Positions 1 through 64,000 of a stretch of DNA of 64,000 bases are shown piece after piece. The stretch comes from Desulfuromonas sp. SDB (lineage in GTDB: Bacteria; SDB-A), in the NCBI GenBank assembly GCA_001412365.1, contig LKUE01000319.1, positions 2,264 through 66,263 of the forward strand, read 5' to 3'. Each line of letters begins with the position of its first letter. Positions within the stretch are counted from its first letter, which is position 1. The notes under the pieces were generated by a model. That model was not told the DNA's origin and ran no database searches. It worked only from the letters and a program-made list of their open reading frames with translations. The position numbers were made by a program, and so were the translations under genes.

Positions 1-1
1 C

Positions 2-1033
2 AGAATGATTACCTCCCGGTTTGAATCCCTGTCCATGCCTGTAAAATGGTACACCATCGCTCAGTGTTTTAGATATGAAAGAACTACCAAAGGAAGAAAA
101 AGAGAACATTACCAGTGGAATGTGGATATTTTAGGAGAAGACAGTGTCTCCGCGGAAGCTGAGATTATTTTGTTACTGGTGCAGTCTTTAAAAAAACTTG
201 GGCTTAGCGCAGAGCAAGTTAAAGTAAAGATCAGCAGCCGGAATATTTTAGAAGCACTGATGAATAAGCTGGACATTCCTCCTGAGTTTCATCAGCCGGT
301 TATGATGACCATTGATAAGAAGGACAAAATGTCCGAATCTGAATTTGATCAGCTAATTTCAGATAAACTTCCCCGGAAAATTGATATTCAACCAATTTTT
401 GATATGTTCAAGCTTGGTTCACCACAGGAAATCAGCAGGTTTATGTCCGGATTAAAATCCTCCTGCTGTAAACAGGATCAGCTAGATAAGTACATTGAAG
501 ATTTAGATCAATTAATCCAATACTTAAATCCAGTTGATGATTTTATCCAGATAGATTTTTCCATAGTGAGAGGTTTAGCTTATTACACTGGAATTGTTTT
601 TGAAGTTTATTATCAGCAAGGGAAAGCCAGAGCAATTGCGGGGGGAGGCAGATACAGCCAGCTGCTGGAAAAAATTGGAGGTAAACCTCTGTCCGGGGTA
701 GGATTTGGATTTGGGGATGTAGTGATTTTAGATATATTAAAGGAAACCTCCAACCTTCCCCAGGTCCATCCCCAGATTGACTACTACATAATTCCCTTTG
801 AGCAGAAAAATTTAAAATTAGCATTTTCTCTACTGGATAAACTTACCCAGCAGGGAAAGAGAACTGAAATTGATTTAAAATTCCGTTCACTCCGCAATTC
901 TTTAAAAGATGCCAGCAGGGATAGATGTAATTTTGTCATCATCTTATTTCCAAATGAAGTTGCCCAGAATCAGGTAGTGGTAAAAGATTTAATTAAAGGG
1001 GATGAGCGGAAAGTAAATATAAGGGATTTGTAA
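2..1033 (+). CDS. hisS: histidyl-tRNA synthetase, 5'-truncated by the window edge (C-terminal ~340 aa present)
   Basis: HisRS class II core and motif-3 region (RGLAYYTGIVFEV, AIAGGGRYSQL) plus the C-terminal anticodon-binding domain; the frame is open to the window start. Confidence 0.85.
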   Translation, partial: RMITSRFESLSMPVKWYTIAQCFRYERTTKGRKREHYQWNVDILGEDSVSAEAEIILLLVQSLKKLGLSAEQVKVKISSRNILEALMNKLDIPPEFHQPVMMTIDKKDKMSESEFDQLISDKLPRKIDIQPIFDMFKLGSPQEISRFMSGLKSSCCKQDQLDKYIEDLDQLIQYLNPVDDFIQIDFSIVRGLAYYTGIVFEVYYQQGKARAIAGGGRYSQLLEKIGGKPLSGVGFGFGDVVILDILKETSNLPQVHPQIDYYIIPFEQKNLKLAFSLLDKLTQQGKRTEIDLKFRSLRNSLKDASRDRCNFVIILFPNEVAQNQVVVKDLIKGDERKVNIRDL

Positions 1034-1054
1034 ATTGCCCTTCGGCAGGAACCA

Positions 1055-2875
1055 GTGAAATACTATGCAGTTGCAGTGGTGGGGGGAGGTCATGCGGGTT
1101 GTGAAGCAGCAATTGCCGCCAGCCGGCTTAACTGTTCAGTTGTTCTAATCACTCCGGAATTGACTAAAATTGGTTATCTTTCCTGCAATCCAGCGGTGGG
1201 AGGACAAGCTAAAAGTCATTTGGTTCAGGAAATTGATGCTTTGGGCGGGGCAATCGGTTATGTTGCCGATTTATCCGGCATTCAGTTCAGAACCCTTCGG
1301 GCAGGAAGAGGACCTGCGTTAAGAGCATTAAGAGTCCAGGTAGATAGACCCAGCTATATTCATCAGATGATTAAGTTTCTGTCATCTTTTTCTAATTTGC
1401 ACTTGCTGGAAGCGGAAGTGATGCAGGTAAAGGTTAATTCCAAAAATCAAGCTGAGGGTCTGATTACCAGCTGCGGGGAAATAAAAACTCAGGCAGTAAT
1501 TATAACTCCGGGAACTTTTCTCAATGGTTTAATGTACACCGGATTTGATATTACGGTGGGAGGAAGAAAGGATGATCATACCGCCAAGCTGCTCAGTGAT
1601 AATTTAAAAAAAATTGGATTTCCCCTGTACCGATTGAAGACAGGCACTTGTCCAAGAATTGACGGCAATACCGTTGATTATGATAAAATTCAAATTCAAA
1701 GGGGAGATACAGGCCCTTATCCTTTTTCATGGAGATCAGGTGAATTAAACAATGTGCCTGATATTCCCTGTTATATAACTAAGACCAGTTTAAAAACACA
1801 TGAGATTATTAGAAATAATTTAAATCGAAGCCCTCTGTTTACCGGAATGATAACCGGTAAAGGTCCACCATTCTGTCCATCCATAGAAGATAAAGTGATG
1901 AGATTTGGTGACCGGGAGGGGCATCCGGTTTATATAGAACCGGAAGGTAAAGAAGATTTTAGAAAATATCTTGCCGGTCTGGCTACCAGTTTACCCTTTG
2001 ACGTACAGGAAGCTATGCTAAAATCAATCCCCGGATTAGAACAGGTGGAAATAATCAGTCCTGGCTATGCGGTGGAGTACGATTACCTCCAGCCAACCGA
2101 ACTGAAACCAACCCTCGAAACCAAGAGAGTTGAAAACTTATATTTTGCAGGTCAAGTTAATGGAACATCCGGATATGAGGAGGCAGCAGCCCAGGGATTG
2201 GTAGCGGGAATAAATGCAGGGTTGAAAGTACACAAACTCCCTCCCTTAATTATTCCCCGAAATCAAGCTTATATCGGAGTGTTAATTGACGACCTGGTCA
2301 GCCGTGGGGTTAATGAACCCTACCGTTTATTTACCTCCCGTTCAGAATTCCGCTTATTATTGAGAAAGGATAATGCAATTTTTCGAATGCTTCCCCTTGC
2401 TGAAAAATATAATTTAATTCCGGAAAGTTTTGTGCAAAAAATTAAAAAATACGAAACTGAAATTGATGATATCCTGAAAGAAATTGAAAACACTAAGGTT
2501 AAGCTAAATGAGAAAATTTATAAATCTCCCTTAAAATTAATTAAATCAGGACAGCTGACTGTAGATGAATATTTAACATCCCATCACCCCCATGCTAATT
2601 CCAGATATATCCATGAACGACTGGAAGCGGAGATTATTTATCATGGTTATATAGAAAGACAGATAAATGAAGCTAATCAAATAAAAGCAATGGACAACAT
2701 AAAAATCCCTTTAACTTTAGATTATTCAGGAATTGAGACTATTTCCAAGTCTGGCCGCTCAATGTTAGACCAGGTAAAACCTCGCACTATTGCTCAAGCT
2801 TCCCGGTTGCCGGATGTTTCTCCTTCTGATATTAATTATTTATTGATATATCTAAAAAAGAACTATAATGTTTAA
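1055..2875 (+). CDS. mnmG: tRNA uridine 5-carboxymethylaminomethyl modification enzyme MnmG (GidA)
   Basis: N-terminal FAD motif [12 protein letters not shown]; ~600 aa length and overall GidA architecture. Confidence 0.9.
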
Positions 2876-2924
2876 TTTAAAGAAAAATTTACTTGGAAAC
2901 GGGCAGAAGGGATGTGAAATCCGG

Positions 2925-2953
2925 TTGACAAAATAGTTTAGAATTTGTAGAAT
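2925..2953 (+). promoter_or_regulatory. sigma-70-like promoter upstream of rplM: TTGACA, 17 nt, TAGAAT
   Basis: ttgaca at 2925-2930, 17-nt spacer, tagaat at 2948-2953, about 50 nt upstream of the rplM ATG. Confidence 0.45.
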
Positions 2954-3001
2954 TGCCAGTTCCAATTGATTTCAATTTAAATATGAAATTAGGAGATAAT
3001 T

Positions 3002-3430
3002 ATGAAAACATACGTGCCTAAGAAAGATGAGATAGAACAGAAGTGGTATCTTGTAGATGCTGAAGGACTTCCTTTAGGAAGACTGTCATCCAAGATTGCT
3101 ACTTTGTTAAGAGGGAAACATAAACCATATTACACCCCCTTTATGGATACTGGTGATTATGTAATATGTATCAATGCTGAAAAAGTTAAACTGACTGGAG
3201 TTAAGTGGGATACCAAGATCTATTGGAGACACTCAGGATATATGGGCGGGATTAAAACTAGAACTGCCCGGGAGATAAAAGAAAAGTATCCCCAGAGAAT
3301 TGTCGAACATGCAGTCAAAGGAATGTTGCCTAAGGGACCGTTAGGCAGAAAGATGTTTAAAAAGCTAAAAGTTTATGCCGGTCCCCATCATAATCATAAG
3401 TCACAAAAACCTGAAGTGATTAAAATTTAG
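3002..3430 (+). CDS. rplM: 50S ribosomal protein L13
   Basis: [28 protein letters not shown] is a typical L13 N-terminus; 142 aa. Confidence 0.95.
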
Positions 3431-3441
3431 GGAGGATTTAA

Positions 3442-3849
3442 TTGGAGAAAAAAGAGTCTGTAAATACAATTTTCATGGGAACTGGCCGTAGAAAAGAATC
3501 AGTAGCCAGGGTGAGATTAGTTCCAGGAGATGGTCATCGAATGATCAATGGAAAAAAATTCTCAGACTATTTCAACCGAAAAAGTTTTTTGATATTAATG
3601 GAATCTCCACTTAACGTAATGGGCTTATCCGGGAAATTTAATGTGCTGGTAAATGCTAATGGAGGAGGTAAATCCGGACAGGCAGGAGCAGTTAAGCTGG
3701 GAATTGCCAGGGCATTGATCAAAGCATTCCCCGACCGTAAAGGTGAATTGAAAAAGCTGGGATTCCTGACCAGGGATGCAAGGGTGGTTGAACGTAAAAA
3801 ATACGGAAGACCCAAAGCCCGTAAGAGATTCCAGTTTTCAAAACGTTAA
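3442..3849 (+). CDS. rpsI: 30S ribosomal protein S9
   Basis: [14 protein letters not shown] and the C-terminal RKRFQFSKR are S9 signatures. Confidence 0.95.
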
Positions 3850-3951
3850 TAATTTTCAATTTATAAAATCATCACATAACTGGAGCTGGATTGGGTCCCT
3901 TCGGGGTTGTCCGGTGCGGAAGGTTATGGTTGACTAACCCAAGGAGGACAA

Positions 3952-4722
3952 ATGTTGAACATTGAAGTAACCGAATTGCTAAAGGCGGGTACTCATTTCG
4001 GTCATAAAACTGACCGGTGGAATCCAAAGATGAAGCCCTACATTTTTGGTTCCCGTCAAGGGACTCATATCATCAATATCCGTAAAACCATTTCTCAGCT
4101 GGAGGATGCCTGCAATGTAATGTCTAAAATTTCCGCCCAGGGTAACTATATTTTATATGTGGGCACCAAAAGACAAGCTCGTCCTATTGTCACTGCTGAA
4201 GCGGAAAGAGCAGGAGTATTTTTTGTAACCGAGAGATGGTTGGGAGGCACCTTAACTAATTTCAGAACCATTCGCAATAGCGTTAACAAACTTAAAGAAC
4301 TGGAAAAATTGCTGCACGAGAGAGACTCGGAAAATTTGACCAAAAAAGAAATTCTGCGCATGGAAAAAAGAAGAGATAAATTGGAAAGATATTTGGGAGG
4401 AATAAAGGAAATGGATCAATTACCTTCCGTTATCTTTGTGGTAGATGCTAAACATGAACAAATTGCGGTTCACGAAGCAAACATTTTGAAAATTCCAGTG
4501 GTGGCAATGGTGGATACCAATACCGATCCTGATCCAGTGGATTATGTGATCCCATCCAATGATGATGCGATGAGATCAATATCCTTGATTATTTCATACT
4601 TAACTGATGCCATTATATTGGGACAGTCTAAGAAAAAAGAAGAGCAGCTACCTCCTGAAGAAATAACACCGGGAATAGATGAAAAGGTAGCTGAAGAAAT
4701 GGAATTAGAACAGCCTAAGTGA
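3952..4722 (+). CDS. rpsB: 30S ribosomal protein S2
   Basis: LLKAGTHFGHKTDRWNPKM...IINI N-terminus; AAGGAGG RBS directly upstream. Confidence 0.95.
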   Translation: MLNIEVTELLKAGTHFGHKTDRWNPKMKPYIFGSRQGTHIINIRKTISQLEDACNVMSKISAQGNYILYVGTKRQARPIVTAEAERAGVFFVTERWLGGTLTNFRTIRNSVNKLKELEKLLHERDSENLTKKEILRMEKRRDKLERYLGGIKEMDQLPSVIFVVDAKHEQIAVHEANILKIPVVAMVDTNTDPDPVDYVIPSNDDAMRSISLIISYLTDAIILGQSKKKEEQLPPEEITPGIDEKVAEEMELEQPK

Positions 4723-4773
4723 TTTTCAAATAAAATGAAAATCTGTTCCCTTTTTGTCAAATAAGGAGGATTA

Positions 4774-5379
4774 ATGTCTATATCTAAACAGGATATGCTT
4801 AAATTAGTTAAGGAGTTGAGAGCAAGAACTGATGCAGGGGTAAAGGAATGCAAAGCCGTACTTACTGAAACCGGCGGAGATATTGAAAAAGCGGTAACCA
4901 TATTAAGGGAGAAAGGCATTGCCAAAGCAGATAGCCGATCGGGTAGATCTACCAAGGAAGGTGTAATCGGCTGTTACCTGCACCGTGAAAAAATTGCCGG
5001 ATTAGTTGAATTAACTTGTGAAACTGATTTTGTCGCCCGTACTGATTTGTTTAAAAATTTAGCTAAAGAATTAGCAATTCAAGTGGTAACTTCATCCCCC
5101 CAGACAATCAGCAGGGAGGAATTATCTCCTGAATACATTGAACAGGAAAGAGCTATTTTTAAAAAATTAGAAAAAGAATCGGGAAAACCTGATAAAATTA
5201 TTGATAAAATTGTTGAGGGGAAATTGGAAAAATTATATCGTGAAGTTTGCTTACTGGAACAGGATTATTACAAAGATGACTCCAAAACAGTTGACCAGAT
5301 GGTTAAAGAGGCAATTGCTAAATTAGGAGAAAATATCGAAGTTAAAAGAATCTTCAGAATGCAAGTCGGAGAAAGCTAA
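4774..5379 (+). CDS. tsf: elongation factor Ts (short form)
   Basis: LVKELRARTDAGVKECKAVLTETGGDIEKAV UBA-like N-terminus, then GRSTKEGVIGCYLH; lies in the conserved rpsB-tsf-pyrH-frr order. Confidence 0.9.
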   Translation: MSISKQDMLKLVKELRARTDAGVKECKAVLTETGGDIEKAVTILREKGIAKADSRSGRSTKEGVIGCYLHREKIAGLVELTCETDFVARTDLFKNLAKELAIQVVTSSPQTISREELSPEYIEQERAIFKKLEKESGKPDKIIDKIVEGKLEKLYREVCLLEQDYYKDDSKTVDQMVKEAIAKLGENIEVKRIFRMQVGES

Positions 5380-5393
5380 GCTGGAGATGTCCG

Positions 5394-6101
5394 GTGATTA
5401 AGTATCGGAGAATTTTACTAAAATTAAGCGGGGAAGCAATTGGAGAAAGGGGCAAAGGAGTATCCACCGAGCGGATTGCCTATATTTCTGATGAGATTGC
5501 TCAAGTTGCCAGACAGGGAGTTTCCATCGGATTGGTAATTGGTGCTGGAAATATATTCCGGGGACAGAAAATAATTGAGGAACTGAAAATTGAGAGAGTG
5601 GTGGCAGATCAGGTAGGAATGCTTTCTACCATGATAAATGCCCTGGTGTTTCAGGAAGTGTTGAATTCCAAGAAAATTCCCACCAAAATTTTGTCTGCTC
5701 TTGATGTTCCCCAGTTGGCGGAAGTATATACTCCTCAAAAAGCCTGGCACTACATGGACCGGGGGAGATGTGTGATTTTTGCAGGAGGCACGGGGAATCC
5801 CTTTTTTACCACGGATACCGCTGCCGCGCTTAGGGCTGCAGAAATCAAAGCGGAAGTATTGATCAAATCAACTAAAGTGGACGGAGTATACGACAAAGAT
5901 CCGGAAAAGTATCCGGAGGCTAAAATATTTAATGAGCTTTCCTACCTTCAGGTTCTAAATTTGAGGTTACAGGTAATGGATGCTACTGCAATATCATTAT
6001 GTCAGGAAAATAACATTCCAATTTTAGTGCATAATATTTTTAAGCCAGGTAATTTAATGGATGTAATAACAGAAGATAATATTGGTACTATCATTAAATA
6101 G
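5394..6101 (+). CDS. pyrH: UMP kinase
   Basis: KYRRILLKLSGEA and GAGNIFRG motifs of the amino-acid kinase family / PyrH. Confidence 0.92.
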   Translation: MIKYRRILLKLSGEAIGERGKGVSTERIAYISDEIAQVARQGVSIGLVIGAGNIFRGQKIIEELKIERVVADQVGMLSTMINALVFQEVLNSKKIPTKILSALDVPQLAEVYTPQKAWHYMDRGRCVIFAGGTGNPFFTTDTAAALRAAEIKAEVLIKSTKVDGVYDKDPEKYPEAKIFNELSYLQVLNLRLQVMDATAISLCQENNIPILVHNIFKPGNLMDVITEDNIGTIIK

Positions 6102-6111
6102 GAGGTTGGAA

Positions 6112-6675
6112 ATGATTGACCTTCAAAAAATTTATCAGGAAGAAAAACTGAAAATGAGTAAAACCCTTGAACATCTGAAAATGCAGATGTCCAAAGTTCA
6201 TACGGGAAGAGCAGTTCCATCGCTTTTGGATGGAGTCGTAGTGAACTATTATGGGACCAATACTGCTTTAAAGCAGCTGTGCAATATTGCCATCCCTGAT
6301 CCCAGAACCATGGTTCTTCATCCGTATGATAAAAATTCTCTTACCGAGATTGAAAAAGCTATTGCTGCATCAAATTTAGGGGTTAATCCTCAAAATGACG
6401 GAAAAGTAATAAGGCTGAATTTTCCCATGCTGTCAGAAGAAAGAAGAGAGGAATCGGTAAAACTGGTGAAAAAACTGGGAGAAGATGCAAAGACGTCAAT
6501 CCGCAATGTACGTCATCTATTTATAAATGACATTAAAAAAAGAGAAAAAGATGGAGATATCTCTGAAGATGAGATGTACAGGGCACAAGATCAAATTCAA
6601 GAAGTTACCGATAAATTTGTAGAAGAAATTGATGAGATTGTAAAAAACAAGGAAGAAGAAGTAAGAACAGTTTAA
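6112..6675 (+). CDS. frr: ribosome recycling factor
   Basis: Frr-like sequence (VHTGRAVPSLLDGV...LNFPMLSEERREE). The ORF-track start at 6082 overlaps pyrH; the internal ATG at 6112 (MIDLQKIY) is the more likely start. Confidence 0.88.
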   Translation: MIDLQKIYQEEKLKMSKTLEHLKMQMSKVHTGRAVPSLLDGVVVNYYGTNTALKQLCNIAIPDPRTMVLHPYDKNSLTEIEKAIAASNLGVNPQNDGKVIRLNFPMLSEERREESVKLVKKLGEDAKTSIRNVRHLFINDIKKREKDGDISEDEMYRAQDQIQEVTDKFVEEIDEIVKNKEEEVRTV

Positions 6676-7398
6676 ATGGCTGAACAGCAATCATATAAGT
6701 TGCCTGATAAATTACCCGGACATGTGGGGATAATTATGGATGGAAACGGGCGATGGGCTAAAAATAAAGGGTTGCCCAGAACTGCAGGCCATAAAGCGGG
6801 AGTTGATGCCGCCAGAGAAATTGTTAGGTTTTCCGGTGATATTGGGCTGGAACACCTTACTCTCTACGCTTTTTCCACAGAGAATTGGAGAAGACCCCCT
6901 AAAGAAATTAATTTTTTAATGAGGTTAATGAAAAGATTGTTGAGGGATGAAGTTGAGGATTTAATTAAAAACAATGTCAAATTAAGAGTGATCGGTAATT
7001 TTAAAAATATGGGCAAAGATATGGTTGATGAAATAAATCGGGCTATTGATTTAACCAAAAACGTCACCGGACTTAATTTGAATCTGGCTCTTTCCTACGG
7101 GGGAAGAGATGAAATAATCATGGCGGTTAATAAAATAATTGAACAAGTTAAAAAAGGTGAACACCCTGAAATTAATGAGGAAAGTTTTAAACATTATCTT
7201 TTCACGGAAGGTTTACCTGATCCTGATTTGATTATCAGAACCAGCGGAGAAATGAGGGTATCAAATTTTCTGATATACCAAGGGGCTTATGCTGAATACT
7301 ACGTCACTGATATATTTTGGCCAAATTTTTCACCAGAGGAATTTGTTAAAGCTCTAAATGAATATGCTCACAGAACCAGAAGATTTGGAAAGGTATGA
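6676..7398 (+). CDS. uppS: isoprenyl transferase / undecaprenyl-diphosphate synthase
   Basis: HVGIIMDGNGRWAK...AFSTENWRRP cis-prenyltransferase motifs. Confidence 0.92.
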   Translation: MAEQQSYKLPDKLPGHVGIIMDGNGRWAKNKGLPRTAGHKAGVDAAREIVRFSGDIGLEHLTLYAFSTENWRRPPKEINFLMRLMKRLLRDEVEDLIKNNVKLRVIGNFKNMGKDMVDEINRAIDLTKNVTGLNLNLALSYGGRDEIIMAVNKIIEQVKKGEHPEINEESFKHYLFTEGLPDPDLIIRTSGEMRVSNFLIYQGAYAEYYVTDIFWPNFSPEEFVKALNEYAHRTRRFGKV

Positions 7399-8273
7399 AC
7401 TCTTCAGGTAAGAGACTCAGTAATTTAATAATCCGATTGTTGGTTTCAGCAATTTTCATTCCCATTATCTTTTTGTTTATCATGGGAGGAGAGCTGTGGT
7501 TTTTCATCCCGCTTCTGCTGGTGGCTTTAATTGCCAGTATGGAAGCATTTAGCATCGCCAACCGAGCTTTTAATTTACCCCACCATTGGAAAATTAAAAT
7601 CAGATATACAGTTGTGGTTATTTCGGTTTATCTTCTGCTGGTAAAAATTTATACTGATATTATCCCGGGAAGTTTAATATCCTTGTTTTTTATGGTTTAT
7701 TTGATCATAGAGATAGTCGGTTCCTCCCCTCAGGATTTTCTTAAACGCATATGCTCAGTTATTATTCCGGTTATTTATGTGGTTTGGGGATTTTCTTATT
7801 TAATTCTGCTCCGGCAGTTATTCGGATTTTCTGTTTTCCATCCCTACAGTTTAGGAGCATATTTGGTGGCTATGGTGTTTACGGTAGCCTGGATGTCAGA
7901 TAGTTTTGGAATGCTCATTGGTTCTTTTTTAGGTAAGCATCCTCTAATCCCTTCAATTAGCCCCCACAAGACGGTGGAAGGTTCCATCGGCTGCATTTTA
8001 GGCGCGGTAACCGGGGCAATAGCAATTAAATTTATTCAGATTATATTCAGCCCGGAACTCACTCTTCCCTGGATATTTATTTTATTGGCGGGTATAGTCT
8101 GCGGGTTTACTTCTCAATTTGGAGATCTTATCGAATCAGCTATGAAAAGAGATGCAAATTTAGGAGAATCTTCAGAAATTGTGCCGGGTCACGGAGGTAT
8201 ATTAGATAAATTTGACAGCGTAGTTTTCACTGCTATTAGCATTTATTATCTGTTCTACTTTCTGGTAGGTTGA
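7395..8273 (+). CDS. cdsA: phosphatidate cytidylyltransferase
   Basis: Polytopic membrane protein with the C-terminal CTP-transferase motif SAMKRDANLGESSEIVPGHGGILDKFDS; 4-nt overlap with uppS. Confidence 0.88.
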   Translation: MNSSGKRLSNLIIRLLVSAIFIPIIFLFIMGGELWFFIPLLLVALIASMEAFSIANRAFNLPHHWKIKIRYTVVVISVYLLLVKIYTDIIPGSLISLFFMVYLIIEIVGSSPQDFLKRICSVIIPVIYVVWGFSYLILLRQLFGFSVFHPYSLGAYLVAMVFTVAWMSDSFGMLIGSFLGKHPLIPSISPHKTVEGSIGCILGAVTGAIAIKFIQIIFSPELTLPWIFILLAGIVCGFTSQFGDLIESAMKRDANLGESSEIVPGHGGILDKFDSVVFTAISIYYLFYFLVG

Positions 8274-8274
8274 T

Positions 8275-9423
8275 ATGAAAAAGAAAGTAGTAGTATTGGG
8301 AGCCACCGGTTCAATCGGTCAATCAACTCTTCAGGTAATTGAAAAATTTTCCAGTCAATTTCAAATTCTGGCGATAACCGCTCATTGTCAAGGCGATCAA
8401 TTAATTGAACTGGCTGAAAAGTATTCTGTTCCTGAAATAATTTTGACTGATGAGCAGAGGGGAAGAGAATTTAAACATAAAATACCCCCTGCTCTAAAAT
8501 TCAGTTATGGACAATCTGCAGTATTGGAAGTGGTGCAGAGAAAAGAAGTAAATATAGTGGTGAATGGGATTGTAGGCAGCGCGGGGTATTTTCCCACCAA
8601 ACATTCCCTGTTGGCAGGGAAAAGAGTTGCTTTAGCCAACAAGGAAACCATGGTTGCTTACGGGGAAATAATAAACGAAATAATTGAAAAAGGGTCGGGA
8701 GAAATTATACCTGTGGACAGTGAGCATGGTGCAATCTGGCAGCTGCTGAGAAATCGGAATCCTCAGGAAGTGGAGAATCTGATTCTCACCGCTTCGGGTG
8801 GAGCGTTAAGAGATCATCCTCATCCCCACGGCGCTAGCTTAGAAGAGGTGTTAAAACATCCCACCTGGAACATGGGAAAAAAAATAACAGTTGATTCAGC
8901 AACTTTAGCTAACAAAGGATTGGAAGTGATTGAGGCGAGCAGGTTGTTTAAAATCTCCTGGAAAAAAATTAAAGTACTGATCCATCCCACTTCCATAGTT
9001 CATTCCATGGTGGAATTAGTTGACGGTTCGATATTGGCTCAATTAGCTGAACCGGATATGAAATTGCCTATACAGTATTCACTGTCCTATCCCCAGCGGT
9101 TACCTGGTACAATACCTTTGCTGGATTTAGTTACCCGGGGTCCTTTAGAATTTAGACATCCTGATCACAAACGTTTTCCTGCCCTGAAATTGGCTTACCG
9201 TGCACTGGAACAGGGGGGTAGCTATCCCTGCGTGTATAATGCTGCCAATGAACAGGCAGTGGAGATGTTTATTCAAGGAAAAATTGGATTTATGGATATA
9301 TCTGCAATCATTGAGAAAACTATGGATAATCATGAAAATGGCTCAGGGAAAGATGAGCTATTTCTTCAAAGTGCGGATGGGTGGGCTAGAAATTTAGCCA
9401 AAGAAATAGCGAGGAGCAGGTAA
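8275..9423 (+). CDS. dxr: 1-deoxy-D-xylulose 5-phosphate reductoisomerase
   Basis: VVVLGATGSIGQSTL NADPH motif and LANKE, SEH metal/substrate motifs. Confidence 0.92.
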   Translation: MKKKVVVLGATGSIGQSTLQVIEKFSSQFQILAITAHCQGDQLIELAEKYSVPEIILTDEQRGREFKHKIPPALKFSYGQSAVLEVVQRKEVNIVVNGIVGSAGYFPTKHSLLAGKRVALANKETMVAYGEIINEIIEKGSGEIIPVDSEHGAIWQLLRNRNPQEVENLILTASGGALRDHPHPHGASLEEVLKHPTWNMGKKITVDSATLANKGLEVIEASRLFKISWKKIKVLIHPTSIVHSMVELVDGSILAQLAEPDMKLPIQYSLSYPQRLPGTIPLLDLVTRGPLEFRHPDHKRFPALKLAYRALEQGGSYPCVYNAANEQAVEMFIQGKIGFMDISAIIEKTMDNHENGSGKDELFLQSADGWARNLAKEIARSR

Positions 9424-10880
9424 TGGGAATTATTGCGGCAGTTGTGCTTCTGGGCATATTAATTTTAGTACACGAATTAGGACATTTTGCCGCCGCCAGA
9501 TTATTCAAGGTCTCCGTCCCCAAGTTTTCCATTGGCTTTGGTCCCCGCTTAACCGGATTTAAAGCCAAAGGAACTGATTTTGCAATTTCCGCAGTCCCCC
9601 TGGGAGGTTATATCAAGATGAAAGGGGAAATGGAGATCAATGACCGGGAAAAATCGGAACAGCGAGATTATGAGCAAGATGATTTTAGAAGTAAGGCACT
9701 GTGGAAAAAAGCTATTATTGTAATTTCTGGACCACTGGCTAATATACTGTTTGCCTGGTTGTTTATTTTCACTGCCGATGTAGTGATGAGACAGGAATAT
9801 ATTCCTACCACAGAAATTGGACGGGTAATTCCGGGATCATCTGCGGATATTGCCGGATTGAGGTCAGGGGATGAAATAATTGAAATTGATGGAGTGGCGG
9901 TTAGGGAATGGTTTGACGTGGAAACTGAACTGTGGTCTAAAACTTCAGATAGTGTAGCTATCTTAAAAATCAGCTCAACTCCCTGTGTAGAAACCAGTTT
10001 AGTGGTAATACCTCCTGATTCTTCTGATTCCTTTTACCGTGGTCTTTCTCCTATGATTGCTCCGGTAGTGGGCAAGGTGTTTGGAGATCCTGCGATCCAG
10101 GCTGGATTGAAGGTAAAAGACGAGATTGTGTGGTTTATTCCGGTTACCAGTCAGTTGGGTGAACTGGTTGATCAATCTCCCACTTTCTTTGAAGACAGTG
10201 TCAACTTCTACGGAATAGAGGTGATGATGCTGGATACGGTCAGTTTCAACTACTTTCCTCTTGACTCAGAGTATGTTGACAATGTAAATCTGATCCCCGC
10301 ATGTAAAGTAGAGTACTGGTATGACATTGGAACACTGATCAGTGCTCAACAGGTGGATAGTTTTAAACTGGTGGTAAACCGGGAAGACCACTTTAAACTG
10401 ATAACCGTAAATTCTGTACAAAATATTGAAAACCGAAAGGTCATCGGCATAATGTTTGAATTGCCCTCCCGGGCTATGTCTATTCCCCAGGCGTTTAAGG
10501 TCTCCGTACAACAGTTGAAATTAATTTTTTATCTCATATTCAAACTGCCCCAGATGATAATTACCAAGCAAATTTCCATAAGAGAATCAGTGGGAGGTCC
10601 CATAAGAATATTTCAGGAAACTTCTAAAGCAGCCAGAATGGGGTGGGATACTTTATTATTTATTGCTGGATTCATCTCTTTGAACCTGGGCTTTTTCAAT
10701 TTATTCCCTGTGATGCCCTTAGACGGGGGACATCTGCTGATATATGTAATTGAAGGGGTGATCCGCAGACCAGTTCCTGCAAAAATTATCAGAGGATTCC
10801 AGGTTTTTGGAATGAGTTTGCTGTTGGTCTTAATTGTTTTGGTCACTGCCAATGATCTGGTAAATGTATTGTTTAAATAA
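9423..10880 (+). CDS. rseP: RIP site-2 zinc metalloprotease (RseP family), long form with an extended PDZ/insert region
   Basis: HELGHF zincin motif in TM1, PDZ-like segment (GSSADIAGLRSGDEIIEIDG), C-terminal LDGGH motif; 485 aa. Confidence 0.85.
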   Translation: MGIIAAVVLLGILILVHELGHFAAARLFKVSVPKFSIGFGPRLTGFKAKGTDFAISAVPLGGYIKMKGEMEINDREKSEQRDYEQDDFRSKALWKKAIIVISGPLANILFAWLFIFTADVVMRQEYIPTTEIGRVIPGSSADIAGLRSGDEIIEIDGVAVREWFDVETELWSKTSDSVAILKISSTPCVETSLVVIPPDSSDSFYRGLSPMIAPVVGKVFGDPAIQAGLKVKDEIVWFIPVTSQLGELVDQSPTFFEDSVNFYGIEVMMLDTVSFNYFPLDSEYVDNVNLIPACKVEYWYDIGTLISAQQVDSFKLVVNREDHFKLITVNSVQNIENRKVIGIMFELPSRAMSIPQAFKVSVQQLKLIFYLIFKLPQMIITKQISIRESVGGPIRIFQETSKAARMGWDTLLFIAGFISLNLGFFNLFPVMPLDGGHLLIYVIEGVIRRPVPAKIIRGFQVFGMSLLLVLIVLVTANDLVNVLFK

Positions 10881-10894
10881 TCTATGATGATTAG

Positions 10895-12130
10895 ATGAAA
10901 ACTCATATCATCAATATTGGCGATGAACTCACTTCGGGCAGAATTGCCAATTCCAATGCACAGGTAATTTCCCGCGAACTTTTCAAGCTAGGTATGAATA
11001 TTGAAATGATTATCACTATTCCTGATGATAATCAAACTGTGATAAATCAACTTGCTTACTCCACCTCTAATGCCGATTTAGTAATAATAACCGGGGGATT
11101 GGGTCCTACTGAAGATGACCGGACTTTGCAGGCGTTAGCTGAATTCTATGAGGTGGAATTGGAATTTCATCCTGAAGTATTTGCCCGTATCCAGGATATT
11201 TTTGCCCAAAGAGAAAAAGTAGCATCTCCAGCCAACCGGAAGCAGGCAATGATCCCTAAAAATTTTGAAATATTGAGCCCTTATTTAGGAACAGCTCCGG
11301 GGTTATGCTTACACCATGAACATTACTCAATGTATGTCTTTCCCGGAGTTCCCCGGGAAATGAGCTTTTTATTGAAAACCCATCTCCTCCCCTGGATTCA
11401 GCGGAATTATGTCTGTTCATCAATGCTGCAAAAAACTTATAGAACCATTAATTTACCTGAGTCGGAATTAGCTCAGAAAGTGGACAATTTAGAGGAAATT
11501 GAAAAATTTGCCAAAATTTCCTTTTTACCTCATTTCCCGGTAAATGATGTGGTGTTGACTGTTTCCGGCGAAAATACCCCTGCTGCTGAAAAGAAATTAC
11601 AGTTGGCGGAAAAGTTGTTGTGGAAGAAGATAGGTCCCTGGGTTTATGGAGAAGGTGATCAAACTCTGGGGGAAGTTGTGGGAAAACTTCTGCTGAAGCA
11701 TAAATTAACTTTAGGAATAGCTGAAAGTTGCACCGGCGGTTTAATTGCAGACCGGTTAACCAATGTAGAAGGCAGCTCAAATTACTTTCGAGGGGGCATA
11801 GTTGCTTATTCTATTCAAGCCAAGCAAAATATGTTGGGTATTGATGAGGATATTATTGAACAACAAGGGGCAGTTAGTCCGGCAATCGCCCAGTTAATGG
11901 CGGAAAAAGCCAGATTAAAATTCCGTGCGGATATTGGATTATCCACTACCGGATTGGTCTCTCTGTATGAGCACAATCCTAAAAAAGGATTGGTTTTCTG
12001 CGGGATTTCTACGGTCAGTTTCAAAAACACCGTCCGGGAGGTCAGCCTGGGAGATAGGAAAAAAAATAAACTTAGATTTTCTCAAGTCGCCCTGGGGATG
12101 TTGTTGGAATTCTTGAAAAATAATATCTAG
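10895..12130 (+). CDS. cinA: competence/damage-inducible protein CinA (MoCF-like domain + PncC-type NMN deamidase domain)
   Basis: N-terminal molybdopterin-binding-like domain; C-terminal CinA motif GIAESCTGGLIA. Confidence 0.85.
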   Translation: MKTHIINIGDELTSGRIANSNAQVISRELFKLGMNIEMIITIPDDNQTVINQLAYSTSNADLVIITGGLGPTEDDRTLQALAEFYEVELEFHPEVFARIQDIFAQREKVASPANRKQAMIPKNFEILSPYLGTAPGLCLHHEHYSMYVFPGVPREMSFLLKTHLLPWIQRNYVCSSMLQKTYRTINLPESELAQKVDNLEEIEKFAKISFLPHFPVNDVVLTVSGENTPAAEKKLQLAEKLLWKKIGPWVYGEGDQTLGEVVGKLLLKHKLTLGIAESCTGGLIADRLTNVEGSSNYFRGGIVAYSIQAKQNMLGIDEDIIEQQGAVSPAIAQLMAEKARLKFRADIGLSTTGLVSLYEHNPKKGLVFCGISTVSFKNTVREVSLGDRKKNKLRFSQVALGMLLEFLKNNI

Positions 12131-12180
12131 AATACACTTGGCAACCATCATACTATAAAATAGTAGTTTAGAATTAATCA

Positions 12181-12489
12181 CACGGAGACACTAAGAACAC
12201 AGAGTTGGGTAAAAATAGAGGATAATGAATAAAAATATATAATAAATGTTGATGTTCTTTGTGGCTTGGTGTGAGAAAAATATCACCCGGAGACACTGTG
12301 GACACAGAGATGAAAGAAATTGAAAAATCAGGGTTGAGGTAATACCGAGGATAATTAATAATGATTTATATATAAATCTTGGAGTACTTTGTGGCTTAGT
12401 GTGAGAAAAATATCAACTAGAGACACTTTGAACACAGTGATGAAAGAAATTAAAAAAATCAGGGTTTAGGTAATATCGAGGATAATCAG
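12181..12489 (+). repeat. About 2.5 tandem copies of a ~130-bp unit that contains the ddl leader, RBS and initiation region
   Basis: Near-identical blocks at 12256-12356 and 12388-12488 share ctttgtggctt[g/a]gtgtgagaaaaatatca..agacact.tg.acacag.gatgaaagaaatt.aaaaatcagggtt.aggtaata.cgaggataat; a degenerate copy lies at 12184-12288. The last copy runs directly into the ddl ATG. Confidence 0.8.
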
Positions 12490-13584
12490 ATGAAAAAAAA
12501 TATTGCTTTATTATTTGGCGGTGTGTCTGCAGAGCATGAGGTCTCCATCGCTTCAACCCGAAATGTTTATCTCTCTCTGGATAAAAATAAATTTAATCCG
12601 TTCTTGATTGGCATTGACTTCAACGGATACTGGTATATTCAATCTGAATCCCAGTTTATGAAAGCAGTTCAAAATAAAAAAATTCAGGATCGTTCCAACC
12701 GCATTGTATTGATACCAACTGCTAAAGGTTGCGGTTTATTCAGTATCACCAGGCGAGATTTTATGGATTATATTAATTGTGTCTTCCCGGTTCTGCATGG
12801 TCCCTATGGTGAAGATGGCTCTATGCAGGGATATTTAAAAATTTTAAATATACCTTTCGTGGGGGCGGGAGTGCTGGCTTCGGCAATGGCGATGGATAAA
12901 GAAGTAACCAAAAGATTATTTCAGCAGGAGGGGATACCCCAGGCTGATTACCTGTGCTTTACTGATAAAAAAAAGTGCATGGATCAGTTTGATTTAGTTA
13001 GAAATAAACTGGGTTTACCTATATTTGTAAAACCTTGTAATTTGGGCTCCTCAGTGGCAGTAAATAAAGTTGAGCACAAAGAGCAATATAAAAATGCAGT
13101 TGAAGAAGCATTCAGTTATGATCGAAAAATTATCCTGGAAAAGTATATTCAGGGCAGGGAAATTGAATGTTCAGTTCTGGGTAATGCTGATCCTCTGACA
13201 TCTGTCCCCGGGGAAGTTATTCCCCAGCATAAGTTTTATTCATATCAGGCTAAATATATTGATGAAAAAGGAGCAAAATTTAATATCCCCGTAAAGCTTG
13301 ATGGTTCGCTTATTGAACATATTCAATCAATGGCGGTTCGGGTTTACATCCTGCTTAACTGTGAAGGAATGGCGAGAATTGATTTTTTTCTAACTCCGGA
13401 CAATCAAGTTCTGGTCAATGAGGTCAATACCATCCCCGGTTTTACCGGAATAAGCATGTATCCAAAATTATGGGAAACTCAGGGCTTGAGCAACCGGGAA
13501 TTGGTTACCAGGTTAATAGAATTGGCGGAGGAGAGATTTAATCGGGAAAATAATTTAAGGCATGATTATGCTAAATTGGTTTAA
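12490..13584 (+). CDS. ddl: D-alanine--D-alanine ligase
   Basis: IALLFGGVSAEHEVSIASTRNV N-terminus and ATP-grasp core. Confidence 0.92.
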   Translation: MKKNIALLFGGVSAEHEVSIASTRNVYLSLDKNKFNPFLIGIDFNGYWYIQSESQFMKAVQNKKIQDRSNRIVLIPTAKGCGLFSITRRDFMDYINCVFPVLHGPYGEDGSMQGYLKILNIPFVGAGVLASAMAMDKEVTKRLFQQEGIPQADYLCFTDKKKCMDQFDLVRNKLGLPIFVKPCNLGSSVAVNKVEHKEQYKNAVEEAFSYDRKIILEKYIQGREIECSVLGNADPLTSVPGEVIPQHKFYSYQAKYIDEKGAKFNIPVKLDGSLIEHIQSMAVRVYILLNCEGMARIDFFLTPDNQVLVNEVNTIPGFTGISMYPKLWETQGLSNRELVTRLIELAEERFNRENNLRHDYAKLV

Positions 13585-13692
13585 TGAATTTGATATTTTA
13601 AAAGTTATATGAGATGATATGCAGACAATATTTGAAGAGAAGCAAAATCTAAAGGGGGATGTTCCATTGTATATAGCTGAGGGATACTTCAG

Positions 13693-14664
13693 ATGATAAT
13701 ACTGACGGGAGGGGCAGGATTTATTGGCAGCTGTATGTTGGCCCGGTTAAATGAGAATGGAGTTACCGATGTTCTGGTGGTAGATAAACTTACTCACTCA
13801 GAAAAATGGAAAAATCTCAATCACAAAATTTTCAGTGACTATGAGGATAAAAATAAATTCATTAAAGCGGTGGAAGAACACAAGGATTTTGGCAAAATTG
13901 AGGGTATCTTGCATCTGGGGGCTTGTTCTTCAACTGTAGAAAAGAATGTAGATTACCTTATTGAAAACAACTACAGATATTCCCAAATTTTAGCTAAGTG
14001 GGCTGTGGAAAAATCAATTCCCTTCATCTATGCCAGCAGCGGGGCGACTTATGGAAATGGCAGTCAAGGTTTCAGTGATGATAAAGAAACCACCCTGCAG
14101 TTAACTCCTTTAAATCCCTATGCTTTTTCCAAACATTTATTTGATTTATGGATAGTGAGGAATAAATTAGATAAAAAGGTGACCGGGTTGAAATTTTTCA
14201 ATGTGTACGGTCCCAATGAATACCACAAAGGAGAGATGGCCAGCGTGGTGTATAAAGCAACTCAGCATGTTTTAATCCATGGTTATATTAACTTGTTCAA
14301 GTCAAATGACCGAAATTTTCCGGATGGCGAACAGAAACGTGATTTTATCTACGTCAAAGACTGCACTAAAATGATGTGGTGGTTTTGGGAGCATCCTCAA
14401 ATAGTTGGACTTTATAATATAGGTACGGGAACTGCCCGAAGTTGGAATGATTTAGTGAATATAATTTTCAGATGCCTGAACATGAAAACTGATATAAGAT
14501 ATATTGATATGCCGGAAAATATAAAATCCTGTTATCAAAATTACACTGAAGCGGATATGAATAAATTTTTTAATACGGACAGTCCTGTGAATTTTCATAC
14601 TTTAGAACAAGGAGTCAAGGATTATCTGTTAAACTATTTGTTAACCGAGAACAAGTATTTGTAA
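13693..14664 (+). CDS. hldD: ADP-L-glycero-D-manno-heptose 6-epimerase
   Basis: MIILTGGAGFIGS...DVLVVDKL matches the HldD/RfaD N-terminus; SDR extended family; 323 aa. Confidence 0.8.
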   Translation: MIILTGGAGFIGSCMLARLNENGVTDVLVVDKLTHSEKWKNLNHKIFSDYEDKNKFIKAVEEHKDFGKIEGILHLGACSSTVEKNVDYLIENNYRYSQILAKWAVEKSIPFIYASSGATYGNGSQGFSDDKETTLQLTPLNPYAFSKHLFDLWIVRNKLDKKVTGLKFFNVYGPNEYHKGEMASVVYKATQHVLIHGYINLFKSNDRNFPDGEQKRDFIYVKDCTKMMWWFWEHPQIVGLYNIGTGTARSWNDLVNIIFRCLNMKTDIRYIDMPENIKSCYQNYTEADMNKFFNTDSPVNFHTLEQGVKDYLLNYLLTENKYL

Positions 14665-14679
14665 ATTAATACCCCCAAC

Positions 14680-14734
14680 ATCCTTCCCTGGGGATAGATT
14701 TTATCTATCCTTTTTCAGGGAAGGATAATTTTTT
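14680..14734 (+). terminator. Rho-independent terminator after hldD (nested stem-loop plus T-run)
   Basis: tccttccctg..ggatagat ttt atctatcc..cagggaagga nested inverted repeats, followed by ttttttg. Confidence 0.6.
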
Positions 14735-14738
14735 GACT

Positions 14739-15482
14739 ATGGAAATTGAACAGGAATTAAATGTAATTGTTAAAGACATTGCCACCGCCAGTTCTTATAT
14801 TGTAGATAAGGGCTGGGGCGAGGCTAATGCCGGGAATTTAAGCTATAATCTTTCCGATCATGGCGAATTTTATGATTATGCCGATTTTGCGGAATACCCC
14901 TTTTGTTTGCCGGTTGTCTTTCCTCATCTGAAGAATTCAATACTTTTAATTACAGTTACTGGATCCAGAATGAAGGAGATTTCAGAAAAACCTTATGATA
15001 ATTTTGGTATTATTAAGATTAATTCAACCGGAGAAAGTTATGCGGTTATCTATTATCGAAATTCTTCCCAGCATTTCAAACCAAGTTCTGAGTTTATTTC
15101 CCATTTGTTGATTCATGATTATTTAATGAAAAATAAATCAGATAAACGGGCGGTATTGCATACTCATCCTGATGAAATTATTGCCTTAACCAACCTGCCG
15201 GATTTCCAGGGGGAGGATAAACTCCGTAAGCATCTGTACAGGGTTTTGCCGGAACTGGAAATTCTCCTGCCCCGGGGAATTGGATATGTGCCCAGCTTAA
15301 ATCCCGGATGTGATGAATTAGGTTATGCAACTGTTCAGGTGATCACAGAAAAAAATGTGGTGATCTGGGAGAGACATGGCGCGGTAGCGGTGGGAAAAGA
15401 TGTAATTAGCTGCTTGGATTTGATTGAAGTGGTTAATAAAGCAGCCCGGATATTACTGTTAACTCAAGGGCGATGTCTTTAA
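14739..15482 (+). CDS. class II aldolase, rhamnulose-1-phosphate aldolase (RhaD)-like
   Basis: Aligns by eye along its length to E. coli RhaD (KGWGEANAGNLSYNL, ITVTGSRMK, AVLHTHPDEIIALT, PGCDELGYATVQ). The ORF-track TTG start at 14733 is probably the ATG at 14739. Confidence 0.65.
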   Translation: MEIEQELNVIVKDIATASSYIVDKGWGEANAGNLSYNLSDHGEFYDYADFAEYPFCLPVVFPHLKNSILLITVTGSRMKEISEKPYDNFGIIKINSTGESYAVIYYRNSSQHFKPSSEFISHLLIHDYLMKNKSDKRAVLHTHPDEIIALTNLPDFQGEDKLRKHLYRVLPELEILLPRGIGYVPSLNPGCDELGYATVQVITEKNVVIWERHGAVAVGKDVISCLDLIEVVNKAARILLLTQGRCL

Positions 15483-15522
15483 TTTAACTTGAGAATTCTT
15501 CGATTAATTATGGATAAAGGAG

Positions 15523-16923
15523 TTGATTATGGAAATTAAGTTAACCAATACAATGTCCCGGGAAAAAGAGGTGTTTCAGCCGATTAAACCAAATAAAGTA
15601 AACATCTACACTTGCGGATTGACTGTATACAACTATGCTCATATTGGTAACTTAAGAGCTTATGTGTTCTCCGATATTTTGCGGAGGATGTTTGAATACA
15701 ATGGATTTAAAGTAAACCATGTAATGAATATAACTGATGTGGGTCATTTAACCGATGACCAGGATAGCGGAGAAGATAAATTGGAAAAAGGGGCGAGAAG
15801 AGAACATAAAACGGTTTGGGAAATTGCCCAGTACTATACGGATGAATTTATAAAAGATCTCAACCAGTTGAATATTATTATTCCTGAGGTTATGCCTAAA
15901 GCTACTGATCATATCTCGGAGATGATTGAATTGATAAAATTGATTGAAAAAAGAGGGTTTACCTATTCAGCAGGAGGTAACTTATATTTTGACACCACCC
16001 AATTGAAGGATTACGGAAAGCTGGCGCGGTTGAAATTAGATGCTGAAAAAACCAGAACCAGAGTGGAAGAAGATACCTACAAGAAAAATCCTTTTGACTT
16101 TGTGCTTTGGTTTACCCGGTATAAATATTCCAGTCATTCCATGTTGTGGGATTCACCTTGGGGAAAGGGTTTCCCCGGCTGGCATGTGGAATGTTCGGCG
16201 ATGTCCTCAAAATATTTAGGAAATCATTTTGACATCCATACCGGAGGTATTGATCATATTCCGGTTCATCACACCAATGAAATTGCCCAAAGTGAAGTGG
16301 CTTTTGGCCACAAATGGGTAAATTACTGGCTGCACAATGATTTTCTGGTAATCGAGGACAATCAGAAAATGGCTAAATCCAAACAAAATTTTTTGAGATT
16401 ACAAACTCTTATTGACCGGGGATTTCATCCTCTGGATTACCGGTATTTTCTGTTAGGAGCTCATTACCGAAAAAATCTGCTGTTCAGTTTTGACAATTTA
16501 CAAGCAGCTAAGAATGCTGTGGAAAAATTGAGAGACTGGGTGATGAGATTGAAAAAAGTTGAAGATGAACCGGATCAAACTGCTTACCGGGAGTATCAGC
16601 AGCAGTTTAACCGGGAAATCAATGATGATTTAAATACACCCCGGGCTCTTTCAGTGTTATGGGAAGTGTTGAACCATGACCAGTTAAGTGGCGGGACGAA
16701 ATTGAGTCTTCTGGAGAATTTTGATCAGGTTCTGGGTTTAAATTTGTCAACCGGGAAAAGTGAAGAATTACCGGAACAGTTAAAATTACTGGTAGGGAAT
16801 AGAGATGAAGCCAGGAATCAAAAAAATTTCAAGTTAGCTGATCAATTGCGAAATGAAATCACCAGACTTGGTTATCAGGTAATTGATTCCCCGGAAGGTA
16901 CTATTGTAAAAAAAATGAAATAA
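15523..16923 (+). CDS. cysS: cysteinyl-tRNA synthetase
   Basis: HIGH-type motif (YNYAHIGNLR), Zn-binding Cys residues, KMAKSKQN (KMSKS). Confidence 0.93.
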   Translation: MIMEIKLTNTMSREKEVFQPIKPNKVNIYTCGLTVYNYAHIGNLRAYVFSDILRRMFEYNGFKVNHVMNITDVGHLTDDQDSGEDKLEKGARREHKTVWEIAQYYTDEFIKDLNQLNIIIPEVMPKATDHISEMIELIKLIEKRGFTYSAGGNLYFDTTQLKDYGKLARLKLDAEKTRTRVEEDTYKKNPFDFVLWFTRYKYSSHSMLWDSPWGKGFPGWHVECSAMSSKYLGNHFDIHTGGIDHIPVHHTNEIAQSEVAFGHKWVNYWLHNDFLVIEDNQKMAKSKQNFLRLQTLIDRGFHPLDYRYFLLGAHYRKNLLFSFDNLQAAKNAVEKLRDWVMRLKKVEDEPDQTAYREYQQQFNREINDDLNTPRALSVLWEVLNHDQLSGGTKLSLLENFDQVLGLNLSTGKSEELPEQLKLLVGNRDEARNQKNFKLADQLRNEITRLGYQVIDSPEGTIVKKMK

Positions 16924-16970
16924 ACTTATCAACCGATAAGTAGTATAGGTAAAAATAACAGGGAGGAAAA

Positions 16971-18701
16971 ATGAACAGGAATACTTGGCTGATAATAATA
17001 ACTCTAGTGATAACCGCGATGGCGGTCAGCTGTTCTTATACCCGGACCACCTATGAAAAAGTTGACGACTGGGAATATGATTCTGAAAAATTTGAAGATA
17101 TGGATTACTTCAATGGAGCAGGAGGAAGTACCCCGGTCCAGTCTGCCCGGATAACCAATGCTCCCATGGTTATGGAGGAATGCTGTGAAGACGGTATAGG
17201 TTTTGCAGTAGGGGGAGCGATGGATATAAACAATTTCAGAGATAACATTGAAAATGATTATCTCCCTTTGCCCACGGACATAACTCCGGAAGGAATATTT
17301 TACGACTATTTCTTTGAAACCGGTCAAACTGAACCTTGTGAGGAATTATTCTGTCCATCCTACAGCACCGCAATTTCCAGAGATCCATTCAGCGGAGAAA
17401 AGGTCTATTATCTCTCGGTGGGTCTTAACTCCGGGCTTAAGGAAAGTGATTTTTCCCGGAAAAAGCTCAATCTGATTATCGTACTGGATATTTCCGGTTC
17501 GATGAGTTCGGGTTTCAACCGTTATTATTACGATCAATTTGGCAATGAAGTGGAAATTGAAGCAAGTGAAGATCTTGACAAAACTAAAATGCAGATTGCC
17601 AATGAAGCAATTGTAGATTTATTAGATCATTTGGATGAAGATGACCGGTTTGGGATGGTTCTTTACGATGACCGGGCATATCTGGCTAAGCCGATGAGAT
17701 TGGTAAAAGCTACCGATATGGAAAGTATTAAACAGCATATATTGGAAATTACCCCCCAGGGCGGAACTAACATGGCCGCAGGAATGGAAATGGGCACGGA
17801 ATTGTATGAAGAATTGTTAAATGTAGATCAAAGTGAATATGAAAACCGAATTATTTTTCTCACCGATGCCATGCCTAATACCGGTGAAACCAGCGAGCAG
17901 GGATTATTTGGAATGATGCAAAATAATGCTGATCAAGGTATTTACACCACCTTCATCGGGATAGGGCTTGATTTCAATACCGAATTAATTGAAGCAATCA
18001 CTAAGATTAAGGGGGCAAACTACTATTCGGTAAGAACACCTCAGGAATTCAAGGAAAGAATGGACGAGGGGTTCGATTTCATGGTCACTCCCCTGGTATT
18101 CAACCTGGAACTGGTTTTACAAGCAGAAGGATATGACATTGAAAAAGTTTACGGTTCCCCGGAAGCAGATGAAGCTACCGGAGAAATTATGAGTGTCAAC
18201 ACCTTATTCCCCTCCAAGAGAGTGGAAGGTGAAACCAGAGGTGGGTTGGTTCTGCTAAAGCTGACTAAAACATCTTCCGATGGGTCAATTGAGATAAGAG
18301 TCAGTTATGAAGACCGGGAAGGAAATGTTGAAGATGTAGTAGATGAAGTGGAATTTTCAGATGCAGATCAGGATTACTACGACAACTCTGGAATCAGAAA
18401 AGGCATTCTGCTTTCCCGTTATGTTGACCTGGTCAAAAACTGGCTGATGGATGAACGATTAAAAAATGAATATATGGAAGATCAGCCATTGGTTACCAGA
18501 GAAGACGGAATTATTGTTCCACCTCCTTTTGACATTGAACTGGGAAGATGGGAAAGACAATCCATGCCCCTCACTGTATCATCCCACTATCAGGAATTAT
18601 TTGAAGACTTTTATGATTATTTCCAGGTGGAAATGGAAGCGTTGGGAGACACCACCTTGCAGCAGGAACTGGATATTTTAAACAAACTGATACGTCTATA
18701 A
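16971..18701 (+). CDS. YfbK-like von Willebrand factor A (vWA) domain lipoprotein
   Basis: Signal peptide with lipobox AVSC; MIDAS motif LIIVLDISGSMSS; ~575 aa with an N-terminal pre-vWA domain and a C-terminal extension, the same length class as E. coli YfbK. Confidence 0.6.
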   Translation: MNRNTWLIIITLVITAMAVSCSYTRTTYEKVDDWEYDSEKFEDMDYFNGAGGSTPVQSARITNAPMVMEECCEDGIGFAVGGAMDINNFRDNIENDYLPLPTDITPEGIFYDYFFETGQTEPCEELFCPSYSTAISRDPFSGEKVYYLSVGLNSGLKESDFSRKKLNLIIVLDISGSMSSGFNRYYYDQFGNEVEIEASEDLDKTKMQIANEAIVDLLDHLDEDDRFGMVLYDDRAYLAKPMRLVKATDMESIKQHILEITPQGGTNMAAGMEMGTELYEELLNVDQSEYENRIIFLTDAMPNTGETSEQGLFGMMQNNADQGIYTTFIGIGLDFNTELIEAITKIKGANYYSVRTPQEFKERMDEGFDFMVTPLVFNLELVLQAEGYDIEKVYGSPEADEATGEIMSVNTLFPSKRVEGETRGGLVLLKLTKTSSDGSIEIRVSYEDREGNVEDVVDEVEFSDADQDYYDNSGIRKGILLSRYVDLVKNWLMDERLKNEYMEDQPLVTREDGIIVPPPFDIELGRWERQSMPLTVSSHYQELFEDFYDYFQVEMEALGDTTLQQELDILNKLIRL

Positions 18702-18723
18702 TTTTAACTGATCCTTTTACCAA

Positions 18724-18757
18724 AAAGCCACCAGTTTAAGGTGGCTTTTTTTTTTGA
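18724..18757 (+). terminator. Rho-independent terminator after the vWA lipoprotein gene
   Basis: aaagccacc agtttaa ggtggcttt perfect stem followed by a run of 10 T. Confidence 0.85.
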
Positions 18758-18804
18758 CCAGGTGTAAATTTAAATTACCGGGAAAAATAAAGCGGCTATA
18801 AATT

Positions 18805-19728
18805 ATGAAGATATTTTTTCTAATTTTTATTCTCCTTATTTTAAATAATGAATTAGAGTCTGATATTTTAGTTCAGCAAATCCCGGATACTTTGTTTCCC
18901 TTGGGAGTATTATGCCAAAAGGATAGTGTTTTCCCGTTTAATTCAGAGGCTTGTGACGATATTTTAATTACCCTGAATGATTGGAGATTGGATTCAGTAA
19001 CTACCTGGTGGTTAACCGGTTCAGGTTTTGTCTCCTGGGCAGAGGTTTCGAATATTAGATTGAAGATCTATCCGGACAGCGGAATCAATCCCCCCATGCC
19101 CAGGGATTCGTCAATCTACCTGACAATAATTGAGAATAGCCAAATATCAGTAATTCCTTTAAGTCAGGATATATGGAGAGTAACCATTGAACTTCCTGAT
19201 TCATACTGTTTAAATTTCAATCAACGATTTTGGGTGACGGTTCAACCTTCTAATATATTCGGTTCCAATGGTAAAACTTTTTGGATTGCAGACACCGGGA
19301 TAGGCAACGGATTCTCTGGGTATTACCGTTGTTCAACATTGGGTTATCCTCAGTGGACTGGAATTAATACTGTTTTTCAGCAGGATTATGAGATGGGAAT
19401 GATCATATGGGGAGAGACAGTTAATCATATTGAGGAATATCTTTTTGATCAACCTCAGCAGAATGAAATCATTTTCACTTATTTAGGATATGAAAAATTG
19501 CAGTTACATTTAGAGTTGTTTTCAGAAGCTGAAGTAAGTTTAGGGGTTTATGATATGGTGGGAAGAATGGTTGGTATGGTTGAATACGGAAGATTGGGCA
19601 GAGGAAATCATATTATTGAATGGAATACAGCGTTTGAGCGGGATCAGAAATTACCCTCGGGAATTTATTTCTACACATTGGCAGTAGAAAAAAATATATT
19701 CACAGGTAAATTTCCTTTGATCAGATAG
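18805..19728 (+). CDS. secreted protein with a T9SS (Por) C-terminal sorting domain; N-terminal domain of unknown function
   Basis: Signal peptide; the C-terminal ~80 aa (LGVYDMVGRMVGMV...GNHIIEWNTAF...LPSGIYFYTLAVEKNIFTGKF) matches the type-A por_Secre_tail consensus. Confidence 0.75.
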   Translation: MKIFFLIFILLILNNELESDILVQQIPDTLFPLGVLCQKDSVFPFNSEACDDILITLNDWRLDSVTTWWLTGSGFVSWAEVSNIRLKIYPDSGINPPMPRDSSIYLTIIENSQISVIPLSQDIWRVTIELPDSYCLNFNQRFWVTVQPSNIFGSNGKTFWIADTGIGNGFSGYYRCSTLGYPQWTGINTVFQQDYEMGMIIWGETVNHIEEYLFDQPQQNEIIFTYLGYEKLQLHLELFSEAEVSLGVYDMVGRMVGMVEYGRLGRGNHIIEWNTAFERDQKLPSGIYFYTLAVEKNIFTGKFPLIR

Positions 19729-19758
19729 ATGTTGAGTTTTTGCAAAGAGATAGCTTGT

Positions 19759-19787
19759 TTGACATAGTGCGCACATTGTGATATTAT
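19759..19787 (+). promoter_or_regulatory. Near-consensus sigma-70 promoter (TTGACA, 17 nt, TATTAT) with a palindromic operator in the spacer
   Basis: ttgaca at 19759-19764; spacer tagtgcgcacattgtga contains the palindromes gtgcgcac and cacattgtg; tattat at 19782-19787; 16 nt upstream of the RHH gene ATG. Confidence 0.55.
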
Positions 19788-19803
19788 TAAATAAAGTTAA
19801 GTT

Positions 19804-20019
19804 ATGAAAGATAAAAAAGATTATAAATTATCCGCTCCAATAAAAAAAACAATTAAACCTGAAACTAAAATGAATATTAGAATTGATCCCCAAGAGCTTA
19901 GATTAATTAAACTGAAAGCGGAACAGGAAGGATTGAAATATCAGACTTTTGTTAAAAGCATTCTGCATAAATATATTACCGGTCAATTGGTGGATAAAGA
20001 AAAGATATTTTTTAGATAG
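19804..20019 (+). CDS. ribbon-helix-helix (CopG/BrnA-like, COG3514-type) antitoxin-like DNA-binding protein, orphan
   Basis: KMNIRIDPQELRLIKLKAEQEGLKYQTFVKSILHKYITGQL follows the BrnA/COG3514 RHH antitoxin pattern (ITIRLxxxxLxxLKxxAxxxGIPYQTLIxSILHKYxxG). Confidence 0.6.
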   Translation: MKDKKDYKLSAPIKKTIKPETKMNIRIDPQELRLIKLKAEQEGLKYQTFVKSILHKYITGQLVDKEKIFFR

Positions 20020-20178
20020 ATAGGGGAAGTACATATCTGAGTTAGTGCTACGTAAATATACTCAGCTATCGAGTATAAGCTGAACTGATTTTAAACAAAT
20101 CATTATCTGTACATCTCAGCATCCGTTCAATTCTCCAGTTAGAATATTATTAACACACTTACCCCAGGAGGTTTTACG

Positions 20179-21669
20179 ATGAAACCAGTTAAGTTTTATG
20201 ATGCATTGATAAATAATACAGTTGAACATCCGGAGAGGAATAATGCCACCTCTCAAAGACTGTTTGAAGTAATGGAAAATGTTCTTCCGGGAAAACAAGC
20301 AGAAGATTTTACCAACCACTTAAAGAAAAAACTGGGCAATCCACACCCTCATAGCGCATTAACCAGCCAGCAGGCAAATATAATAATTGATGAGTTTGAT
20401 CAGTTTAATGTAAAAACAGAAGATTTAACTGAAATCATTGATCAGTTGTTTTTGTGTGAACTGTCCACCCAGGAAATTCTTCAGCTTCATCGGACTTATA
20501 AAATACCTGTCTCTAAATTGGAAACAGATATTTTGCCGGTACAGGGCAATGGATGCTGGATAAGAGACAGCAAAGGAGACTGGTTCCTGGACTTGGATAG
20601 TAATTACAGTGCTTCCAATTTAGGAATGGCTAATTTGGAAATTGCCAAAGGTCTTTATCATCAGGCAAAAACCTTGATCTCGATGAAAGAAGACCGAATA
20701 CAGGTAGCCCGGGCAAGGTTTCTCAAAGAAATCAGCCAAATGATGCCCCGGGGATTGACTAATTTTTACTGGCAGAATTCAGGGGGAGAAGCGGTGGATA
20801 AAGCTCTGAAAATTGCTAAAGCTTATACCCAAACCAAACAGGTGGTTGCGTTTAGGCATGGTTTTCACGGCAGGACTCATGGTGCAGTGGCAGTTACCCA
20901 TAATTTAAAATACCGCAAACCCTTTTTGCTGGATCAGGAAGACTGGGTTCACTTTGCTGATTTCAACGACCTGGAATCGGTTAAGAGAGTCTTGGATGAA
21001 ACCGGAAGCAAGATAATCATAATGGAAATGGTGCAGGGGGAAGAGGCAGGAAATTTGCCGGCTGATCAGGGTTTCATAAACCAATTATGGGATTTTGCCA
21101 GAGAAAACAACATAATTATAATTGACGATGAAGTCCAGGCAGGATTCGGCAGAACTGCCAGGAAACGGGGAGACTGGTTTGCCTGCATGAGTTATGAGGT
21201 TGTCCCGGATATAATGGTTATAGGAAAGTCGTTCGGAGGGGGCTATCCGGTTACCGCCGTAGTAACAAGTTCAAACATAAGTGAACAGATGAAACCGGGC
21301 TATGATGGATCAACTTTTGGAGGTAATCCCATGGCTATGGTTTCTGCTCTTATTGCCACCCGTCAGATGAGAAGGAAAAACATTACCGAAAATGTGATAG
21401 AACGCTCAACACAAATTGAGCAGGGTTTCTCCGCTCTTCAAAACAAGTATGACCTGGTAAAAGATTTTCGTGTTTACGGCTTGATGATTGCTTTAGATCT
21501 GGGAAATGAGCAACAGGTGAAAATAATGCAGGAAAAACTGAGAGATAACGGGGTTAAATCGTCCCTGTCCACCGGAAAATATATTAGATTTCTACCCCCC
21601 ACGATAATTTCAGCGGGAGAAGTTGATTATTTTTTAAACACCCTGGATGAAGTAATCGGTAATTTGTAA
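20179..21669 (+). CDS. class III (omega) PLP-dependent aminotransferase with a ~100-aa N-terminal extension
   Basis: AT-III fold motifs (NSGGEAVDKALKIAK, IIDDEVQAGFGRT, PLP-lysine in VIGKSFGGG). Confidence 0.75.
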   Translation: MKPVKFYDALINNTVEHPERNNATSQRLFEVMENVLPGKQAEDFTNHLKKKLGNPHPHSALTSQQANIIIDEFDQFNVKTEDLTEIIDQLFLCELSTQEILQLHRTYKIPVSKLETDILPVQGNGCWIRDSKGDWFLDLDSNYSASNLGMANLEIAKGLYHQAKTLISMKEDRIQVARARFLKEISQMMPRGLTNFYWQNSGGEAVDKALKIAKAYTQTKQVVAFRHGFHGRTHGAVAVTHNLKYRKPFLLDQEDWVHFADFNDLESVKRVLDETGSKIIIMEMVQGEEAGNLPADQGFINQLWDFARENNIIIIDDEVQAGFGRTARKRGDWFACMSYEVVPDIMVIGKSFGGGYPVTAVVTSSNISEQMKPGYDGSTFGGNPMAMVSALIATRQMRRKNITENVIERSTQIEQGFSALQNKYDLVKDFRVYGLMIALDLGNEQQVKIMQEKLRDNGVKSSLSTGKYIRFLPPTIISAGEVDYFLNTLDEVIGNL

Positions 21670-21681
21670 ATCAACTGTACA

Positions 21682-22230
21682 TTACTTAAGCTGATTGTTT
21701 AAAGGTAGTTTAGCTATGCTGTGGGAAAAAACCTGCATCAGATAGAAGATCAATATCCATTTGACCAGTAAATTTAATAACTCCTGGTCAATGGGAATGA
21801 ACAGAATCAGGATTATACCCAGTAGAAAAATTGGAAAAAAAGAAAAAAGCAGAAGTTTTGATTTAAAATCCAGTTCTGCCAGTATTTTTAGAATGTTCAT
21901 ATCCTTGAACAGAGAATAACCCAGAAAATTTACCGGGAAAATACAGGCAAAGATAAAAGGGAATAATATCTTTCCTAATTTGTAAAAGTAAGCCATGAAA
22001 GTTGAACTGTAAATAACCGCAACAAAAAATACCAGAATACAGGTAATTACCAGAGATTGAAAAAAGGTAAACATCAGAGGTATAACTGCATGAATCCAAC
22101 TCATTAATGAAATTTCCTGGATTTCCCAGAGAGGAGGTTTATCTTCTCCTCTGTAGGCAGACTGAATTATCTGCTGGAAATAACTGAAGGAAAATCCAGT
22201 TAAAGCGGCAAACATAAGCAGGCATACCAA
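21682..22230 (-). CDS. hypothetical polytopic membrane protein (start uncertain)
   Basis: Five to six hydrophobic helices; the frame stays open and TM-like (LVPLAASTVILVLIYFLTWF) for ~110 nt upstream of the called TTG start. Confidence 0.4.
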   Translation of the reverse strand: MVCLLMFAALTGFSFSYFQQIIQSAYRGEDKPPLWEIQEISLMSWIHAVIPLMFTFFQSLVITCILVFFVAVIYSSTFMAYFYKLGKILFPFIFACIFPVNFLGYSLFKDMNILKILAELDFKSKLLLFSFFPIFLLGIILILFIPIDQELLNLLVKWILIFYLMQVFSHSIAKLPLNNQLK

Positions 22231-22387
22231 TGCAGCATAGACACCCAGTAAACTGGTTCCAAACCAGGTTAAAAAGTAAATTAAGACAAGTATAACAGTA
22301 CTGGCGGCAAGGGGAACCAGACCTTCCAGGTTTAATGGATAAGTAAAATATCTGTGTATTTTTTTTATTATTTAATCCTTAATAAAT

Positions 22388-23479
22388 TTATAAAAAGCTG
22401 TTTATCTGAACTTTTATCTTTCTGGAAATAAAATCAGTTCCTTCCCCCGGATTGAAGTAGAGGATGCTTAATATGCTGTCGTCAATTACATCCATTTGAT
22501 AGGGCAGAAGACAATTATCTCCCTCTAAACAGATAGTGGATAGATAAAATGATCCGGTATAAGCAAAGGAAGGCAGTTTGTAGATATCCACCAATCCGAA
22601 TTTCTCCGACCGGAAAAAATCATCATGGTATTTCCACCCATTCTGCCAAAGCCGGAAAAACAATACAAACATATAATTTTCACTGAATTCAATAGATTGA
22701 CAGGGAGTGCTCCTTATTCTCAGTTGGCTGGTGGGATGATATTGGTCAACGGGAGTTTCGAAGACAATAGGCACACTCCAGTCATGATGGACTCTGCCGA
22801 AACTGTCCAATAAATCTCCGGTAAAAATATTGAAAATTTTAAATTTGTCATGGAAGTAGTCATACCAGAACAGTAAATTTTTATAAACAGCGACATTTCC
22901 GCCAATGGGTTTTAAAATCCCCTGGTTGTAAAGATGATTACGGTATCTCTCCACCGGATAGGGGATGGTCTGACCGAAGGAATTCAGTTTTATACTGTTT
23001 TTCAAATCGTAAATTACGAATAACTGATCATTGGACAATAAATCAGAATATAAAATGGTACTGTCATCTATGATGAATAAATTGGAAATTTTAGCAGGTA
23101 TCCGGTGTTCCCGGATATAATTGAAACTGCTGTCGTAAATGATAATTTTGGTCAAGGTAGAACAGAAAATTATAAAATTATCCTGAAAAAACAATGCACA
23201 TCTGGGAAATTTAAATTCTCCGGGACCTTCTCCTACTTTTTCAATTTTTTCAGTAGTGCTTTCAGATAAATTAATTATTGTTACCGCTTTTTGGTAAAAT
23301 CCACAGATTGCCCGGTTGTCCTGGAAAGAGATTAAATCACCGTAGTAATTTTCAGTAAATATGCTGTCTTCACGTAAAATTTCAATTTCTAAAACAACAG
23401 TATTGTCCTGGTGATTTTTACAACTCAATAATGTAATTAATAAAATCAGTGACCAGTTCTTTATTATGATTTCCTTCAT
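22388..23479 (-). CDS. hypothetical lipoprotein, probable NHL-like beta-propeller
   Basis: Signal peptide plus LLSC lipobox; aromatic-rich repetitive sequence with an NHL-like GEGPGEFKFP motif. Confidence 0.45.
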   Translation of the reverse strand: MKEIIIKNWSLILLITLLSCKNHQDNTVVLEIEILREDSIFTENYYGDLISFQDNRAICGFYQKAVTIINLSESTTEKIEKVGEGPGEFKFPRCALFFQDNFIIFCSTLTKIIIYDSSFNYIREHRIPAKISNLFIIDDSTILYSDLLSNDQLFVIYDLKNSIKLNSFGQTIPYPVERYRNHLYNQGILKPIGGNVAVYKNLLFWYDYFHDKFKIFNIFTGDLLDSFGRVHHDWSVPIVFETPVDQYHPTSQLRIRSTPCQSIEFSENYMFVLFFRLWQNGWKYHDDFFRSEKFGLVDIYKLPSFAYTGSFYLSTICLEGDNCLLPYQMDVIDDSILSILYFNPGEGTDFISRKIKVQINSFL

Positions 23480-23562
23480 TTGGTTAAGTTAATAGTATTT
23501 ATGATTAATATTCAACAAAAAATACCATAGTGGAAAATTCATCTCTATGATATAAATTTTCT

Positions 23563-24213
23563 ATGTCGATTTTTAAAGCAGAACAAGTTTCGGTAAACCT
23601 CGATCCCAAATTTTCCGTACTGGATTTAAATTTAACTGTTGAAGAAAAGGAAAAAATATTGTTGTTCGGTAAATCCGGTTCGGGTAAAACTACAATTTTA
23701 AAAATGTTTTTAGGATTTGTGATCCCCTCCCAGGGAAAGCTGTTCTTCCGGGATGAGGAGATAAACTGCCGCAACATCTGGGATCTCCGTTCCCAGGTCT
23801 CCTATGTAAGTCAGAATAACAATATCGGGGATATCCCAGTAAAAGAGGTAATAGATAGAATCATGTCATTTAAAGTTAACCGGAACATTCAGTATAAACA
23901 TAAATTAAATCAATACCTGGATTTATTTGAAAAACCCCTAGAAATCCTGGACAAGGAATTCAGTGACTTGTCGGGAGGAGAACAGCAGATAATCAATATC
24001 ATCATCAGTCTGCTTCTGGAAAGAAAAATATTTTTACTGGATGAAATAACTTCATCCCTGGATGTTGAATTGAAAAACAAAGTTCAGCGGTACTTCATTC
24101 AACAGGAGCAATGCACTGAAATTATTGTATCCCACGATCAGAGCTGGATGGAATTTAATAATATTAAAACCATAACCGTGGACAGTATATGGGCGCAAAA
24201 GATATATCACTGA
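23563..24213 (+). CDS. ABC transporter ATP-binding protein, FetA/YbbL-like
   Basis: Walker A GKSGSGKTT, signature LSGGEQQ, Walker B LLDEITSSLD; 216 aa and similar to the E. coli FetA layout. Confidence 0.6.
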   Translation: MSIFKAEQVSVNLDPKFSVLDLNLTVEEKEKILLFGKSGSGKTTILKMFLGFVIPSQGKLFFRDEEINCRNIWDLRSQVSYVSQNNNIGDIPVKEVIDRIMSFKVNRNIQYKHKLNQYLDLFEKPLEILDKEFSDLSGGEQQIINIIISLLLERKIFLLDEITSSLDVELKNKVQRYFIQQEQCTEIIVSHDQSWMEFNNIKTITVDSIWAQKIYH

Positions 24214-24980
24214 TATCAGTATTTCTATGTTTCTTACTGCTGATTGTACCTGTCGCTATATTTCTGCGGTTTAAAGTACAATTAATAAAATCGCTGCTAA
24301 GCTCAGTAGCCAGGATGACTTTACAATTGTTCTTAGCGGGAGTGTATCTGCAGTTCATTTTCCGGTGGAACAATGTTTTTATCAATATATTGTGGCTGAT
24401 GATCATGGTCACTGCGGCTACCATAACTGTATTGAGATCAACTAATTTAAACATCCGAAAATTATTCCTCTCCATTTTCTGCTCTTTTCTGATTACAGTG
24501 ATAGCGGTACTGGTTTATTTCAACTGGGTGGTGATAGGATTGGAAGTGATCTTCGATTCCCGTTATGTAATTGTGATCGGAGGGATGCTTTTGGGAAATT
24601 CACTCCGGGGGAGTATTGTAGGGCTGAATTCAATTTACCAGCAGTTGAAAAAATCAGAATCCTGCTATCTTTACTGCCTGGCGGGAGGAGCAACTAAATT
24701 TGAAGCATTGATGCCTTATCTTCAGGACAGCTTAAAATTTGCACTGATGCCCACCATCGCCTCCATGGCTACTATCGGACTGGTTCATCTTCCCGGAATG
24801 ATGACTGGTCAAATCCTGGGGGGATCAAATCCCATGGTGGCAGTTAAATATCAGATTACCATCATGATCGCCATCTTTACCGTGACCAGTTTAAATGTGG
24901 TGCTGACTTTTCTGTTTTCCATCTACGCCAGTTTCAACCGGTATGGGGTGATCAAGAAGGGTATCTGGAAAAATCATTGA
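24189..24980 (+). CDS. ABC transporter permease, FetB/YbbM (UPF0014)-like
   Basis: 263-aa polytopic membrane protein overlapping the ATPase gene; size and pairing fit the FetAB iron exporter family. Confidence 0.5.
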   Translation: MGAKDISLISVFLCFLLLIVPVAIFLRFKVQLIKSLLSSVARMTLQLFLAGVYLQFIFRWNNVFINILWLMIMVTAATITVLRSTNLNIRKLFLSIFCSFLITVIAVLVYFNWVVIGLEVIFDSRYVIVIGGMLLGNSLRGSIVGLNSIYQQLKKSESCYLYCLAGGATKFEALMPYLQDSLKFALMPTIASMATIGLVHLPGMMTGQILGGSNPMVAVKYQITIMIAIFTVTSLNVVLTFLFSIYASFNRYGVIKKGIWKNH

Positions 24981-25007
24981 CTTCGTAGTACCCCCCCCCA
25001 GTTAAGT

Positions 25008-25140
25008 AACCACAGAAGACACGGTTCCCCCCTCCCCACCATTAATGAACACAAAGCACCCCTCATCCCCGCCTATTAGAATAAACCACAGAGGACACGG
25101 TTCCCCCCTCCCCACCATTAATGAACACAAAGCCCCCCTC
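25008..25140. repeat. Two copies of a 57-nt C-rich direct repeat separated by 19 nt, preceded by a 9-C homopolymer (24991-24999)
   Basis: aaccacaga[a/g]gacacggttcccccctccccaccattaatgaacacaaagc[a/c]cccctc at 25008-25064 and 25084-25140; a hairpin acctgcc-ttagt-ggcaggt at 25166-25184. Confidence 0.8.
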
Positions 25141-25288
25141 CACTCCGGATAAGAGGATAGGATTAACCTGCCTTAGTGGCAGGTAAACCGGATAGAAAAA
25201 GAGTACAATAATCAGGTGTAAAAATCATAAGTCTGTTTTATAATCTTTGTTTTTAAGATAATTTAAATAAATAAAAAAATAATAAGAT

Positions 25289-26818
25289 ATGTTAGCCTGG
25301 CAGGATTATATTGTTCTAGCCGGTTATGCCGCAGTAATTGTTACCATTGGCATTATCACCGGCAGAAAAGAAAAAAATATAACCGACTACTTCCTGGGGG
25401 GCAGGTCGATGCCCTGGTGGTCGGTAATGATTTCTATTTATGCTACTGCCTTATCTGCGCTTACTTTCATTGGAGTTCCGGGAGCAGCATTTAAGGGAGA
25501 TTTTCATTATCTCCAACTGGGATTCGGGGATTTAGTGGGTCGGATCCTGATTTCATTTATCCTGTTGAAACCATATTATAAACATCAAGTTACCACCGTA
25601 TATGAACTGCTGGATAAGAGATTTGGTAAATTTTCCCGGGGCTCTGGAACACTGTTCTTTCTGGTAACCAGACTTTTAGCCAGTGGAGTAAGACTGGCTG
25701 GTTGTGCTATCGCCCTTTCAGTGATATTTAGTATTCCCATGAATCTAGCCATAGTGATCATCGGACTGGTTGCCCTGGCTTATACATCGGTGGGAGGAAT
25801 AAAGGCGGTTATCTGGACGGATACCTTGCAGTTTTTATTATTTATTGCCGCTGCCACTGTGGTTATCTGGTTGTCGGTAAATTCTCTGCCCGGAGGTTTT
25901 TCTGAATTTATTCAAGTGGGACAGCAATTTTCCAAATTTAAGATTTTTCATATATCCTTTAATCCGGCTAGCCAGGATTTCTGGCTTAATTTATCCAATC
26001 CCCAGTCCTTTATTGCCGGATTTTTATTTGGCGCATTTACCACCTTTGCCGCATTGGGTACAGATCAGGATTTGGTGCAGAGAATGCTGACCTGTAAAAA
26101 GGTAACCCAGAGTCAAATTGCCCTGATTTTTTCAGGATTGTTGAATTTCCCGGTAACTCTTCTGTTTTTATCAGTGGGAGCAGGTTTATTTGTGTTTTTT
26201 AAAATCAATCCTGATCCGGTAGTTACTGATTTTGTAGCCCAGGGAAAAACAGATTACATCTTCCCCTATTTTATAAAGACCTTTCTCTCTCCGGGAATCA
26301 AAGGTCTGCTAATTGCCGGATTGCTGGCGGCAGCAATGTCATCACTGGATTCTGCAATTAATGCCCTGGCTTCCACTGCCTATGTGGACATTTACACTGC
26401 TTTTATGAATAAAAAAGCGGATCCCGCTAAAGCGGTGAGGGTTTCCAGAATTCTGGTAGCAGGTTTTTCAGTCATTCTCATCGGAATTGCAGTGATGTTC
26501 AGCAATACCGAATCAATTTTATGGCTGGGTTTTAAAATTGTAGGCTATACTTACGGGGCAATGCTGGGGATATTTTTACTGGCAGTGCTGACCAGAACCA
26601 GGGGAAATGACTGGGTAAATGCGGCAATTATGGTCAGCAGTGTGCTGGTGGTGTTGTTTTTCACTTCAGAATCAGCAGGAATTTTGACCGGGGTGAGGAG
26701 AGTAATGCTAACTCCTCTGGGCATTGATAAAATTGCCTGGCCCTGGGCAATTATAATGGGTACGGGATGGACTTTTGGATGGGGATTGTTGTTTAAAACC
26801 GGTAAAAATTTCAATTGA
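25289..26818 (+). CDS. sodium:solute symporter (SSS) family transporter
   Basis: 13-TM profile and the N-terminal SSS signature region (GGRSMPWWSV...); 509 aa. Confidence 0.7.
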   Translation: MLAWQDYIVLAGYAAVIVTIGIITGRKEKNITDYFLGGRSMPWWSVMISIYATALSALTFIGVPGAAFKGDFHYLQLGFGDLVGRILISFILLKPYYKHQVTTVYELLDKRFGKFSRGSGTLFFLVTRLLASGVRLAGCAIALSVIFSIPMNLAIVIIGLVALAYTSVGGIKAVIWTDTLQFLLFIAAATVVIWLSVNSLPGGFSEFIQVGQQFSKFKIFHISFNPASQDFWLNLSNPQSFIAGFLFGAFTTFAALGTDQDLVQRMLTCKKVTQSQIALIFSGLLNFPVTLLFLSVGAGLFVFFKINPDPVVTDFVAQGKTDYIFPYFIKTFLSPGIKGLLIAGLLAAAMSSLDSAINALASTAYVDIYTAFMNKKADPAKAVRVSRILVAGFSVILIGIAVMFSNTESILWLGFKIVGYTYGAMLGIFLLAVLTRTRGNDWVNAAIMVSSVLVVLFFTSESAGILTGVRRVMLTPLGIDKIAWPWAIIMGTGWTFGWGLLFKTGKNFN

Positions 26819-26824
26819 AAAGCG

Positions 26825-27760
26825 ATGAATGAATTACAAAAAACACTGAATAATATAAAAAAGATATTAAAAATTAATCATGTGAACATCAAAGAAATTA
26901 AACAAATTAATCATGGATTTCAGCTCAAACTTGATCATCCCCAGCTTACCGGACATCTTCGAATATATTCAGGCAGAAAGGGAATCCGCATTGATCAGAG
27001 TCAGTTAAAGTCAATTCCCGGAACCGAAATTGCTGACATCCTTAAAACAGCACTAAATCTGAAAGATATTCCGGAGACAGAAAAAAATCAAGCTTTCGGC
27101 GGCAGTATAATCGGATGCGATGAATCTGGAAAAGGAGACTACTTCGGACCACTGGTTTGCGCTGCAGTTTTTGTTGACAAGAACTTAGAACAACAATGGA
27201 AAGAATTTTCCATTGAGGACAGTAAAAACCTTAGCGATAGTAAAAACTATCAAATTGGTCAGATGATGTTAAGCCTTTATAAAGATTTTGTTGAAATAGC
27301 TGAACTGTGGCCAGCTGAATATAACCGACAATATAATCAGATGAAAAAACAGCATTTAAATCTCAATCATTTACTAGCCCGTTTACATTCTCAAGCAATT
27401 TTGAAGTTAGCGGACAGACACCCACCGGATACAGTTATAATTGATCAATTTTCAAAACAATCCTTATTTAATTTGCCATCAGCCGGTTTTTCTAAAACTT
27501 TAAAAATAATTGAAATAACCCGAGCAGAAAAATATATGGCGGTAGCAGCAGCATCAGTAATAGCCAGATATCGTTATCTGACTGTATTAGATGAACTATC
27601 CAGTTGCTACAACCTTACTTTCCCCAAGGGAGCAGGAAGAAAAGTTGAAAAATTTGCCCAAAATTTTGTGCAGAAACACAGCCGGAAAAAACTAAATGAA
27701 GTAGCTAAGGTGCATTTTAAAACCACTAGTAAAATAGATGTTCTGGAATTTGATTGCTAA
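26825..27760 (+). CDS. rnhC: ribonuclease HIII
   Basis: RNase HII/HIII catalytic motif GCDESGKGDYFGPLV plus a ~90-aa N-terminal substrate-binding domain typical of RNase HIII; 311 aa. Confidence 0.75.
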   Translation: MNELQKTLNNIKKILKINHVNIKEIKQINHGFQLKLDHPQLTGHLRIYSGRKGIRIDQSQLKSIPGTEIADILKTALNLKDIPETEKNQAFGGSIIGCDESGKGDYFGPLVCAAVFVDKNLEQQWKEFSIEDSKNLSDSKNYQIGQMMLSLYKDFVEIAELWPAEYNRQYNQMKKQHLNLNHLLARLHSQAILKLADRHPPDTVIIDQFSKQSLFNLPSAGFSKTLKIIEITRAEKYMAVAAASVIARYRYLTVLDELSSCYNLTFPKGAGRKVEKFAQNFVQKHSRKKLNEVAKVHFKTTSKIDVLEFDC

Positions 27761-27779
27761 CTGAAAATACTGAAGGGGA

Positions 27780-28394
27780 TTGATAATGGAAATTAATTTC
27801 AAAGAAATTGTTGAAAATGACCGTCTATTAAAGCAGATAAATTTTATAATTGAACTGGATAAATTAAAAAGCATTTTTCGCCAGAGTTACCTTTCCCACT
27901 CAAAACGTCATGAGAATGATGCCGAACATTCCTGGCATATAGCGGTTATGGCTATCCTGTTAGCTGAACATAGTTCTGTTTTAAACAAAGATCCTGATTT
28001 ATTGAAAGTAGTCAAAATGCTGCTAATTCATGATATAGTTGAAATTGACGCTGGTGACACCTATTGCTATGATGAAATTGGAAATGCACATAAAGAACAA
28101 AGGGAATTAAAAGCAGCAGCACGGATATTTAATATTTTACCTGAAGATCAAAGTCAGGAATTATTTGATTTATGGCAGGAATTTGAGCAGCAAGTAACTC
28201 CTGAGGCGGTATTTGCGGCTAGTTTGGATCGGATTCAGCCGATTATTTTAAATTTTCTTTCTGCAGGTAAGTCTTGGAAAGAGCATGATATAACTCCTGA
28301 TATGATTTTAAAAAGAAATTCAATTATTGAAAAAGGGTCTCCTGCTCTGTGGAATATGGTGAAAAATATTTTAAAAATATTTTTTAATAGATAA
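27780..28394 (+). CDS. HD-domain phosphohydrolase (YfbR/5'-deoxynucleotidase-like)
   Basis: H..H...D metal motifs (AEHSWHIAVMA...LIHDIVEIDAGD). Confidence 0.5.
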   Translation: MIMEINFKEIVENDRLLKQINFIIELDKLKSIFRQSYLSHSKRHENDAEHSWHIAVMAILLAEHSSVLNKDPDLLKVVKMLLIHDIVEIDAGDTYCYDEIGNAHKEQRELKAAARIFNILPEDQSQELFDLWQEFEQQVTPEAVFAASLDRIQPIILNFLSAGKSWKEHDITPDMILKRNSIIEKGSPALWNMVKNILKIFFNR

Positions 28395-28441
28395 GTTTGA
28401 AGTTTATCAGCTTAGTTTTAATTTATTACTGAGAAAAGGAG

Positions 28442-29728
28442 TTGGATGCAATGTCAGTAACTGCTGTGGTCGGAGCAAATTGGGGAGATGAAGGAAAAGG
28501 TAAAATGACAGATTACCTGGCTCAGAAATCAGATATTGTAGTAAGATTTCAGGGTGGTAATAATGCCGGTCATACTATCATAAATAAATTTGGTAAATTT
28601 GCCCTCCATCTTCTTCCTTCCGGAATATTTTATCCCCATGTAACCAATATTCTGGGACCAGGCATTGCTCTGAATATACAAGCATTTTTTGATGAGTTAA
28701 ATTCCCTCCTAAACAGAGATATTCCCAAGCCAAAAATCTATATTTCAAATCGAGCCCAGATATTGATGCCCTACCACCTGCTCTTCGACCAACTGGAGGA
28801 ACAAAGGCTTGCCGATAAGAAATTTGGCTCAACTAAGTCGGGAATAGCTCCTTTTTATGCAGATAAGTATCACAAAATCGGAATTTCAGTCTCCCACCTG
28901 GAGCATCCAGAATACCTGCGAGAACGGTTGGAATCAATAATTCAGCCCAAAAATGTAATTTTAAAACATCTGTACAATCATCCTCCATTATCCCCCCAGG
29001 AAATTTACCAGCAGCTCATGAGTTTTAAACCGCAGCTTGACCCACTGATAATTGATACCCAGAAGTTATTTTACCAAGCCCTTAAGCAAAATAAATCAAT
29101 ACTAATAGAGGGGCAGCTGGGAGCATTGAGAGATCCGGATCATGGAATTTATCCATATTCAACTTCATCTTCTCCTCTTGCCGGATATGCCTCGGTGGGA
29201 GCAGGAATCCCCCCTTATCAAATCAACCAGGTGATAGGGGTGGTCAAAGCCTATTCCACCTGTGTGGGGGCAGGTCCCTTGGTCACTGAATTATTTGGAG
29301 AACAGGCAGATCAACTCAGAAATAAGGGGGGAGACAGCGGGGAATATGGAGCAACCACAGGAAGACCGAGAAGAGTGGGGTGGTTTGATGCCGTGGCTAC
29401 AAGATACGGATGCAGGGTACAAGGAGCTACCGAAGTGGCGTTAACTCTTGTGGATGTTTTGGGTTACCTGGAGGAGATAAAAATTTGCACCGGCTATGAT
29501 ATTCAGGGAACGGTAACTGATGATTTTCCTGCCACTATCCATTTAGATAAAGCTGCTCCGGTTTATCAATCGTTCCAAGGATGGAAAGAGGACATCTCCT
29601 CAATCAGGGATTATAAAAAACTTCCAACATCCTGCCGGGATTATGTCGGCTTTATTCAGGATTATCTGGGAATTCCCATAAAATGGATTTCAGTAGGACC
29701 TCACCGGGAAAATCTTATTAAAATTTAA
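28442..29728 (+). CDS. purA: adenylosuccinate synthetase
   Basis: GANWGDEGKGK P-loop, GGNNAGHT, TTGRPRR motifs. Confidence 0.93.
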   Translation: MDAMSVTAVVGANWGDEGKGKMTDYLAQKSDIVVRFQGGNNAGHTIINKFGKFALHLLPSGIFYPHVTNILGPGIALNIQAFFDELNSLLNRDIPKPKIYISNRAQILMPYHLLFDQLEEQRLADKKFGSTKSGIAPFYADKYHKIGISVSHLEHPEYLRERLESIIQPKNVILKHLYNHPPLSPQEIYQQLMSFKPQLDPLIIDTQKLFYQALKQNKSILIEGQLGALRDPDHGIYPYSTSSSPLAGYASVGAGIPPYQINQVIGVVKAYSTCVGAGPLVTELFGEQADQLRNKGGDSGEYGATTGRPRRVGWFDAVATRYGCRVQGATEVALTLVDVLGYLEEIKICTGYDIQGTVTDDFPATIHLDKAAPVYQSFQGWKEDISSIRDYKKLPTSCRDYVGFIQDYLGIPIKWISVGPHRENLIKI

Positions 29729-29741
29729 ACAGGGAGTCAAC

Positions 29742-30557
29742 ATGAGTTCAGTTAGTTTTAAACGAAAACCAGTCAATTTAGCAGGCAGCCGGGTAGAGAT
29801 TGGAGATAGTGCCCCACCGTTTAAAGCAATCAGCAATGATCTGAAATTATTTAAATTAACTGACTTAACTTCTGCTTATAAAATTATTACCAGTTTCCCC
29901 TCCCTGGATACTCCGGTTTGCGACCTGCAAGTAAAACAATTCAATCAGGATGCTGCTGAATTATCCGATGAAGTAACCGTGGTGGGGATAAGCAAAGACC
30001 TTCCCTTTGCCCAGCAGAGGTTTTGTTCCATGAATGAAATTAAAAATGTTCAGGTGGTATCAGATTACCGGTTTACTTCCTTCGGCTATCATTATGGAGT
30101 TTTAATCGAGGAACTTAATCTCTTAGCCCGTACTGTTTTTATCCTGGATTCTAAAAATATAATTAGATACATTCAGATAGTAGATGAAATTACCCATCAG
30201 CCTGATTACCAGGATGTTCTAGACAAATTAAATGAGATTATTTCTCAAACAAAGGAATCTGCCGACGCGGCAGCTTCTTCCGTTCCATTAAATAATATTC
30301 AGGATATTACCGGGCAATTTAAACGTTGGGAATTAAGCGACAATTTTAAAATAAAAGCTACTTTTATTTTGCCTCCTTCTAAATCACCCCGTTTTATGGT
30401 TAAAGCAATTTTGGTGATATCCGAACAATATGAAATTCAACCTTTTATGACTTACCAGGAAGATAAATTAGTTCTGGAATTGTCTGATTTAAAGGAAGTT
30501 GAGATTAACCAAAATTTACTGAATTTTGTGAAAGCAGTTGACCGCCTTAAAATTTAA
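29742..30557 (+). CDS. tpx: thiol peroxidase (Tpx, atypical 2-Cys peroxiredoxin) fused to an uncharacterised ~100-aa C-terminal domain
   Basis: Tpx signature SFPSLDTPVCDLQ with the resolving Cys in the FCS region; the Tpx core is ~165 aa but the ORF is 271 aa. Confidence 0.7.
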   Translation: MSSVSFKRKPVNLAGSRVEIGDSAPPFKAISNDLKLFKLTDLTSAYKIITSFPSLDTPVCDLQVKQFNQDAAELSDEVTVVGISKDLPFAQQRFCSMNEIKNVQVVSDYRFTSFGYHYGVLIEELNLLARTVFILDSKNIIRYIQIVDEITHQPDYQDVLDKLNEIISQTKESADAAASSVPLNNIQDITGQFKRWELSDNFKIKATFILPPSKSPRFMVKAILVISEQYEIQPFMTYQEDKLVLELSDLKEVEINQNLLNFVKAVDRLKI

Positions 30558-30572
30558 CTGGATAAGATAAAT

Positions 30573-31205
30573 ATGGCTAAAACTCAGTGTTTCGATGATT
30601 ATGTTGACCGATATGAACAGTGGTTTAAAGATTATTCCTGGGTTTATCAAACCGAATTAAACGCTCTTTCCTCCCTGAATATAGATAAGGGGGAGGGCAT
30701 TGAAATCGGAACCGGGACCGGCTTATTTGCTCAGCCCCTGGGGATAAAATGGGGAGTGGAGCCTTCCCCGGAAATGCTCAAAATAGCTAAAAACAGGGGA
30801 GTTAATACAATCAGAGGTATAGCCGAGCAACTTCCTCTGAAAGCACAGAGTTTCGATGTGGTACTGCTGGTAACGGTAGTGTGTTTTTTAGATGATATAA
30901 ATGCGGGGTTTAAGGAATGCCGGAGAATTTTAAAACCAGGGGGAAGGTTGGTGGTCGGTTTTGTAGATGCAGACAGCCCTCTGGGCAAACTGTATCAGAA
31001 ATTCAAAAATGACAATGTTTTTTACCGTTTGGCTGAATTTCAATCGGTTAACCGCATTGCCAAGATAATGCAAAATAATAAATTTAAGCTCATCTCGGTA
31101 AGGCAGACTGTATTCGGAGAATTAGATCAGATTAAGGATATCCAGGAGTACCGATCCGGTCATGGAGAAGGAGGTTTTGCAGTAATGGAGGTTTCGCCTG
31201 TCTAA
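30573..31205 (+). CDS. class I SAM-dependent methyltransferase (UbiE/COQ5-like, type 11)
   Basis: Motif I IEIGTGTG and motif post-I; 210 aa; 3 nt upstream of larE. Confidence 0.7.
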   Translation: MAKTQCFDDYVDRYEQWFKDYSWVYQTELNALSSLNIDKGEGIEIGTGTGLFAQPLGIKWGVEPSPEMLKIAKNRGVNTIRGIAEQLPLKAQSFDVVLLVTVVCFLDDINAGFKECRRILKPGGRLVVGFVDADSPLGKLYQKFKNDNVFYRLAEFQSVNRIAKIMQNNKFKLISVRQTVFGELDQIKDIQEYRSGHGEGGFAVMEVSPV

Positions 31206-31207
31206 TT

Positions 31208-31993
31208 ATGGAACTTTATAATAAATACCGGCAGCTTAAAGCTCTATTTGAGCAGATGGATGGAGCAATAATTGCTTATTCGGGAGGAGTGGACAGCACC
31301 TTAGTGCTGAAAGCAGGGCTGGATGTTATTCCCCGCAGGATAATTCCCGTAATGATATTTTCCGATGCTCAACCACTCGTTCAGTGGCAACGGGCATCAG
31401 CTGTTGCCCATCATTTAGGAACCAGGCTGTTCTGTTTACATTTAGATCCATTGTCATTACCCCAAGTTCAAGCTAATAACAACCGCCGGTGTTATTTCTG
31501 CAAAAAACTAATATTTGAAAATCTACGAAAACTTGCCCATTTGTTAAATATCCGGAATATCCTGGAAGGAACTAATGCTGATGACTTAAGGAGATACCGT
31601 CCGGGAAAGGATTGTTTAATTGAACTAAATGTCCGCAGTCCATTGGTGGAGACCAATTGGAGTTCACCGCAAATTAGAAAAATGCTGGAATTACTACACA
31701 TCCCTAATTGGAACACTCCATCCCAATCTTGTCTGATTACCCGTATTCCCTACGGGCAAAAACCTACTGCACAGAGAATGTGGAGGGTTGAACAAGCGGA
31801 GGAATATATCAGATCCCTGGGTATAGAGGTAGTCAGAGTTAGGGACCATGATCAGCTGGCTAGAATTGAAATATTAAGAGATGATTTTAATAAATTTTTT
31901 CATTATCAGATTTACTCGGAGATAAATACAAACTTGAAAAAAATTGGCTACAGTTATGTAACTGTGGATTTACAACCTTACCACCCATGGTAG
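31208..31993 (+). CDS. larE: ATP-dependent sacrificial sulfur transferase LarE (nickel-pincer nucleotide cofactor biosynthesis)
   Basis: PP-loop AYSGGVDSTLVLK; aligns by eye to L. plantarum LarE, including RYRPGKD, WNTPSQSCLITRIPYG (sacrificial Cys) and VRVRDHDQLARIE. Confidence 0.75.
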   Translation: MELYNKYRQLKALFEQMDGAIIAYSGGVDSTLVLKAGLDVIPRRIIPVMIFSDAQPLVQWQRASAVAHHLGTRLFCLHLDPLSLPQVQANNNRRCYFCKKLIFENLRKLAHLLNIRNILEGTNADDLRRYRPGKDCLIELNVRSPLVETNWSSPQIRKMLELLHIPNWNTPSQSCLITRIPYGQKPTAQRMWRVEQAEEYIRSLGIEVVRVRDHDQLARIEILRDDFNKFFHYQIYSEINTNLKKIGYSYVTVDLQPYHPW

Positions 31994-31997
31994 AGTT

Positions 31998-32753
31998 ATG
32001 AACCTTGATCTTTTAGAAAATATTTTACAGCAAGTGAGAGCAGGAAAATTACCGGTGGATAAAGCATTACAGGAATTATCAACATGGGGATACTTGGATC
32101 TTGGTTTTGCTAAATTAGATTTAGACAGACAGAGAAGAGTGGGCTTTCCGGAAGTGGTTTACGGCAAAGGTAAAACGGTTGATCAGATAATTGAAATAGT
32201 TAAATCGCTTTATCAACATCATTCCATGGCAGTGGTTACCAAAGTTAATGAAGATATTGCCAGTTCACTAACTTCCTGCCAGCTTCCAGTGAAATATTAC
32301 CATCAGGCAAAAATAATTTTAGTGGGTGAACCTAGACCGGTAAAATCCCCTCCTGCGGTGGCGGTAATTACCGGGGGAACTGCAGATATACCTGTAGCTG
32401 AGGAAGCAGCAGTTATTTGTGAAATTTATGGGAATGAAGTGGTGAGAATATATGACGCAGGAGTTGCTGGCATTCACCGTTTAATCAATAATTTAGAAAA
32501 GATAAACCAGGCGGGAATTATCATTGTGGTAGCGGGGATGGAAGGGGCATTGGGCAGCATTGTGGGCGGTCTGACTCCCCGTCCGGTAATTGCAGTTCCC
32601 ACCAGTGTGGGATACGGAGCTAATTTTCATGGATTAGCTGCTCTGTTAACTATGCTGAATTCCTGTGCTCCGGGAGTGGCGGTAGTAAATATTGACAATG
32701 GTTTCGGAGCGGGAGTTTTTGCAGCCATGGTCAATCAAGGATTAGTTAAATGA
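31998..32753 (+). CDS. larB: pyridinium-3,5-biscarboxylic acid mononucleotide synthase LarB (PurE-like)
   Basis: C-terminal PurE/AIR-carboxylase-like domain (VAVITGGTADIPVAEEA...IIVVAGMEGALGSIVGG) plus the LarB N-terminal domain. Confidence 0.7.
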   Translation: MNLDLLENILQQVRAGKLPVDKALQELSTWGYLDLGFAKLDLDRQRRVGFPEVVYGKGKTVDQIIEIVKSLYQHHSMAVVTKVNEDIASSLTSCQLPVKYYHQAKIILVGEPRPVKSPPAVAVITGGTADIPVAEEAAVICEIYGNEVVRIYDAGVAGIHRLINNLEKINQAGIIIVVAGMEGALGSIVGGLTPRPVIAVPTSVGYGANFHGLAALLTMLNSCAPGVAVVNIDNGFGAGVFAAMVNQGLVK

Positions 32754-33937
32754 TTAAGGGGTATTTTCACTGTTTCTCCGGAGTTAGCGGAGATATGCTG
32801 GTGGGAGCTTTTCTAGATTCAGGGGTGGAATTAACTGAGTTGCAATCCGAATTATCTAAACTAAAACTGACCGGATATCGAATTTATTCAGAAAAGGTGC
32901 TGAAAAATGGACTGGGGGGCACTAAGTTTAAAGTAGAAGCGGCACAGGATCATCCCTTTCGGAATTTAAATGATATTCTTAATTTAATAGAACAAAGCGG
33001 TTTATCCAAGTCAGTTAAGCAAAAATCAGTAAAGACCTTTGAACTTCTGGGGGAAATAGAGTCGGGAATTCATGGTTGTGATATCGGAAAAATTCATTTT
33101 CATGAAATTGGAGCAGTGGATTCAATTATTGATATAGTAAGTGTTTTTATCTGTGATCAACTTTCAGGCATTGATCAGTATTACTGTTCAAAAATACATA
33201 TTGGCACCGGTTTCACCAATTGTGATCATGGTCTTATTCCCCTGCCCTCTCCCGCCACCTCTGCTTTATTGAGGGGACTGCCCACTTTTAGCCTGGGCAT
33301 ACCGGGGGAATTAGCTACTCCCACCGGCGCCGCCCTGTTGAAAATCTTAGTGGATGAGTTTGACCGTTATCCTGCCATGATTATAAAGGATACCGGTTAC
33401 GGAGCAGGTTCCCGGGATTTAAAAACCCCCAATTTATTGAGATTGATAATTGGTGAATCAAGCGAAGATATGGCAGGCAATGGTTTTCAGACCGATCAGA
33501 TTGTTTTAGTCCAGGCAAATATTGACGATATGAATCCTGAATACTACCACTTGGTTATGGATAAGCTGGAGCAAGCAGGGACAGTGGATGTATTTCTGGA
33601 ACAGGTGATCATGAAAAATTCCCGTCCCGGAGTGATCTTGAATGTATTAGTAGAAGAACAAAATCTACTGCCGGTGGGTAATGTAATTCTCCGGGAAACG
33701 TCCACTTTTGGATTGAGATTCCAAAAGCTAAATAGATTTAAGCTGGTTAGAAAAATCAAAGAAGTGAAAACTGATTATGGTCCCATAAAAGTCAAACTAG
33801 GTTTAATTGGAGATGATCTTATTAAAATTGCGCCTGAATACCGGGACTGCAGACGAATTTCAATTGAACATAATATACCTTTAGATGAAGTTTATCAATT
33901 GGCTAAAAGTAAATTTAACCAGGAACATAAGATATGA
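32750..33937 (+). CDS. larC: nickel insertion protein LarC (DUF111)
   Basis: N-terminal HCFSGVSGDMLVGAFLDSG matches the LarC/DUF111 signature; 395 aa single-polypeptide form; 4-nt overlap with larB. Confidence 0.75.
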   Translation: MIKGYFHCFSGVSGDMLVGAFLDSGVELTELQSELSKLKLTGYRIYSEKVLKNGLGGTKFKVEAAQDHPFRNLNDILNLIEQSGLSKSVKQKSVKTFELLGEIESGIHGCDIGKIHFHEIGAVDSIIDIVSVFICDQLSGIDQYYCSKIHIGTGFTNCDHGLIPLPSPATSALLRGLPTFSLGIPGELATPTGAALLKILVDEFDRYPAMIIKDTGYGAGSRDLKTPNLLRLIIGESSEDMAGNGFQTDQIVLVQANIDDMNPEYYHLVMDKLEQAGTVDVFLEQVIMKNSRPGVILNVLVEEQNLLPVGNVILRETSTFGLRFQKLNRFKLVRKIKEVKTDYGPIKVKLGLIGDDLIKIAPEYRDCRRISIEHNIPLDEVYQLAKSKFNQEHKI

Positions 33938-34518
33938 AAAAATTTTTAAATCAATCCTATCAGACTGCTTTTAAAGCTTTACAGAATTTCATAGAAGATG
34001 AAAAAAATATTGACCAGACCGGGAAAATTTCAGAACTGATTGCTCAAGCATTTCACCGAGGAAACAAAGTTTTGATTTGTGGCAACGGAGGCAGCCTTTG
34101 TGATGCAGCCCATTTTGCTGAAGAATTTACCGGGAGGTACCGGAAAAACCGCAGAGCATTGCCGGTAATTGCTATTGCTGATCCTGCTCATCTAACCTGC
34201 AGTGGCAATGACTACGGATTTGAAAATATTTTCTCCCGGGGAGTGGAGGCTTACGGTAGTTCTCAGGATGTACTAATTGTTCTGTCTACAAGCGGTAATT
34301 CCCCCAACATTATCCAGGCAGTTAATAAGGCGGAACAAATGAATATAACTACAGTGGGTTTACTGGGAAAAGATGGAGGGAAACTGGTTGACCGCTGTGA
34401 TTATCAATTTGTGGTGGGTGAACAGACCTCTGATCGAATTCAAGAAATACACATGGTAATACTGCATATTATAATTGAAGGAGTGGAAAGGATCCTTTTT
34501 CCTGAAAATTATGTTTAA
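33934..34518 (+). CDS. gmhA: phosphoheptose isomerase (SIS domain)
   Basis: Close by-eye alignment to E. coli GmhA over its full length (VLICGNGGSLCDAAHFAEEFTGRYRKNR, STSGNSPNI, DRIQEIHM). Confidence 0.85.
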   Translation: MKKFLNQSYQTAFKALQNFIEDEKNIDQTGKISELIAQAFHRGNKVLICGNGGSLCDAAHFAEEFTGRYRKNRRALPVIAIADPAHLTCSGNDYGFENIFSRGVEAYGSSQDVLIVLSTSGNSPNIIQAVNKAEQMNITTVGLLGKDGGKLVDRCDYQFVVGEQTSDRIQEIHMVILHIIIEGVERILFPENYV

Positions 34519-34533
34519 CTGTAAAAATTCTTA

Positions 34534-35001
34534 ATGATTAAATATAACTACATCTGTACAGCCCTGGGATGGATTTTAATATCCGCTGAGCATCAACAGG
34601 TGAAAAGTATAAGTTTTTGGGATAGTATTCCTGCTTGTGAAAAATTCAATGACAGTTTTTTAGATTTCTGCACCGGTCAGATTCAGGATTATCTTGCCGG
34701 AAAATTAAACAAATTTAATCTTGGATATAATTTAGGGGGAACGGAATTTGATCAGCAGGTGTACCGTAAAGTGAATTTAATTCCCTTTGGTAAAGTTAAA
34801 AGTTATGAGGATATTGCGGTTGAACTGGGAGATAAAAATTTATCCAGGGCGGTGGGCAATGCCAACAGAAGGAATCCTCTTCCCTTAATTATTCCCTGTC
34901 ACCGCATCATTAAAAAAAATGGCGATCCCGGTGGGTACAGTGGAGGGGGGTGGAGGAAAAGATGGCTGCTCCAACATGAGAGTAAATTTTTTAATAACTA
35001 A
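34534..35001 (+). CDS. ogt: methylated-DNA--protein-cysteine methyltransferase
   Basis: Active-site PCHRII motif and the C-terminal winged-helix DNA-binding region. Confidence 0.8.
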   Translation: MIKYNYICTALGWILISAEHQQVKSISFWDSIPACEKFNDSFLDFCTGQIQDYLAGKLNKFNLGYNLGGTEFDQQVYRKVNLIPFGKVKSYEDIAVELGDKNLSRAVGNANRRNPLPLIIPCHRIIKKNGDPGGYSGGGWRKRWLLQHESKFFNN

Positions 35002-35006
35002 CCACC

Positions 35007-35759
35007 GTGAACAGACAGCAAATTATCGAATTCAAACAATTATTATCTCGCACTGAAAAAATAGTCGGATTTACCGGGGCAGGAGTCAGCACGGAATCAG
35101 GAATCCCCGATTACCGAAGCGCAGGGGGGATATGGGATAGATTTAAACCGGTGACCATTGATGAATTTATGTCCAGCGAACAGAAAAGGATTCAATATTG
35201 GCAGCGAAAAGTGATATTATGGGAACAAATTAGCCGGGCAAAACCTGGTAAAACCCATGTTTTTTTTAAACAACTGTATGACCGGCAAAGATTAAATGGG
35301 CTGATTACTCAGAATATTGACGGTTTGCATGAAACAAGCGGCTTGCCGGATGAATTGATAGTTAATCTTCATGGAACAAATTTATCTACTATTTGTATGT
35401 CCTGCGGTAAAAAATTTCCTTCATCTATCCTGTTTAAACACTTAGATTTAACTAAAGGATCCCCCCGCTGTGAAATTTGTGACGGCTATTTAAAACCTGA
35501 TACCATTTCTTTTGGTCAACAACTGGATCCAGTGAATTTGAAAAGAGCCACTTTTTTTTCTCAACATTGCCAGCTGATGATAGTGGCGGGAAGTTCACTG
35601 GTGGTTCAACCTGCTGCTTCCTTTCCCCTGATCGCTAAACAAAGCGGAGCAAGACTTGCAATAATTACTATCTCTGAAACTCCTCTGGATGTTTACGCAG
35701 ATTTTCTGTTTAAAATAAAATTAGGTGAATTTTGGGATATTTATGAACAGGAGAATTAA
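35007..35759 (+). CDS. cobB: NAD-dependent protein deacylase (sirtuin, CobB-type with Zn ribbon)
   Basis: GAGVSTESGIPDYRS, QNIDGLH and a CxxC...CxxC zinc module. Confidence 0.88.
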   Translation: MNRQQIIEFKQLLSRTEKIVGFTGAGVSTESGIPDYRSAGGIWDRFKPVTIDEFMSSEQKRIQYWQRKVILWEQISRAKPGKTHVFFKQLYDRQRLNGLITQNIDGLHETSGLPDELIVNLHGTNLSTICMSCGKKFPSSILFKHLDLTKGSPRCEICDGYLKPDTISFGQQLDPVNLKRATFFSQHCQLMIVAGSSLVVQPAASFPLIAKQSGARLAIITISETPLDVYADFLFKIKLGEFWDIYEQEN

Positions 35760-35767
35760 AACCTCTA

Positions 35768-36022
35768 ATGACTGGTAATGTAAATTCAGCCGCTGATTCA
35801 AAGCCTAAATGGTATTATTCCAGATGGGGAGTGCTGTTGCTGTTGTTTTTAATTGCAGGTCCCCTGGGCTTGCCCTTTTTATTTAAAAGTGAACAATTTA
35901 GCAAATTTTGGAAAATTGTTATTACTTTTATCACCGCAGTTTACTTTGTAACAATAATTATTCTGTTGATAAGTTTGGAGTTGTGGTTTGTGCATCGGAT
36001 TGTCTGTCTGCAATACTCCTAA
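35768..36022 (+). CDS. small two-TM membrane protein, hypothetical
   Basis: 84 aa with two clear hydrophobic helices; follows cobB by 8 nt. Confidence 0.4.
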   Translation: MTGNVNSAADSKPKWYYSRWGVLLLLFLIAGPLGLPFLFKSEQFSKFWKIVITFITAVYFVTIIILLISLELWFVHRIVCLQYS

Positions 36023-37638
36023 GTTTTTACCTTTATGTTTTTAAAAAATTTATTCAGTTCCCATCCCCAAAAAGGTAACAGAGGAATTGAAATCACCACT
36101 ACAGAAAGGATGAGAGTGGTGTGACTGCCGGACCGCAGCCCCGGCCAGTTGAATATAAATAAATCTGCAGTGAGATGCGATATTATTACAGTTAACAAGT
36201 CGTATTTTATATAAATTATCCCCCATACCAATCCCACCAGAATCATCATAACTGCTCTTCCCCAGACTGGTTTTTGAGGAGGGAGGAAAGTTAAACTGGC
36301 ATGAGTCAAGCCGTAAATAATGGAAGTTATGAACAGGGCAATCCAGGTATGTTTGGTAAGTTTAGTTAACCAAGTTATCCCGAAAGCACGGTATCCGAAT
36401 TCTTCTATAACTGCGATGAGGATGAAATATAGTAATGAGGTCAGGGCGGGAATATTGGAATTTAATATATAAAGATAAAACCCCCGGGGCTGAACTGAAA
36501 TATGTACCGGGGATAATAAGTTGATCATAAGGATAGCTCCGCTGATCATCCCTCCGCAGATTAATCCCACCAGAAAACCTCTTGCCGAGCTTAATCCAAC
36601 CTGGGGATAAAATATTTTTCCCCGAGTCAATTTCCAAAAAGATTCAGTTTTATCCCGGTTGGTGATTAAATATTCGGCTGCCCCCACTAAAGCCAGCAAC
36701 AGTAGTAATACCGGAAAATCTGAAATAAATAAGTACACTATGGTTTGCACATAACTTAACCATTTGGGGACCAGGGGATTCCAAGATCTGAATAATAATG
36801 ATTGCTGAAAAAGATTGGTTAGCAGCCAGCACAGGGAAATGATAAGCACAACCGATAAAACCCTGTTTACCGGCAAACGTCTTTGGTGAAGGGATGTTAA
36901 CAGCAGAATAAATGCATAAATGCCTCCTGCTAACATTAAAATCATTCCAAATATTCTTAAACTGTCCTGAAAGGATAAATCAGCACGGCGTAGCTTTTTC
37001 CAAGAGGAGGGAATGTTAATGTTGCGCTGAATCAGGGAAATCTTATTACCGGCAAGTCCGTAAGTTTCTTCCTGATTGATTAAAAAAACAGAAAAGCTGT
37101 CCCTGCCGAAGAAAAATTGATAATCAGTGCGATGAGGTAATTCTCTTATGGAATAACCTTTTTGGTTAAGAGAGGGTGTATCTGCCAGAAAAAAAGATAT
37201 CAGCCGGAAAGCTTTGTCAACACTAATACGAGCTCCGGGATGATCATAAGGCAATGAAATCTGGGAAGATATGATATCTAAATTTTTATTGAAGGATATA
37301 AAGAAAACAGTCTGTTCTCCTTGCTTTTTAAATAAAATATTGTAGCGGAAGGGACTAATATTGGAATTTATTAACTGATTTATTAACTTTCCGGGATAAC
37401 ATGATTCTAAAAAATCCAGCTCATCTTCCCTTACTTCAAGGTATACTTCGTGATCATAGCCGTTTAAGTCATACCCGTTTGAATTGAAATAAAAACAAGC
37501 CCGGTTGTAAATCTGGCGGTGATCAGGATATAAATTTACTTCAGGCATCGGCCACAGTTCATCAATAAATAAAAATAAAACCAAGCCAAAGCAAACTGCC
37601 AAAATAGTTAGAACAATAAATTCAGATTTAAATTTCAT
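36019..37638 (-). CDS. CPBP (CAAX protease/Abi, PF02517) intramembrane metalloprotease with an N-terminal signal anchor and a ~200-aa ectodomain
   Basis: C-terminal CPBP motifs EExxxR (AVIEEFGYRAF), FxxxH (IIYGLTHA) and a distal HxxxD/N helix; multiple TMs; 539 aa. Confidence 0.75.
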   Translation of the reverse strand: MKFKSEFIVLTILAVCFGLVLFLFIDELWPMPEVNLYPDHRQIYNRACFYFNSNGYDLNGYDHEVYLEVREDELDFLESCYPGKLINQLINSNISPFRYNILFKKQGEQTVFFISFNKNLDIISSQISLPYDHPGARISVDKAFRLISFFLADTPSLNQKGYSIRELPHRTDYQFFFGRDSFSVFLINQEETYGLAGNKISLIQRNINIPSSWKKLRRADLSFQDSLRIFGMILMLAGGIYAFILLLTSLHQRRLPVNRVLSVVLIISLCWLLTNLFQQSLLFRSWNPLVPKWLSYVQTIVYLFISDFPVLLLLLALVGAAEYLITNRDKTESFWKLTRGKIFYPQVGLSSARGFLVGLICGGMISGAILMINLLSPVHISVQPRGFYLYILNSNIPALTSLLYFILIAVIEEFGYRAFGITWLTKLTKHTWIALFITSIIYGLTHASLTFLPPQKPVWGRAVMMILVGLVWGIIYIKYDLLTVIISHLTADLFIFNWPGLRSGSHTTLILSVVVISIPLLPFWGWELNKFFKNIKVKT

Positions 37639-37646
37639 TATCTAAT

Positions 37647-40607
37647 TTAGTGGTAATATATTATTCCCTTGCCCTCTCTGCCCTGTAGCAATATATGCAG
37701 GGGATTTGATAATTTTAGGCATGTGGTATACCTGCCTGTTTTCTGAGGCAAATGTTGTTTTATCCAGTCCCAATTGATAAAGCTTTTATGATCTTGGTAA
37801 TCAATGGATAAATATCCGATATTCATCGAAGTTATATTGTGGAAGAAATGAGAACCTAAAGAGGGGTCTACTTGAAAATCTTCCAGTCCGTATTCGACAA
37901 TGGCTTTTGCTTTGGAGATTTGATTCCACTCAACCGGAATTCCCAGCCATTGATCCCTGCTTCCCCACCGCCCCGGACCAATTAACAAATAGTTAAAAGA
38001 ATTTTGTTTAGCCAGGTCATTGAAAGATTCAATCTCGGTGGCGATTTCCTGAGTTTTGGATTTATCGAATTTTTGGGGTTCAATATAGATTACATGGAAA
38101 ATATTTTTTATTTCCCCATTTCCTAGAGAACGGTTGGATTTCAGAATTACTTTTTCAGGGTTTATTTGGCTTAAGTCAATTTTTAATTCAGAAATTTTCC
38201 TCATAAAAGGTTTAACTTGAAGCAGGAAAAAAACTGGCTGGGGTTGAGCAGAAAGATCAACTGCGAATTCTATCTCCACCGGGGTTCCCAAGGCAAATTT
38301 CAAGATATCCAGTGTTTTCTGGATTATTTCAGCCAGAGGAAAAGTCTGATATTTTAAAATATAGGGAAAATTTGCCACCAAAGGGCCACGTTTATTTAAC
38401 CCGGGAACTAATCTGCCGTTATCAGCATCCCAAGTGGAAAGACAGCTTTGAAAATCCTGAAGTTCTAAATTCCGGTCCAGCGGAATGGTGGTCAGGGTAG
38501 CTTGTTCTCCAGCCAGAAGGTCAGGATGATGATCTGATAGATTTAATGCAATCAGCTCTTTCTGGGTATGGGAAAGCAGATCTATGGAGGTTTCAAACTC
38601 AATTTTGGGATGAGCTGGACAGAAGCGGTAAGCTTGACCGCCTTCCACCACATAGAATCCCAGACCCAGGGCAATAACTGATATCCCCTCTTCCGGTTTG
38701 ATGTGGGAGAGGGGATAGTAATTATAAGATTGGGCAATACCTGAAATATGAGGATAAAATTTTTGTTGATAGTTTTTCCCCGCCACTTCTTGAATTATCA
38801 CTGCCATGCGTTCTTCTTCAATTTTATAGTTAACCGCATCGAAATAACTCCGGGCAATTTTTGAATAAACAGAAGCATAAACCAGTTTTATCGCATTCAT
38901 CAGCTGCTGTAATCTTTGTTCTGGTTGGGGATGATGGTTGGGGATGATATAGGTGTTGTAAAGTCCGGAAAAAGGCTGAGCTAAGGAGTCTTCAAATAAT
39001 CCCGATGATCTGATAGCCAGAGGGTAGTTGATTTTTTCCAGGTAAATTTTCAAGTTTTCAATTAGAGATGATGGCAGGGAGTGCTTTATAAATTCTGAAC
39101 GGAGATTGAAAATATCATCTTCATAAGCGGCAAATTCCAGAAGATGGTTATCTCCCAAAAATTGCTCAAAAGCTTCGGTGCCGATAATTACTGTATTGGG
39201 GATGGTTATCTCCACCCCGGAAATGTTTTTCAGCAGAGAACTATGGTGTATTAAATTATTTAAAAAAGCAATCCCTCTCCCCTTGCCCCCTAAAGAACCT
39301 CCGGCTAAACGGGAAATATTGATTCGGTCATGAATGTATCGGTTATCGAAGTTGATGATTTTGCCTTTGGTTTTTTCGTACTCCACCTCCCTGCAGGTTT
39401 TCAGCAGATGCTCCCGGATCTGCTTTACTGAACTGAAATCAGAAACTTTCGATTTCTGAAGCTTTTGGGCAATTTTAATTTCACCACGAGCCATCAGCCA
39501 GGATGAAAAATGATTTTGCTCTCCATGATAAATCAACGAATCATCAGCTATGGTTTCCAGCAATGCCTTGAACTCGGGTAGATTTCTGGCCCGGGCTAAT
39601 TCATTTCCCCGGGCATCTTTAAACACAAAATCACCAAAGCCAAGATTGGAAATTATAAAATTTTTCAGTTCTGATTCCAGCATCTCAGAATTTTTATCTA
39701 GAAATGAAGCGTGGAGATTATCCGCATAGATTCTGTTTTGGGGATTATATGATTGCATGAGAACAGGAAGGTCAGGAAGCAGATATTTTACTTCCTTGAT
39801 TAGTTTCATTCCAGCATCTTCTCTGATTTCCTGTTGAAAAGGGAACTTAAAGTCGGAAATGACTGCTACCAGATAGTCTTGGTAATTATTTAGAATTTTT
39901 ATCGCCTGGGGGTAATTGTCGCAAAGCAGTATCTTTGGTCTGGTTCTCATTCTGAGTAATTTTTTTGATTCATCCAGATTTTCTTCTTTAATCAATCTTT
40001 GAGTTTGTTTGATGATTTCAGTGTAGAGCAGGGGGAGGTATCGGGAATAATAACGGATGGAATCTTCAACCACTAAAATAACCCGGACCATTCCCACTTC
40101 GGTGTCATGGTGGACATTTTTTAAATCTTCTATGTACTTTACTATCGCTAGAAAAATTTTCGGTTCTCCGCTCCATACAAAAATCCGGTCAATTTCAGGA
40201 TTTTCCCTGCACCATTGCTGGCATAGGGTGATATCACTATGGTCATTCAACAAAAGCACAATGGGTAGTTGGGGATATTGATTTCTAATTTTTTGGCTGT
40301 ATTCAAAAGGGGAGAATTCATCTATTCTCATGGTGAGAATTACCAAGTCATATTGTTTTTGGCACAACATCTGTATTGCTTCTTCACCTGAGCTGGCACT
40401 GGTGATTTTGGGTGCGCTGGACAGGTTCAGCTGGTAGTATTCTCCAAAAATTTTTTCAGTGAGCATATCTTCCTGCTCAATTATGTAAGCGTCATATAAA
40501 GTTGAAACCAGCAGGATGTCTCGAATTTTAAAAGGCATTAAATCGTGGTAAATCTCTCTTTGTAATTTGTATTCACTGAGATAAGACTGATAAATCTGTT
40601 TGGACAA
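37647..40607 (-). CDS. multidomain signalling protein: pseudo-receiver + receiver (REC) + PPDK_N / PEP-synthase-type ATP-grasp nucleotide-binding domain + unknown C-terminal domain
   Basis: REC-like blocks at residues ~25-130 (DLVILT, acidic pocket degenerate) and ~175-290 (ILVVEDS...VAVISDFKFP...PVLMQS, with the Asp and Ser/Thr conserved). PPDK_N motifs GGSLGGKGRGIAFL, LAIRSSGLFEDS, MAVIIQEV, SGIAQS, LGLGFYVVEG. No TSHAA phospho-His swivel motif was found. Confidence 0.6.
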   Translation of the reverse strand: MSKQIYQSYLSEYKLQREIYHDLMPFKIRDILLVSTLYDAYIIEQEDMLTEKIFGEYYQLNLSSAPKITSASSGEEAIQMLCQKQYDLVILTMRIDEFSPFEYSQKIRNQYPQLPIVLLLNDHSDITLCQQWCRENPEIDRIFVWSGEPKIFLAIVKYIEDLKNVHHDTEVGMVRVILVVEDSIRYYSRYLPLLYTEIIKQTQRLIKEENLDESKKLLRMRTRPKILLCDNYPQAIKILNNYQDYLVAVISDFKFPFQQEIREDAGMKLIKEVKYLLPDLPVLMQSYNPQNRIYADNLHASFLDKNSEMLESELKNFIISNLGFGDFVFKDARGNELARARNLPEFKALLETIADDSLIYHGEQNHFSSWLMARGEIKIAQKLQKSKVSDFSSVKQIREHLLKTCREVEYEKTKGKIINFDNRYIHDRINISRLAGGSLGGKGRGIAFLNNLIHHSSLLKNISGVEITIPNTVIIGTEAFEQFLGDNHLLEFAAYEDDIFNLRSEFIKHSLPSSLIENLKIYLEKINYPLAIRSSGLFEDSLAQPFSGLYNTYIIPNHHPQPEQRLQQLMNAIKLVYASVYSKIARSYFDAVNYKIEEERMAVIIQEVAGKNYQQKFYPHISGIAQSYNYYPLSHIKPEEGISVIALGLGFYVVEGGQAYRFCPAHPKIEFETSIDLLSHTQKELIALNLSDHHPDLLAGEQATLTTIPLDRNLELQDFQSCLSTWDADNGRLVPGLNKRGPLVANFPYILKYQTFPLAEIIQKTLDILKFALGTPVEIEFAVDLSAQPQPVFFLLQVKPFMRKISELKIDLSQINPEKVILKSNRSLGNGEIKNIFHVIYIEPQKFDKSKTQEIATEIESFNDLAKQNSFNYLLIGPGRWGSRDQWLGIPVEWNQISKAKAIVEYGLEDFQVDPSLGSHFFHNITSMNIGYLSIDYQDHKSFINWDWIKQHLPQKTGRYTTCLKLSNPLHILLQGREGKGIIYYH

Positions 40608-40696
40608 ATCATTCCTCCTGATTTTTCAGCTAAACGGGGTAATAAATTTTCATCGGTAATATTTTACTTATCTGTCCTATTGATTATACTATATCC

Positions 40697-41773
40697 ATGA
40701 ATAAAGTGCTGTTTTTTTTTACTCAAGGTTATTATGTTCTGGTCCGACTGACCAACTCAACCTATTTTTTTGATTTATTATACCGGTTGTTGAAAGATCC
40801 TTTTCAGATTAATCAGTCCTGCTACGAAATGAAAAAATTCAATAAGATGTTGGAATCTATTCCTCCCGGTGATTATCGCCATTGCCTGGATATTGGCTGC
40901 GGAACTGGTGTGCTTACCTCTAAAATACTTTCCATCTCCTCAAAGGTTACCGGAATAGACCTTTCTCCCCGGGCTATAAATGTAGCCAGGCATAAATATA
41001 AACAGGAATCTCGATTAACCTTTATCTCAGCGGATATATGCTCATATCAAAGTGATTCAAGCTATGATTTATTTATCTGCTCCGAAGTTCTCTACTATCT
41101 ACAGCCCAAAGAGTTAACTAAGGCAATTCAGCAAATAAAAAAACTGACGGATAAAAGGGGGGTACTTGTTTTTGTAGGTAGAGCAGATGATAACTATGTA
41201 AGCAGGCAGCTTGAAAAGTATTTTTCGTTGATAGACAAATTCATCTGCCCGGCTCAATTCACCTATAGAGGGCTTGGACTGAACATTTCCAGGCCATTTG
41301 GTATTTTTATTTACCGAATATCAAACCGGGGAGTGGATGCTGATTTGTCAATAAGATTTTATAAATCCAGGGATTATACCCAGTTGATCCGGTTATGGAA
41401 ACAATGCAAATTACCCCTTAAACCGAAGGGCAGAGATAGCCGGGAAGAACTGGACCGTCAGTCAAAATTATCCACCTCGATATTTCTGGTAGCTTATACA
41501 GGAGAAGAATTGGCGGGATCGGTTTTTGCTACCGATGATGGCAGGAAAGGTTGGATAAACAGATTGGCGGTTAATAAAAAATACCGTAAAAGAGGCATTG
41601 CCAGTAAATTACTGAAAACTGCAGAAAATAAGCTTGCTGAAAAGGGAATTAAAATGAATGCCTGTTTAATTGAATCAGATAACCTTAACTCTAAACTATT
41701 TTTTAAGGAAAGGGGATACCGGGAAGTCAAAGGAATCTCCTATTTTACCAAAAAAAAGAATAGGGATATTTGA
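40697..41773 (+). CDS. fusion protein: class I SAM-dependent methyltransferase (N) + GNAT N-acetyltransferase (C)
   Basis: MTase motif I LDIGCGTGVLT; GNAT motif A (WINRLAVNKKYRKRGIASKLL). The true start may be an internal Met near 40829. Confidence 0.6.
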   Translation: MNKVLFFFTQGYYVLVRLTNSTYFFDLLYRLLKDPFQINQSCYEMKKFNKMLESIPPGDYRHCLDIGCGTGVLTSKILSISSKVTGIDLSPRAINVARHKYKQESRLTFISADICSYQSDSSYDLFICSEVLYYLQPKELTKAIQQIKKLTDKRGVLVFVGRADDNYVSRQLEKYFSLIDKFICPAQFTYRGLGLNISRPFGIFIYRISNRGVDADLSIRFYKSRDYTQLIRLWKQCKLPLKPKGRDSREELDRQSKLSTSIFLVAYTGEELAGSVFATDDGRKGWINRLAVNKKYRKRGIASKLLKTAENKLAEKGIKMNACLIESDNLNSKLFFKERGYREVKGISYFTKKKNRDI

Positions 41774-41780
41774 GGCGGAA

Positions 41781-42431
41781 ATGAAAAAATTAAATGAAAA
41801 GCTGATAATATTTGATCTGGATGGAACTTTATACCGCTCAGAAACTTCATTTTTTCCGGCAGTTCAAAGATTTTTTGATGAATATGCCAGCCCTTCGCAG
41901 ACTGCAAGAATATTCAAAGATAAATTTGTAAATAAGTTTATCGGAGAACCAGAGCATGTATTTGTCAACTGGTTATCTGCTATGTTTCCCCATCAGAATC
42001 CGGTTAAGATGAAAGAACAATTTGAAGAATATGAATTATCCGCGGTACAAAGTTCAGGTCAATTATATCCGGGAGTCATGGAAACCCTGGATTGGCTGAA
42101 TGTTAATGATTACGATATTTACCTTTGTTCAAATGCCACTTTAAATTACCTTGAGGCGATTATCAATAAATTTAATTTATCCCAATATTTCAAAGCACTG
42201 TACATCCCTCAAACCAAACAGCACACCAAAAAGATGATGATGAAAGAAATTAAGGAAAAGTCCGGCAAGCAAAGTGGTTACGCAGTGGGAGACAGATTTC
42301 ACGATTTGCAGGCAGCCCTGGCTAACCAGTTATTTTTTTTCGGAGCAGCTTACGGATATGCCCCTGAGGAAATGAAACCAGCCCATAAGTTGTTGTCAGA
42401 AGTAAAACAGATTATTGATACTTTGAAATAA
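41781..42431 (+). CDS. HAD-superfamily hydrolase
   Basis: HAD motif I IIFDLDGTLY. The ORF-track start at 41670 overlaps the upstream gene by 100 nt; the ATG at 41781 has a GAGG RBS. Confidence 0.7.
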   Translation: MKKLNEKLIIFDLDGTLYRSETSFFPAVQRFFDEYASPSQTARIFKDKFVNKFIGEPEHVFVNWLSAMFPHQNPVKMKEQFEEYELSAVQSSGQLYPGVMETLDWLNVNDYDIYLCSNATLNYLEAIINKFNLSQYFKALYIPQTKQHTKKMMMKEIKEKSGKQSGYAVGDRFHDLQAALANQLFFFGAAYGYAPEEMKPAHKLLSEVKQIIDTLK

Positions 42432-42460
42432 TTCCCCAGCAGTGATAATATGCATAAATA

Positions 42461-43621
42461 ATGAATTTTAAGGAAATAATTAAATTAAGGCATGATCTCC
42501 ATTCTCTAGCAGAAATTTCCGGCAGGGAAAAACAAACTGCACAAAAAGTTAAACAGTTTCTGGAACCATTAAGACCTCTACACATTGTTGAAAACATTGG
42601 AGGATATGGGCTGGCTGCAATTTTTGATTCAGGAAAGTCCGGAAGTACTTATATGTTCAGAGCGGAGTTAGATGCCCTGCCTCTGGAGGAGGAAATTGAT
42701 ATTGATTATGCCAGCTTAAATCCTAAAGTTTCTCATAAATGCGGACATGATGGACATATGGCTATATTGCTGGGATTAGCTGGTATTATAAATTCCCGCA
42801 GGGACTTATGGAAGGGAAAAGTCATTTTGATTTTTCAACCTGCTGAAGAAACCGGTACCGGCGCGGATTTAGTTTGGTCAGATGTAAAATTTAAATTGCT
42901 GAAACCGGATTTTGTATTTGCTCTTCATAATCTGCCTGGATATCCTGTTAACAGTATTATTATCAAAACCGGTTTATTCTGTTCAGCTTCCCAAGGGTTA
43001 GTGGTCAAGTTGAAAGGCCGGACTTCCCATGCGGGACATCCTGAACAGGGCAACAGCCCCCTTCCTGCCATGGTTAATCTTATAACTTTCCTCCAGGGAT
43101 TGAAAGACAGAGTAATTGGCTATAACCGCTCAGCCCTGGTTACGGTTATTCATCTGCAGCTGGGAGAAAGAGCTTTTGGCACCAATCCCGGGGAAGGTCA
43201 GGTGATGATTACTTTACGGGCTCATCAACAGCAGGATTTAGATTTAATGAAATCAGCAATTGCCCAAAAAGTTCGTAAATTAGCTGAAATTTACGATTTG
43301 AGTTGTTCTTTGGATTGGGTGGAATACTTCCCCCCGGTGCACAATGATGAATTATGTGTTGATAAGGTCCATCAAGCAGCTCATCAATTGAAGTTAAACA
43401 TCATAACCCAGGAACAGCCCTTTGCCTGGACTGAAGATTTTTCTCATTTCACTAGGAATATCCCTGGAGTTCTGTTTGGATTGGGAGCAGGAGAAGACTA
43501 TCCTCCCCTACATCATCGAAATTACGATTTTCCCGATTCACTTATTGAAACGGGTATTAACCTCTGGTGGAATATAATCTTGAATGGGGAATTATCATCC
43601 TCAACAGAAATAGCTAGATGA
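42461..43621 (+). CDS. M20D-family amidohydrolase (aminoacylase / hippurate hydrolase-like)
   Basis: HKCGHDGH metal-binding motif and ~390 aa length typical of M20D. Confidence 0.75.
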   Translation: MNFKEIIKLRHDLHSLAEISGREKQTAQKVKQFLEPLRPLHIVENIGGYGLAAIFDSGKSGSTYMFRAELDALPLEEEIDIDYASLNPKVSHKCGHDGHMAILLGLAGIINSRRDLWKGKVILIFQPAEETGTGADLVWSDVKFKLLKPDFVFALHNLPGYPVNSIIIKTGLFCSASQGLVVKLKGRTSHAGHPEQGNSPLPAMVNLITFLQGLKDRVIGYNRSALVTVIHLQLGERAFGTNPGEGQVMITLRAHQQQDLDLMKSAIAQKVRKLAEIYDLSCSLDWVEYFPPVHNDELCVDKVHQAAHQLKLNIITQEQPFAWTEDFSHFTRNIPGVLFGLGAGEDYPPLHHRNYDFPDSLIETGINLWWNIILNGELSSSTEIAR

Positions 43622-43622
43622 T

Positions 43623-44780
43623 ATGAAGTCCAGTTCTTATATTGAAATCAGCCGTTCTGCCTATAAAAAAAATATCCGGTACCTTTCCCGAAGAATTGGC
43701 AAACAGGTCAAATTTGTGTCTGTAGTAAAGGGTAACGCCTACGGACATGGGCTAGAAACCTTTGTCCCCATGGCTGAACAAACCGGAATAGATTACTTTG
43801 CAGTTTTTGACACCGCAGAGGCGGAAATTGTAAACAGGGTAAAAAAACCTCAAACAGATTTAATGATTACCGGATTCATTGACCACCAGGATCTTTCCTG
43901 GGTAATTGAAAATAATATATCGTTTTATGTGTTCAATGTGGAAAGATTGAAAGAAGCAATTGAAGTAGCGCAAAATATCTCCATGCCTGCCAGGATTCAT
44001 CTTGAACTGGAAACAGGACTTTACCGTACGGGTATAGATAATGAGAATTTCCAACAAGTTATCCAGTTGTTAAAAATAAATAAATCCCACCTGTTTTTAG
44101 AAGGAGTTTGTACTCATTTTGCAGGAGCGGAAAGCATCTCAAATTATTATAGAATTATAAACCAAATACAGAGTTTTAATAATCTGGTTGAACTGTTAAA
44201 ATACCACGGGCTTCAGTTCCAATACCGACACTGTGCCTGTTCAGCAGCAGCATTAACTTATCCCCAAACCATTATGGATCTGGTCAGAATTGGAATAGCT
44301 CAATACGGATTTTGGCCCAGTCAGGAAACAAAAATTCACAATCAGCTTTCCAAGGGAGTTGAGTTTAAAAAGGATCCGTTAAGACAGATATTGTCTTGGA
44401 AATCCAAAGTGATGGATATTAAGAATGTCCCCCCGGGTAAATTTGTAAGTTACAGCAATTCTTTTTTTTCCTCTCGAAATTTAATAATTGCTTCGGTTCC
44501 GGTGGGATATACTCATGGATTCAACCGCAGTTTAAGCAATAGGGGTAAGGTTTTGATAAGAGGAAAATTTGCCCCGGTAGTGGGCTTGGTTAACATGAAT
44601 ATGTTTCTGGTGGATGTTACCCATATCCCCTTCTGTCACCCTGGAGATGAGGTGGTGTTGATAGGCGCTCAGGGTAAAAGAAAAATAACAGTGAGCTCTT
44701 TTCAGGAAATAACTAACCACCTGAACTATGAATTGTTAAGTCACCTTCCCTCCATCATCCCCCGAAAGATTATTGAATAG
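43623..44780 (+). CDS. alr: alanine racemase
   Basis: PLP-lysine motif SVVKGNAYGHG and the C-terminal beta domain. Confidence 0.88.
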   Translation: MKSSSYIEISRSAYKKNIRYLSRRIGKQVKFVSVVKGNAYGHGLETFVPMAEQTGIDYFAVFDTAEAEIVNRVKKPQTDLMITGFIDHQDLSWVIENNISFYVFNVERLKEAIEVAQNISMPARIHLELETGLYRTGIDNENFQQVIQLLKINKSHLFLEGVCTHFAGAESISNYYRIINQIQSFNNLVELLKYHGLQFQYRHCACSAAALTYPQTIMDLVRIGIAQYGFWPSQETKIHNQLSKGVEFKKDPLRQILSWKSKVMDIKNVPPGKFVSYSNSFFSSRNLIIASVPVGYTHGFNRSLSNRGKVLIRGKFAPVVGLVNMNMFLVDVTHIPFCHPGDEVVLIGAQGKRKITVSSFQEITNHLNYELLSHLPSIIPRKIIE

Positions 44781-44836
44781 TAAACCAGTTTAAATTAAAA
44801 TAGAGGTAACTTAGGAACAGTAAAAAAAACTGTAAA

Positions 44837-45172
44837 ATGGAGAAAATTATGGAAGACTATGACCGGAAATATCAAAAGGCGAGAAGAAGAGTGGAAGAAA
44901 TTAAATCTTTTTATTTTCACTTGTTGATATTTGTTCTAGTAAACACAGGATTAGTCATTTTAAATTATTTTACTTCTCGAGGTAATTGGTGGTTTTACTG
45001 GCCCCTATTAGGATGGGGAGTAGGTATTGTCGCTCATGCTTTCTCTGTTTTCGGGCTGGGCAAATTTCTGGGACCGGAGTGGGAAGAAAAGAAAATCAAT
45101 GAAATTATAGAGAAAATGAATAAGCCCAGTGAAACAACTCAGAGTACAGATGAAGAAGATTTATCCCCCTGA
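44837..45172 (+). CDS. 2TM-domain (PF13239-like) small membrane protein
   Basis: Charged N-terminus, then two TM helices with WW/W-rich FYWPLLGWGVG and a C-terminal acidic tail. Confidence 0.45.
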   Translation: MEKIMEDYDRKYQKARRRVEEIKSFYFHLLIFVLVNTGLVILNYFTSRGNWWFYWPLLGWGVGIVAHAFSVFGLGKFLGPEWEEKKINEIIEKMNKPSETTQSTDEEDLSP

Positions 45173-45181
45173 TCGGCTCTT

Positions 45182-46615
45182 ATGACTGGTTCAGAAGATC
45201 TTTCCTCTTCCAAACATAAAATATTTATAAATTTATATCAAAAATTAGGTGATAACCGTCAGTTGGTGAGAGTAGAACCTCTTACTCCTTCCGGCTCCTC
45301 CCGGGAATACTTCAGGATTACCAGCGGAAAGGACAGGGCAATAGGAATGTATAACCCCGATGTGTCCGAAAACATGGCTTTCCAATATTTAACTGATGAA
45401 TTTGCCGCTTGCCGATTAAAAGTACCCCGGATTCTGATTAGTTACAAAAATCAATATTACTTACTGGAAGATCTGGGAGATATGACCTTGTTTGATTTTA
45501 TAAGAGGAAACAATTTTAATTCCACAGTAGTAGACTATCTAAAAATCTGCGTTCAGCAGTTATTGGAATTTCAAGTCAGGGCAGGATTAAAACTGGACTT
45601 TTCCCGATGTTATCCCCAATCAAAATTTGATCAGGAAGCCATGTTAATGGATTTAAATTATTTCAAATATTATTTTTTGAAATTGAAAATCCCCCATTTA
45701 AATGAACATATCCTGGACGGGGATTTTAATTTGTTCAGTAGATATTTGTTGCAGGCTCCGGGGAATTTTTTCATGTATCGGGACTTTCAATCCCGGAATA
45801 TTATGATTGTTGATGAACAACTATATTTCATAGATTTTCAGGGGGGAAGGCAGGGACCTCTTCAGTATGATCTAGGATCTCTGCTTTTCCAGGCTAGAGC
45901 AGAAATTCCGGATAATATAAGACAGCAGATAATGAACTTCTATCTGACTCAACTGGATCAATATAACCTGGTAAATTGTTCAAAGTTCACCGATTACTAC
46001 TACGACTTTGTTTTAATTAGAATATTTCAGACTTTAGGAGCATATGGATTTAGAGGATTAATTCAACAAAAACCTCACTTCATCAAGAGCATTCCCCTGG
46101 CTTTGAAAAATTTAGATGAAGTTTTAGCTAAAACGGTTATTCCCCTCAAGTGTAAATATCTTTATAAATTGCTGCTGCAATTACTAGAAAATGAACAGAA
46201 ATTTCAGGGTTATTCTGATAAAAAATTAAAACTAACTATCTACAGTTTTGCTTATGCTTCGGGAATACCAACAGATAAACAGGGTCACGGAGGAGGCTTT
46301 GTATTTGACTGCCGCTGCCTGGATAATCCGGGTAAAATCAAGAAATATGCTGATTTAACCGGAAAATCAAAATCAGTTCAGGATTTTTTGCAAAGCCGTC
46401 CTGAAGTGATAAGGTGGTTGAACTCAGCATTTGACATTGTAGATCAAGCAGTTAATACTTATCAGCAAAGAAGTTTTAACTCACTAACCGTCTGTTTTGG
46501 TTGTACCGGCGGAAGGCACCGTTCAGTTTTTTGTGCGGAAAAGCTAAGGCAACATCTTATGGACAAATTTGATATAAACCTGGATTTAATCCATTCGGTT
46601 ATCGGAGCAACATGA
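45182..46615 (+). CDS. APH-fold sugar anomeric kinase (AmgK-like) fused to a RapZ C-terminal domain
   Basis: N-terminal ~330 aa carry phosphotransferase-family motifs (catalytic loop YRDFQSRNIMI, DFG-like FIDFQGG). The C-terminal ~140 aa align by eye to the E. coli RapZ C-domain (SFAYASGIPTD / FDCRCLDNP / LTGKSKSVQDFL / SLTVCFGCTGGRHRSVFCAEKL against SFGFKHGIPID / FDVRFLPNP / LTGLDKPVAAFL / [22 protein letters not shown]). Confidence 0.65.
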   Translation: MTGSEDLSSSKHKIFINLYQKLGDNRQLVRVEPLTPSGSSREYFRITSGKDRAIGMYNPDVSENMAFQYLTDEFAACRLKVPRILISYKNQYYLLEDLGDMTLFDFIRGNNFNSTVVDYLKICVQQLLEFQVRAGLKLDFSRCYPQSKFDQEAMLMDLNYFKYYFLKLKIPHLNEHILDGDFNLFSRYLLQAPGNFFMYRDFQSRNIMIVDEQLYFIDFQGGRQGPLQYDLGSLLFQARAEIPDNIRQQIMNFYLTQLDQYNLVNCSKFTDYYYDFVLIRIFQTLGAYGFRGLIQQKPHFIKSIPLALKNLDEVLAKTVIPLKCKYLYKLLLQLLENEQKFQGYSDKKLKLTIYSFAYASGIPTDKQGHGGGFVFDCRCLDNPGKIKKYADLTGKSKSVQDFLQSRPEVIRWLNSAFDIVDQAVNTYQQRSFNSLTVCFGCTGGRHRSVFCAEKLRQHLMDKFDINLDLIHSVIGAT

Positions 46616-47337
46616 AAGCGATGATTTTAGCTGCGGGTAAAGGAACTCGCCTGATGCCCCTTACCGAGTTCATCCCCAAAGCCTTGGTTAAAATTGGGGA
46701 TAAACCAATGTTGGAATTAGTTATTAAAAGGCTAATTTACTACGGATTTAATGAAATTATCATCAATGTCCATCAGTATTCTGATCAAATTAAAGAATTT
46801 ATAGATAGAAACAACCGTTTTGATATTGAAATTGCCATTTCTGAAGAAAGTCAGAAATTATTGGGAACGGGAGGAGGAATAAAGCAAGCTTCCTGGTTTT
46901 TCAATGACCATCAGCCATTCATGGTTCACAATGTAGATGTTTTTTCCAATATCAATTTGAATAAATTATTTCAAGACCATTTAAACCATCAATGCCTTGC
47001 CACCTTGGCGGTTAAGAAAAGAACCACCAAGACCGGGAGATATTTAATAGCAGATGATGAAAATTACCTCTGCGGTTGGAAAAATATTAAAACCTGTCAG
47101 GAAAAGATTCCCCGCAAGCCCCGTTCAATTTATCAGGAATTAGCGTTCAGCGGTATTCAAGTTATTGATCCGAAAATTTTCAGCCTGATGGATACCGGTA
47201 AGTTTTCAATTTTAGATACTTATCTTTCCCTGTGCAAAGATTATGACCTCAGGGTTTATAATCACCGGAATTCTTTCTGGATGGATTTAGGTACACCTGA
47301 CAGTATCACCCGGGCAGAAAAATTTCTGGCGGGATGA
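46612..47337 (+). CDS. sugar-1-phosphate nucleotidyltransferase (MurU / mannose-1-P guanylyltransferase-like)
   Basis: MILAAGKGTRLMPLT...PKALV NTP-transferase N-terminus; 241 aa; ATGA overlap with the upstream kinase gene. Confidence 0.7.
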   Translation: MKAMILAAGKGTRLMPLTEFIPKALVKIGDKPMLELVIKRLIYYGFNEIIINVHQYSDQIKEFIDRNNRFDIEIAISEESQKLLGTGGGIKQASWFFNDHQPFMVHNVDVFSNINLNKLFQDHLNHQCLATLAVKKRTTKTGRYLIADDENYLCGWKNIKTCQEKIPRKPRSIYQELAFSGIQVIDPKIFSLMDTGKFSILDTYLSLCKDYDLRVYNHRNSFWMDLGTPDSITRAEKFLAG

Positions 47338-48723
47338 TCATTTCTGTTTAAACTGTTGATCTAAATTAACCACTGCTTGAGCGATGATGTTGGTTAATTT
47401 GATTAAATTTTCAATTTTAATGAATTCATTTTTTTGATGAGCTAGCTTGGGCTGTCCGGGAAAGGATGAACCAAAAGCCACCGTGTTTTTAAATGCCCTG
47501 GCATAAGTTCCTCCTCCAATTGCTAAAGGAGGAGAATGGTCACCGGTTATTTCCCGGTAAGTGTTCAATAAACTTTTAACTAAAACTGAATCCCGGTCAA
47601 CATGCAGTCCGGGCACTCCTCTTTGAATTGTTGCGTTGAAACCGGAAGGAAGGCGGGAATTAATTTCAGATAAAATAATAGAGGGATCAATCCCCACCGG
47701 AGAACGAATATCCAGTTCAATTTGATAATGGGGGGGGGTGAATTTCAGTATGCCGGGGTTAATAGTTAATTTGCCTGAGAAATTTTCATGAGCTATATTG
47801 AGTTTCTTTCCCCCAGGGTCATTGGCTAGAAAATTTTGGTAAAATTCTATAATCTGATATCCGGGATCCTGGTGATCAATTAAATTAATAAGAATTTCAT
47901 TCAGTTTAGTAATGGCATTCACCCCTTCTTCAGGAGTACTGCCGTGGGCAGATTTTCCTCTTGTTGATATTTTAATTTCATTTTTGTCCAGGCAAATATC
48001 AACTTCATTTTTTTGAAGGGCTTTAATATTATTTATCTTTTCCACCAGGGATGATTGTTTTACTAAAGCTGCTTGAGCCTGATCAGGGACCATATTAACT
48101 GCAGCTCCTCCCTGCATGCTGAGTAACAAAGAGGAATCAGTTTCACTTTGAATAAGGATTCGGATAATTTCTTTTTCTGCATAAATTAAAGGGAATTGAG
48201 CATCAGGAGTTATTCCATAGTCCGGTAATTGATCATGTTCACGGTAATAGTCAACTCCTCCCCAACCTAATTCTTCATTGGTACCGAATATTATCCTCAG
48301 CCTGCCGTTAACCTTGATAGAAGAGTGCTTGATTGCAGCTAAAGCATGTATGGAGGCAATGGCAGGACCTTTGTCATCTTCGGTTCCTCTTCCATATATT
48401 TTGTCCCCTACCAGCTTGCCCTCAAAGGGAGGATAGTCCCAGTTTTCACCGGCAGGAACCACATCAAGATGAACTAAAATTACTCCTAAAGGTTTTCCCT
48501 GGCCAATTTCCGCCCATCCGTAATAGCCCTTATTAATAAAAGTATTTAATCCCAGCTGTTTGGAAATCTGAATAGCCAGTTGTAAACAGCGCTGAATATC
48601 TTTCCCAAAGGGGGCTTCCTCACTGGATTCTCCATTGACGCTGGGAACTTTAATTATATCAACTAAATGATTTACAATTTGCTGCTGATTACGGTTAATA
48701 TAATCATTTATCTCATTGTTCAT
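47338..48723 (-). CDS. M20-family dipeptidase (PepV/Sapep-like)
   Basis: RGTEDDKGPAIASIHAL and HLDVVPAG metal-binding motifs; ~460 aa. Confidence 0.75.
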   Translation of the reverse strand: MNNEINDYINRNQQQIVNHLVDIIKVPSVNGESSEEAPFGKDIQRCLQLAIQISKQLGLNTFINKGYYGWAEIGQGKPLGVILVHLDVVPAGENWDYPPFEGKLVGDKIYGRGTEDDKGPAIASIHALAAIKHSSIKVNGRLRIIFGTNEELGWGGVDYYREHDQLPDYGITPDAQFPLIYAEKEIIRILIQSETDSSLLLSMQGGAAVNMVPDQAQAALVKQSSLVEKINNIKALQKNEVDICLDKNEIKISTRGKSAHGSTPEEGVNAITKLNEILINLIDHQDPGYQIIEFYQNFLANDPGGKKLNIAHENFSGKLTINPGILKFTPPHYQIELDIRSPVGIDPSIILSEINSRLPSGFNATIQRGVPGLHVDRDSVLVKSLLNTYREITGDHSPPLAIGGGTYARAFKNTVAFGSSFPGQPKLAHQKNEFIKIENLIKLTNIIAQAVVNLDQQFKQK

Positions 48724-48760
48724 CTCTTTCCCCTGTTAATGAAGTTACTGATTTTTTGAA

Positions 48761-50278
48761 TTAGTCTTTAACCGGAAGTACTCCACCTTCCCAGTTTGAA
48801 ATTTCCTGATTATCATTAATACTCCAGATTTTCAAATCATCCCCGTACATAGTTGAATCTTCCACCACTTCAATGGATAAGTTATCGGTTCGGGACAGCT
48901 TATGGAAAAAACCATCCAGATGGTAGGAAATAAAATTTGCTAATTCTTTACTGCACCTGATTTGGATGGATTTGTTCTGTATTTTATTGGAAATAGATCT
49001 TAACCACCGTTGCAGAGAGCTGGTGATAAAATGCTCGGCAAATAAAAATCCTGAAGATTGACAATAGGGACATTTTCTCTGAAGGCTTTTCAATATGGAC
49101 GGACCGGTTCGTTTTCTTGTCATCTCCAGGAGACCAAAATCAGAGATGGGGGAGGTTATGTAACTGGCTTTATCCTTAGCTAACTGGCGGTCTAATTCCG
49201 CCTTCACTGCTTTTTTATGGTCATACTGCTGCATATCAATGAAATCAATGACAATTAATCCTCCCGTATTTCTTAACCTTAACTGACGGGCAATTTCCCT
49301 GGCTGCGGCAATATTAGTGTTGTAAGCCATATCTTCGGGACTTAAATTAGAAGGCGATTTTCCGCTGTTTACATCAATGGAAATAAGTGCTTCAGTTTCT
49401 TCGATGATAATATATGCTCCTGAGGATAATTCAACGTAGGGTGAAAACAACTTGGCGATTTCATCTTCAATTCCATAGTATTCAAATAAAGGAATCTCTT
49501 CCCGGTGATAGGTAATTTTATCTTTTAACTGTTTTGATCCTGATCGGGTTTTCAGATAGCTTAGTATTTTCCGGTAAATCTCTTTGCTGTCAGTTACCAC
49601 CTCATCTATGGTGCTGTTAAATAAATCACGGATAATTTTTATTACCGGTTCTTCTTCTTTGTGCAGAAGATAAGGCGCAGAATGATTTTTTGCCGCCTTT
49701 TCCATTTCCTTCCAGGAGGATTTTAAATCTTTAAGATCTTCGGCAATTTCCATTTCAGTTCTGAATTTTGATTCAGTTCTGAGGATCAGACCGAATTTTT
49801 CATTTTGAAGCTTGTTGCCAATTTTCTTTAACCGTTTTTTTTCATTTCTATCTTTAATTTTTTTGGAAATGCCGATAAATTTTCTCCCCGGCATCAATAC
49901 CAGGTATCTTCCGGGAATGGAAATAAAGGAAGTTGCCCGGGGACCCTTTTTCCCTAAAGGAGATTTAGTTATCTGGATGAAAATTTCCTGTCCTGATTCC
50001 AATTTGAGTTTACCGCTGTCAACATTTTTTTCAAAGTCCGCGTATTTGCTGATCATTTCGGTTAAAGGCAGAAAAGCTGCTTTTTCAAGTCCTATGTCCA
50101 CGAAAGCGGCATTCAATCCTGAACTGACCTGGGTCACCACCCCTTTATAAATATCTCCCACTACTTTTTTGTCATCAATTCTTTCTACATTAATTTCCAC
50201 TAGTTTTCCGCTTTCGATAACTGCGATTCTTAACTCTTGACCAGTGGAATTGATGTAAATTCCATTATTTTTATTCAT
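48761..50278 (-). CDS. rng: ribonuclease G (RNase E/G family)
   Basis: N-terminal S1 domain, then the RNase E/G catalytic domain (GGLIVIDFIDM, Zn-link-like CPYCQSSG). Confidence 0.88.
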   Translation of the reverse strand: MNKNNGIYINSTGQELRIAVIESGKLVEINVERIDDKKVVGDIYKGVVTQVSSGLNAAFVDIGLEKAAFLPLTEMISKYADFEKNVDSGKLKLESGQEIFIQITKSPLGKKGPRATSFISIPGRYLVLMPGRKFIGISKKIKDRNEKKRLKKIGNKLQNEKFGLILRTESKFRTEMEIAEDLKDLKSSWKEMEKAAKNHSAPYLLHKEEEPVIKIIRDLFNSTIDEVVTDSKEIYRKILSYLKTRSGSKQLKDKITYHREEIPLFEYYGIEDEIAKLFSPYVELSSGAYIIIEETEALISIDVNSGKSPSNLSPEDMAYNTNIAAAREIARQLRLRNTGGLIVIDFIDMQQYDHKKAVKAELDRQLAKDKASYITSPISDFGLLEMTRKRTGPSILKSLQRKCPYCQSSGFLFAEHFITSSLQRWLRSISNKIQNKSIQIRCSKELANFISYHLDGFFHKLSRTDNLSIEVVEDSTMYGDDLKIWSINDNQEISNWEGGVLPVKD

Positions 50279-50279
50279 T

Positions 50280-52565
50280 TTACTCCATGATAATTTTCAA
50301 ACGTTCAATCTTTGAAGCGGGATCAAGAGCAAATATCTCCTCGACTTCGGATATTCGCAAAGACCCGCTAGAGGTGAACTTAATGTTTATTATAAAACTA
50401 TTTTGTTTGTTTTCTGCATTGATTATAAATTTTCGTGCATTAATAGTTTTAATTTTATTCTTTGTTTTTCGATTAATTAATATTATCTGCTGATTTAATA
50501 TTTTATCAATAATTTTAGATTTTACATCCACAAAATTATACACCAAACCAGTTACCCGGGAAGTAATTGGTTTAGATCCTTGAGTTCCCCGTTCACAGGA
50601 TACCACCTCTAATCCTGGTGGCAACTGCGGGGATATTCTCTGTTCAATTTGTTCAACTGGATATTGATTTGATCTGAATTCCATTATTTCACAGCGGGAA
50701 ATCACCTTAAATGGAAGGGGAGGGCTGAAATTTACTTTAGGCCGGGGTCTTTTTCCCTTGGTCATTTCCAGGGGCAAGCGAGCTCTCCGGAATGCTCTCA
50801 GCAACGCTCTTATTGTATCTAGATGGGAAAGATAGATAAGCTGTTCGGTTTTGGAATAATTGAGGAGGTAAGTGTGGCCAGTATTGATTTCAGGAGGGGA
50901 GGTAAATATATTGGTTGAAGTAGAAGTTGAAGGATCAACCGCAGGTGAACAACCACTGTTAGAAAAAATTATTTCAGTCCACGGTTGATGGTTTTGTCGG
51001 TTTTTAAGCTGTTTGTCTATATCTATATCCTGTTTTTGCATAGCCTGCTTCCACCGGGGGTAGTCAAAATATTCATCCCACTGGTCAAACCTTGAACCTT
51101 GCTTGAAAACTTCAACCGCTGCTTTGGACATGCGCTCATCTCCCCGGGCTAAAATACCTTCAACAATGGCTAAGTGTGGATTCCGGGCGCTGATGGCAAC
51201 AGGTTCCGGAGCCAGTAATTTTTTTACCTGATGATATTTAGTCATTATCTCAGAGTAGGTGGCTTGAGGTTGATGCTGAAAAGGGGTGTAGGGGCGGGGG
51301 ACGAAAGGGGATAGGGAAACTTTCACCCGGGTAGATCCGAGGTGAGGTTTTAATTTTTTTATCAAACCGGGTATTGCTTTTATATCTTCCTCAGTCTCCT
51401 GGGGTAATCCCAGCATAAAGTAAAATTTTATCCGATTGAAGTTATGTTTGACCGCCAATTTCACTGAGTTAATAATCTGTTGATCGGTTATGGGTTTTCC
51501 AATAATTTTTCTCAACCCTTCAGTCCCTGCTTCCGGAGCCAGGGTAAGAGTTCGATGACCGAACCTTCCGGCAATAGCCAGAGTGGTCTCTGATATCTGA
51601 TCTACTCTCAATGAAGGCAGAGAGAGATTTACTTGTTCCGCTTTTAAAACCGGTTCTAAATCAATTAAAATTTCTTCAAGTTGGGGATGGTCACATACAG
51701 ATAAACTTAACAAAGAGACTTCTTCCCATCCAGTTTGGCAAAGTCCCTGATTAATTATTTCAATTATTTGCTGTTTGCTGCGGTAACGCACATTTCTGGT
51801 AATTGATCCGGATTGACAGAATTTACAGTTCCGGAAACATCCCCGGGAAATCTCCACCGCTAAACGATCCTGGGTAATCTGGATAAAAGGAAGGATTGGA
51901 GGTAGGGGATAATCTGAATACTTTAATTTTTCAGCATATTGATAGGAAAGGGGTAAACCTGATCTACCCCGGACATATATCCCCTCTATCTTACTCAACT
52001 GCTCAATAGCTTGATCGCGGTTAATTTGTTTTAGATGATAATTTCTTACTATTTTAGCCAGGGGAAGTAAAACAGGTTCAGCTTCTCCAATTACCAGTGC
52101 ATCAAAAAACAAATTCCACAGATTGAAATTTAAAGCAGAGGCGCCTCCTCCTATAACCAGTGGATCATGGCTATTTCGCTGTTGGGAATACAGGGGGATG
52201 TCGGATAGGGAAAGGATGTTTAAAACATTGGTAATATTTAACTCACATTCCAATGAAATTCCCAACATGGCGAAGGCATTTACGGGGTATTTTGACTCCA
52301 GAGAAAACAGGCGCATCTTTTTGCGGATCAGTAATTTTTCCAAATCAGAGCAAGGAGCGTACACCCTGTCTACATTATAACCATGGGTAATTAATATGTG
52401 ACGGATTATATGCAGTCCTAAATTGGACATCCCATTTTCGTAAAGGTCTGGATAGCATAGTACTATTTCCGGACACTGAGGAGGATGGCTATGCAATTCA
52501 TGATTGGTGTATCTGGAAGGATTCTGTACCTGATCAAGGATTGATTTCAAATCATCCATTACCAC
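50280..52565 (-). CDS. B12-binding-domain radical SAM protein fused to a DUF2344 (TIGR03960 + TIGR03936-like) module
   Basis: CFRNCKFCQSG radical-SAM CxxxCxxC; N-terminal cobalamin-binding-like domain; C-terminal HLDTIRALLRAFRRARLPL DUF2344 motif; 761 aa. Confidence 0.65.
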   Translation of the reverse strand: MVMDDLKSILDQVQNPSRYTNHELHSHPPQCPEIVLCYPDLYENGMSNLGLHIIRHILITHGYNVDRVYAPCSDLEKLLIRKKMRLFSLESKYPVNAFAMLGISLECELNITNVLNILSLSDIPLYSQQRNSHDPLVIGGGASALNFNLWNLFFDALVIGEAEPVLLPLAKIVRNYHLKQINRDQAIEQLSKIEGIYVRGRSGLPLSYQYAEKLKYSDYPLPPILPFIQITQDRLAVEISRGCFRNCKFCQSGSITRNVRYRSKQQIIEIINQGLCQTGWEEVSLLSLSVCDHPQLEEILIDLEPVLKAEQVNLSLPSLRVDQISETTLAIAGRFGHRTLTLAPEAGTEGLRKIIGKPITDQQIINSVKLAVKHNFNRIKFYFMLGLPQETEEDIKAIPGLIKKLKPHLGSTRVKVSLSPFVPRPYTPFQHQPQATYSEIMTKYHQVKKLLAPEPVAISARNPHLAIVEGILARGDERMSKAAVEVFKQGSRFDQWDEYFDYPRWKQAMQKQDIDIDKQLKNRQNHQPWTEIIFSNSGCSPAVDPSTSTSTNIFTSPPEINTGHTYLLNYSKTEQLIYLSHLDTIRALLRAFRRARLPLEMTKGKRPRPKVNFSPPLPFKVISRCEIMEFRSNQYPVEQIEQRISPQLPPGLEVVSCERGTQGSKPITSRVTGLVYNFVDVKSKIIDKILNQQIILINRKTKNKIKTINARKFIINAENKQNSFIINIKFTSSGSLRISEVEEIFALDPASKIERLKIIME

Positions 52566-53542
52566 CTGATAACTGCTGCCGCCCAGGTAAGTCCTCCTCC
52601 AAAAGCATCCAGCAATAGTATACTGCCTGGTTTAAGAGTCCCGTCTTTTACTGCGTCATCCATGGCAATGGGAACTGTGGCTGCAGACATATTTCCGTAC
52701 TTGTCTACAGTAATATAAACTTTTTCCAGGGCTACTTTTGCCCGTTTGGCAGTTGACTGCATGATGCGGAGATTAGCTTGATGAGGAATGAAAACATCTA
52801 CATCTTTGCCGGTTAATCCGGCAGCATTTAATGCATCTACTGCCGCTTGTCCCATTTTGGACACCGCATGTTTGTAAGTTTCATTTCCCAGCATCTGAAT
52901 AGTATGCATTCTTTTATCAACAGTTTCATGACTGGCAGGATTACGGGATCCTCCTCCGGGCTGGATTAACAACTTGCCCAAAGAGCCATCGGAGTGCCAG
53001 TTAAATGACAGAATACCCCGCTGGGGATCTTCAGATGGTCCCAGGATGGCGCAACCGGCACCATCACCGAACAGTACCGCAGAAGAACGGTCTTGGACAT
53101 CGGTGATTTTGGAAAGACATTCCGCCCCGAAAACCATGATATATTTATATCTGCCGCTTCCGATTAAATTTCTGGCTATCTCTAAACCGTATAAAAAACC
53201 TGTACATGCTGCGGCAATGTCGAAAGCTGGAATAGTCCTCATGTTCATCCGATGCTGTATAATACAGGAAGTGGAGGGAAACGCATGGTCAGGGGTTATG
53301 GTGGCAGTAATCAATACGTCAATATCATCAGGATTTAATTTTGCTGCTGCCAGCGCTCTTTTACCTGCCTCTACGCAGAGATCAGAAGTTGCCTGTTCAG
53401 CAGTAGTCCATTTTCTTTCTTTTATGCCAGTTCGAGTGGTAATCCATTCATCGGAGGTATCCAGTCTCTTTTCCCAATCCTGATTGGTGATAACTTTTTC
53501 CGGCAAATAGGAACCGGTCCCGATAATTCGACTATTAATCAT
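52559..53542 (-). CDS. fabH: 3-oxoacyl-ACP synthase III
   Basis: IIGTGSYLPEKVITNQD...TGIKERK N-terminus, active-site AAACTGF, C-terminal GGGLTW. Confidence 0.92.
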   Translation of the reverse strand: MINSRIIGTGSYLPEKVITNQDWEKRLDTSDEWITTRTGIKERKWTTAEQATSDLCVEAGKRALAAAKLNPDDIDVLITATITPDHAFPSTSCIIQHRMNMRTIPAFDIAAACTGFLYGLEIARNLIGSGRYKYIMVFGAECLSKITDVQDRSSAVLFGDGAGCAILGPSEDPQRGILSFNWHSDGSLGKLLIQPGGGSRNPASHETVDKRMHTIQMLGNETYKHAVSKMGQAAVDALNAAGLTGKDVDVFIPHQANLRIMQSTAKRAKVALEKVYITVDKYGNMSAATVPIAMDDAVKDGTLKPGSILLLDAFGGGLTWAAAVIRW

Positions 53543-54467
53543 TGCCTAGCTCCAATCTTTTTGCGGATACGTAGACAGCTAAAGCTATGGAGTAATATTT
53601 TATTTCTTCACTGTCCGTTCTTGAAACCAGTACTCCCGGACACTGAGCTCCGGTAATGATGGCGGCTATTTTTGCTTTACCCAGATGAATCATGCTTTTA
53701 TAAAAAATATTCCCAGCTTCAATATTGGGAAATATCAATATATCCGCTTGAGCTTCAACCGGGGATTTTATTTTTTTTCCGGCCAGGCATTTTGGATTTA
53801 TAGCGATGTCCATAGCTAAAGGTCCGTCTACAATGCAGTTCTTTATTTGATCCCGTTCCGCCATCTTGGAGAGTAAAGCAGCGTCCACGGTGGATTGCAT
53901 TTTTTCTTTTACTTTTTCAGTTGCGGACAATATAGCCACTTTGGGGGTTTTTATTCCCATCAAATTAGCCATCTCCGTGGCATAGGAGATCATCAGCGCT
54001 TTTTGATTAAGGTCGGGCTGGGGGATTATGGCAACATCCGAGGCAAAAAGAAGTTTAGGATATGATTCAACTTCCACAATAGTGACATGGGACATAATGG
54101 ATTTTGATTTCATCAGACCGGATTCTTTATCTAAAATAGCTCTGGCGTAGTCGTCAGTTCCCACAAATCCTTTCATAATTAGTTGAGCCTCACCCTCTTT
54201 AATCAGTTTTACCGCAGTTCGGGCTGCTTGAGAGCGGCCGGTCTCATCTACATATTCAAACAGGGAATGATCAATATTTAAGCTTTTAGCTAATTCAATG
54301 GTAGCTTTTTTATTGCCCACCATAATTGGTTGAACGATGTTATCTTTACAGGCTTTCTCGATAGCTTCAATGGTATCAGGATCATCTCCGCAAACTACCG
54401 CTACTTTTTGCAGAGGCATTGCTATAGCTTGGTTGGCAATTTCCTGTAAAGTTTTAATTTCTGCCAT
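53535..54467 (-). CDS. ptb: phosphate butyryltransferase (PTA_PTB family)
   Basis: By-eye alignment to C. acetobutylicum Ptb (TVDAALLSKMAERDQIKNCIVDGPLAMDIA against TLDAAMLSKMSDRGQIKGCVVDGPLALDIA); ~300 aa. Confidence 0.75.
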   Translation of the reverse strand: MAEIKTLQEIANQAIAMPLQKVAVVCGDDPDTIEAIEKACKDNIVQPIMVGNKKATIELAKSLNIDHSLFEYVDETGRSQAARTAVKLIKEGEAQLIMKGFVGTDDYARAILDKESGLMKSKSIMSHVTIVEVESYPKLLFASDVAIIPQPDLNQKALMISYATEMANLMGIKTPKVAILSATEKVKEKMQSTVDAALLSKMAERDQIKNCIVDGPLAMDIAINPKCLAGKKIKSPVEAQADILIFPNIEAGNIFYKSMIHLGKAKIAAIITGAQCPGVLVSRTDSEEIKYYSIALAVYVSAKRLELGND

Positions 54468-54478
54468 CTATAACCTCC

Positions 54479-55657
54479 TTACTTTTTGGAATGGGCAGCC
54501 ATCTCATGGATGATTTTAGTCATTATTATGGACCTCTGAATTTGATTGGTTCCTTCGTATATTTGAGTGATTTTTGCATCTCTCATCATTTTTTCCACCG
54601 GATAGTCCCGCATATAACCATATCCACCCAGTATCTGGACCGCATCAGTGGCTACAGACATGGCGACATCACTTGCATATACCTTAGACATGGCTGATAT
54701 TTTTCCAATATCTTTTGCTCCTGAATCAATGTACTTCGCAGCAGTGTAGGTCAAAGCCCGGGCTGCTTCTATGGAGGTTTCCATATCCGCCAGCATGAAC
54801 CCTATACCCTGAAAGGAGATAATGGGTTGATTGAACTGAATTCGGGTGGAGGCGTATTCAGCAGCAGCTTCATAAGCTCCCTGGGCGATGCCTAAAGCTT
54901 GAGCCGCGACTCCCGGTCTGGACCGGTCAAAGGTTTCCATGGCAATTCTAAATCCTCTTCCTGCTGAGCCTAAGATATTATCCTGGGGAATTTTACAGTC
55001 ATCGAAAATTAATTCTGAAGTAACTGAAGCTCTGATCCCCATTTTATCTTCTTCTTTGCCGAAACTGAATCCTTCCATCCCCTTTTCCACAATTAAGGCA
55101 GTAAGTCCCCTGATCCCTTTTTTGGGATTAGTGGAGACAAATACAACATAAATATCTGCTTCTCCCCCCGAGGTAATAAATTGTTTAGAACCATTAACAA
55201 TGTAATGATCTTTGTCTAATACTGCCCGGGTCTTGATATTGGAGGAATCACTCCCTGCTTCAGCTTCAGTGATAGCAAAGGCGGCAAGCTTTTCTCCACT
55301 GGCGATGAGGGGGAGATATTTTTTCTTCTGCTGTTCATTTCCGAATAGTAATATGGGTATGGCTCCTAAGCCGCTGGCGGCATAGCAAATTGCTACTCCA
55401 CCGCAAATCCTGGATAATTCTTCGGTAACCAAAGCCAGCTCAGTTATTCCTCCACCCAGTCCTTCATATTGTTCAGGGATGAATACTCTAAATAAATCCG
55501 ATCGGGCGATTTCTTCTAAAATTTCCCGGGGAAATATTCCTTCCCGGTCATATTCAGCTCTAACCGGCAATATTTTTTCCTCGGCAATTTTTCTGCTTAA
55601 CTCCTTAATTTCCATCTGATCTTCATTAAAGTAAATATCATTTGGAGAATACATCAT
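54479..55657 (-). CDS. short-chain acyl-CoA dehydrogenase (butyryl-CoA dehydrogenase-like)
   Basis: ACAD motifs (AFAITEAEAGSD, catalytic-region YEGTNQIQR); 392 aa. Confidence 0.85.
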   Translation of the reverse strand: MMYSPNDIYFNEDQMEIKELSRKIAEEKILPVRAEYDREGIFPREILEEIARSDLFRVFIPEQYEGLGGGITELALVTEELSRICGGVAICYAASGLGAIPILLFGNEQQKKKYLPLIASGEKLAAFAITEAEAGSDSSNIKTRAVLDKDHYIVNGSKQFITSGGEADIYVVFVSTNPKKGIRGLTALIVEKGMEGFSFGKEEDKMGIRASVTSELIFDDCKIPQDNILGSAGRGFRIAMETFDRSRPGVAAQALGIAQGAYEAAAEYASTRIQFNQPIISFQGIGFMLADMETSIEAARALTYTAAKYIDSGAKDIGKISAMSKVYASDVAMSVATDAVQILGGYGYMRDYPVEKMMRDAKITQIYEGTNQIQRSIIMTKIIHEMAAHSKK

Positions 55658-56969
55658 CTTCCTCCTTGGTTAAGACCCGGTTGAATATTATTTCTACATA
55701 TTTTTTAATTTCATCATCAGCGGTGAGTTTTTCAATGTCCCCGTTGTTTAAAATGCTGCGCACCGCTTTATTTTCCTTTGCCGCCTGGGCAAAGCTGGTT
55801 TGCTGCTGCTGGGCTTGCATCGCAATTTGCTGAACTAACCGGTAAGCGTTGTCTCTTTCCATTCCCCGGCTGCAAAGATTTAAAAGGAGGGGACCGGAAA
55901 GATACCGGTGATTTGATAATTTAATATTTTGTTTAATTGAAGTTAAATTAATTTCCATATCTTTTATTACCTGTTCACTAAGTCTTATCAAGTAAAGCAA
56001 TATACTGGTGGATTGGGGGAATAAAATTCTTTCTACCGAGGAATGGCTGATATCTCTTTCATCCCATAAGGATACATTTTCCATCGCTTCCACCAAGTGT
56101 CCCCGGAATATTCTGGCTAATCCGCAAATACGTTCACAGATAATGGGATTTCTTTTGTGTGGCATGGCGGAAGAACCTTTTTGACCTTTTCTGAACGGTT
56201 CAGCAAATTCACCAATTTCAGTTCTCTGCAACAGTCTTATTTGAAGAGCAATTCTTTCCAGGGCTGCTGCGGTGTAACTCAGACTCATTACTACCGATAA
56301 ATGGCGGTCTCGGGGGACAATTTGAGTTGCAACCGGTTCAGGTTTCAGCCCCAGCAAATTAAGTGCCTTTATTTCCACATCCGGATTAATAACCCCGTAC
56401 ACCCCTACCGGACCGGAAAGCTTCCCATAACTGATATCATCTAATGCGGTGAGAAGCTTATGTCTGCTCCGGTTAAGCTGTTCGAAAAAAGAGAGAAACT
56501 TGATCCCCACGGTTATCGGTTCCGCATGAACACCATGGGTTCTACCCATCATAGGAGTATGTTTGTAAGCCAAAGCTTTTTTCTTAACTTCTGCAATTAA
56601 TTTATCTAAACCATCTAATATCAACTTTAAGGATTGCTTCAGAAGAATGGCATTGGCGGTATCTAAAATATCTGAAGAAGTTAAACCGTAATGAATATGG
56701 CGGGATGGAGGACCTACTTTTTCAGCAACTGAAGAAAGGAAAGCGATGACATCGTGATGAACTTCGGCTTCAATTTCTTTTATTCTGTCCAGGTCAAAAT
56801 CAGCTGAATTCAGAATGATTCGGAGGTCTGCTGGGGGTATTTGTCCTAGTTCCCCTCTTACTTTACACACCGTTACTTCAATATCCAGCCATACTTTGTA
56901 TTTATGGTAATCTGACCAGATATTTTGAATATCGGACGGATAATATCTATCTATAACTGACATAGGCAA
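55638..56969 (-). CDS. purB: adenylosuccinate lyase
   Basis: Fumarate-lyase signature GSSAMPHKRNP; ~440 aa. The start may be 56963 (MSVIDRY). Confidence 0.9.
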   Translation of the reverse strand: MPMSVIDRYYPSDIQNIWSDYHKYKVWLDIEVTVCKVRGELGQIPPADLRIILNSADFDLDRIKEIEAEVHHDVIAFLSSVAEKVGPPSRHIHYGLTSSDILDTANAILLKQSLKLILDGLDKLIAEVKKKALAYKHTPMMGRTHGVHAEPITVGIKFLSFFEQLNRSRHKLLTALDDISYGKLSGPVGVYGVINPDVEIKALNLLGLKPEPVATQIVPRDRHLSVVMSLSYTAAALERIALQIRLLQRTEIGEFAEPFRKGQKGSSAMPHKRNPIICERICGLARIFRGHLVEAMENVSLWDERDISHSSVERILFPQSTSILLYLIRLSEQVIKDMEINLTSIKQNIKLSNHRYLSGPLLLNLCSRGMERDNAYRLVQQIAMQAQQQQTSFAQAAKENKAVRSILNNGDIEKLTADDEIKKYVEIIFNRVLTKEEDDVFSK

Positions 56970-56972
56970 TTC

Positions 56973-57785
56973 TCATCTGAAAAATATTTCTATTATATCC
57001 TTTGTGGAAAAATCAATTTCCTCGAACTTAGAATTAATACCATTAAAATGATCAGGATACAATACCTTATAAAGATATAATCCTTCGGGTGGAGCGGTTT
57101 CTCCGGCAAGCTTTCGGTCTTTCCCTGCTAATATCTTCATTAAGTGGTGAGGGGGGATTTTATTCTTTCCTACATCAACCAAGGTCCCCATAATGGTTCT
57201 AATCATCTTGTGTAAAAAGCGATTTGCACAAAAGTGAAAAAAAACTAAAGACCCCGATCTCCTGATAGACACCGATTTCATGTTTACCTGATTGTCAGGC
57301 TGAGATGATTTGGTTAAAACCAGAGAAGTAAAATCATGATTGCCCTCCAAATAAGCTGCCGCCGACTTCATCTGGTCAATGTCCAGCTCATAAGGGATTT
57401 GCCACAGCAGATCCTGGTGAAAGGGGGAATAATTACCCATATTTAATAAGTACAGATAATGTCTCTGGACTGCGTCTCTAACCGAATGAAACTGAGGATG
57501 AACTTGCTCCAACCAACATAAAAAAATGTCCGGATCTATCACCGAATTAACAGAATAGCGGAAATCGGAAAGGACATACTGATCGGGGACATCGAAATGA
57601 ATGACCTGGCCTAAAGCGTGCACTCCCCGGTCGGTGCGTCCGGATGCGGTAACCCTGATATTTAATCCGGTGATTTGGTGCAGTCCTCTTTGTATCTCCT
57701 CCTGAACGGTAGGAAGCTGAGGTTGAATTTGCCATCCCCAAAATTTTTTCCCCAAGTATTTAACCGTGGCTCTTATTCTTTTCAT
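56973..57785 (-). CDS. truA: tRNA pseudouridine(38-40) synthase
   Basis: RTDRGVHALGQVIHFD catalytic Asp motif. The start is trimmed to MKRIRATVKYLGKKFWGWQ (ATG at 57785); the longer ORF-track start would add a non-conserved 28-aa extension. Confidence 0.85.
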   Translation of the reverse strand: MKRIRATVKYLGKKFWGWQIQPQLPTVQEEIQRGLHQITGLNIRVTASGRTDRGVHALGQVIHFDVPDQYVLSDFRYSVNSVIDPDIFLCWLEQVHPQFHSVRDAVQRHYLYLLNMGNYSPFHQDLLWQIPYELDIDQMKSAAAYLEGNHDFTSLVLTKSSQPDNQVNMKSVSIRRSGSLVFFHFCANRFLHKMIRTIMGTLVDVGKNKIPPHHLMKILAGKDRKLAGETAPPEGLYLYKVLYPDHFNGINSKFEEIDFSTKDIIEIFFR

Positions 57786-58414
57786 ATCAGCCACTGCTGC
57801 GATATCAATCCCAGGATTAAACTTGCCGGCAGCAGGTCCCCGGGAGTAAATTTTATTGGATGTATCCATAATGAAGGAGAAGTTGAATTGCCGTATCCCC
57901 GGGAAAGCAGGGAATAGTTCAGATGCAGTTTTCTTTGATAAATTTTAATCAACAGGGCAGTGATCAGAAGGTGGAATTGGTCAACCCGGGATATTGAACT
58001 GGATTTTCTTAACATCAGTACGTTTCGAGCCATCTCCATTTCTCTTTTTAAATAGGGAAGAAAGCCGGAGGTCAATTGACCCGCCAGTAGAAGATCATAG
58101 CTGTAGGGAATAAATCTCCACCAAGGCAAGGCAGAGATTTCTCTTAGGGAAATCAATCCTCTGAATGCCCCGGTGATAAATAACAGCCAGATTAGCCGGG
58201 AGATATTAAAATCAACCGGTACAAATATTTTTATAACCCACATAATCAGGGTGAATAATATTAATATTAACAGCCGTTTATACTTTTGCAGTGTCCACAA
58301 CAATATCCCTGCCCCCGCGCTGCATGCAGTTAAATTTAATAAATTATCGCTGAACAATATGCACAGATAAAAAGAAAGCATTAAAATTATTAAAACCAGC
58401 GGAGAAAATTTCAA
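57782..58414 (-). CDS. membrane protein, possible ECF-transporter T component (EcfT/CbiQ-like), short
   Basis: Five TM segments and a C-terminal PYLKREMEMARNVLMLR resembling the EcfT coupling-helix A-R-G/S motif. It sits immediately upstream of truA, a linkage conserved for ecfT in Firmicutes. Confidence 0.35.
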   Translation of the reverse strand: MKFSPLVLIILMLSFYLCILFSDNLLNLTACSAGAGILLWTLQKYKRLLILILFTLIMWVIKIFVPVDFNISRLIWLLFITGAFRGLISLREISALPWWRFIPYSYDLLLAGQLTSGFLPYLKREMEMARNVLMLRKSSSISRVDQFHLLITALLIKIYQRKLHLNYSLLSRGYGNSTSPSLWIHPIKFTPGDLLPASLILGLISQQWLI

Positions 58415-59376
58415 ATTACTCCTGCTCTCATCATATCATGCAGATGAATTATGCCGATGGGTTTGCTTTGGGTATTGATTACAATTAGTGCAGTTATTCC
58501 GTTGTCTTCCATTTTCTTAACTGCATTTATGGCTAATTCATCAGGATAGGTTACCTTGGGATGAGGGGACATGATATCTTCAGGATTTAATTGAAATATG
58601 TTGCCTTTGCCGTATATAGCCCGTCTTAAGTCGCCGTCGGTGATTACTCCAATTATGTCTCCCTGCTCATTGACCACCGAAGTAATACCCCGTTTGGTGG
58701 TCATTTCCATAATGACCTGTTTCATATCCGCACCAGTTTTGACAATAGGGACATTTTCAGATTTTACCAACATATGGTCCATCACCCGGTCTAAAATTCG
58801 CCTTCCAATTGCCCCCCCCGGATGACGGAGGGCGAAATCTTCAATTTTAAAATTTTTAACTGTGGATAAGGTTATGGCCAGAGCATCCCCGATGGCTAAA
58901 GTGGAGATGGAACTGGCAGTGGGAGCTAAATCCAATGGACAGGCTTCTCTTTCTACGCTTACATCCAAAACATAATCGGCATGCTCAGCTAGTTGAGACT
59001 GGGTGGCTCCGGTTATTAAAATAATCTTTACTCCTATTTGTTCAAATACAGGAACTAATTGCAGCAGGGCGTCGGTATTTCCACTTTTGGAAATTAACAA
59101 GGCGATGTCCCGGGGTTGTACAGAACCAACGTCTCCGTGCAGTCCTTCTGCGGCATGAAGGAAAAAAGAAGGAGTTCCGGTGGAAGATAAAGTTGCTGCA
59201 ATTTTCCGACCGATTAAACCTGATTTTCCAATGCCGGTAACTACGATTTTGCCGGGGCAGTTAAGTATTTCCTCTACTACCTGGACAAAAGTTTCATTTA
59301 TCTTATTCAGGCAGTTCTGGACACTTTCCGCTTCAAGGGATATTACCTTTTTTGCTATATTTAAAATATCTAACAT
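58411..59376 (-). CDS. kdsD: arabinose-5-phosphate isomerase (SIS + tandem CBS)
   Basis: SIS motif VVTGIGKSGLIGRKIAATLSSTG and two C-terminal CBS domains. Confidence 0.88.
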   Translation of the reverse strand: MLDILNIAKKVISLEAESVQNCLNKINETFVQVVEEILNCPGKIVVTGIGKSGLIGRKIAATLSSTGTPSFFLHAAEGLHGDVGSVQPRDIALLISKSGNTDALLQLVPVFEQIGVKIILITGATQSQLAEHADYVLDVSVEREACPLDLAPTASSISTLAIGDALAITLSTVKNFKIEDFALRHPGGAIGRRILDRVMDHMLVKSENVPIVKTGADMKQVIMEMTTKRGITSVVNEQGDIIGVITDGDLRRAIYGKGNIFQLNPEDIMSPHPKVTYPDELAINAVKKMEDNGITALIVINTQSKPIGIIHLHDMMRAGVI

Positions 59377-59390
59377 AATCCTGCTTCAAT

Positions 59391-59876
59391 CTAATTTTTT
59401 CTTTTCTGCAGCAGATAATCCAATGCTTCCCGGACTGCGCCCCACCCGCCCTTGGCTGATGTAACTAAGTCCGCTTGTTGTTTTACTTCATCCACCGCGT
59501 CATTAACTGCCACTGACCAGCCACAAAGTTTCATTGCCTCCAAATCAGAAAGGTCATCCCCTATGTATCCAAGATTGAACATATTTAAACCAGTTTTCCG
59601 GATATAATCTTTTATCCATTCTAACTTGTTTTCAATGCCGGTGTAAATTTCAGATATTCCCAACTCAATACAACGGTATTCAGTTGCTTTAGATTTTCTT
59701 CCAGAGCATATTACAATATTTATCCCCTGTTTTAAAGTTTGTTTTATCCCCCAACCGTCTTTGGCATGAAAGTATTTTATCTCTGTACCTTGACCGGTTA
59801 TTACAATTCTTCCATCGGTTAAAGTACCGTCTACGTCAATGATCAGAGTGGTAATATTAGTTAGATTATTTCTCAT
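59391..59876 (-). CDS. kdsC: 3-deoxy-D-manno-octulosonate 8-phosphate phosphatase
   Basis: HAD motif LIIDVDGTLTDG plus the KdsC-specific core; 161 aa. Confidence 0.85.
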   Translation of the reverse strand: MRNNLTNITTLIIDVDGTLTDGRIVITGQGTEIKYFHAKDGWGIKQTLKQGINIVICSGRKSKATEYRCIELGISEIYTGIENKLEWIKDYIRKTGLNMFNLGYIGDDLSDLEAMKLCGWSVAVNDAVDEVKQQADLVTSAKGGWGAVREALDYLLQKRKN

Positions 59877-61614
59877 AATGATTCTTCATTGCCGCCTGGA
59901 TGAATCCCATAAACAGGGGGGCGGGATCCTGAAGACGGGATTTGAATTCAGGGTGGGCTTGAGTGGCAACAAAAAATGGATGATCGGTCAATTCAATAAA
60001 TTCCATCAGAGGTACCGATTCCTCCAAGGGTTGATGATATCCGCTGAACTGCAATCCTTTCTGCTGGATCGGGTTGATGTATTGGGGATTGATTTCATAA
60101 CGGTGTCGATGCCGTTCAATAATTTGAGTATAAGCGGATTGGTTATTTATCACTCCCAATCTGAATTTTTGGTGAGGATCGGATTGAAGATAGCTGATCA
60201 ATTTTTGATCTTTTTCAATCCGGTTGTATTGCTGATATAAATGGTGAACTAATGTCCCTATCTTGATATTAGCCAGATAAGCACCTAATCTCATGGTTGC
60301 ACCATAACGGGAATTTTTCATTATCTCCACCTGAGAAGGTAGCAGCACGGTCATGGGATGAGGAGATTCTGGTTTAAATTCAGTGGTATTAGCTTCAGGT
60401 AATTTCACCACATTACGGGCAAATTCAACCACCGCCAGCTGTAAACCCAAACAAAGCCCGAGATAAGGGATTTGGTTGTTTCGGGCATACTGAATTGCTA
60501 ATATCTTACCCTCAATTCCCGAAGTTCCAAAACCACCCGGTACAATAATTCCGTTTAATCCTGCCAGCTGCTGGGAAACCTCCTCATCAGATAGTTCTAA
60601 ATCATTTGCGCTTATCCAGCTTATTTTTACTTTGCAGTCTAAACCTGCCCCTGCATGTTCAATGGCTTGTTTAACTGAAATGTAGGCATCTTCCAGGTAG
60701 TAATTGCCAATTTCAATATATTTGCACACAATTCCGATTTCCACTTCTCTAGAGGGATTGATGATCCGGGAAACCATTTGCTGCCAGGAGGACCAGTTGC
60801 TTTTTTGTTTGGGATTGAGATCAAGTGCGTTTAATATCTTCTTGCCCAGATTTTCCCGTTCAAAGTTAAGAGGACAGGTGTAAATTGTGGATATATCCGG
60901 AGCGGATATTACCATATCCGCAGGTATGTTTGCATAAATTTCAATTTTCTTTTTGCGAACTTGATCCAGCTCCTTAACCGCTCTACACAGTATGATATCC
61001 GGAAAGATGCCATGTTGAGACAGAAGTTTTATAGCCTGCTGAGTTGGCTTTGTCTTCATCTCTCCCACATGATTGGGCACCGGCAAGAAAGTAATTAAAA
61101 CGTAACACACACTATTTATTCCTATTTTCCGTTCCAGGCTTTTCAAGGCGAATAAATAAGGAATGTTTTCATAGTCTCCGATTGTGCCTCCCACCTCAAT
61201 TACGGTTATTTCATGATGTTCACTGGCTAATTCAATTCTCCTGATAATTTCATTGGGGATGTGGGGAATGAACTGAACAGTTTCCCCCAGAAATTCACCT
61301 TTTCTTTCCTTTTCAATAACTGCCTGATAAATTTGTCCGGTAGTAATATTGTTAATCTTGGGAATTTCATCTCCGATAAAACGTTCGTAGTTGCCCAGGT
61401 CTTGATCAATTTCGCCGCCATCACTGGTAACCCAAACCTCTCCATGCTCAGTTGGTCTAAGGGTTCCTGCATCACAATTAATATAAGGATCAATTTTTAT
61501 AGCGGTAGTTTTATAACCATTTTCAGTGAGAATTTTAGCAATGGAAGCAGCGGCAATTCCTTTTCCTACTCCGCTGATTACACCTCCGACCACCACTACA
61601 AATTTTTTAGCCAT
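59866..61614 (-). CDS. pyrG: CTP synthase
   Basis: N-terminal KFVVVVGGVISGVGKGI; C-terminal glutamine amidotransferase GLCLGLQ. The start is set at MAKKF (61614) with an AGAGGG RBS. Confidence 0.93.
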   Translation of the reverse strand: MAKKFVVVVGGVISGVGKGIAAASIAKILTENGYKTTAIKIDPYINCDAGTLRPTEHGEVWVTSDGGEIDQDLGNYERFIGDEIPKINNITTGQIYQAVIEKERKGEFLGETVQFIPHIPNEIIRRIELASEHHEITVIEVGGTIGDYENIPYLFALKSLERKIGINSVCYVLITFLPVPNHVGEMKTKPTQQAIKLLSQHGIFPDIILCRAVKELDQVRKKKIEIYANIPADMVISAPDISTIYTCPLNFERENLGKKILNALDLNPKQKSNWSSWQQMVSRIINPSREVEIGIVCKYIEIGNYYLEDAYISVKQAIEHAGAGLDCKVKISWISANDLELSDEEVSQQLAGLNGIIVPGGFGTSGIEGKILAIQYARNNQIPYLGLCLGLQLAVVEFARNVVKLPEANTTEFKPESPHPMTVLLPSQVEIMKNSRYGATMRLGAYLANIKIGTLVHHLYQQYNRIEKDQKLISYLQSDPHQKFRLGVINNQSAYTQIIERHRHRYEINPQYINPIQQKGLQFSGYHQPLEESVPLMEFIELTDHPFFVATQAHPEFKSRLQDPAPLFMGFIQAAMKNHYEK

Positions 61615-62347
61615 AATTTTCCCTCTTTTTGAAAATGCTTTTTGCTTTATCATAATCCTGCTGAGTGTCTATGCCCCAGGAATCATTTGAGGTTTCCCTG
61701 ACTGCAATTATCCCTCCCATCTCCAGGATTCTTAATTGTTCCAATTGCTCTGTCTTTTCTAATTCAGTTTGAGGTTGCTGATTAAATCTTATTAAAAATT
61801 CTCGGCGATATGCATAAATTCCGCAATGTTTTTTTATTACCGGTGAAGTTTGATTTAAACAACAGGGTATGGGAGATCGGGAAAAATATAGTGCATGATT
61901 GTAGTGGTCTGCGACCAGTTTAACCTTTGATGGATCTTGATAATCCGTCGGCTCAGCGGACCGATTGTACAAAGTAGCTACATCTGCTTGGATATCTTCC
62001 TGCAGGGCAGTGACAACCAAGTCAATATCCCCTGCCTTGATTAAGGGTTCATCTCCCTGTATGTTTACCACTATCTGATAACCGGGAAATTTTCGGGATG
62101 TCCAACCAACTCGATCTGATCCTGTGTTCATGGGGGGGGTGAGTAAACAGGGGATATTCAACTGCTCCGCCTTTTCCTGAATAGATGCAGATTCAGTGGC
62201 TACAATCAGCTTGTCCAGTTTTGCTGCTTTAGTACCTGCTTGATAAACCCAGGCAAAAAGGGGCAGATTGCCAAGAACCAGCAAAGGTTTTCCTGGCAAT
62301 CTAGTAGAAGCCATTCTTAAAGGAATTACTCCCAGTACACCATTCAA
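61607..62347 (-). CDS. kdsB: 3-deoxy-manno-octulosonate cytidylyltransferase (CMP-Kdo synthetase)
   Basis: IPLRMASTRLPGKPL and NIQGDEPLI motifs; aligns to E. coli KdsB. Confidence 0.88.
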   Translation of the reverse strand: MNGVLGVIPLRMASTRLPGKPLLVLGNLPLFAWVYQAGTKAAKLDKLIVATESASIQEKAEQLNIPCLLTPPMNTGSDRVGWTSRKFPGYQIVVNIQGDEPLIKAGDIDLVVTALQEDIQADVATLYNRSAEPTDYQDPSKVKLVADHYNHALYFSRSPIPCCLNQTSPVIKKHCGIYAYRREFLIRFNQQPQTELEKTEQLEQLRILEMGGIIAVRETSNDSWGIDTQQDYDKAKSIFKKRENYG

Positions 62348-62387
62348 TTTAAAATATTTTGCCTTAGTTTAAAAAATCAGATATGAA

Positions 62388-64000
62388 TTATTGATTTTCC
62401 TGATTAACTGCTTCTATTTCTTCAGCAACTGCTTCTTTTTCGGAAAGTACAATTCTTCGACCGTCCACTGCCATCTCAATTATTTTCAAGTTAAGACTGT
62501 CTCCGATTTTGTAAGCATCAGCCGGTTTTTTTATGTTTTCATCAATCAGATGGGAAAATGGAACAAAACCTCTGGCGTTGTTCTCTAATTTTACCACAAT
62601 TCCGCGATCTCTTAATTCCACTACGGATCCGGAAATGGTTTCTCCTTCCCTGTGTTCATTGATAAATAACTGTACGGGATCTTCCTCCATTTGTTTCAGT
62701 CCCAAAGATATTTTTTTTGATTCTTTGTCAATTTTTAAAACTTTACAGCTTACCTTCATGCCTTCTTTAAGAATTTCCCGGGGTGTTTCTATTCGATCTA
62801 CCCAAGACATATCCGAAACATGAATTAAACCGTCAATCCCTTCTTCCAGCTGAACAAATGCGCCGAAGTTGGTGATAGTTCTTACTTTTCCTTCCACTAC
62901 CGAATCCACCGGATATTTTTCATCGATGGTTTCCCAGGGATCAGGATGAATTTGTTTTAATCCCAGAGAAATCCTCTGTTTTTCAGGATCGACATGTAAA
63001 ACCACTGCTTCAATTTCCTGACCGATTTCTAAAATATCCGAAGGTTTCTTTATATGTTTAGTCCAGGACATCTCCGAGATGTGGATTAATCCTTCCACTC
63101 CTTTTTCCAGTTCAATAAAAGCTCCGTAATCAGTCATGGATACAACTTTACCTTTGGTTTTGGAATCAACTGGATATTTTTCAGTGATATTTCTCCAGGG
63201 ATCGGGGACTAATTGCTTCATTCCCAGAGAAACCCTGTTTTTATCTCTTTCAATACCTATCACCATTACCTGAATAGTGTCCCCAATGGACAGCACTTCA
63301 GATGGATGCTGAATTCTTCCCCAGGATATATCGGTGATATGAAGAAGACCATCTACTCCTCCCAGATCTATAAATGCACCAAAGGGAGTGATATTTTTGA
63401 CCTTCCCTTCCAGAGCAGTGCCCACATCCAGTTTCTCAAAAAGGTCTTTTCTTTTCATTTCCCTTTCTTCTTCCAGAATCTGCCTGCGGGAAACGACAAT
63501 ATTTCTCCTCTTCCAGTTTAACTTGATGATTCTGAAGCTGTAGGTATTCCCTACCAGAGAATCCATATCTTTGCAGGGACGTAAATCAATCTGACTCCCC
63601 GGAAGGAAGGATTCCACTCCGAATACTGATACTATCATTCCTCCCTTAACTCTGCGGACAATAGTACCTTCCACTGGAGTTTTGTCATCATAAGCTGATT
63701 TAATATCATCCCAGACTTTTATGAAATCAGCCTTTTTCTTAGATACAACTGCAAATCCTTGCTCACCTTCTAACTCTTCCAGAAAAACTTCAACTTCGTC
63801 TCCCTCTTTAATTTTATCCGGTTCATTGAATTCACTGATGGCAAGAATACCTTCACTTTTTTGACTGATATCTAAAACTACGTCTTTATTTCCGACTCTG
63901 ACAATTTTTCCGGTAACAATTTTACCCTCTTCTATAGTGGGAGAGTATTTATCTACTAATACGGAAAGCTCATCATCGGTTAGATCCCAAGAATCTACCG
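62388..64000 (-). CDS. rpsA: 30S ribosomal protein S1, N-terminus beyond the window end
   Basis: Repeated S1 domains. The reading frame stays open from 63674 to the window edge (…KVWDDIKSAYDDKTPVEGTIVRRV…), so the ORF-track Met at 63674 is an internal GTG, not the start. Confidence 0.85.
   Translation of the reverse strand, partial: VDSWDLTDDELSVLVDKYSPTIEEGKIVTGKIVRVGNKDVVLDISQKSEGILAISEFNEPDKIKEGDEVEVFLEELEGEQGFAVVSKKKADFIKVWDDIKSAYDDKTPVEGTIVRRVKGGMIVSVFGVESFLPGSQIDLRPCKDMDSLVGNTYSFRIIKLNWKRRNIVVSRRQILEEEREMKRKDLFEKLDVGTALEGKVKNITPFGAFIDLGGVDGLLHITDISWGRIQHPSEVLSIGDTIQVMVIGIERDKNRVSLGMKQLVPDPWRNITEKYPVDSKTKGKVVSMTDYGAFIELEKGVEGLIHISEMSWTKHIKKPSDILEIGQEIEAVVLHVDPEKQRISLGLKQIHPDPWETIDEKYPVDSVVEGKVRTITNFGAFVQLEEGIDGLIHVSDMSWVDRIETPREILKEGMKVSCKVLKIDKESKKISLGLKQMEEDPVQLFINEHREGETISGSVVELRDRGIVVKLENNARGFVPFSHLIDENIKKPADAYKIGDSLNLKIIEMAVDGRRIVLSEKEAVAEEIEAVNQENQ

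Follow-up and report, generated by a model that had tools for sequence, protein, structure and literature searches.

A C-rich, tandemly repeated trailer behind a fetB-like gene of Desulfuromonas sp. SDB, with the features of a possible Rho-dependent terminator

The window analyzed here, a 64,000-nt stretch of Desulfuromonas sp. SDB contig LKUE01000319.1, contains a C-rich element which begins directly 3' of the stop codon of a fetB-like permease gene. Judged by its sequence and by that of related loci, it is a C-rich 3' trailer of that gene which is specific to the lineage and whose sequence is conserved in part. We tentatively propose that the trailer may be a Rho-dependent terminator (rut site) of the fetAB-like operon, insulating the promoter of the sodium:solute symporter gene which follows; we regard this as possible, if short of probable. 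Should it be true, a poorly sampled anaerobic lineage, known from methanogenic cultures that degrade hydrocarbons, would possess a clear-cut and unusually extreme Rho-type terminator, and its partly conserved sequence would be unusual for a rut site. On this reading the trailer would offer a compact system in which to ask if sequence specificity is possible in rut sites and if a C-rich 3' trailer may at the same time serve as a regulatory RNA. Nothing fundamental is changed by these observations.

The locus and its tandem repeats

The fetB-like gene (24189–24980, plus strand) belongs to UPF0014 [PF03649, 2e-67] and is the last gene of a two-gene ABC-exporter operon, its partner occupying 23563–24213 and its own TGA stop codon 24978–24980. 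We name the permease FetB-like only, because it scores 108 bits against the NCBIfam FetB model TIGR00245, for which the cut-off is 410 bits. Downstream, on the same strand, gene 25289–26818 specifies a sodium:solute symporter [PF00474; TIGR00813, 240 bits against a cut-off of 184 bits] identical to KQC12809.1. A seeming 1-kb gap elsewhere in the window, at 2876–3951, is accounted for by rplM and rpsI.

The SDB genomes derive from a methanogenic paraffin-degrading culture (PMC5780852), and the MAG GCA_049975185.1 is 98–99% identical to the window. The nearest further FetB homolog shows 63% identity, while homologs of the symporter form a small cluster at about 90% identity, followed by others at 74% and then at about 65%, in very different phyla. 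Since the lineage is thinly sampled and the next homologs are distant and come from such different phyla, the genus label Desulfuromonas is doubtful; the host belongs to a barely sampled uncultured anaerobic lineage. Its genome had initially been described as strongly AT-rich, which overstates the case, the G+C content of the window being 39.3%, that is, moderately AT-rich.

The element was first noticed for a C9 homopolymer, two 57-nt direct repeats with two differences and a 19-nt spacer, and a 7-bp hairpin, all of which were found again exactly where they had been placed. The C9 tract (24991–24999, plus strand) lies within an ancestrally C-rich stretch, starting 11 nt 3' of the fetB stop codon and about 240 nt upstream of a TATAAT sequence at 25239–25244. 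Together with a G9 at 47730–47738 it is the longest C or G homopolymer in the window. The two repeats (25008–25064 and 25084–25140, plus strand) are set 76 nt apart and are 96% alike, differing in A25017 versus G25093 and A25058 versus C25134. Between these variant bases lies an identical 39-nt core (25019–25057 and 25095–25133), of which there are two exact occurrences against 0.00 expected from 100 shuffles. A repeat search gave full tandem units of 76 nt (25008–25083 and 25084–25159; 87% identity). Because 11 of the 19 positions of the "spacer" (25065–25083) match the stretch after the second repeat (25141–25159), it is the diverged tail of the first tandem unit. We agree with the initial annotation that this is not a CRISPR array, for which at least three repeats of 23–47 nt with unique spacers of similar length are required; here there are only two repeats, of 57 nt, and the supposed spacer is repeat sequence.

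The part of the element which is homologous to sequence directly after fetB in three more distant relatives (L013, L010 and L015) lies at 25000–25041 (AGTTAAGTAACCACAGAAGACACGGTTCCCCCCTCCCCACCA), and a profile of this conserved core locates a second copy at 25076–25117, both on the plus strand. The two 57-nt repeats are two copies of this lineage-conserved core, probably kept alike by gene conversion.

Further downstream is the hairpin ACCTGCC-TTAGT-GGCAGGT (25166–25184, plus strand), with seven base pairs, five of them G-C, a 5-nt loop and no U tract. It is far more stable than shuffled sequences (z = -3.0 on the plus and -4.1 on the minus strand), and is a candidate RNA polymerase pause site or protective 3'-end stem-loop. 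From the hairpin to the symporter ATG at 25289 the sequence is AT-rich. The hairpin contains one mismatch in strain L012 and is missing from L013, in which a different hairpin with a GCTTCGC apex sits further upstream; it is not conserved across relatives. No intrinsic terminator was found on the plus strand after fetB, nor does a U tract follow any hairpin of the region in the window and the relatives inspected. Textbook intrinsic terminators occur elsewhere in this genome, at 18722–18750 and 35855–35873. On the minus strand a terminator-like site at 25109–25090 was rejected, its stem being weak and G-T-rich and there being no minus-strand gene to terminate.

According to alignments the best-conserved intergenic block in the relatives is GAGTAyAATAATCAGGTGTAAAAA..GTCTGTyTTATAATC (25201–25250, plus strand), which carries TACAAT (25204–25209) besides the TATAAT mentioned above. 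It is shared by all relatives examined in the symporter's cluster of about 90% protein identity, where the gene neighborhood is the same as far as the loci extend. From this pattern the block is a probable symporter promoter, located downstream of the element and not part of it.

Variation between close strains and conservation in distant relatives

Assemblies which are identical in other respects carry either one or two copies of the trailer's tandem repeat, and this repeat breaks metagenome assemblies. A Logan contig from SRR2187629 (L001) equals the window over 7.5 kb, except that one 76-nt period is missing. This indel is the sole structural difference, the remaining mismatches being the variant bases of the repeat itself. 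Its single unit consists of the head of copy 1 joined to the tail of copy 2, as expected from a recombination deletion across the identical core. The two-copy arrangement has independent support from SRR29904085: there the Logan contigs terminate and resume precisely at the variant bases on either side of the 39-nt core, the pattern which a two-copy allele, or a mixture, leaves in a de Bruijn graph.

Other kinds of change are found at the locus as well. Three assemblies of the same strain (the window, L001 and L009) have a C9 tract, which reads C8 in L014 and CCACCCCC in L008, the last two being near-identical (99%) strains. A 98.5%-identical strain shows 7 substitutions per 102 nt in the element against 70 per 4530 in the coding flanks, that is, a density 4–5 times higher, and its C runs are interrupted. 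Three of these substitutions fall in the C-rich part (C>A, A>T and C>T), without the introduction of a G. In GCA_049975185.1 and SRR6664622 the core passes into unrelated sequence after AACCA (AACCA^CAGA) and the contigs break at this point; contig ends cluster at the element locus.

More distant relatives used for comparison were L010 and L011 (flanks with 85–87% DNA identity), L013 (76%) and L015 (63% identity in FetB and 66% in fetB DNA). The element is too diverged for blastn even in those relatives whose flanks are 85–87% identical. Directly after the fetB stop codon the relatives carry a core of the form TTAAnTAACCACRGARRRCACRG, then a C-rich stretch ending in CTCCCCACC, and CTCCCCACC lies 22 nt from CCAC in the window as well as in L015. 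Local alignment scores were exceeded by none of 1000 shuffles for L015, none of 1000 for L013 and 7 of 1000 for L010; the core alignments of L005 and of the 56%-identical L017 were not significant against shuffles. The maximum C-minus-G after fetB ranges from 18 to 29 per 78 nt in all relatives (background -2, sd 7), and the counterpart of the C9 tract in L013 reads CCTCCACCC. A second, weaker CCACRGA motif lies 51 nt further on in L015 and 42 nt further on in L010, which suggests that two core copies may be the ancestral state and that the pair in the window may have been homogenized recently.

It is with fetB that the element is associated. In L015 fetB is followed by an unrelated, convergent gene, for which reason we assign the element to the fetB 3' end and not to the symporter. 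A search with the core profile through 151 kb (the window plus related loci) matched only after fetB and on the same strand, and no further copies of the element were found in the 64 kb or in the 151 kb. The initial annotation had asked whether the repeat unit is mobile or REP-like; in the DNA searched it is confined to a single locus, and it has been kept after fetB in relatives. Exact-pattern scans of public collections, which would miss diverged copies, returned chance matches or nothing, and orthologous loci sought in JGI metagenomes by the conserved promoter pattern were not found.

No reading frame explains the region, as had been noted from the outset. The small ORFs (35, 21 and 42 aa) show no sign of being coding, since a period of 76 nt is not divisible by three and five of five in-ORF substitutions in L012 are nonsynonymous. 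Past the stop codon the fetB frame itself stays open over 32 codons (window) or 29 codons (L015), and the two extensions share N-H-x-x-H-x-x-x-L-P-T. Read-through of the FetB stop codon was nonetheless rejected. Length differences of 1 and 4 nt interrupt the frame in L014 and L008, and in L010 it is shifted. Those codons of the extension which are conserved (window versus L015) agree in every position, wobble included, whereas those which vary encode another residue; conservation is thus at the level of the nucleotides, on which selection acts, and not of the protein.

A structured sRNA or 3'UTR had been offered as one candidate for the region. The 3'UTR half of this suggestion is supported, the core following the fetB stop whatever the next gene, while the structured half gains no support from Rfam or from folding (see below). 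Rfam 15 at its gathering threshold gave no matches in the window or in 7 related loci, and none was obtained around the element at E <= 10, the best sub-threshold score (wcaG, 17.5 bits against a threshold of 42 bits) being noise.

A possible Rho-dependent terminator

The first 78 nt of the element (24991–25068, plus strand) form a C>G "bubble" and a candidate rut site, with 36 C, 8 G and 26 YC dimers. No other 78 nt of the 64 kb show so large an excess of C over G (+28; mean -2, sd 7), and a second 78-nt stretch (25067–25144) contains 34 C and 9 G. A C/G ratio of at least 4.5 is reached by 0.35% of 78-nt windows on both strands. The bubble also contains a chain of six C residues at a spacing of 11–13 nt, which, like the number of YC dimers, is almost bound to arise at so high a C content. 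None of the other 11 intergenic regions longer than 60 nt in the window is C-rich (other spacers have 8–22% C), so Rho-type C-rich trailers are no visible habit of this genome.

Apart from the hairpin, the plus-strand RNA of the element is unstructured. The 220-nt region folds no better than shuffled sequences (z = -0.4 on the plus strand and 0.0 on the minus strand), nor does the one-copy allele (z = -0.3), while the single 76-nt units, with folding energies of -0.9 and -7.5 kcal/mol, are less stable than shuffled sequences (z = +1.4). Long-range pairing of the purine-rich motif with a U/C-rich stretch of fetB codons was predicted for the window, L015 and L010 but rejected as not significant (z = +1.3, -1.4 and -0.5).

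The proposal of a Rho-type terminator is based on the coincidence of C-rich, G-poor, unstructured and untranslated RNA with spaced C residues, a downstream hairpin and the lack of an intrinsic terminator. These features make up the anatomy sought by RhoTermPredict (PMC6407284) and described in PMC13613805, namely a rut site followed by a pause site. The proposal also draws on the relatives, all of which retain the C>G bias, even where alignment of the sequence fails, on the lack of any new G among the substitutions in the C-rich part of the 98.5%-identical strain, and on the association of the core with fetB and not with the symporter. The two 78-nt stretches agree with the 70–80 nt or more of RNA with C in excess of G which a rut site calls for; the first possesses the spaced C residues and YC dimers, and the tandem units lack secondary structure. 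Starting 11 nt past the fetB TGA, where the small ORFs have been rejected, the element would be free of ribosomes, and the hairpin at 25166–25184 falls within the 150 nt downstream in which a pause site is sought. A high C/G ratio and YC spacing are predictors of low specificity (PMC13613805). The annotated ORFs of the window include no rho gene, which is uninformative either way, the window being about 2% of a genome.

Our inference is that RNA polymerase transcribes this region, that its RNA is bound by Rho and that the transcript ends here, and the following course of events might be envisaged. Ribosomes would leave the mRNA at the fetB stop codon, whereupon Rho could load onto 80–160 nt of naked C-rich RNA and catch RNA polymerase near the hairpin at 25166–25184. 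The transcript would then end before reaching the putative symporter promoter at approximately 25200–25250. Recombination between the two identical 39-nt sequences could remove one copy of the repeat.

Well-known Rho-dependent terminators include lambda tR1, in which rutA and rutB flank a hairpin, and E. coli trp t'. Like these, the element has at least some 80 nt of C-rich, G-poor, unstructured RNA with spaced C or YC, is located just after a stop codon, and is followed within 150 nt by a GC-rich hairpin lacking a U tract. A small hairpin flanked by C-rich stretches, as present in L013 and L010, would seem reminiscent of the rutA-boxB-rutB arrangement. With a C/G ratio of 4.5 the element is far above typical rut sites. 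Among 4494 validated E. coli predictions just 37 have a C/G ratio of 3 or more (PMC6407284).

The conservation of the core sits uncomfortably with a rut site. Rut sites are normally conserved in composition and not in sequence, whereas half of the conserved core of the element is purine-rich and sequence-conserved. This half, CCACRGARRRCACRG, is preserved at 63% FetB identity and is not YC-rich, which points to sequence-specific recognition by a factor other than Rho, acting alone or besides it.

Other explanations for the element

The conservation of the core might be accounted for if the trailer gave rise to a 3'UTR-derived regulatory RNA or sponge with the conserved single-stranded core as its seed, a reading which we consider rather unlikely. 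CCACRGARRRCACRG and CUCCCCACC, the latter with an anti-Shine-Dalgarno-like CCUCC, would either base-pair with ribosome-binding sites or other G-rich targets in different mRNAs or be recognized by an RNA-binding protein, and the downstream hairpin would protect the 3' end. Small RNAs with C-rich seeds include RsaE/RoxS and FsrA, and among those derived from 3'UTRs are CpxQ and DapZ. With these the element shares unstructured C-rich motifs, including a CCUCC which could pair with Shine-Dalgarno regions, a position at an mRNA 3' end, and better conservation than the surrounding spacer. A 40-nt unstructured core is kept at the sequence level after fetB across deep divergence (L013, L010 and L015), as a conserved single-stranded 3'UTR seed should be, even to the wobble positions of the codons noted above. 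In L013 and L015 a hairpin further downstream has a common GCTTCGC apex, and its lower stems differ yet are complementary (ATCT/AGAT versus TTTT/AAAA). Strong AGGAGG ribosome-binding sites precede many genes, so that a CCUCC seed would have targets. Unlike such sRNAs, however, the element has neither an Rfam match nor a U-tailed terminator, and its C-rich motifs are not in hairpin loops; the hairpins, without U tracts, are unlike the real intrinsic terminators of this genome, and no terminator is shared. We know of no internal promoter or processing site for the putative sRNA. Nor are GGTGGGGAG-like targets enriched in the 64 kb (about 2% of a genome): allowing for up to one mismatch there are 16, two of which are the minus-strand copies of the element itself, against 10.6 expected. 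A related reading, which we think decidedly unlikely, is that the core, with CTCCCCACC placed 22 nt after CCAC, is an undescribed sequence-specific RNA element present in one or two copies after the fetB stop, its Rho-like composition being secondary; as a C-rich seed or protein-binding site it might link expression of a metal/oxidative-stress exporter to that of other genes. That the trailer is a functionless hypervariable spacer, its C runs and repeats generated by replication slippage and unequal recombination, we also doubt. Such an origin would explain why the 76-nt indel is the only structural difference from L001, why the C tract varies (C9, C8 and CCACCCCC) among near-identical strains, why substitutions are so dense in the 98.5%-identical strain, and why foreign sequence breaks the core in two samples and contig ends gather here. 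The instability may be increased by formation of a G-quadruplex or i-motif; the 100-nt G4Hunter value of this region (-1.22; sd 0.21) is the most extreme of the window, yet the region contains no canonical short-loop G-quadruplex motif. Neutral DNA should moreover be unrecognizable at 63% FetB and 66% fetB DNA identity, whereas the core and its 22-nt spacing have been kept, and C-richness persists in a 39% G+C genome the other spacers of which are so poor in C.

Three further possibilities concern the DNA and not its transcript. Tandem CACRG-N4-5-CACRG and TTAACC-like motifs could constitute an array of binding sites for a transcription factor or nucleoid protein regulating the neighboring promoter. 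One might cite in its favor the short direct half-sites with a period of 9–10 bp, the presence of the core in duplicate at the loci of the window, L010 and L015, the TTAACC-like motifs at both ends of the region and the palindrome GGTTAATTAACC in L013. The array is improbable all the same: the element travels with fetB and not with the symporter, even in L015, where the next gene is convergent and there is hence no promoter to regulate; it lies 130–240 nt upstream of the symporter -10 box; the spacing of its copies is inconstant (42, 51 and 76 nt); and the motif occurs nowhere else in 151 kb. A mobile-element remnant or insertion hotspot, of a MITE-like or attachment-site kind, is suggested by L013, in which the region is enclosed by a 12-bp inverted repeat (ACCCGGTTAATT / GATTAACCGGGT) and the empty site would be the palindrome CCCGGTTAACCGGG, and by GCA_049975185.1 and SRR6664622, where an unrelated sequence is inserted exactly inside the core (AACCA^CAGA) and bordered by a contig break at either end. 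The element does resemble REP/BIME, ERIC and MITE sequences in being a short intergenic repeat at an operon end with, in one relative, some inverted-repeat character. Unlike them it is, in the DNA searched, confined to a single locus, head-to-tail, non-palindromic and vertically conserved at the 3' end of one gene, being single-copy in the window and in the related loci. A phage, plasmid or interspersed-repeat origin found no support, there being no matches in the species-representative genomes, JGI metagenomes, viral contigs, plasmids and phages scanned. The same locus is occupied in lineages just 63% identical in FetB, which points to vertical inheritance. A mobile origin is quite improbable. 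Least supported of all, and in our opinion scarcely credible, is the original suggestion of slipped-strand phase variation through the C9 tract, switching the symporter or fetB. Poly-C and poly-G contingency loci are familiar from Neisseria, Haemophilus and Campylobacter, and as in these the tract differs in length between close strains (C9 versus C8); at 9 nt it is long enough to slip. In contrast to such loci, however, it lies outside any reading frame and any promoter spacer, 11 nt past the fetB stop and about 240 nt upstream of the TATAAT, and is not conserved as a homopolymer, being interrupted (CCACCCCC) or absent in relatives. All three independent assemblies of the strain in the window have C9. 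Given its position and the C8, CCACCCCC and CCTCCACCC variants, we regard C9 as an unstable run in an ancestrally C-rich stretch rather than a placed switch, and the idea of phase variation can be dropped.

A few resemblances to other recognition sequences were seen by eye only; all are partial and inconsistent across relatives. They comprise a likeness to the DnaA box (TTAACCACA versus TTATCCACA), a parS half-site in L015 (CACGGGAAACA) and, on the minus strand, a KOPS-like sequence (GGGGAGGG).

Probable symporter promoter and gene leaders

The most conserved part of the intergenic region, among relatives within the roughly 90% protein cluster of the symporter, is the segment at 25201-25250. 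Its consensus, GAGTAyAATAATCAGGTGTAAAAA..GTCTGTyTTATAATC, contains two -10-like boxes and we consider it the probable promoter of the symporter gene; a generic sigma-70 scan made no promoter call at this position. The leaders of the fetA-like gene (23541-23562) and of the symporter gene (25267-25288) are both A/T-rich and lack a Shine-Dalgarno sequence. Strong AAGGAGG sites occur at many neighbouring genes, including rpsB and tsf, and a Shine-Dalgarno-like motif lies upstream of 23 of the 55 genes.

Rearrangement and secondary structure of the trailer

In GCA_049975185.1 and SRR6664622, which represent near-identical strains, the conserved core that follows the fetB stop codon is interrupted after AACCA by unrelated sequence (GTAGAGTAGGAGCAGGAAGT...). 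On the opposite side of the interruption one reads ...CTTCATGGCACT, then CCAGAGGACACGG. The site (L008, 3321-3396; L014, 2767-2790; L012, 1-50) is equivalent to about 25013 in the window, and two contigs, one 52 kb and the other 125 kb long, both stop at it. The interrupting sequence had no match in the window, the fetched loci or viral contigs; it could be an insertion element, or else a cassette that varies between strains.

Downstream of the core, three more distant relatives have in common a small hairpin whose apex reads GCTTCGC (L013, 84-98; L015, 3403-3417; L010, 2785-2797) and which is absent from the strain of the window. Its lower stems are unlike yet complementary, being ATCT/AGAT in L013 and TTTT/AAAA in L015, and in L010 the stem is weak. 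In L013 the whole trailer is enclosed by a 12-bp inverted repeat, ACCCGGTTAATT / GATTAACCGGGT (11-22 and 126-137; fold z = -3.5), and removal of the 105 nt so enclosed would leave the palindrome CCCGGTTAACCGGG. Both ends of the region in the window likewise carry TTAA-containing motifs (25002-25005 and 25164-25167).

Lineage label

The label "Desulfuromonas sp. SDB" looks wrong. Once a small group of sequences about 90% identical is set aside, the closest homologues of FetB and of the symporter show 63-74% identity and are spread over scattered phyla (Auribacterota, Scalindua and "Deltaproteobacteria"). One protein encoded by the syntenic relative L015 has a weak Por_Secre_tail (T9SS) match.

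Other features of the window

Further long homopolymers lie within predicted minus-strand ORFs, namely G9 at 47730-47738, C8 at 58812-58819 and G8 at 62132-62139; these may be slippage-prone or sequencing-error-prone sites. The plus strand at 51239-51316 (78 nt) has 35 G and 7 C, so that the minus-strand gene 50280-52565 is equally C-rich there on its sense strand. This G-rich region holds the sole dense cluster of canonical G4 motifs in the window (51283-51331).

When the longest start codon is taken, three pairs of neighbouring same-strand ORFs overlap: 40697-41773 and 41670-42431 by 104 nt, 56973-57869 and 57782-58414 by 88 nt, and 59866-61653 and 61607-62347 by 47 nt. These overlaps probably reflect over-extended start calls.

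Follow-up and report, generated by a model that had tools for sequence, protein, structure and literature searches.

A receiver-containing PPDK_N ATP-grasp protein with a predicted swivelling C-terminal domain, encoded beside a CPBP protease in Desulfuromonas sp. SDB

In a 64,000-nucleotide stretch of contig LKUE01000319.1 of Desulfuromonas sp. SDB (hereafter the window), two neighboring genes raise the question of what a 986-aa response regulator with a pyruvate phosphate dikinase (PPDK)-type ATP-grasp does, and whether the CPBP intramembrane protease encoded next to it belongs to the same system. A reading made from the sequence alone (the sequence-only reading) had regarded the two as an acquired and undescribed module, possibly defence-like. 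Our analysis, in which domain identities, conservation, distribution and gene neighborhoods were observed directly, points elsewhere. We favor, with a probability of roughly 55%, the joint interpretation that the large protein is a REC-controlled phosphotransferase of the dikinase type with a link to glutamate/2-oxoglutarate, and that its pairing with the CPBP gene is ancestral gene order.

Two genes and a five-module response regulator

Both open reading frames were confirmed on the minus strand at the positions in Table 1, and they are real genes because full-length homologues exist for each. The gene for the 986-aa protein has a TTG start with AGGAGG 7 nt before it, and the CPBP gene lies downstream on the same strand after a gap of 8 nt. 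An Rfam scan of the window returned no matches, while the promoter and terminator scan found fewer sites than in shuffled sequences and was therefore uninformative.

Table 1. Positions of the two genes and their domains in the window
Feature	Position	Strand	Basis
Gene, 986-aa response regulator, five modules (REC1, REC2, MID, PPDK_N ATP-grasp, CTD)	37647..40607	-	ORF and Pfam
REC1, aspartate-less pseudo-receiver (residues 1-165)	40113..40607	-	Pfam Response_reg, residues 61-120; T91
REC2, apparently competent receiver (residues 170-312)	39672..40100	-	Conserved pocket, model, Foldseek
MID, DUF5752-like beta-hairpin and helical domain (residues 313-430)	39318..39671	-	DUF5752 match; conservation
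PPDK_N-type ATP-grasp (residues 431-807)	38187..39317	-	Pfam PPDK_N, E 7e-30
CTD, predicted swivelling beta/beta/alpha domain (residues 808-986)	37650..38186	-	Model; conserved motifs
Gene, 539-aa CPBP (Rce1-like) intramembrane protease	36019..37638	-	ORF; PF02517, E 4.6e-13
CPBP ~200-aa loop between TM1 and polytopic core (residues 26-228)	36955..37563	-	Hydropathy

The order of the five modules is constant across the family in a domain scan, and the AlphaFold model of the 986-aa protein has a mean pLDDT of 83. The proposed series of a pseudo-receiver, a competent receiver and a PPDK_N domain was borne out by Pfam, alignments and the model. Pfam places its receiver match (PF00072, E 1.7e-9) within REC1. 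Here T91 is aligned with the phospho-Asp of NtrC1, and family members have T, M or I at the acceptor position; REC1 is a pseudo-receiver because T91 occupies that position. REC2, which carries a long helical insertion after beta-1, is undetected by Pfam. Three of its residues, E181, D252 and K305, never vary, S286 varies at most rarely, and most members retain D182, a few having N instead. The AlphaFold model shows a (beta-alpha)5 pattern for both domains, their custom HMMs cross-match each other, and Foldseek matched them to the tandem receivers of PleD and to NtrX and PorX. With its Asp pocket, Ser and Lys conserved, REC2 is thus apparently competent, as had been proposed. PleD-type proteins likewise have two consecutive receiver folds, one alone of which is phosphorylatable, but in the 986-aa protein the pseudo-receiver comes first, the reverse of their order, and the output domain is an ATP-grasp instead of GGDEF.

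The MID domain, which follows the receivers, matches DUF5752 slightly under the cut-off of 23 bits when the whole protein is scanned (residues 339-405, 22.2 bits) and above it when the segment is scanned alone (E 1e-5, 25.5 bits). It harbors the motifs LGFGDF and NHFS-W-ARGE and the invariant residues L322-G325, F327, H361, N365, F367, W370 and G375-E376. In the AlphaFold model, these 118 residues are the sole unassigned segment big enough for an acceptor-binding domain, and MID is a candidate ligand or acceptor site.

The presence of a PPDK_N ATP-grasp, also part of the sequence-only reading, is well founded. The PF01326 match covers residues 438-807 and profile positions 3-315 of 328 (104.8 bits; cut-off 27). 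The motifs GGK-R, RSS, ED, IQE, E-E-FA and LQ are invariant, with G440-G441-K442, R444, R533-S534, E539-D540, Q606, E780 and Q797 as invariant residues. Judged by its sequence, the ATP-grasp is complete, with all the expected ATP- and Mg-binding motifs invariant.

Homologues of the 986-aa protein are abundant: more than 6000 proteins of ~990 aa, ~50% identical across many phyla, come from at least 586 species genomes, and those of human gut Parabacteroides, Phocaeicola and Prevotella share 36% identity over the full length. Homologues occur in few plasmid or phage records, and these are either large, non-mobilizable replicons or unverified bins. Paralogues occur as tandem receiver-less and receiver-containing copies side by side, and also as fused GRASP-CTD-GRASP-CTD proteins. 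"Bacteroides-like" REC-PPDK response regulators and the aspartate-less receiver already appear in two censuses (Galperin 2018, PMC5847659; Maule 2015, PMC4395418), so the architecture can no longer be called undescribed. With receiver(s) fused to PPDK_N and a receiver devoid of the aspartate, the census proteins are the same family; their entries there give the architecture alone and do not mention function, CTD fold, paralogue pairing or gdh linkage. Literature searches on DUF5752, on PPDK_N with a response regulator and on Bacteroides gdhA neighbors yielded nothing about function, and no characterized member of the REC-PPDK family was found in the literature and database searches.

A dikinase-like core with a divergent C-terminal domain

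Like rifampin phosphotransferase (RPH), PEP synthase and PPDK, the 986-aa protein has a PPDK_N ATP-grasp with all nucleotide-binding motifs, and a swivelling beta/beta/alpha domain, which directly follows the ATP-grasp in PPDK, is predicted at the same place. In contrast to these enzymes, its N terminus consists of two receivers and a DUF5752-like domain. It also lacks their remaining hallmarks, as neither a GGxTSH motif nor PF00391 (PEP-utilizers) was found in it with Pfam, and the PEP/pyruvate TIM barrel (PF02896) and the rifampin-binding domain gave no Pfam or NCBIfam match. The NCBIfam models for PEPS, PigC and RedH match only the first ~150 to 180 ATP-grasp residues, far under their cut-offs. 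Because the canonical His and TIM-barrel domains are absent, an ordinary PEP synthase or PPDK was rejected, in agreement with the earlier view that this is not a canonical dikinase.

The nearest solved structures to the ATP-grasp are rifampin phosphotransferase (5hv1, Foldseek E 2e-12) and, as second-best match, HpeI. A precedent for an ATP-grasp that cooperates with a swivel-His partner is provided by the two-component dikinases HpeHI and phenylphosphate synthase (PMC12167813), in which the ATP-grasp is likewise found apart from the canonical His and the substrate-binding component. Unlike HpeHI, the 986-aa protein appears to fuse a divergent swivel-like domain to its ATP-grasp and has no HpeH-like partner gene nearby; REC-PPDK family members that do have a partner are paired with a paralogue sharing their GRASP-CTD core.

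The segment after PPDK_N comprises ~180 aa (808-986) instead of the ~280 aa first attributed to it. It contains two motifs, GPGRWG[S/T] (877-883) and S-x-G-[S/T]-H-F-F (916-922), in which R880, W881, G882, S916, G918 and H920 are 100% invariant among 169 sequences, including receiver-less paralogues. In the CTD model, which is of high confidence, H920 is located at a helix N terminus after G-S, like the His of TSH. A Foldseek comparison of the full-length model with PPDK (1ggo) gave 692 aligned columns, the ATP-grasp alone being 377 residues. For the CTD, the prediction is a swivelling fold as in phosphohistidine domains. The claim that the protein has no phospho-His domain was therefore right in that the canonical TSHAA/PEP-utilizers domain is absent by sequence, but it overlooked a CTD with a predicted swivel fold and an invariant His. 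According to the model, this domain, with its two motifs of invariant core residues, would take the place of the "missing" His domain.

At the sequence level, no Pfam match to PEP-utilizers was found in 21 family CTDs at E<=10, and hhalign comparisons of the CTD gave nothing significant with Escherichia coli PpsA and PtsI and a probability of ~1% with a 122-sequence PEP-utilizers profile. A Foldseek search of the PDB with the CTD alone returned nothing below E 0.001. The single local sequence match, D-x-W-LGIPV against ARELGIPA of PEP-utilizers, aligns GPGRWG[S/T] with GGRT[S/C]H, so that the canonical position is occupied by Ser/Thr and not by His.

The lack of sequence-level homology to PEP-utilizers and of His-domain support from the CTD-alone search suits a different interpretation, in which the CTD is not a carrier. 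The protein would then either act directly as an ATP-grasp kinase or ligase, or be a pseudoenzyme that senses nucleotides and controls its partners, for instance the paralogue or glutamate dehydrogenase, by binding to them. The CTD itself would be an oligomerization or substrate-binding domain. The swivelling fold is also known in non-carrier domains (GroEL apical domain, aconitase domain 4 and LdcA), and paralogues in tandem, as well as GRASP-CTD-GRASP-CTD fusions, suggest obligatory oligomerization. We consider this interpretation unlikely, although it is the best placed of the alternatives to the dikinase-type phosphotransferase.

The CPBP protease and the gene neighborhoods

The 539-aa protein shares with other CPBP/Rce1-like proteases an above-cut-off match to PF02517 (residues 398-493, 49.7 bits; cut-off 22.4) and the EExxxR, xxxH and HxxxD motifs. 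These correspond to E412-E413-x3-R417, Y442-x3-H446 and H488-x3-D492 and are invariant in 16 subfamily members, which were the only relatives found by a word-indexed search and stem mainly from Acidobacteriota and Gemmatimonadota MAGs. What sets it apart is an added N-terminal TM helix followed by a ~200-aa loop of no known family, which precedes the polytopic core according to hydropathy. The loop is probably extracytoplasmic and its length is conserved across the subfamily; it has no Pfam match, and a structure search with the CPBP family profile found no solved relative. The neighbor belongs to the CPBP proteases and carries a large loop domain, as had been noted; it is a true intramembrane protease and represents a separate subfamily.

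The sequence-only reading took the inversion of the pair relative to its neighbors as typical of horizontal acquisition, and supposed that the protease and the REC-PPDK_N protein may work together in a signalling or defence-like module. The strand switch is real, but relatives share it. The G+C content of the pair (0.37 to 0.40) is the same as that of the remaining window, and the flanking genes are housekeeping genes with no integrases at the borders. Relatives at 91% and 60% identity possess the same pair in the same orientation and both keep the CPBP-side flank (SIR2, ogt, SIS, LarC and LarB), while the other flank is also kept in the 91% relative. Such a stable gene order had been set beforehand as a refuting result, and horizontal acquisition was rejected on ordinary composition and conserved synteny.

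The close spacing of the two genes on one strand, along with a 44-nt overlap between them in the relatives whose regulator is 60% and whose CPBP is 39% identical, speaks for the module and indicates that the operon persisted within this lineage. Against a module of wider occurrence, a core-only HMM (E<=1) found no CPBP of any kind at up to 8 kb from the homologue in any of 80 genome loci, nor was a homologue of this CPBP found within 7 to 9 kb in 9 further loci from other phyla, and distant CPBP homologues lie in unrelated contexts without a REC-PPDK partner. A family-wide linkage was rejected on these neighborhood results. A search of PADLOC-DB gave no match for the CPBP protein and, for the large protein, a sole weak match of the receiver region to PDC-M60B (E 0.007); neither protein fits a PADLOC defence family, and a defence system was rejected as well. 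The nature of the plasmid and phage records also argues against mobility. The acquired module is therefore improbable here and, as a general module, largely refuted. Only in the window's lineage are the CPBP gene and the regulator co-transcribed, and their arrangement reflects an ancestral order of chromosomal genes local to that lineage, not an acquired or defence module.

Recurrent neighbors of the homologues are instead glutamate dehydrogenase, 2-oxoacid:ferredoxin oxidoreductase and a tandem paralogue. Glutamate dehydrogenase is encoded within 8 kb in 44 of the 80 loci (immediately adjacent in 34), and a Gdh, KorAB or GltD-like gene is present in 60, although these counts are not phylogenetically independent because Bacteroidales dominate the sample. 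Gdh was also found in locus L003, which belongs to the window's lineage, and in L094, L095 and the Parabacteroides and Phocaeicola loci; several loci from other phyla are devoid of gdh, and the 64-kb window itself contains neither gdh nor a paralogue. The recurrent neighborhood suggests a role at the glutamate/2-oxoglutarate node. Histidine kinases adjoin the homologue in some loci and are absent from others, and none was found among the window ORFs in a limited phmmer test with a single kinase query.

Proposed phosphoryl transfer and its significance

For the dikinase-type phosphotransferase that we favor, we infer phosphotransfer via the CTD, control by REC2 and a link to glutamate metabolism. 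ATP would be bound in the ATP-grasp, and the phosphoryl group would move to the adjacent swivel-like CTD, with invariant His920 or, alternatively, Ser/Thr883 of GPGRWG[S/T] as the putative carrier. From there it may pass to an acceptor outside the recognizable domains of the protein, for which a MID ligand and a partner protein are candidates. Phosphorylation of REC2 Asp252 by an unlinked histidine kinase would switch the activity.

A self-contained phosphorelay, in which the ATP-grasp and swivel-His would phosphorylate the protein's own REC2 Asp252 or a paralogue's receiver as a non-HisKA "histidine kinase," would fit the fusion of a competent receiver with a swivel-type domain that has an invariant His, the side-by-side receiver-less and receiver-containing paralogues, and the variable presence of kinases near homologues with none found in the window, but it is purely inferential and lacks precedent among PPDK_N proteins, histidine kinases are adjacent in some loci, and receiver-less paralogues often have no obvious receiver partner in the same locus, so that we think it very improbable.

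While the acquired CPBP/REC-PPDK_N module was not upheld, interest remains in the REC-PPDK family itself, for which the CTD swivel fold with its two motifs, the tandem or fused core, and the gdh and 2-oxoacid oxidoreductase neighbors are added leads. As a speculation with a small chance of being correct, the GRASP-CTD core may be a new ATP-grasp-driven phosphoryl carrier (through His920 or Ser/Thr883) that perhaps acts on proteins. It could be a non-HisKA phosphodonor to its own receiver, or a protein dikinase that switches glutamate dehydrogenase or 2-oxoglutarate enzymes covalently. The function is directly approachable because cultured, likely tractable Bacteroidales have a divergent gdhA/REC-PPDK_N pair. 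If the protein dikinase option were true, it would mean that nitrogen assimilation in Bacteroidales and many uncultured phyla is under post-translational control.

The gene pair and its chromosomal setting

Two minus-strand ORFs, separated by 8 nt, encode the 986-amino-acid regulator and the 539-amino-acid CPBP protein, and their coordinates match exactly those first read from the sequence. The regulator gene begins with a TTG codon located 7 nt after AGGAGG. Because the plus strand carries nearly every other gene from 1 to 47 kb, the strand switch at the pair is real, as had been proposed.

Coordinates of the genes discussed (positions in the window unless another locus is named)
Location	Strand	Feature	Remark
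31998-35759	plus	LarB-like (AIRC), LarC-like (Ni_insertion), SIS-domain, ogt-type methyltransferase and SIR2/CobB genes	upstream; run adjoins the CPBP gene also in the relatives with 91% and 60% identity
35768-36022		84-aa hydrophobic ORF	converges on the CPBP gene; 3' ends share 4 nt
36019-37638	minus	539-aa CPBP gene	ORF call
37647-40607	minus	986-aa regulator gene	ORF call
41670-42431		HAD-hydrolase ORF, 253 aa as listed	shares ~100 nt with the end of the methyltransferase-GNAT gene
50280-52565		761-aa fusion of a TIGR03960-type B12-binding radical SAM and a TIGR03936 radical-SAM-associated protein	adjoins RNase G
L003:481-7609 (relative, 60% identical regulator)		glutamate dehydrogenase, 775-aa paralogue, regulator	in this order
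L004:1-6811 (relative, 60% identical regulator)		775-aa paralogue, regulator	in this order
L097:7423-16715 (Parabacteroides distasonis NZ_OY725790.1)		gdhA and family member	divergent, adjacent
L031:7509-10967; L047:7461-10967 (Bacteroidales)		first tandem paralogue	in-frame upstream extension of ~160-190 codons

The inversion had been interpreted as the mark of an acquired module. The G+C content between 36 and 41 kb (0.37-0.40) is the same as elsewhere in the window, and both the pair and its CPBP-side flank are shared with relatives. In the relative whose regulator is 91% identical, the window's pair recurs unchanged together with both of its flanks; in the relatives with 60% identity, whose CPBP protein is 39% identical, the pair is kept with a 44-nt overlap and is followed by the same SIR2, ogt, SIS, LarC, and LarB genes. 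The locus is thus one of conserved chromosomal synteny and not an island. A defence-like role also finds no backing, as PADLOC did not assign the regulator/CPBP pair to any defence family.

The CPBP protein has a single N-terminal transmembrane helix (residues 7-25), a loop of ~200 amino acids, and about eight hydrophobic segments, with an Rce1-like/CPBP core recognized by Pfam at residues 398-493 (E 4.6e-13). Residues E412, E413, R417, Y442, H446, H488, and D492 are invariant in a 16-member CPBP subfamily, while the loop domain matched no Pfam family and no solved relative. The pairing with the regulator is restricted to this lineage. Distant CPBP homologues from Acidobacteriota-type metagenome-assembled genomes (MAGs) have no REC-PPDK_N neighbour. 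Within 80 genome loci of the family with 8-kb flanks, no CPBP gene was detected with a full-length HMM (E<=1e-3) or with a core-only HMM at E<=1, and tblastn with the window's CPBP protein gave no match in 9 further family loci. The anticipated co-occurrence across the family is therefore not seen, and the link is best explained as a lineage-specific operon organisation. In sum, the sequence-only reading was correct as a description, but its interpretation mostly fails.

Other observations concern the neighbouring genes. The 84-aa hydrophobic ORF has no family match and is retained with unchanged length in the 91% relative. The HAD-hydrolase ORF probably starts at a downstream ATG, since as listed it overlaps its neighbour and the corresponding gene is called at 216 aa in the 91% relative. 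The radical SAM fusion scores slightly under the TIGR03960 family cut-off.

Receivers, middle domain, and ATP-grasp of the regulator

In the 986-aa protein, Pfam detects a receiver at residues 61-120 (E 1.7e-9), PPDK_N at residues 438-807 (E 7e-30), and a sub-threshold DUF5752 at residues 339-405. In an alignment with NtrC1, T91 of the "DLVILT" motif pairs with the acceptor Asp of "VVLLD", and this position is occupied by T, M, or I in alignments of 28 and 87 family members; by these residues, the first receiver (REC1) is a pseudo-receiver. The second (REC2) is not matched by Pfam even at E<=10, because of a long helical insertion after beta-1. No substitution occurs in these alignments at its E181, D252, or K305, few if any occur at S286, and most members keep D182, a few having N instead. 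The AlphaFold model has a (beta-alpha)5 pattern over residues 176-321, Foldseek retrieved the tandem receivers of PleD as a structural match, and our REC1 and REC2 HMMs each match the other's region. REC2 thus looks competent, and on this residue and fold evidence the earlier description, in which a competent receiver comes after a pseudo-receiver, was right.

The only segment without an assignment is the 118-aa middle domain (MID), which carries invariant LGFG-F and H-x3-N-x-F-x2-W-x4-GE motifs. The ATP-grasp domain is complete as judged from its sequence: the PPDK_N match spans profile positions 3-315 of 328, and GGK442-R444, R533-S534, E539-D540, Q606, E780, and Q797 are invariant. From PPDK and RPH, we take these motifs to bind nucleotide and Mg. 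NCBIfam models of PEP synthase, PigC, and RedH score far below their cut-offs and match only the first ~150-180 ATP-grasp residues; none of the acceptor-binding domains known from dikinases was found in the protein. Among solved structures, rifampin phosphotransferase and HpeI come closest, and in HpeHI an ATP-grasp component of this kind operates with a swivel-His component (PMC12167813).

A predicted swivel fold in the C-terminal domain

A separate and highly conserved C-terminal domain (CTD) makes up the final ~180 residues. It was found in 1575 clusters in a search of 1.84 billion representative proteins and, in the best 150 of the 1575 cluster representatives, is without exception C-terminal to this PPDK_N subfamily. 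A phospho-His domain had been reported as apparently lacking. At the sequence level this holds: the CTD contains no GGxTSH motif, PF00391 was unmatched at E<=10 in the window's CTD and in 21 CTDs, and a PEP-utilizers alignment of 122 sequences showed no significant profile-profile similarity to it (probability about 1%). The predicted structure, however, is a swivel fold with an invariant histidine. First in its structural match list is the phosphoryl-carrier domain of PPDK (2fm4; 109 of 128 residues aligned, 7.3), followed by Geobacillus pyruvate kinase with its PEP-utilizer-like C-terminal domain (7.0) and maize PPDK (6.8); rifampin phosphotransferase is 5th (6.4), and three Enzyme I His domains are 6th, 12th, and 14th (6.0, 5.7, and 5.6). 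Much of the remaining list presumably belongs to the "swivelling beta/beta/alpha" fold of SCOP, in which we place GroEL/thermosome apical domains, aconitase domain 4, putative cyclases, the LdcA C-terminal domain, and RraA-like proteins. The CTD alone gave no Foldseek match below E 0.001. With the full-length model, PPDK 1ggo aligned over 692 columns, far exceeding the 377 residues of the ATP-grasp alone, which is consistent with a CTD placed where PPDK has its His domain.

Two motifs stand out in 169 diverse CTDs, receiver-less paralogues included: R880, W881, G882, G889, S916, G918, and H920 are 100% invariant, and only S or T occurs at position 883. In the predicted structure, H920 follows G-[S/T] at a helix N-terminus, the setting of the catalytic His in TSHAA. 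The sole local profile match pairs the CTD's "D-x-W-LGIPV" with "ARELGIPA", and a collinear strand reading from it aligns GPGRWG[S/T] with GGRT[S/C]H. Read this way, S/T883 would replace the canonical His and H920 would lie in an inserted loop and helix. The two motifs likely form one functional site.

A widespread family with paralogues and glutamate-metabolism neighbours

A word-indexed search with the 986-aa protein (E<=0.001) returned 6055 proteins. Nearly all of the 120 best matches have 970-1030 aa and are 47-60% identical, the exception being the one 91% relative; their sources include Spirochaetes, Riflebacteria, WOR-3, Krumholzibacteriota, CSSED10, and Desulfuromonas. Scanning GTDB at one genome per species confirmed at least 586 family loci, and HMMs cut from the family alignment found REC1, REC2, MID, ATP-grasp (GRASP), and CTD in essentially every full-length member. 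Cultured carriers among the matches listed are Marinifilum, Labilibaculum, Draconibacterium, and Prolixibacter; tblastn added full-length homologues with 36% identity in Parabacteroides distasonis, Phocaeicola massiliensis, and Prevotella sp. oral taxon 299. Two human faecal records labelled "UNVERIFIED: Bacteriophage sp." (MT835811.1 and MT835667.1) also encode full-length homologues with 36% identity and are probably mislabelled Bacteroidales chromosomal contigs. The family is not "undescribed": published censuses already list the REC-PPDK architecture (Galperin et al., PMC5847659) and report aspartate-less receivers as enriched with PPDK effector domains (Maule et al. 2015, PMC4395418). Our literature search found no functional study of it.

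In the 60% relatives, a 775-aa paralogue lies upstream of the regulator; it lacks receivers but shares the GRASP-CTD core, with 28% identity over 564 residues. The window and the 91% relative have the methyltransferase-GNAT gene at this site, which implies that the locus lost gdh and the paralogue or that they moved. Rare fusions of 1520-1650 aa contain two GRASP-CTD units, with ~330 residues between them in three examples (1523-1654 aa). Together with the tandem paralogues, these Rosetta-stone-type fusions suggest paired operation of the catalytic core. The upstream extension of the first tandem paralogue, present in many Bacteroidales genomes and reaching 570 codons in loci L064 and L069, may represent a genuine additional N-terminal domain or may result from choosing the first possible start codon.

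ORFs near the 80 loci were clustered and representatives annotated with Pfam. Glutamate dehydrogenase (Gdh) lies within 8 kb in 44 of the 80 loci (directly adjacent in 34), KorAB-type 2-oxoacid:ferredoxin oxidoreductase in 14-16, a NuoE/NuoF/GltD-like cluster in 16-20, at least one of Gdh, GltD-like, and KorAB in 60, and a second family member in tandem in 38, the loci being mostly from Bacteroidales and the counts not independent. The gdh association nevertheless recurs in at least five phylum-level groups with varied gene arrangements. Gdh is close in L003 of the window's own lineage, on an unclassified 742-kb contig, in an Ozemobacteraceae MAG, and in Ignavibacteria and Cloacimonadota loci. 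It is absent from the 64-kb window and from several other loci. We estimate chance adjacency at less than about 1% for a gene occurring once or twice per genome.

The regulator may act at the glutamate/2-oxoglutarate node. ATP-dependent phosphoryl transfer would proceed through the CTD to an acceptor, and phosphorylation of D252 would control this activity. In Phocaeicola massiliensis, as in P. distasonis, gdhA is divergent from and adjacent to a family member annotated "PEP/pyruvate-binding domain-containing protein", and a second NADP-GDH gene follows about 3.5-4 kb downstream. This pairing offers cultured organisms for functional testing, and the remaining interest lies in the uncharacterised family rather than in a two-gene "module".

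Follow-up and report, generated by a model that had tools for sequence, protein, structure and literature searches.

A probable sugar-salvage kinase fused to a RapZ C-terminal-like domain and encoded with a MurU-like nucleotidyltransferase

RapZ is a small-RNA adaptor in enterobacteria, and conservation of its C-terminal pocket extends well past the species with GlmY and GlmZ. The locus described here joins the C-terminal domain (CTD) of this adaptor to a kinase, which raises the question of whether the domain works there on RNA or on phosphorylated sugars. The locus consists of two genes within the window, that is, the whole 64-kb stretch of DNA that was analysed. Its features are as follows.

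45182..46615, + strand: gene of the fusion protein (AmgK-like APH-fold kinase plus RapZ C-terminal-like domain), 477 aa; open reading frame with Pfam matches to APH and PF22740
45269..46186, + strand: kinase domain, residues ~30-335, APH/protein-kinase-like fold, AmgK-like
45776..45799, + strand: catalytic loop YRDFQSRN, residues 199-206; motif in 38/38 family members
45830..45850, + strand: IDFQGGR, residues 217-223, metal-binding Asp motif and DFG equivalent by analogy; 38/38 members
46187..46228, + strand: interdomain linker, residues 336-349, poorly conserved (0/14 positions invariant)
46229..46594, + strand: RapZ C-terminal-like domain, residues 350-471
46283..46315, + strand: Gly-rich loop and strand G368-R378 (GHGGGFVFDCR), from alignment to E. 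coli RapZ
46502..46525, + strand: predicted anion-binding loop C441-T-G-G-R-H-R-S448, equivalent to E. coli RapZ C247-S254; invariant in 38/38 members
46612..46615, + strand: ATGA start/stop overlap of the kinase and transferase genes, read from the sequence
46612..47337, + strand: gene of a MurU-like sugar-1-phosphate nucleotidyltransferase, 241 aa; PF00483, NCBIfam and PDB matches

Both open reading frames are as the preliminary description gave them, and the motifs that it quoted are found in the fusion protein (YRDFQSRN at 199-206, IDFQGGR at 217-223, CTGGRHRS at 441-448). The 4-nt overlap that it pointed out is present as well: the ATG of the transferase gene occupies 46612-46614 and the TGA of the kinase gene 46613-46615. 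A database protein of equal length matches the fusion protein with 100% identity. Full-length homologues of both genes are found among thousands of database proteins, indicating that the two are real genes rather than chance open reading frames or an assembly artefact. In particular, a fusion of two genes by mis-assembly or frameshift is ruled out, as the architecture of ~475 aa occurs in thousands of independent sequences.

The kinase half matches the APH family (PF01636) at residues 35-258 with an E-value of 9.6e-11 and 42.3 bits (cut-off 23.2). Together with the two motifs, which are present in all 38 of the aligned family members used for the motif counts, this bears out the assignment of the first ~330 aa to an APH-fold kinase. 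Asp201 and Asn206 are presumably catalytic, by analogy with the APH/Brenner motif. Among named kinase families, AmgK is the sole match of the kinase half, and the nearest kinase structure, 3CSV, is itself of the AmgK family. Of the named APH-fold families, AmgK is thus the one nearest to the kinase, in line with the proposed grouping with sugar anomeric kinases. It does not reach the equivalog cut-offs of the two curated AmgK models, which represent proteobacterial types and are 324 and 360 positions long (NF045759, 57.5 bits against 550; NF045698, 31.8 bits against 500). Relatives score 39-79 bits.

The downstream gene product matches NTP_transferase (PF00483) over the full length of its 241 aa with an E-value of 2.3e-34. 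MurU is the first of its 42 NCBIfam matches (NF045761, 132.8 bits against a cut-off of 250); a second MurU model, NF045697, gives 97.6 bits against 370. The MurU structures 4Y7T (6e-22) and 8HHD (6e-19) are within the top three PDB matches, and the protein fits a minimal NTP_transferase of ~230 aa as in MurU. The AmgK-MurU arrangement proposed earlier is supported: the best named family is AmgK for the one protein and MurU for the other, and the genes overlap, but the scores lie far below the equivalog level. For the same reason, the substrates of the kinase and the transferase can be named only as probable ones.

The locus resembles the AmgK-MurU pair for anabolic MurNAc recycling, known from Pseudomonas putida and P. 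aeruginosa and with Tannerella forsythia versions in use as well, in that a small NTP_transferase gene comes after a gene for an APH-fold kinase, the two proteins of the pair are the best named matches of the window proteins, and the catalytic motifs are conserved. It differs in that the window pair forms a distant subfamily far below the equivalog cut-offs and in that the kinase carries an extra RapZ-CTD of ~130 aa, whereas AmgK is a protein of the size of its models (Legionella AmgK, ~38 kDa). Intrinsic fosfomycin resistance and MurNAc-probe labelling both rest on salvage of the AmgK/MurU type, and versions of the pathway from Bacteroidota serve as tools.

The fusion is not peculiar to this locus. 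Two protein homologue searches, each with at least 8000 candidates and the second seeded with a family member from Paludibacter, return thousands of homologues of ~475 aa with both domains; the relatives listed for the second are metagenomic. At least 587 matches fall in species-representative genomes, mostly of Bacteroidota, Ignavibacteria, and Calditrichota. The kinase-RapZ-CTD fusion is thus common in Bacteroidota and related phyla. The literature search found no description of it, and the databases name it "phosphotransferase" or, for some RefSeq proteins, "RNase adapter RapZ".

In 46/77 related loci, the transferase gene comes immediately after the kinase gene on the same strand, and the 4-nt overlap with the kinase gene recurs in eight related loci according to open reading frame calls. 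Open reading frame clustering of 80 loci gives no other conserved neighbour in more than 10 loci. The gene string in the window also encodes a separate HAD phosphoglycolate-phosphatase-like protein; this phosphatase and the alanine racemase, M20 peptidases, and RNase E/G of the window do not recur in the 80 related loci. Pfam scans find no murQ, anmK, nagZ, or ampG in the window.

Three of these observations count against an assignment to cell-wall sugar salvage: the AmgK and MurU scores under the cut-offs (57.5 against 550 and 132.8 against 250), the lack of any other peptidoglycan-recycling gene in the window or recurrent in the 80 loci, and the 30 of 77 loci without a transferase within ~6 kb. 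The pair might instead act on a substrate that is no cell-wall amino sugar, for instance as a choline kinase and cytidylyltransferase of the LicA/LicC kind or as a further sugar-1-kinase and transferase for surface glycans. We give this alternative a low probability.

The C-terminal domain matches PF22740 at residues 350-468 with an E-value of 2.6e-31 and 108.8 bits (cut-off 27). In the AF2 model it adopts the RapZ-CTD fold and is nearly superposable on the C-terminal domain of E. coli RapZ (33% identity, 1.4 Å). The assignment of the last ~140 aa to this domain is therefore upheld. T248, G249, H252, and R253 are pocket residues of E. coli RapZ (PMC5737377, PMC9841335). Their equivalents T442, G443, H446, and R447, as well as C441 (RapZ C247), are invariant in 38/38 members. 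F181 and D182 are dimer residues of the RapZ-CTD (PMC5737377), and their equivalents F375 and D376, within the motif GGG(F/Y/H)(V/I)FD(C/S)R found in 38/38 members, are also invariant. Sequence and model together indicate that the C-terminal domain has a bona fide RapZ-CTD fold in which a phosphate/GlcN6P-type pocket and the dimerisation residues are kept. The GlcN6P-binding residues are not all retained, however. The pocket residue H190 of E. coli RapZ aligns with G384, a Gly in 37/38 members, and a five-residue Gly-rich insertion specific to the family adjoins this position. Therefore, the ligand of the domain may differ from GlcN6P.

In E. coli RapZ, RNA binding needs the basic tail residues K270, K281, R282, and K283 (PMC5737377, PMC7073468), and the P-loop N-domain is required for RNase E-directed cleavage (PMC5737377). 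In alignment, the family proteins have no such tail: they stop 4-13 residues past H471, mostly with acidic residues there, and the tail of the window protein is SVIGAT, which contains neither K nor R. The Walker A motif G-x4-G-K-[ST] occurs in 0/38 family members, and the N-terminal half is APH-fold, consistent with the earlier view that the P-loop domain is replaced by a kinase. The RapZ equivalog model NF003828 gives 96.7 bits against a cut-off of 244 and is matched only at positions 150-271 of its 278; eight relatives give 102-132 bits. An Rfam scan of the whole window finds no glmS ribozyme, GlmY, GlmZ, or any other RNA family. By sequence criteria, the RapZ-like domain thus comes without the RNase-adaptor parts, i.e. 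without the P-loop N-domain, the basic tail, and H190.

These observations bear on the idea that the fusion protein keeps a RapZ-like role, binding a regulatory RNA and handing it to RNase E/G so that salvage is under post-transcriptional control. The domain has its homologue in the RNA-binding CTD of RapZ, the position of R184 is invariant, most family members carry a basic residue at those of K170 and R196, and the window has an RNase E/G gene 1.4 kb downstream. However, K170 and R196 are both Ala in the window protein. Besides the missing tail and the H190-to-Gly change, R238 is replaced by Phe, and the positions of K194 and K251 mostly hold Glu and Gln, respectively. The absence of Walker A, and of GlmY, GlmZ, and glmS elements from the window, weighs against this role too, as does the RNase E/G gene, which is not recurrent near the kinase gene in the 80 loci. 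In addition, the RNA-binding region of RapZ is confined to Enterobacteriaceae (PMC7073468). An RNA-adaptor role is accordingly very improbable, and the label "RNase adapter RapZ" on the fusion proteins is probably wrong.

The invariant loop C441-S448 admits a catalytic explanation. C441 and its surroundings fit the Cys-phosphatase P-loop signature (H/V)Cx5R(S/T), and the domain could be a second catalytic site, a Cys-dependent phosphatase or phosphotransfer site acting on a sugar 6-phosphate. An example is the conversion of MurNAc-6P to MurNAc, for which the Pseudomonas pathway uses MupP; such a fusion would be bifunctional and shift phosphate from C6 to C1. C441-x5-R447-S448 is invariant and is located at a strand-loop-helix junction in the model (strand 434-441, helix 447-462). 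The domain has 25/122 invariant residues, a number typical of active sites, and these include the further polar residues D365, D376, C377 (C/S in the motif), R378, and R430. E. coli RapZ loses its activity through C247S, GlcN6P soaked into RapZ-CTD crystals appears 'chemically transformed', and 'a specialised catalytic function' is put forward in the same study (PMC9841335). On the other side, the literature found shows no catalytic activity for any RapZ-CTD, and the RapZ-CTD fold is PFK-like rather than PTP-like (PMC5737377). MupP belongs to the HAD phosphoglycolate-phosphatase-like class (PMC5371407), and the window string has its own gene for such a protein, though one that does not recur in other loci. 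We consider a second catalytic site unlikely. A bolder version is slightly less likely still: the RapZ-CTD would in origin be no RNA-binding domain but a kinase-partnered module for catalysis or substrate binding, here swapped to an APH-fold partner, with the C-x5-R-S loop as a second active site, for instance a sugar-6-phosphate phosphatase or phosphotransfer site in place of MupP. A single polypeptide would take MurNAc-6P, or a related sugar 6-phosphate, to the 1-phosphate used by the MurU-like enzyme. If this were true, one would expect canonical RapZ and YvcJ across bacteria to act as enzymes on small molecules in a way yet to be discovered.

Alternatively, the domain may bind no ligand and only dimerise or tetramerise the kinase as a scaffold. 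The invariant equivalents of F181 and D182 favour such a role, and the isolated RapZ-CTD forms dimers (PMC5737377). However, 38/38 members share the anion-pocket residues, on which neither folding nor dimerisation depends, and several other polar residues are invariant as well; a purely structural role is therefore also rather improbable.

The reading towards which we lean, with modest preference over the others taken together, is an AmgK/MurU-type sugar-activation module whose kinase is tuned by a C-terminal metabolite sensor. The N-terminal APH-fold domain would phosphorylate an amino sugar at its anomeric hydroxyl, with MurNAc and/or GlcNAc as the most likely substrates. The transferase would join the resulting sugar-1-phosphate to an NTP, probably UTP, to give a nucleotide sugar for cell-wall synthesis. 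The RapZ-like domain would dimerise the enzyme and bind a phosphorylated small molecule, either an amino-sugar phosphate or a nucleotide sugar, and ligand binding would tune the kinase activity to the state of the amino-sugar pool. A metabolite sensor would thereby be joined straight to the enzyme, in place of an RNA circuit. The AF2 model of the fusion protein has a mean pLDDT of 89.7, with values below 50 at linker residues 341-345. Because of this low-confidence linker and a pTM of 0.69, the relative orientation of the kinase and the RapZ-like domain is uncertain, and therefore no allosteric path can be proposed.

E. coli RapZ (YhbJ), an RNase adaptor and GlcN6P sensor, has a CTD homologous to that of the fusion protein, in which the pocket and dimer residues are kept, but it has a P-loop N-domain where the fusion protein has an unrelated APH-fold kinase. 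The fusion protein further differs from it in lacking the basic tail, in the H190-to-Gly change and five-residue Gly-rich insertion, and in having no GlmY/GlmZ in the window. RapZ homologues from outside the enterobacteria, Bacillus subtilis YvcJ among them, keep the pocket, lack the enterobacterial RNA-binding tail, and have been linked to amino-sugar and cell-envelope metabolism (PMC7073468). As described there, they resemble the fusion protein in pocket and tail; by description they differ in that they keep the P-loop NTPase N-domain and have no sugar-kinase fusion. The RapZ-CTD is reported to resemble the fructose-6-phosphate-binding subdomain of 6-phosphofructokinase (PMC5737377), an enzyme that, by description, combines a sugar-phosphate-type domain with a phosphotransfer domain, as the fusion protein does.

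The locus is thus probably a sugar-salvage module in which the RapZ-CTD links cell-wall sugar recycling to the sensing of phosphorylated sugars and not to RNA. It belongs to a large and widespread fusion family in which a RapZ domain with its pocket, and without its RNA-binding parts, sits on an amino-sugar-type salvage kinase, usually encoded in one operon with a MurU-like transferase. For annotation, the evidence gives no support to the RefSeq label on these proteins. The fusion is in addition a simple enzyme system that could report the binding of a ligand through its kinase activity. The family as a whole provides independent comparative evidence that the ancestral job of the RapZ C-terminal domain may concern phosphorylated amino sugars.

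The two open reading frames of the preliminary description, a 477-aa kinase-RapZ fusion and a MurU-like transferase, are both present, and the quoted motifs lie where they had been placed in the fusion protein. The two genes overlap by four nucleotides (ATGA, 46612-46615), the ATG of the transferase gene overlapping the TGA of the fusion gene, and they come last in a run of seven tightly spaced co-directional genes (40697-47337, +).

Features of the window discussed in the text
31998-33937, +, adjacent genes with AIR-carboxylase-like (LarB-type) and nickel-insertion (LarC-type) domains
37647-40607, -, 986-aa protein of unusual-looking architecture, with a weak response-regulator receiver match and a PEP-utilising PPDK_N domain
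40697-41773, +, methyltransferase-GNAT fusion
41781-42431, +, HAD phosphoglycolate-phosphatase-like protein, under every specific family cut-off
42461-43621, +, M20D amidohydrolase
43623-44780, +, alanine racemase, above the equivalog cut-off
44837-45172, +, 2TM-domain protein
45182-46615, +, fusion gene, 477 aa
46612-47337, +, transferase gene, 241 aa
47338-48723, -, PepV/Sapep-type M20 dipeptidase, convergent with the transferase gene
48761-50278, -, RNase E/G family protein (S1 and RNase_E_G)

In a Pfam scan, residues 35-258 of the fusion protein match the APH phosphotransferase domain (E 9.6e-11), and residues 350-468 match the RapZ C-terminal domain PF22740 (E 2.6e-31; 108.8 bits versus a cut-off of 27). 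The 241-aa protein, described before as a nucleotidyltransferase of ~240 aa, matches NTP_transferase over its full length (E 2.3e-34). These profile matches support the earlier domain-level interpretation. In a 38-sequence alignment of the fusion family, invariant positions make up 20.5% of the RapZ-like half and 20.3% of the kinase half, so that by this measure the former is as conserved as the latter. The interdomain linker has no invariant position in the alignment, and that of the fusion protein is modelled with low confidence in the predicted structure.

The fusion is conserved in other genomes, a point raised in the preliminary description. Two protein searches each yield at least 8000 candidates; all 240 matches listed are ~475 aa long and contain PF22740, and a precomputed APH match is recorded for nearly all of them as well. 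A scan of one-genome-per-species contigs gives at least 587 confirmed relatives. Most of the best 80 of these belong to Bacteroidota (Bacteroidales, Prolixibacteraceae, Marinilabiliales-type genera, Cytophagales, Saprospiraceae, and Chitinophagales), Ignavibacteria/Melioribacteraceae, and Calditrichota, and a few bear the label Marinimicrobia, Delongbacteria, Elusimicrobia, Lentisphaeria, or Terriglobia; in all 80 the alignment reaches the end of the RapZ-like domain.

A database protein annotated as hypothetical, from a MAG labelled Desulfuromonas sp. SDB, is 100% identical to the fusion protein. Under this label the window has a G+C content of 38-41%. Taxonomically labelled relatives of the fusion protein, at 44-50% identity, are from Bacteroidota, Ignavibacteria, and Calditrichota, and one relative without a taxonomic label is 84% identical. 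The Desulfuromonas label of the MAG may be wrong.

The kinase half had been proposed to group with sugar anomeric kinases. At E ≤ 0.01 it matches two NCBIfam kinase families only, both of them AmgK models (57.5 and 31.8 bits), but these scores are far under the respective equivalog cut-offs (550 and 500 bits). Therefore, the domain is best described as AmgK-like, outside the AmgK equivalog. Among kinase models, these two also score highest (39-79 bits) in eight relatives of differing lineage, the only further kinase matches there being a few at E ~1e-4 or weaker. The nearest solved structure, 3CSV, most of whose sequence was rebuilt from its alignment, matches AmgK model NF045698 at 247.8 bits (E 1.9e-73), and is thus an AmgK-family protein itself. 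All 38 aligned family members have YRDFQSRN as the catalytic loop, IDFQGGR as the metal-binding motif, and SGSxRxYxR as an N-lobe motif, the last being related to SSRRYQR in 3CSV.

For the transferase, MurU model NF045761 ranks first of 42 NCBIfam matches, and among solved relatives P. putida MurU (4Y7T, 6e-22) comes first and P. aeruginosa MurU (8HHD, 6e-19) third. The MurU-like assignment stands to this extent, but the score of 132.8 bits is under the equivalog cut-off of 250. It is unlikely that the pair acts on a different substrate class, e.g. choline.

Among 77 informative loci, the MurU-like gene lies directly downstream of the fusion gene on the same strand in 46; in 30, no transferase is found within ~6 kb. 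It is the sole widely recurrent neighbour. The five upstream genes of the run do not recur near the fusion gene in 80 other loci. The AmgK/MurU pathway of Pseudomonas has a HAD enzyme, MupP, as its phosphatase (PMC5371407), and the product of 41781-42431, one of these non-recurrent genes, is likewise of the HAD type. No murQ, anmK, nagZ, ampG, or glmS is found in the window, the remainder of which consists of housekeeping genes. A GlmZ-like sRNA or glmS riboswitch had also been envisaged; the Rfam scan of the whole 64-kb window returns no RNA family. The genes at 31998-33937 suggest a nickel-pincer cofactor biosynthesis cluster unrelated to the pair.

The dipeptidase and transferase genes have no spacer, their stop codons touching at 47337/47338, which leaves no space for an intergenic terminator. 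The RNase E/G gene is 1.4 kb from the pair. RapZ acts together with RNase E in E. coli. The proximity is probably a coincidence, because an RNase E/G gene is found near the fusion gene in none of the 80 related loci.

We mapped the functional residues of E. coli RapZ onto the 38-sequence alignment. In RapZ, H190, T248, G249, H252, and R253 make up a pocket for sulphate or malonate, close to the essential C247 (PMC5737377, PMC9841335); for GlcN6P, the isolated C-terminal domain has a KD of 10 nM. Conservation of this pocket, left to be checked in the preliminary description, is partial: the equivalents of C247, T248, G249, H252, and R253 are invariant, but H190 is replaced by Gly in 37 of 38 sequences. 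The equivalents of R184 and of F181 and D182, which are needed for dimerisation (PMC5737377), are invariant; the positions of K194 and K251 are mostly Glu and Gln, and that of R238 is Phe. A five-residue insertion relative to E. coli RapZ, GxGGG (residues 368-372; 46283-46297), has three invariant glycines. It immediately precedes the FVFDCR strand, which carries the dimer residues, and lies beside the H190 position. This family-specific insertion could alter the shape of the ligand pocket or make it larger. With H190 replaced and this Gly-rich loop beside the pocket, the ligand may be other than GlcN6P.

The CTGGxHRS loop fits C-x5-R-(S/T), the signature of Cys-phosphatase loops, and in our reading is consistent with a second catalytic site. 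In the same direction, C247S inactivates E. coli RapZ and GlcN6P looks chemically altered in crystals of its C-terminal domain, as remarked in the literature (PMC9841335). Even so, we regard a second catalytic site as improbable, and give a purely oligomerisation module similarly little weight.

RNA binding by RapZ needs K270, K281, R282, and K283, which lie in a basic tail of 19 residues (PMC5737377, PMC7073468), as well as surface residues, e.g. K170. All 38 fusion proteins end 4-13 residues past the RapZ-like domain, mostly in acidic residues (SVIGAT in the window protein), and none has a Walker A motif. The K170 and R196 positions are basic in most members and Ala in the window protein. 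The same pattern, a kept metabolite site and a missing RNA-binding region, was described by Khan et al. for RapZ homologues outside Enterobacteriaceae (PMC7073468). Retention of an RNA-adaptor function is very unlikely.

The sequences show how the domains are arranged, that catalytic and pocket residues are conserved, that the fusion gene is linked in an operon to a gene for a MurU-like transferase, and that the adaptor-specific parts of RapZ have been lost. We propose that the kinase half would make an amino-sugar 1-phosphate, as AmgK does, and the transferase would turn it into a nucleotide sugar, as MurU does. The RapZ-like domain would dimerise the enzyme and bind a phosphorylated metabolite, thereby tuning kinase activity.

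Databases detect the two-domain architecture automatically, under the names "phosphotransferase", "aminoglycoside/choline kinase family phosphotransferase", "RapZ C-terminal domain-containing protein", and "RNase adapter RapZ". The last is used in RefSeq/GenBank for some members, e.g. WP_245915653.1 (Mangrovibacterium marinum) and our family members P0053, P0086, and P0181. Members so named score 97-132 bits versus an equivalog cut-off of 244 and have neither the P-loop N-terminal domain nor the RNA-binding tail; the name, unsupported by these membership tests, looks like over-annotation. A literature search found no mention of AmgK together with RapZ, and a broader one no description of the fusion architecture. 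Bacteroidetes have AmgK/MurU orthologues, and the pair of Tannerella forsythia is functional in E. coli. If T. forsythia AmgK belongs to the fused family, the kinase activity is already established, which leaves only the extra domain to be explained. Judged from sequence comparison, the fusion pair represents a widespread and apparently undescribed form of the AmgK/MurU module, one with a RapZ-type metabolite-binding domain.
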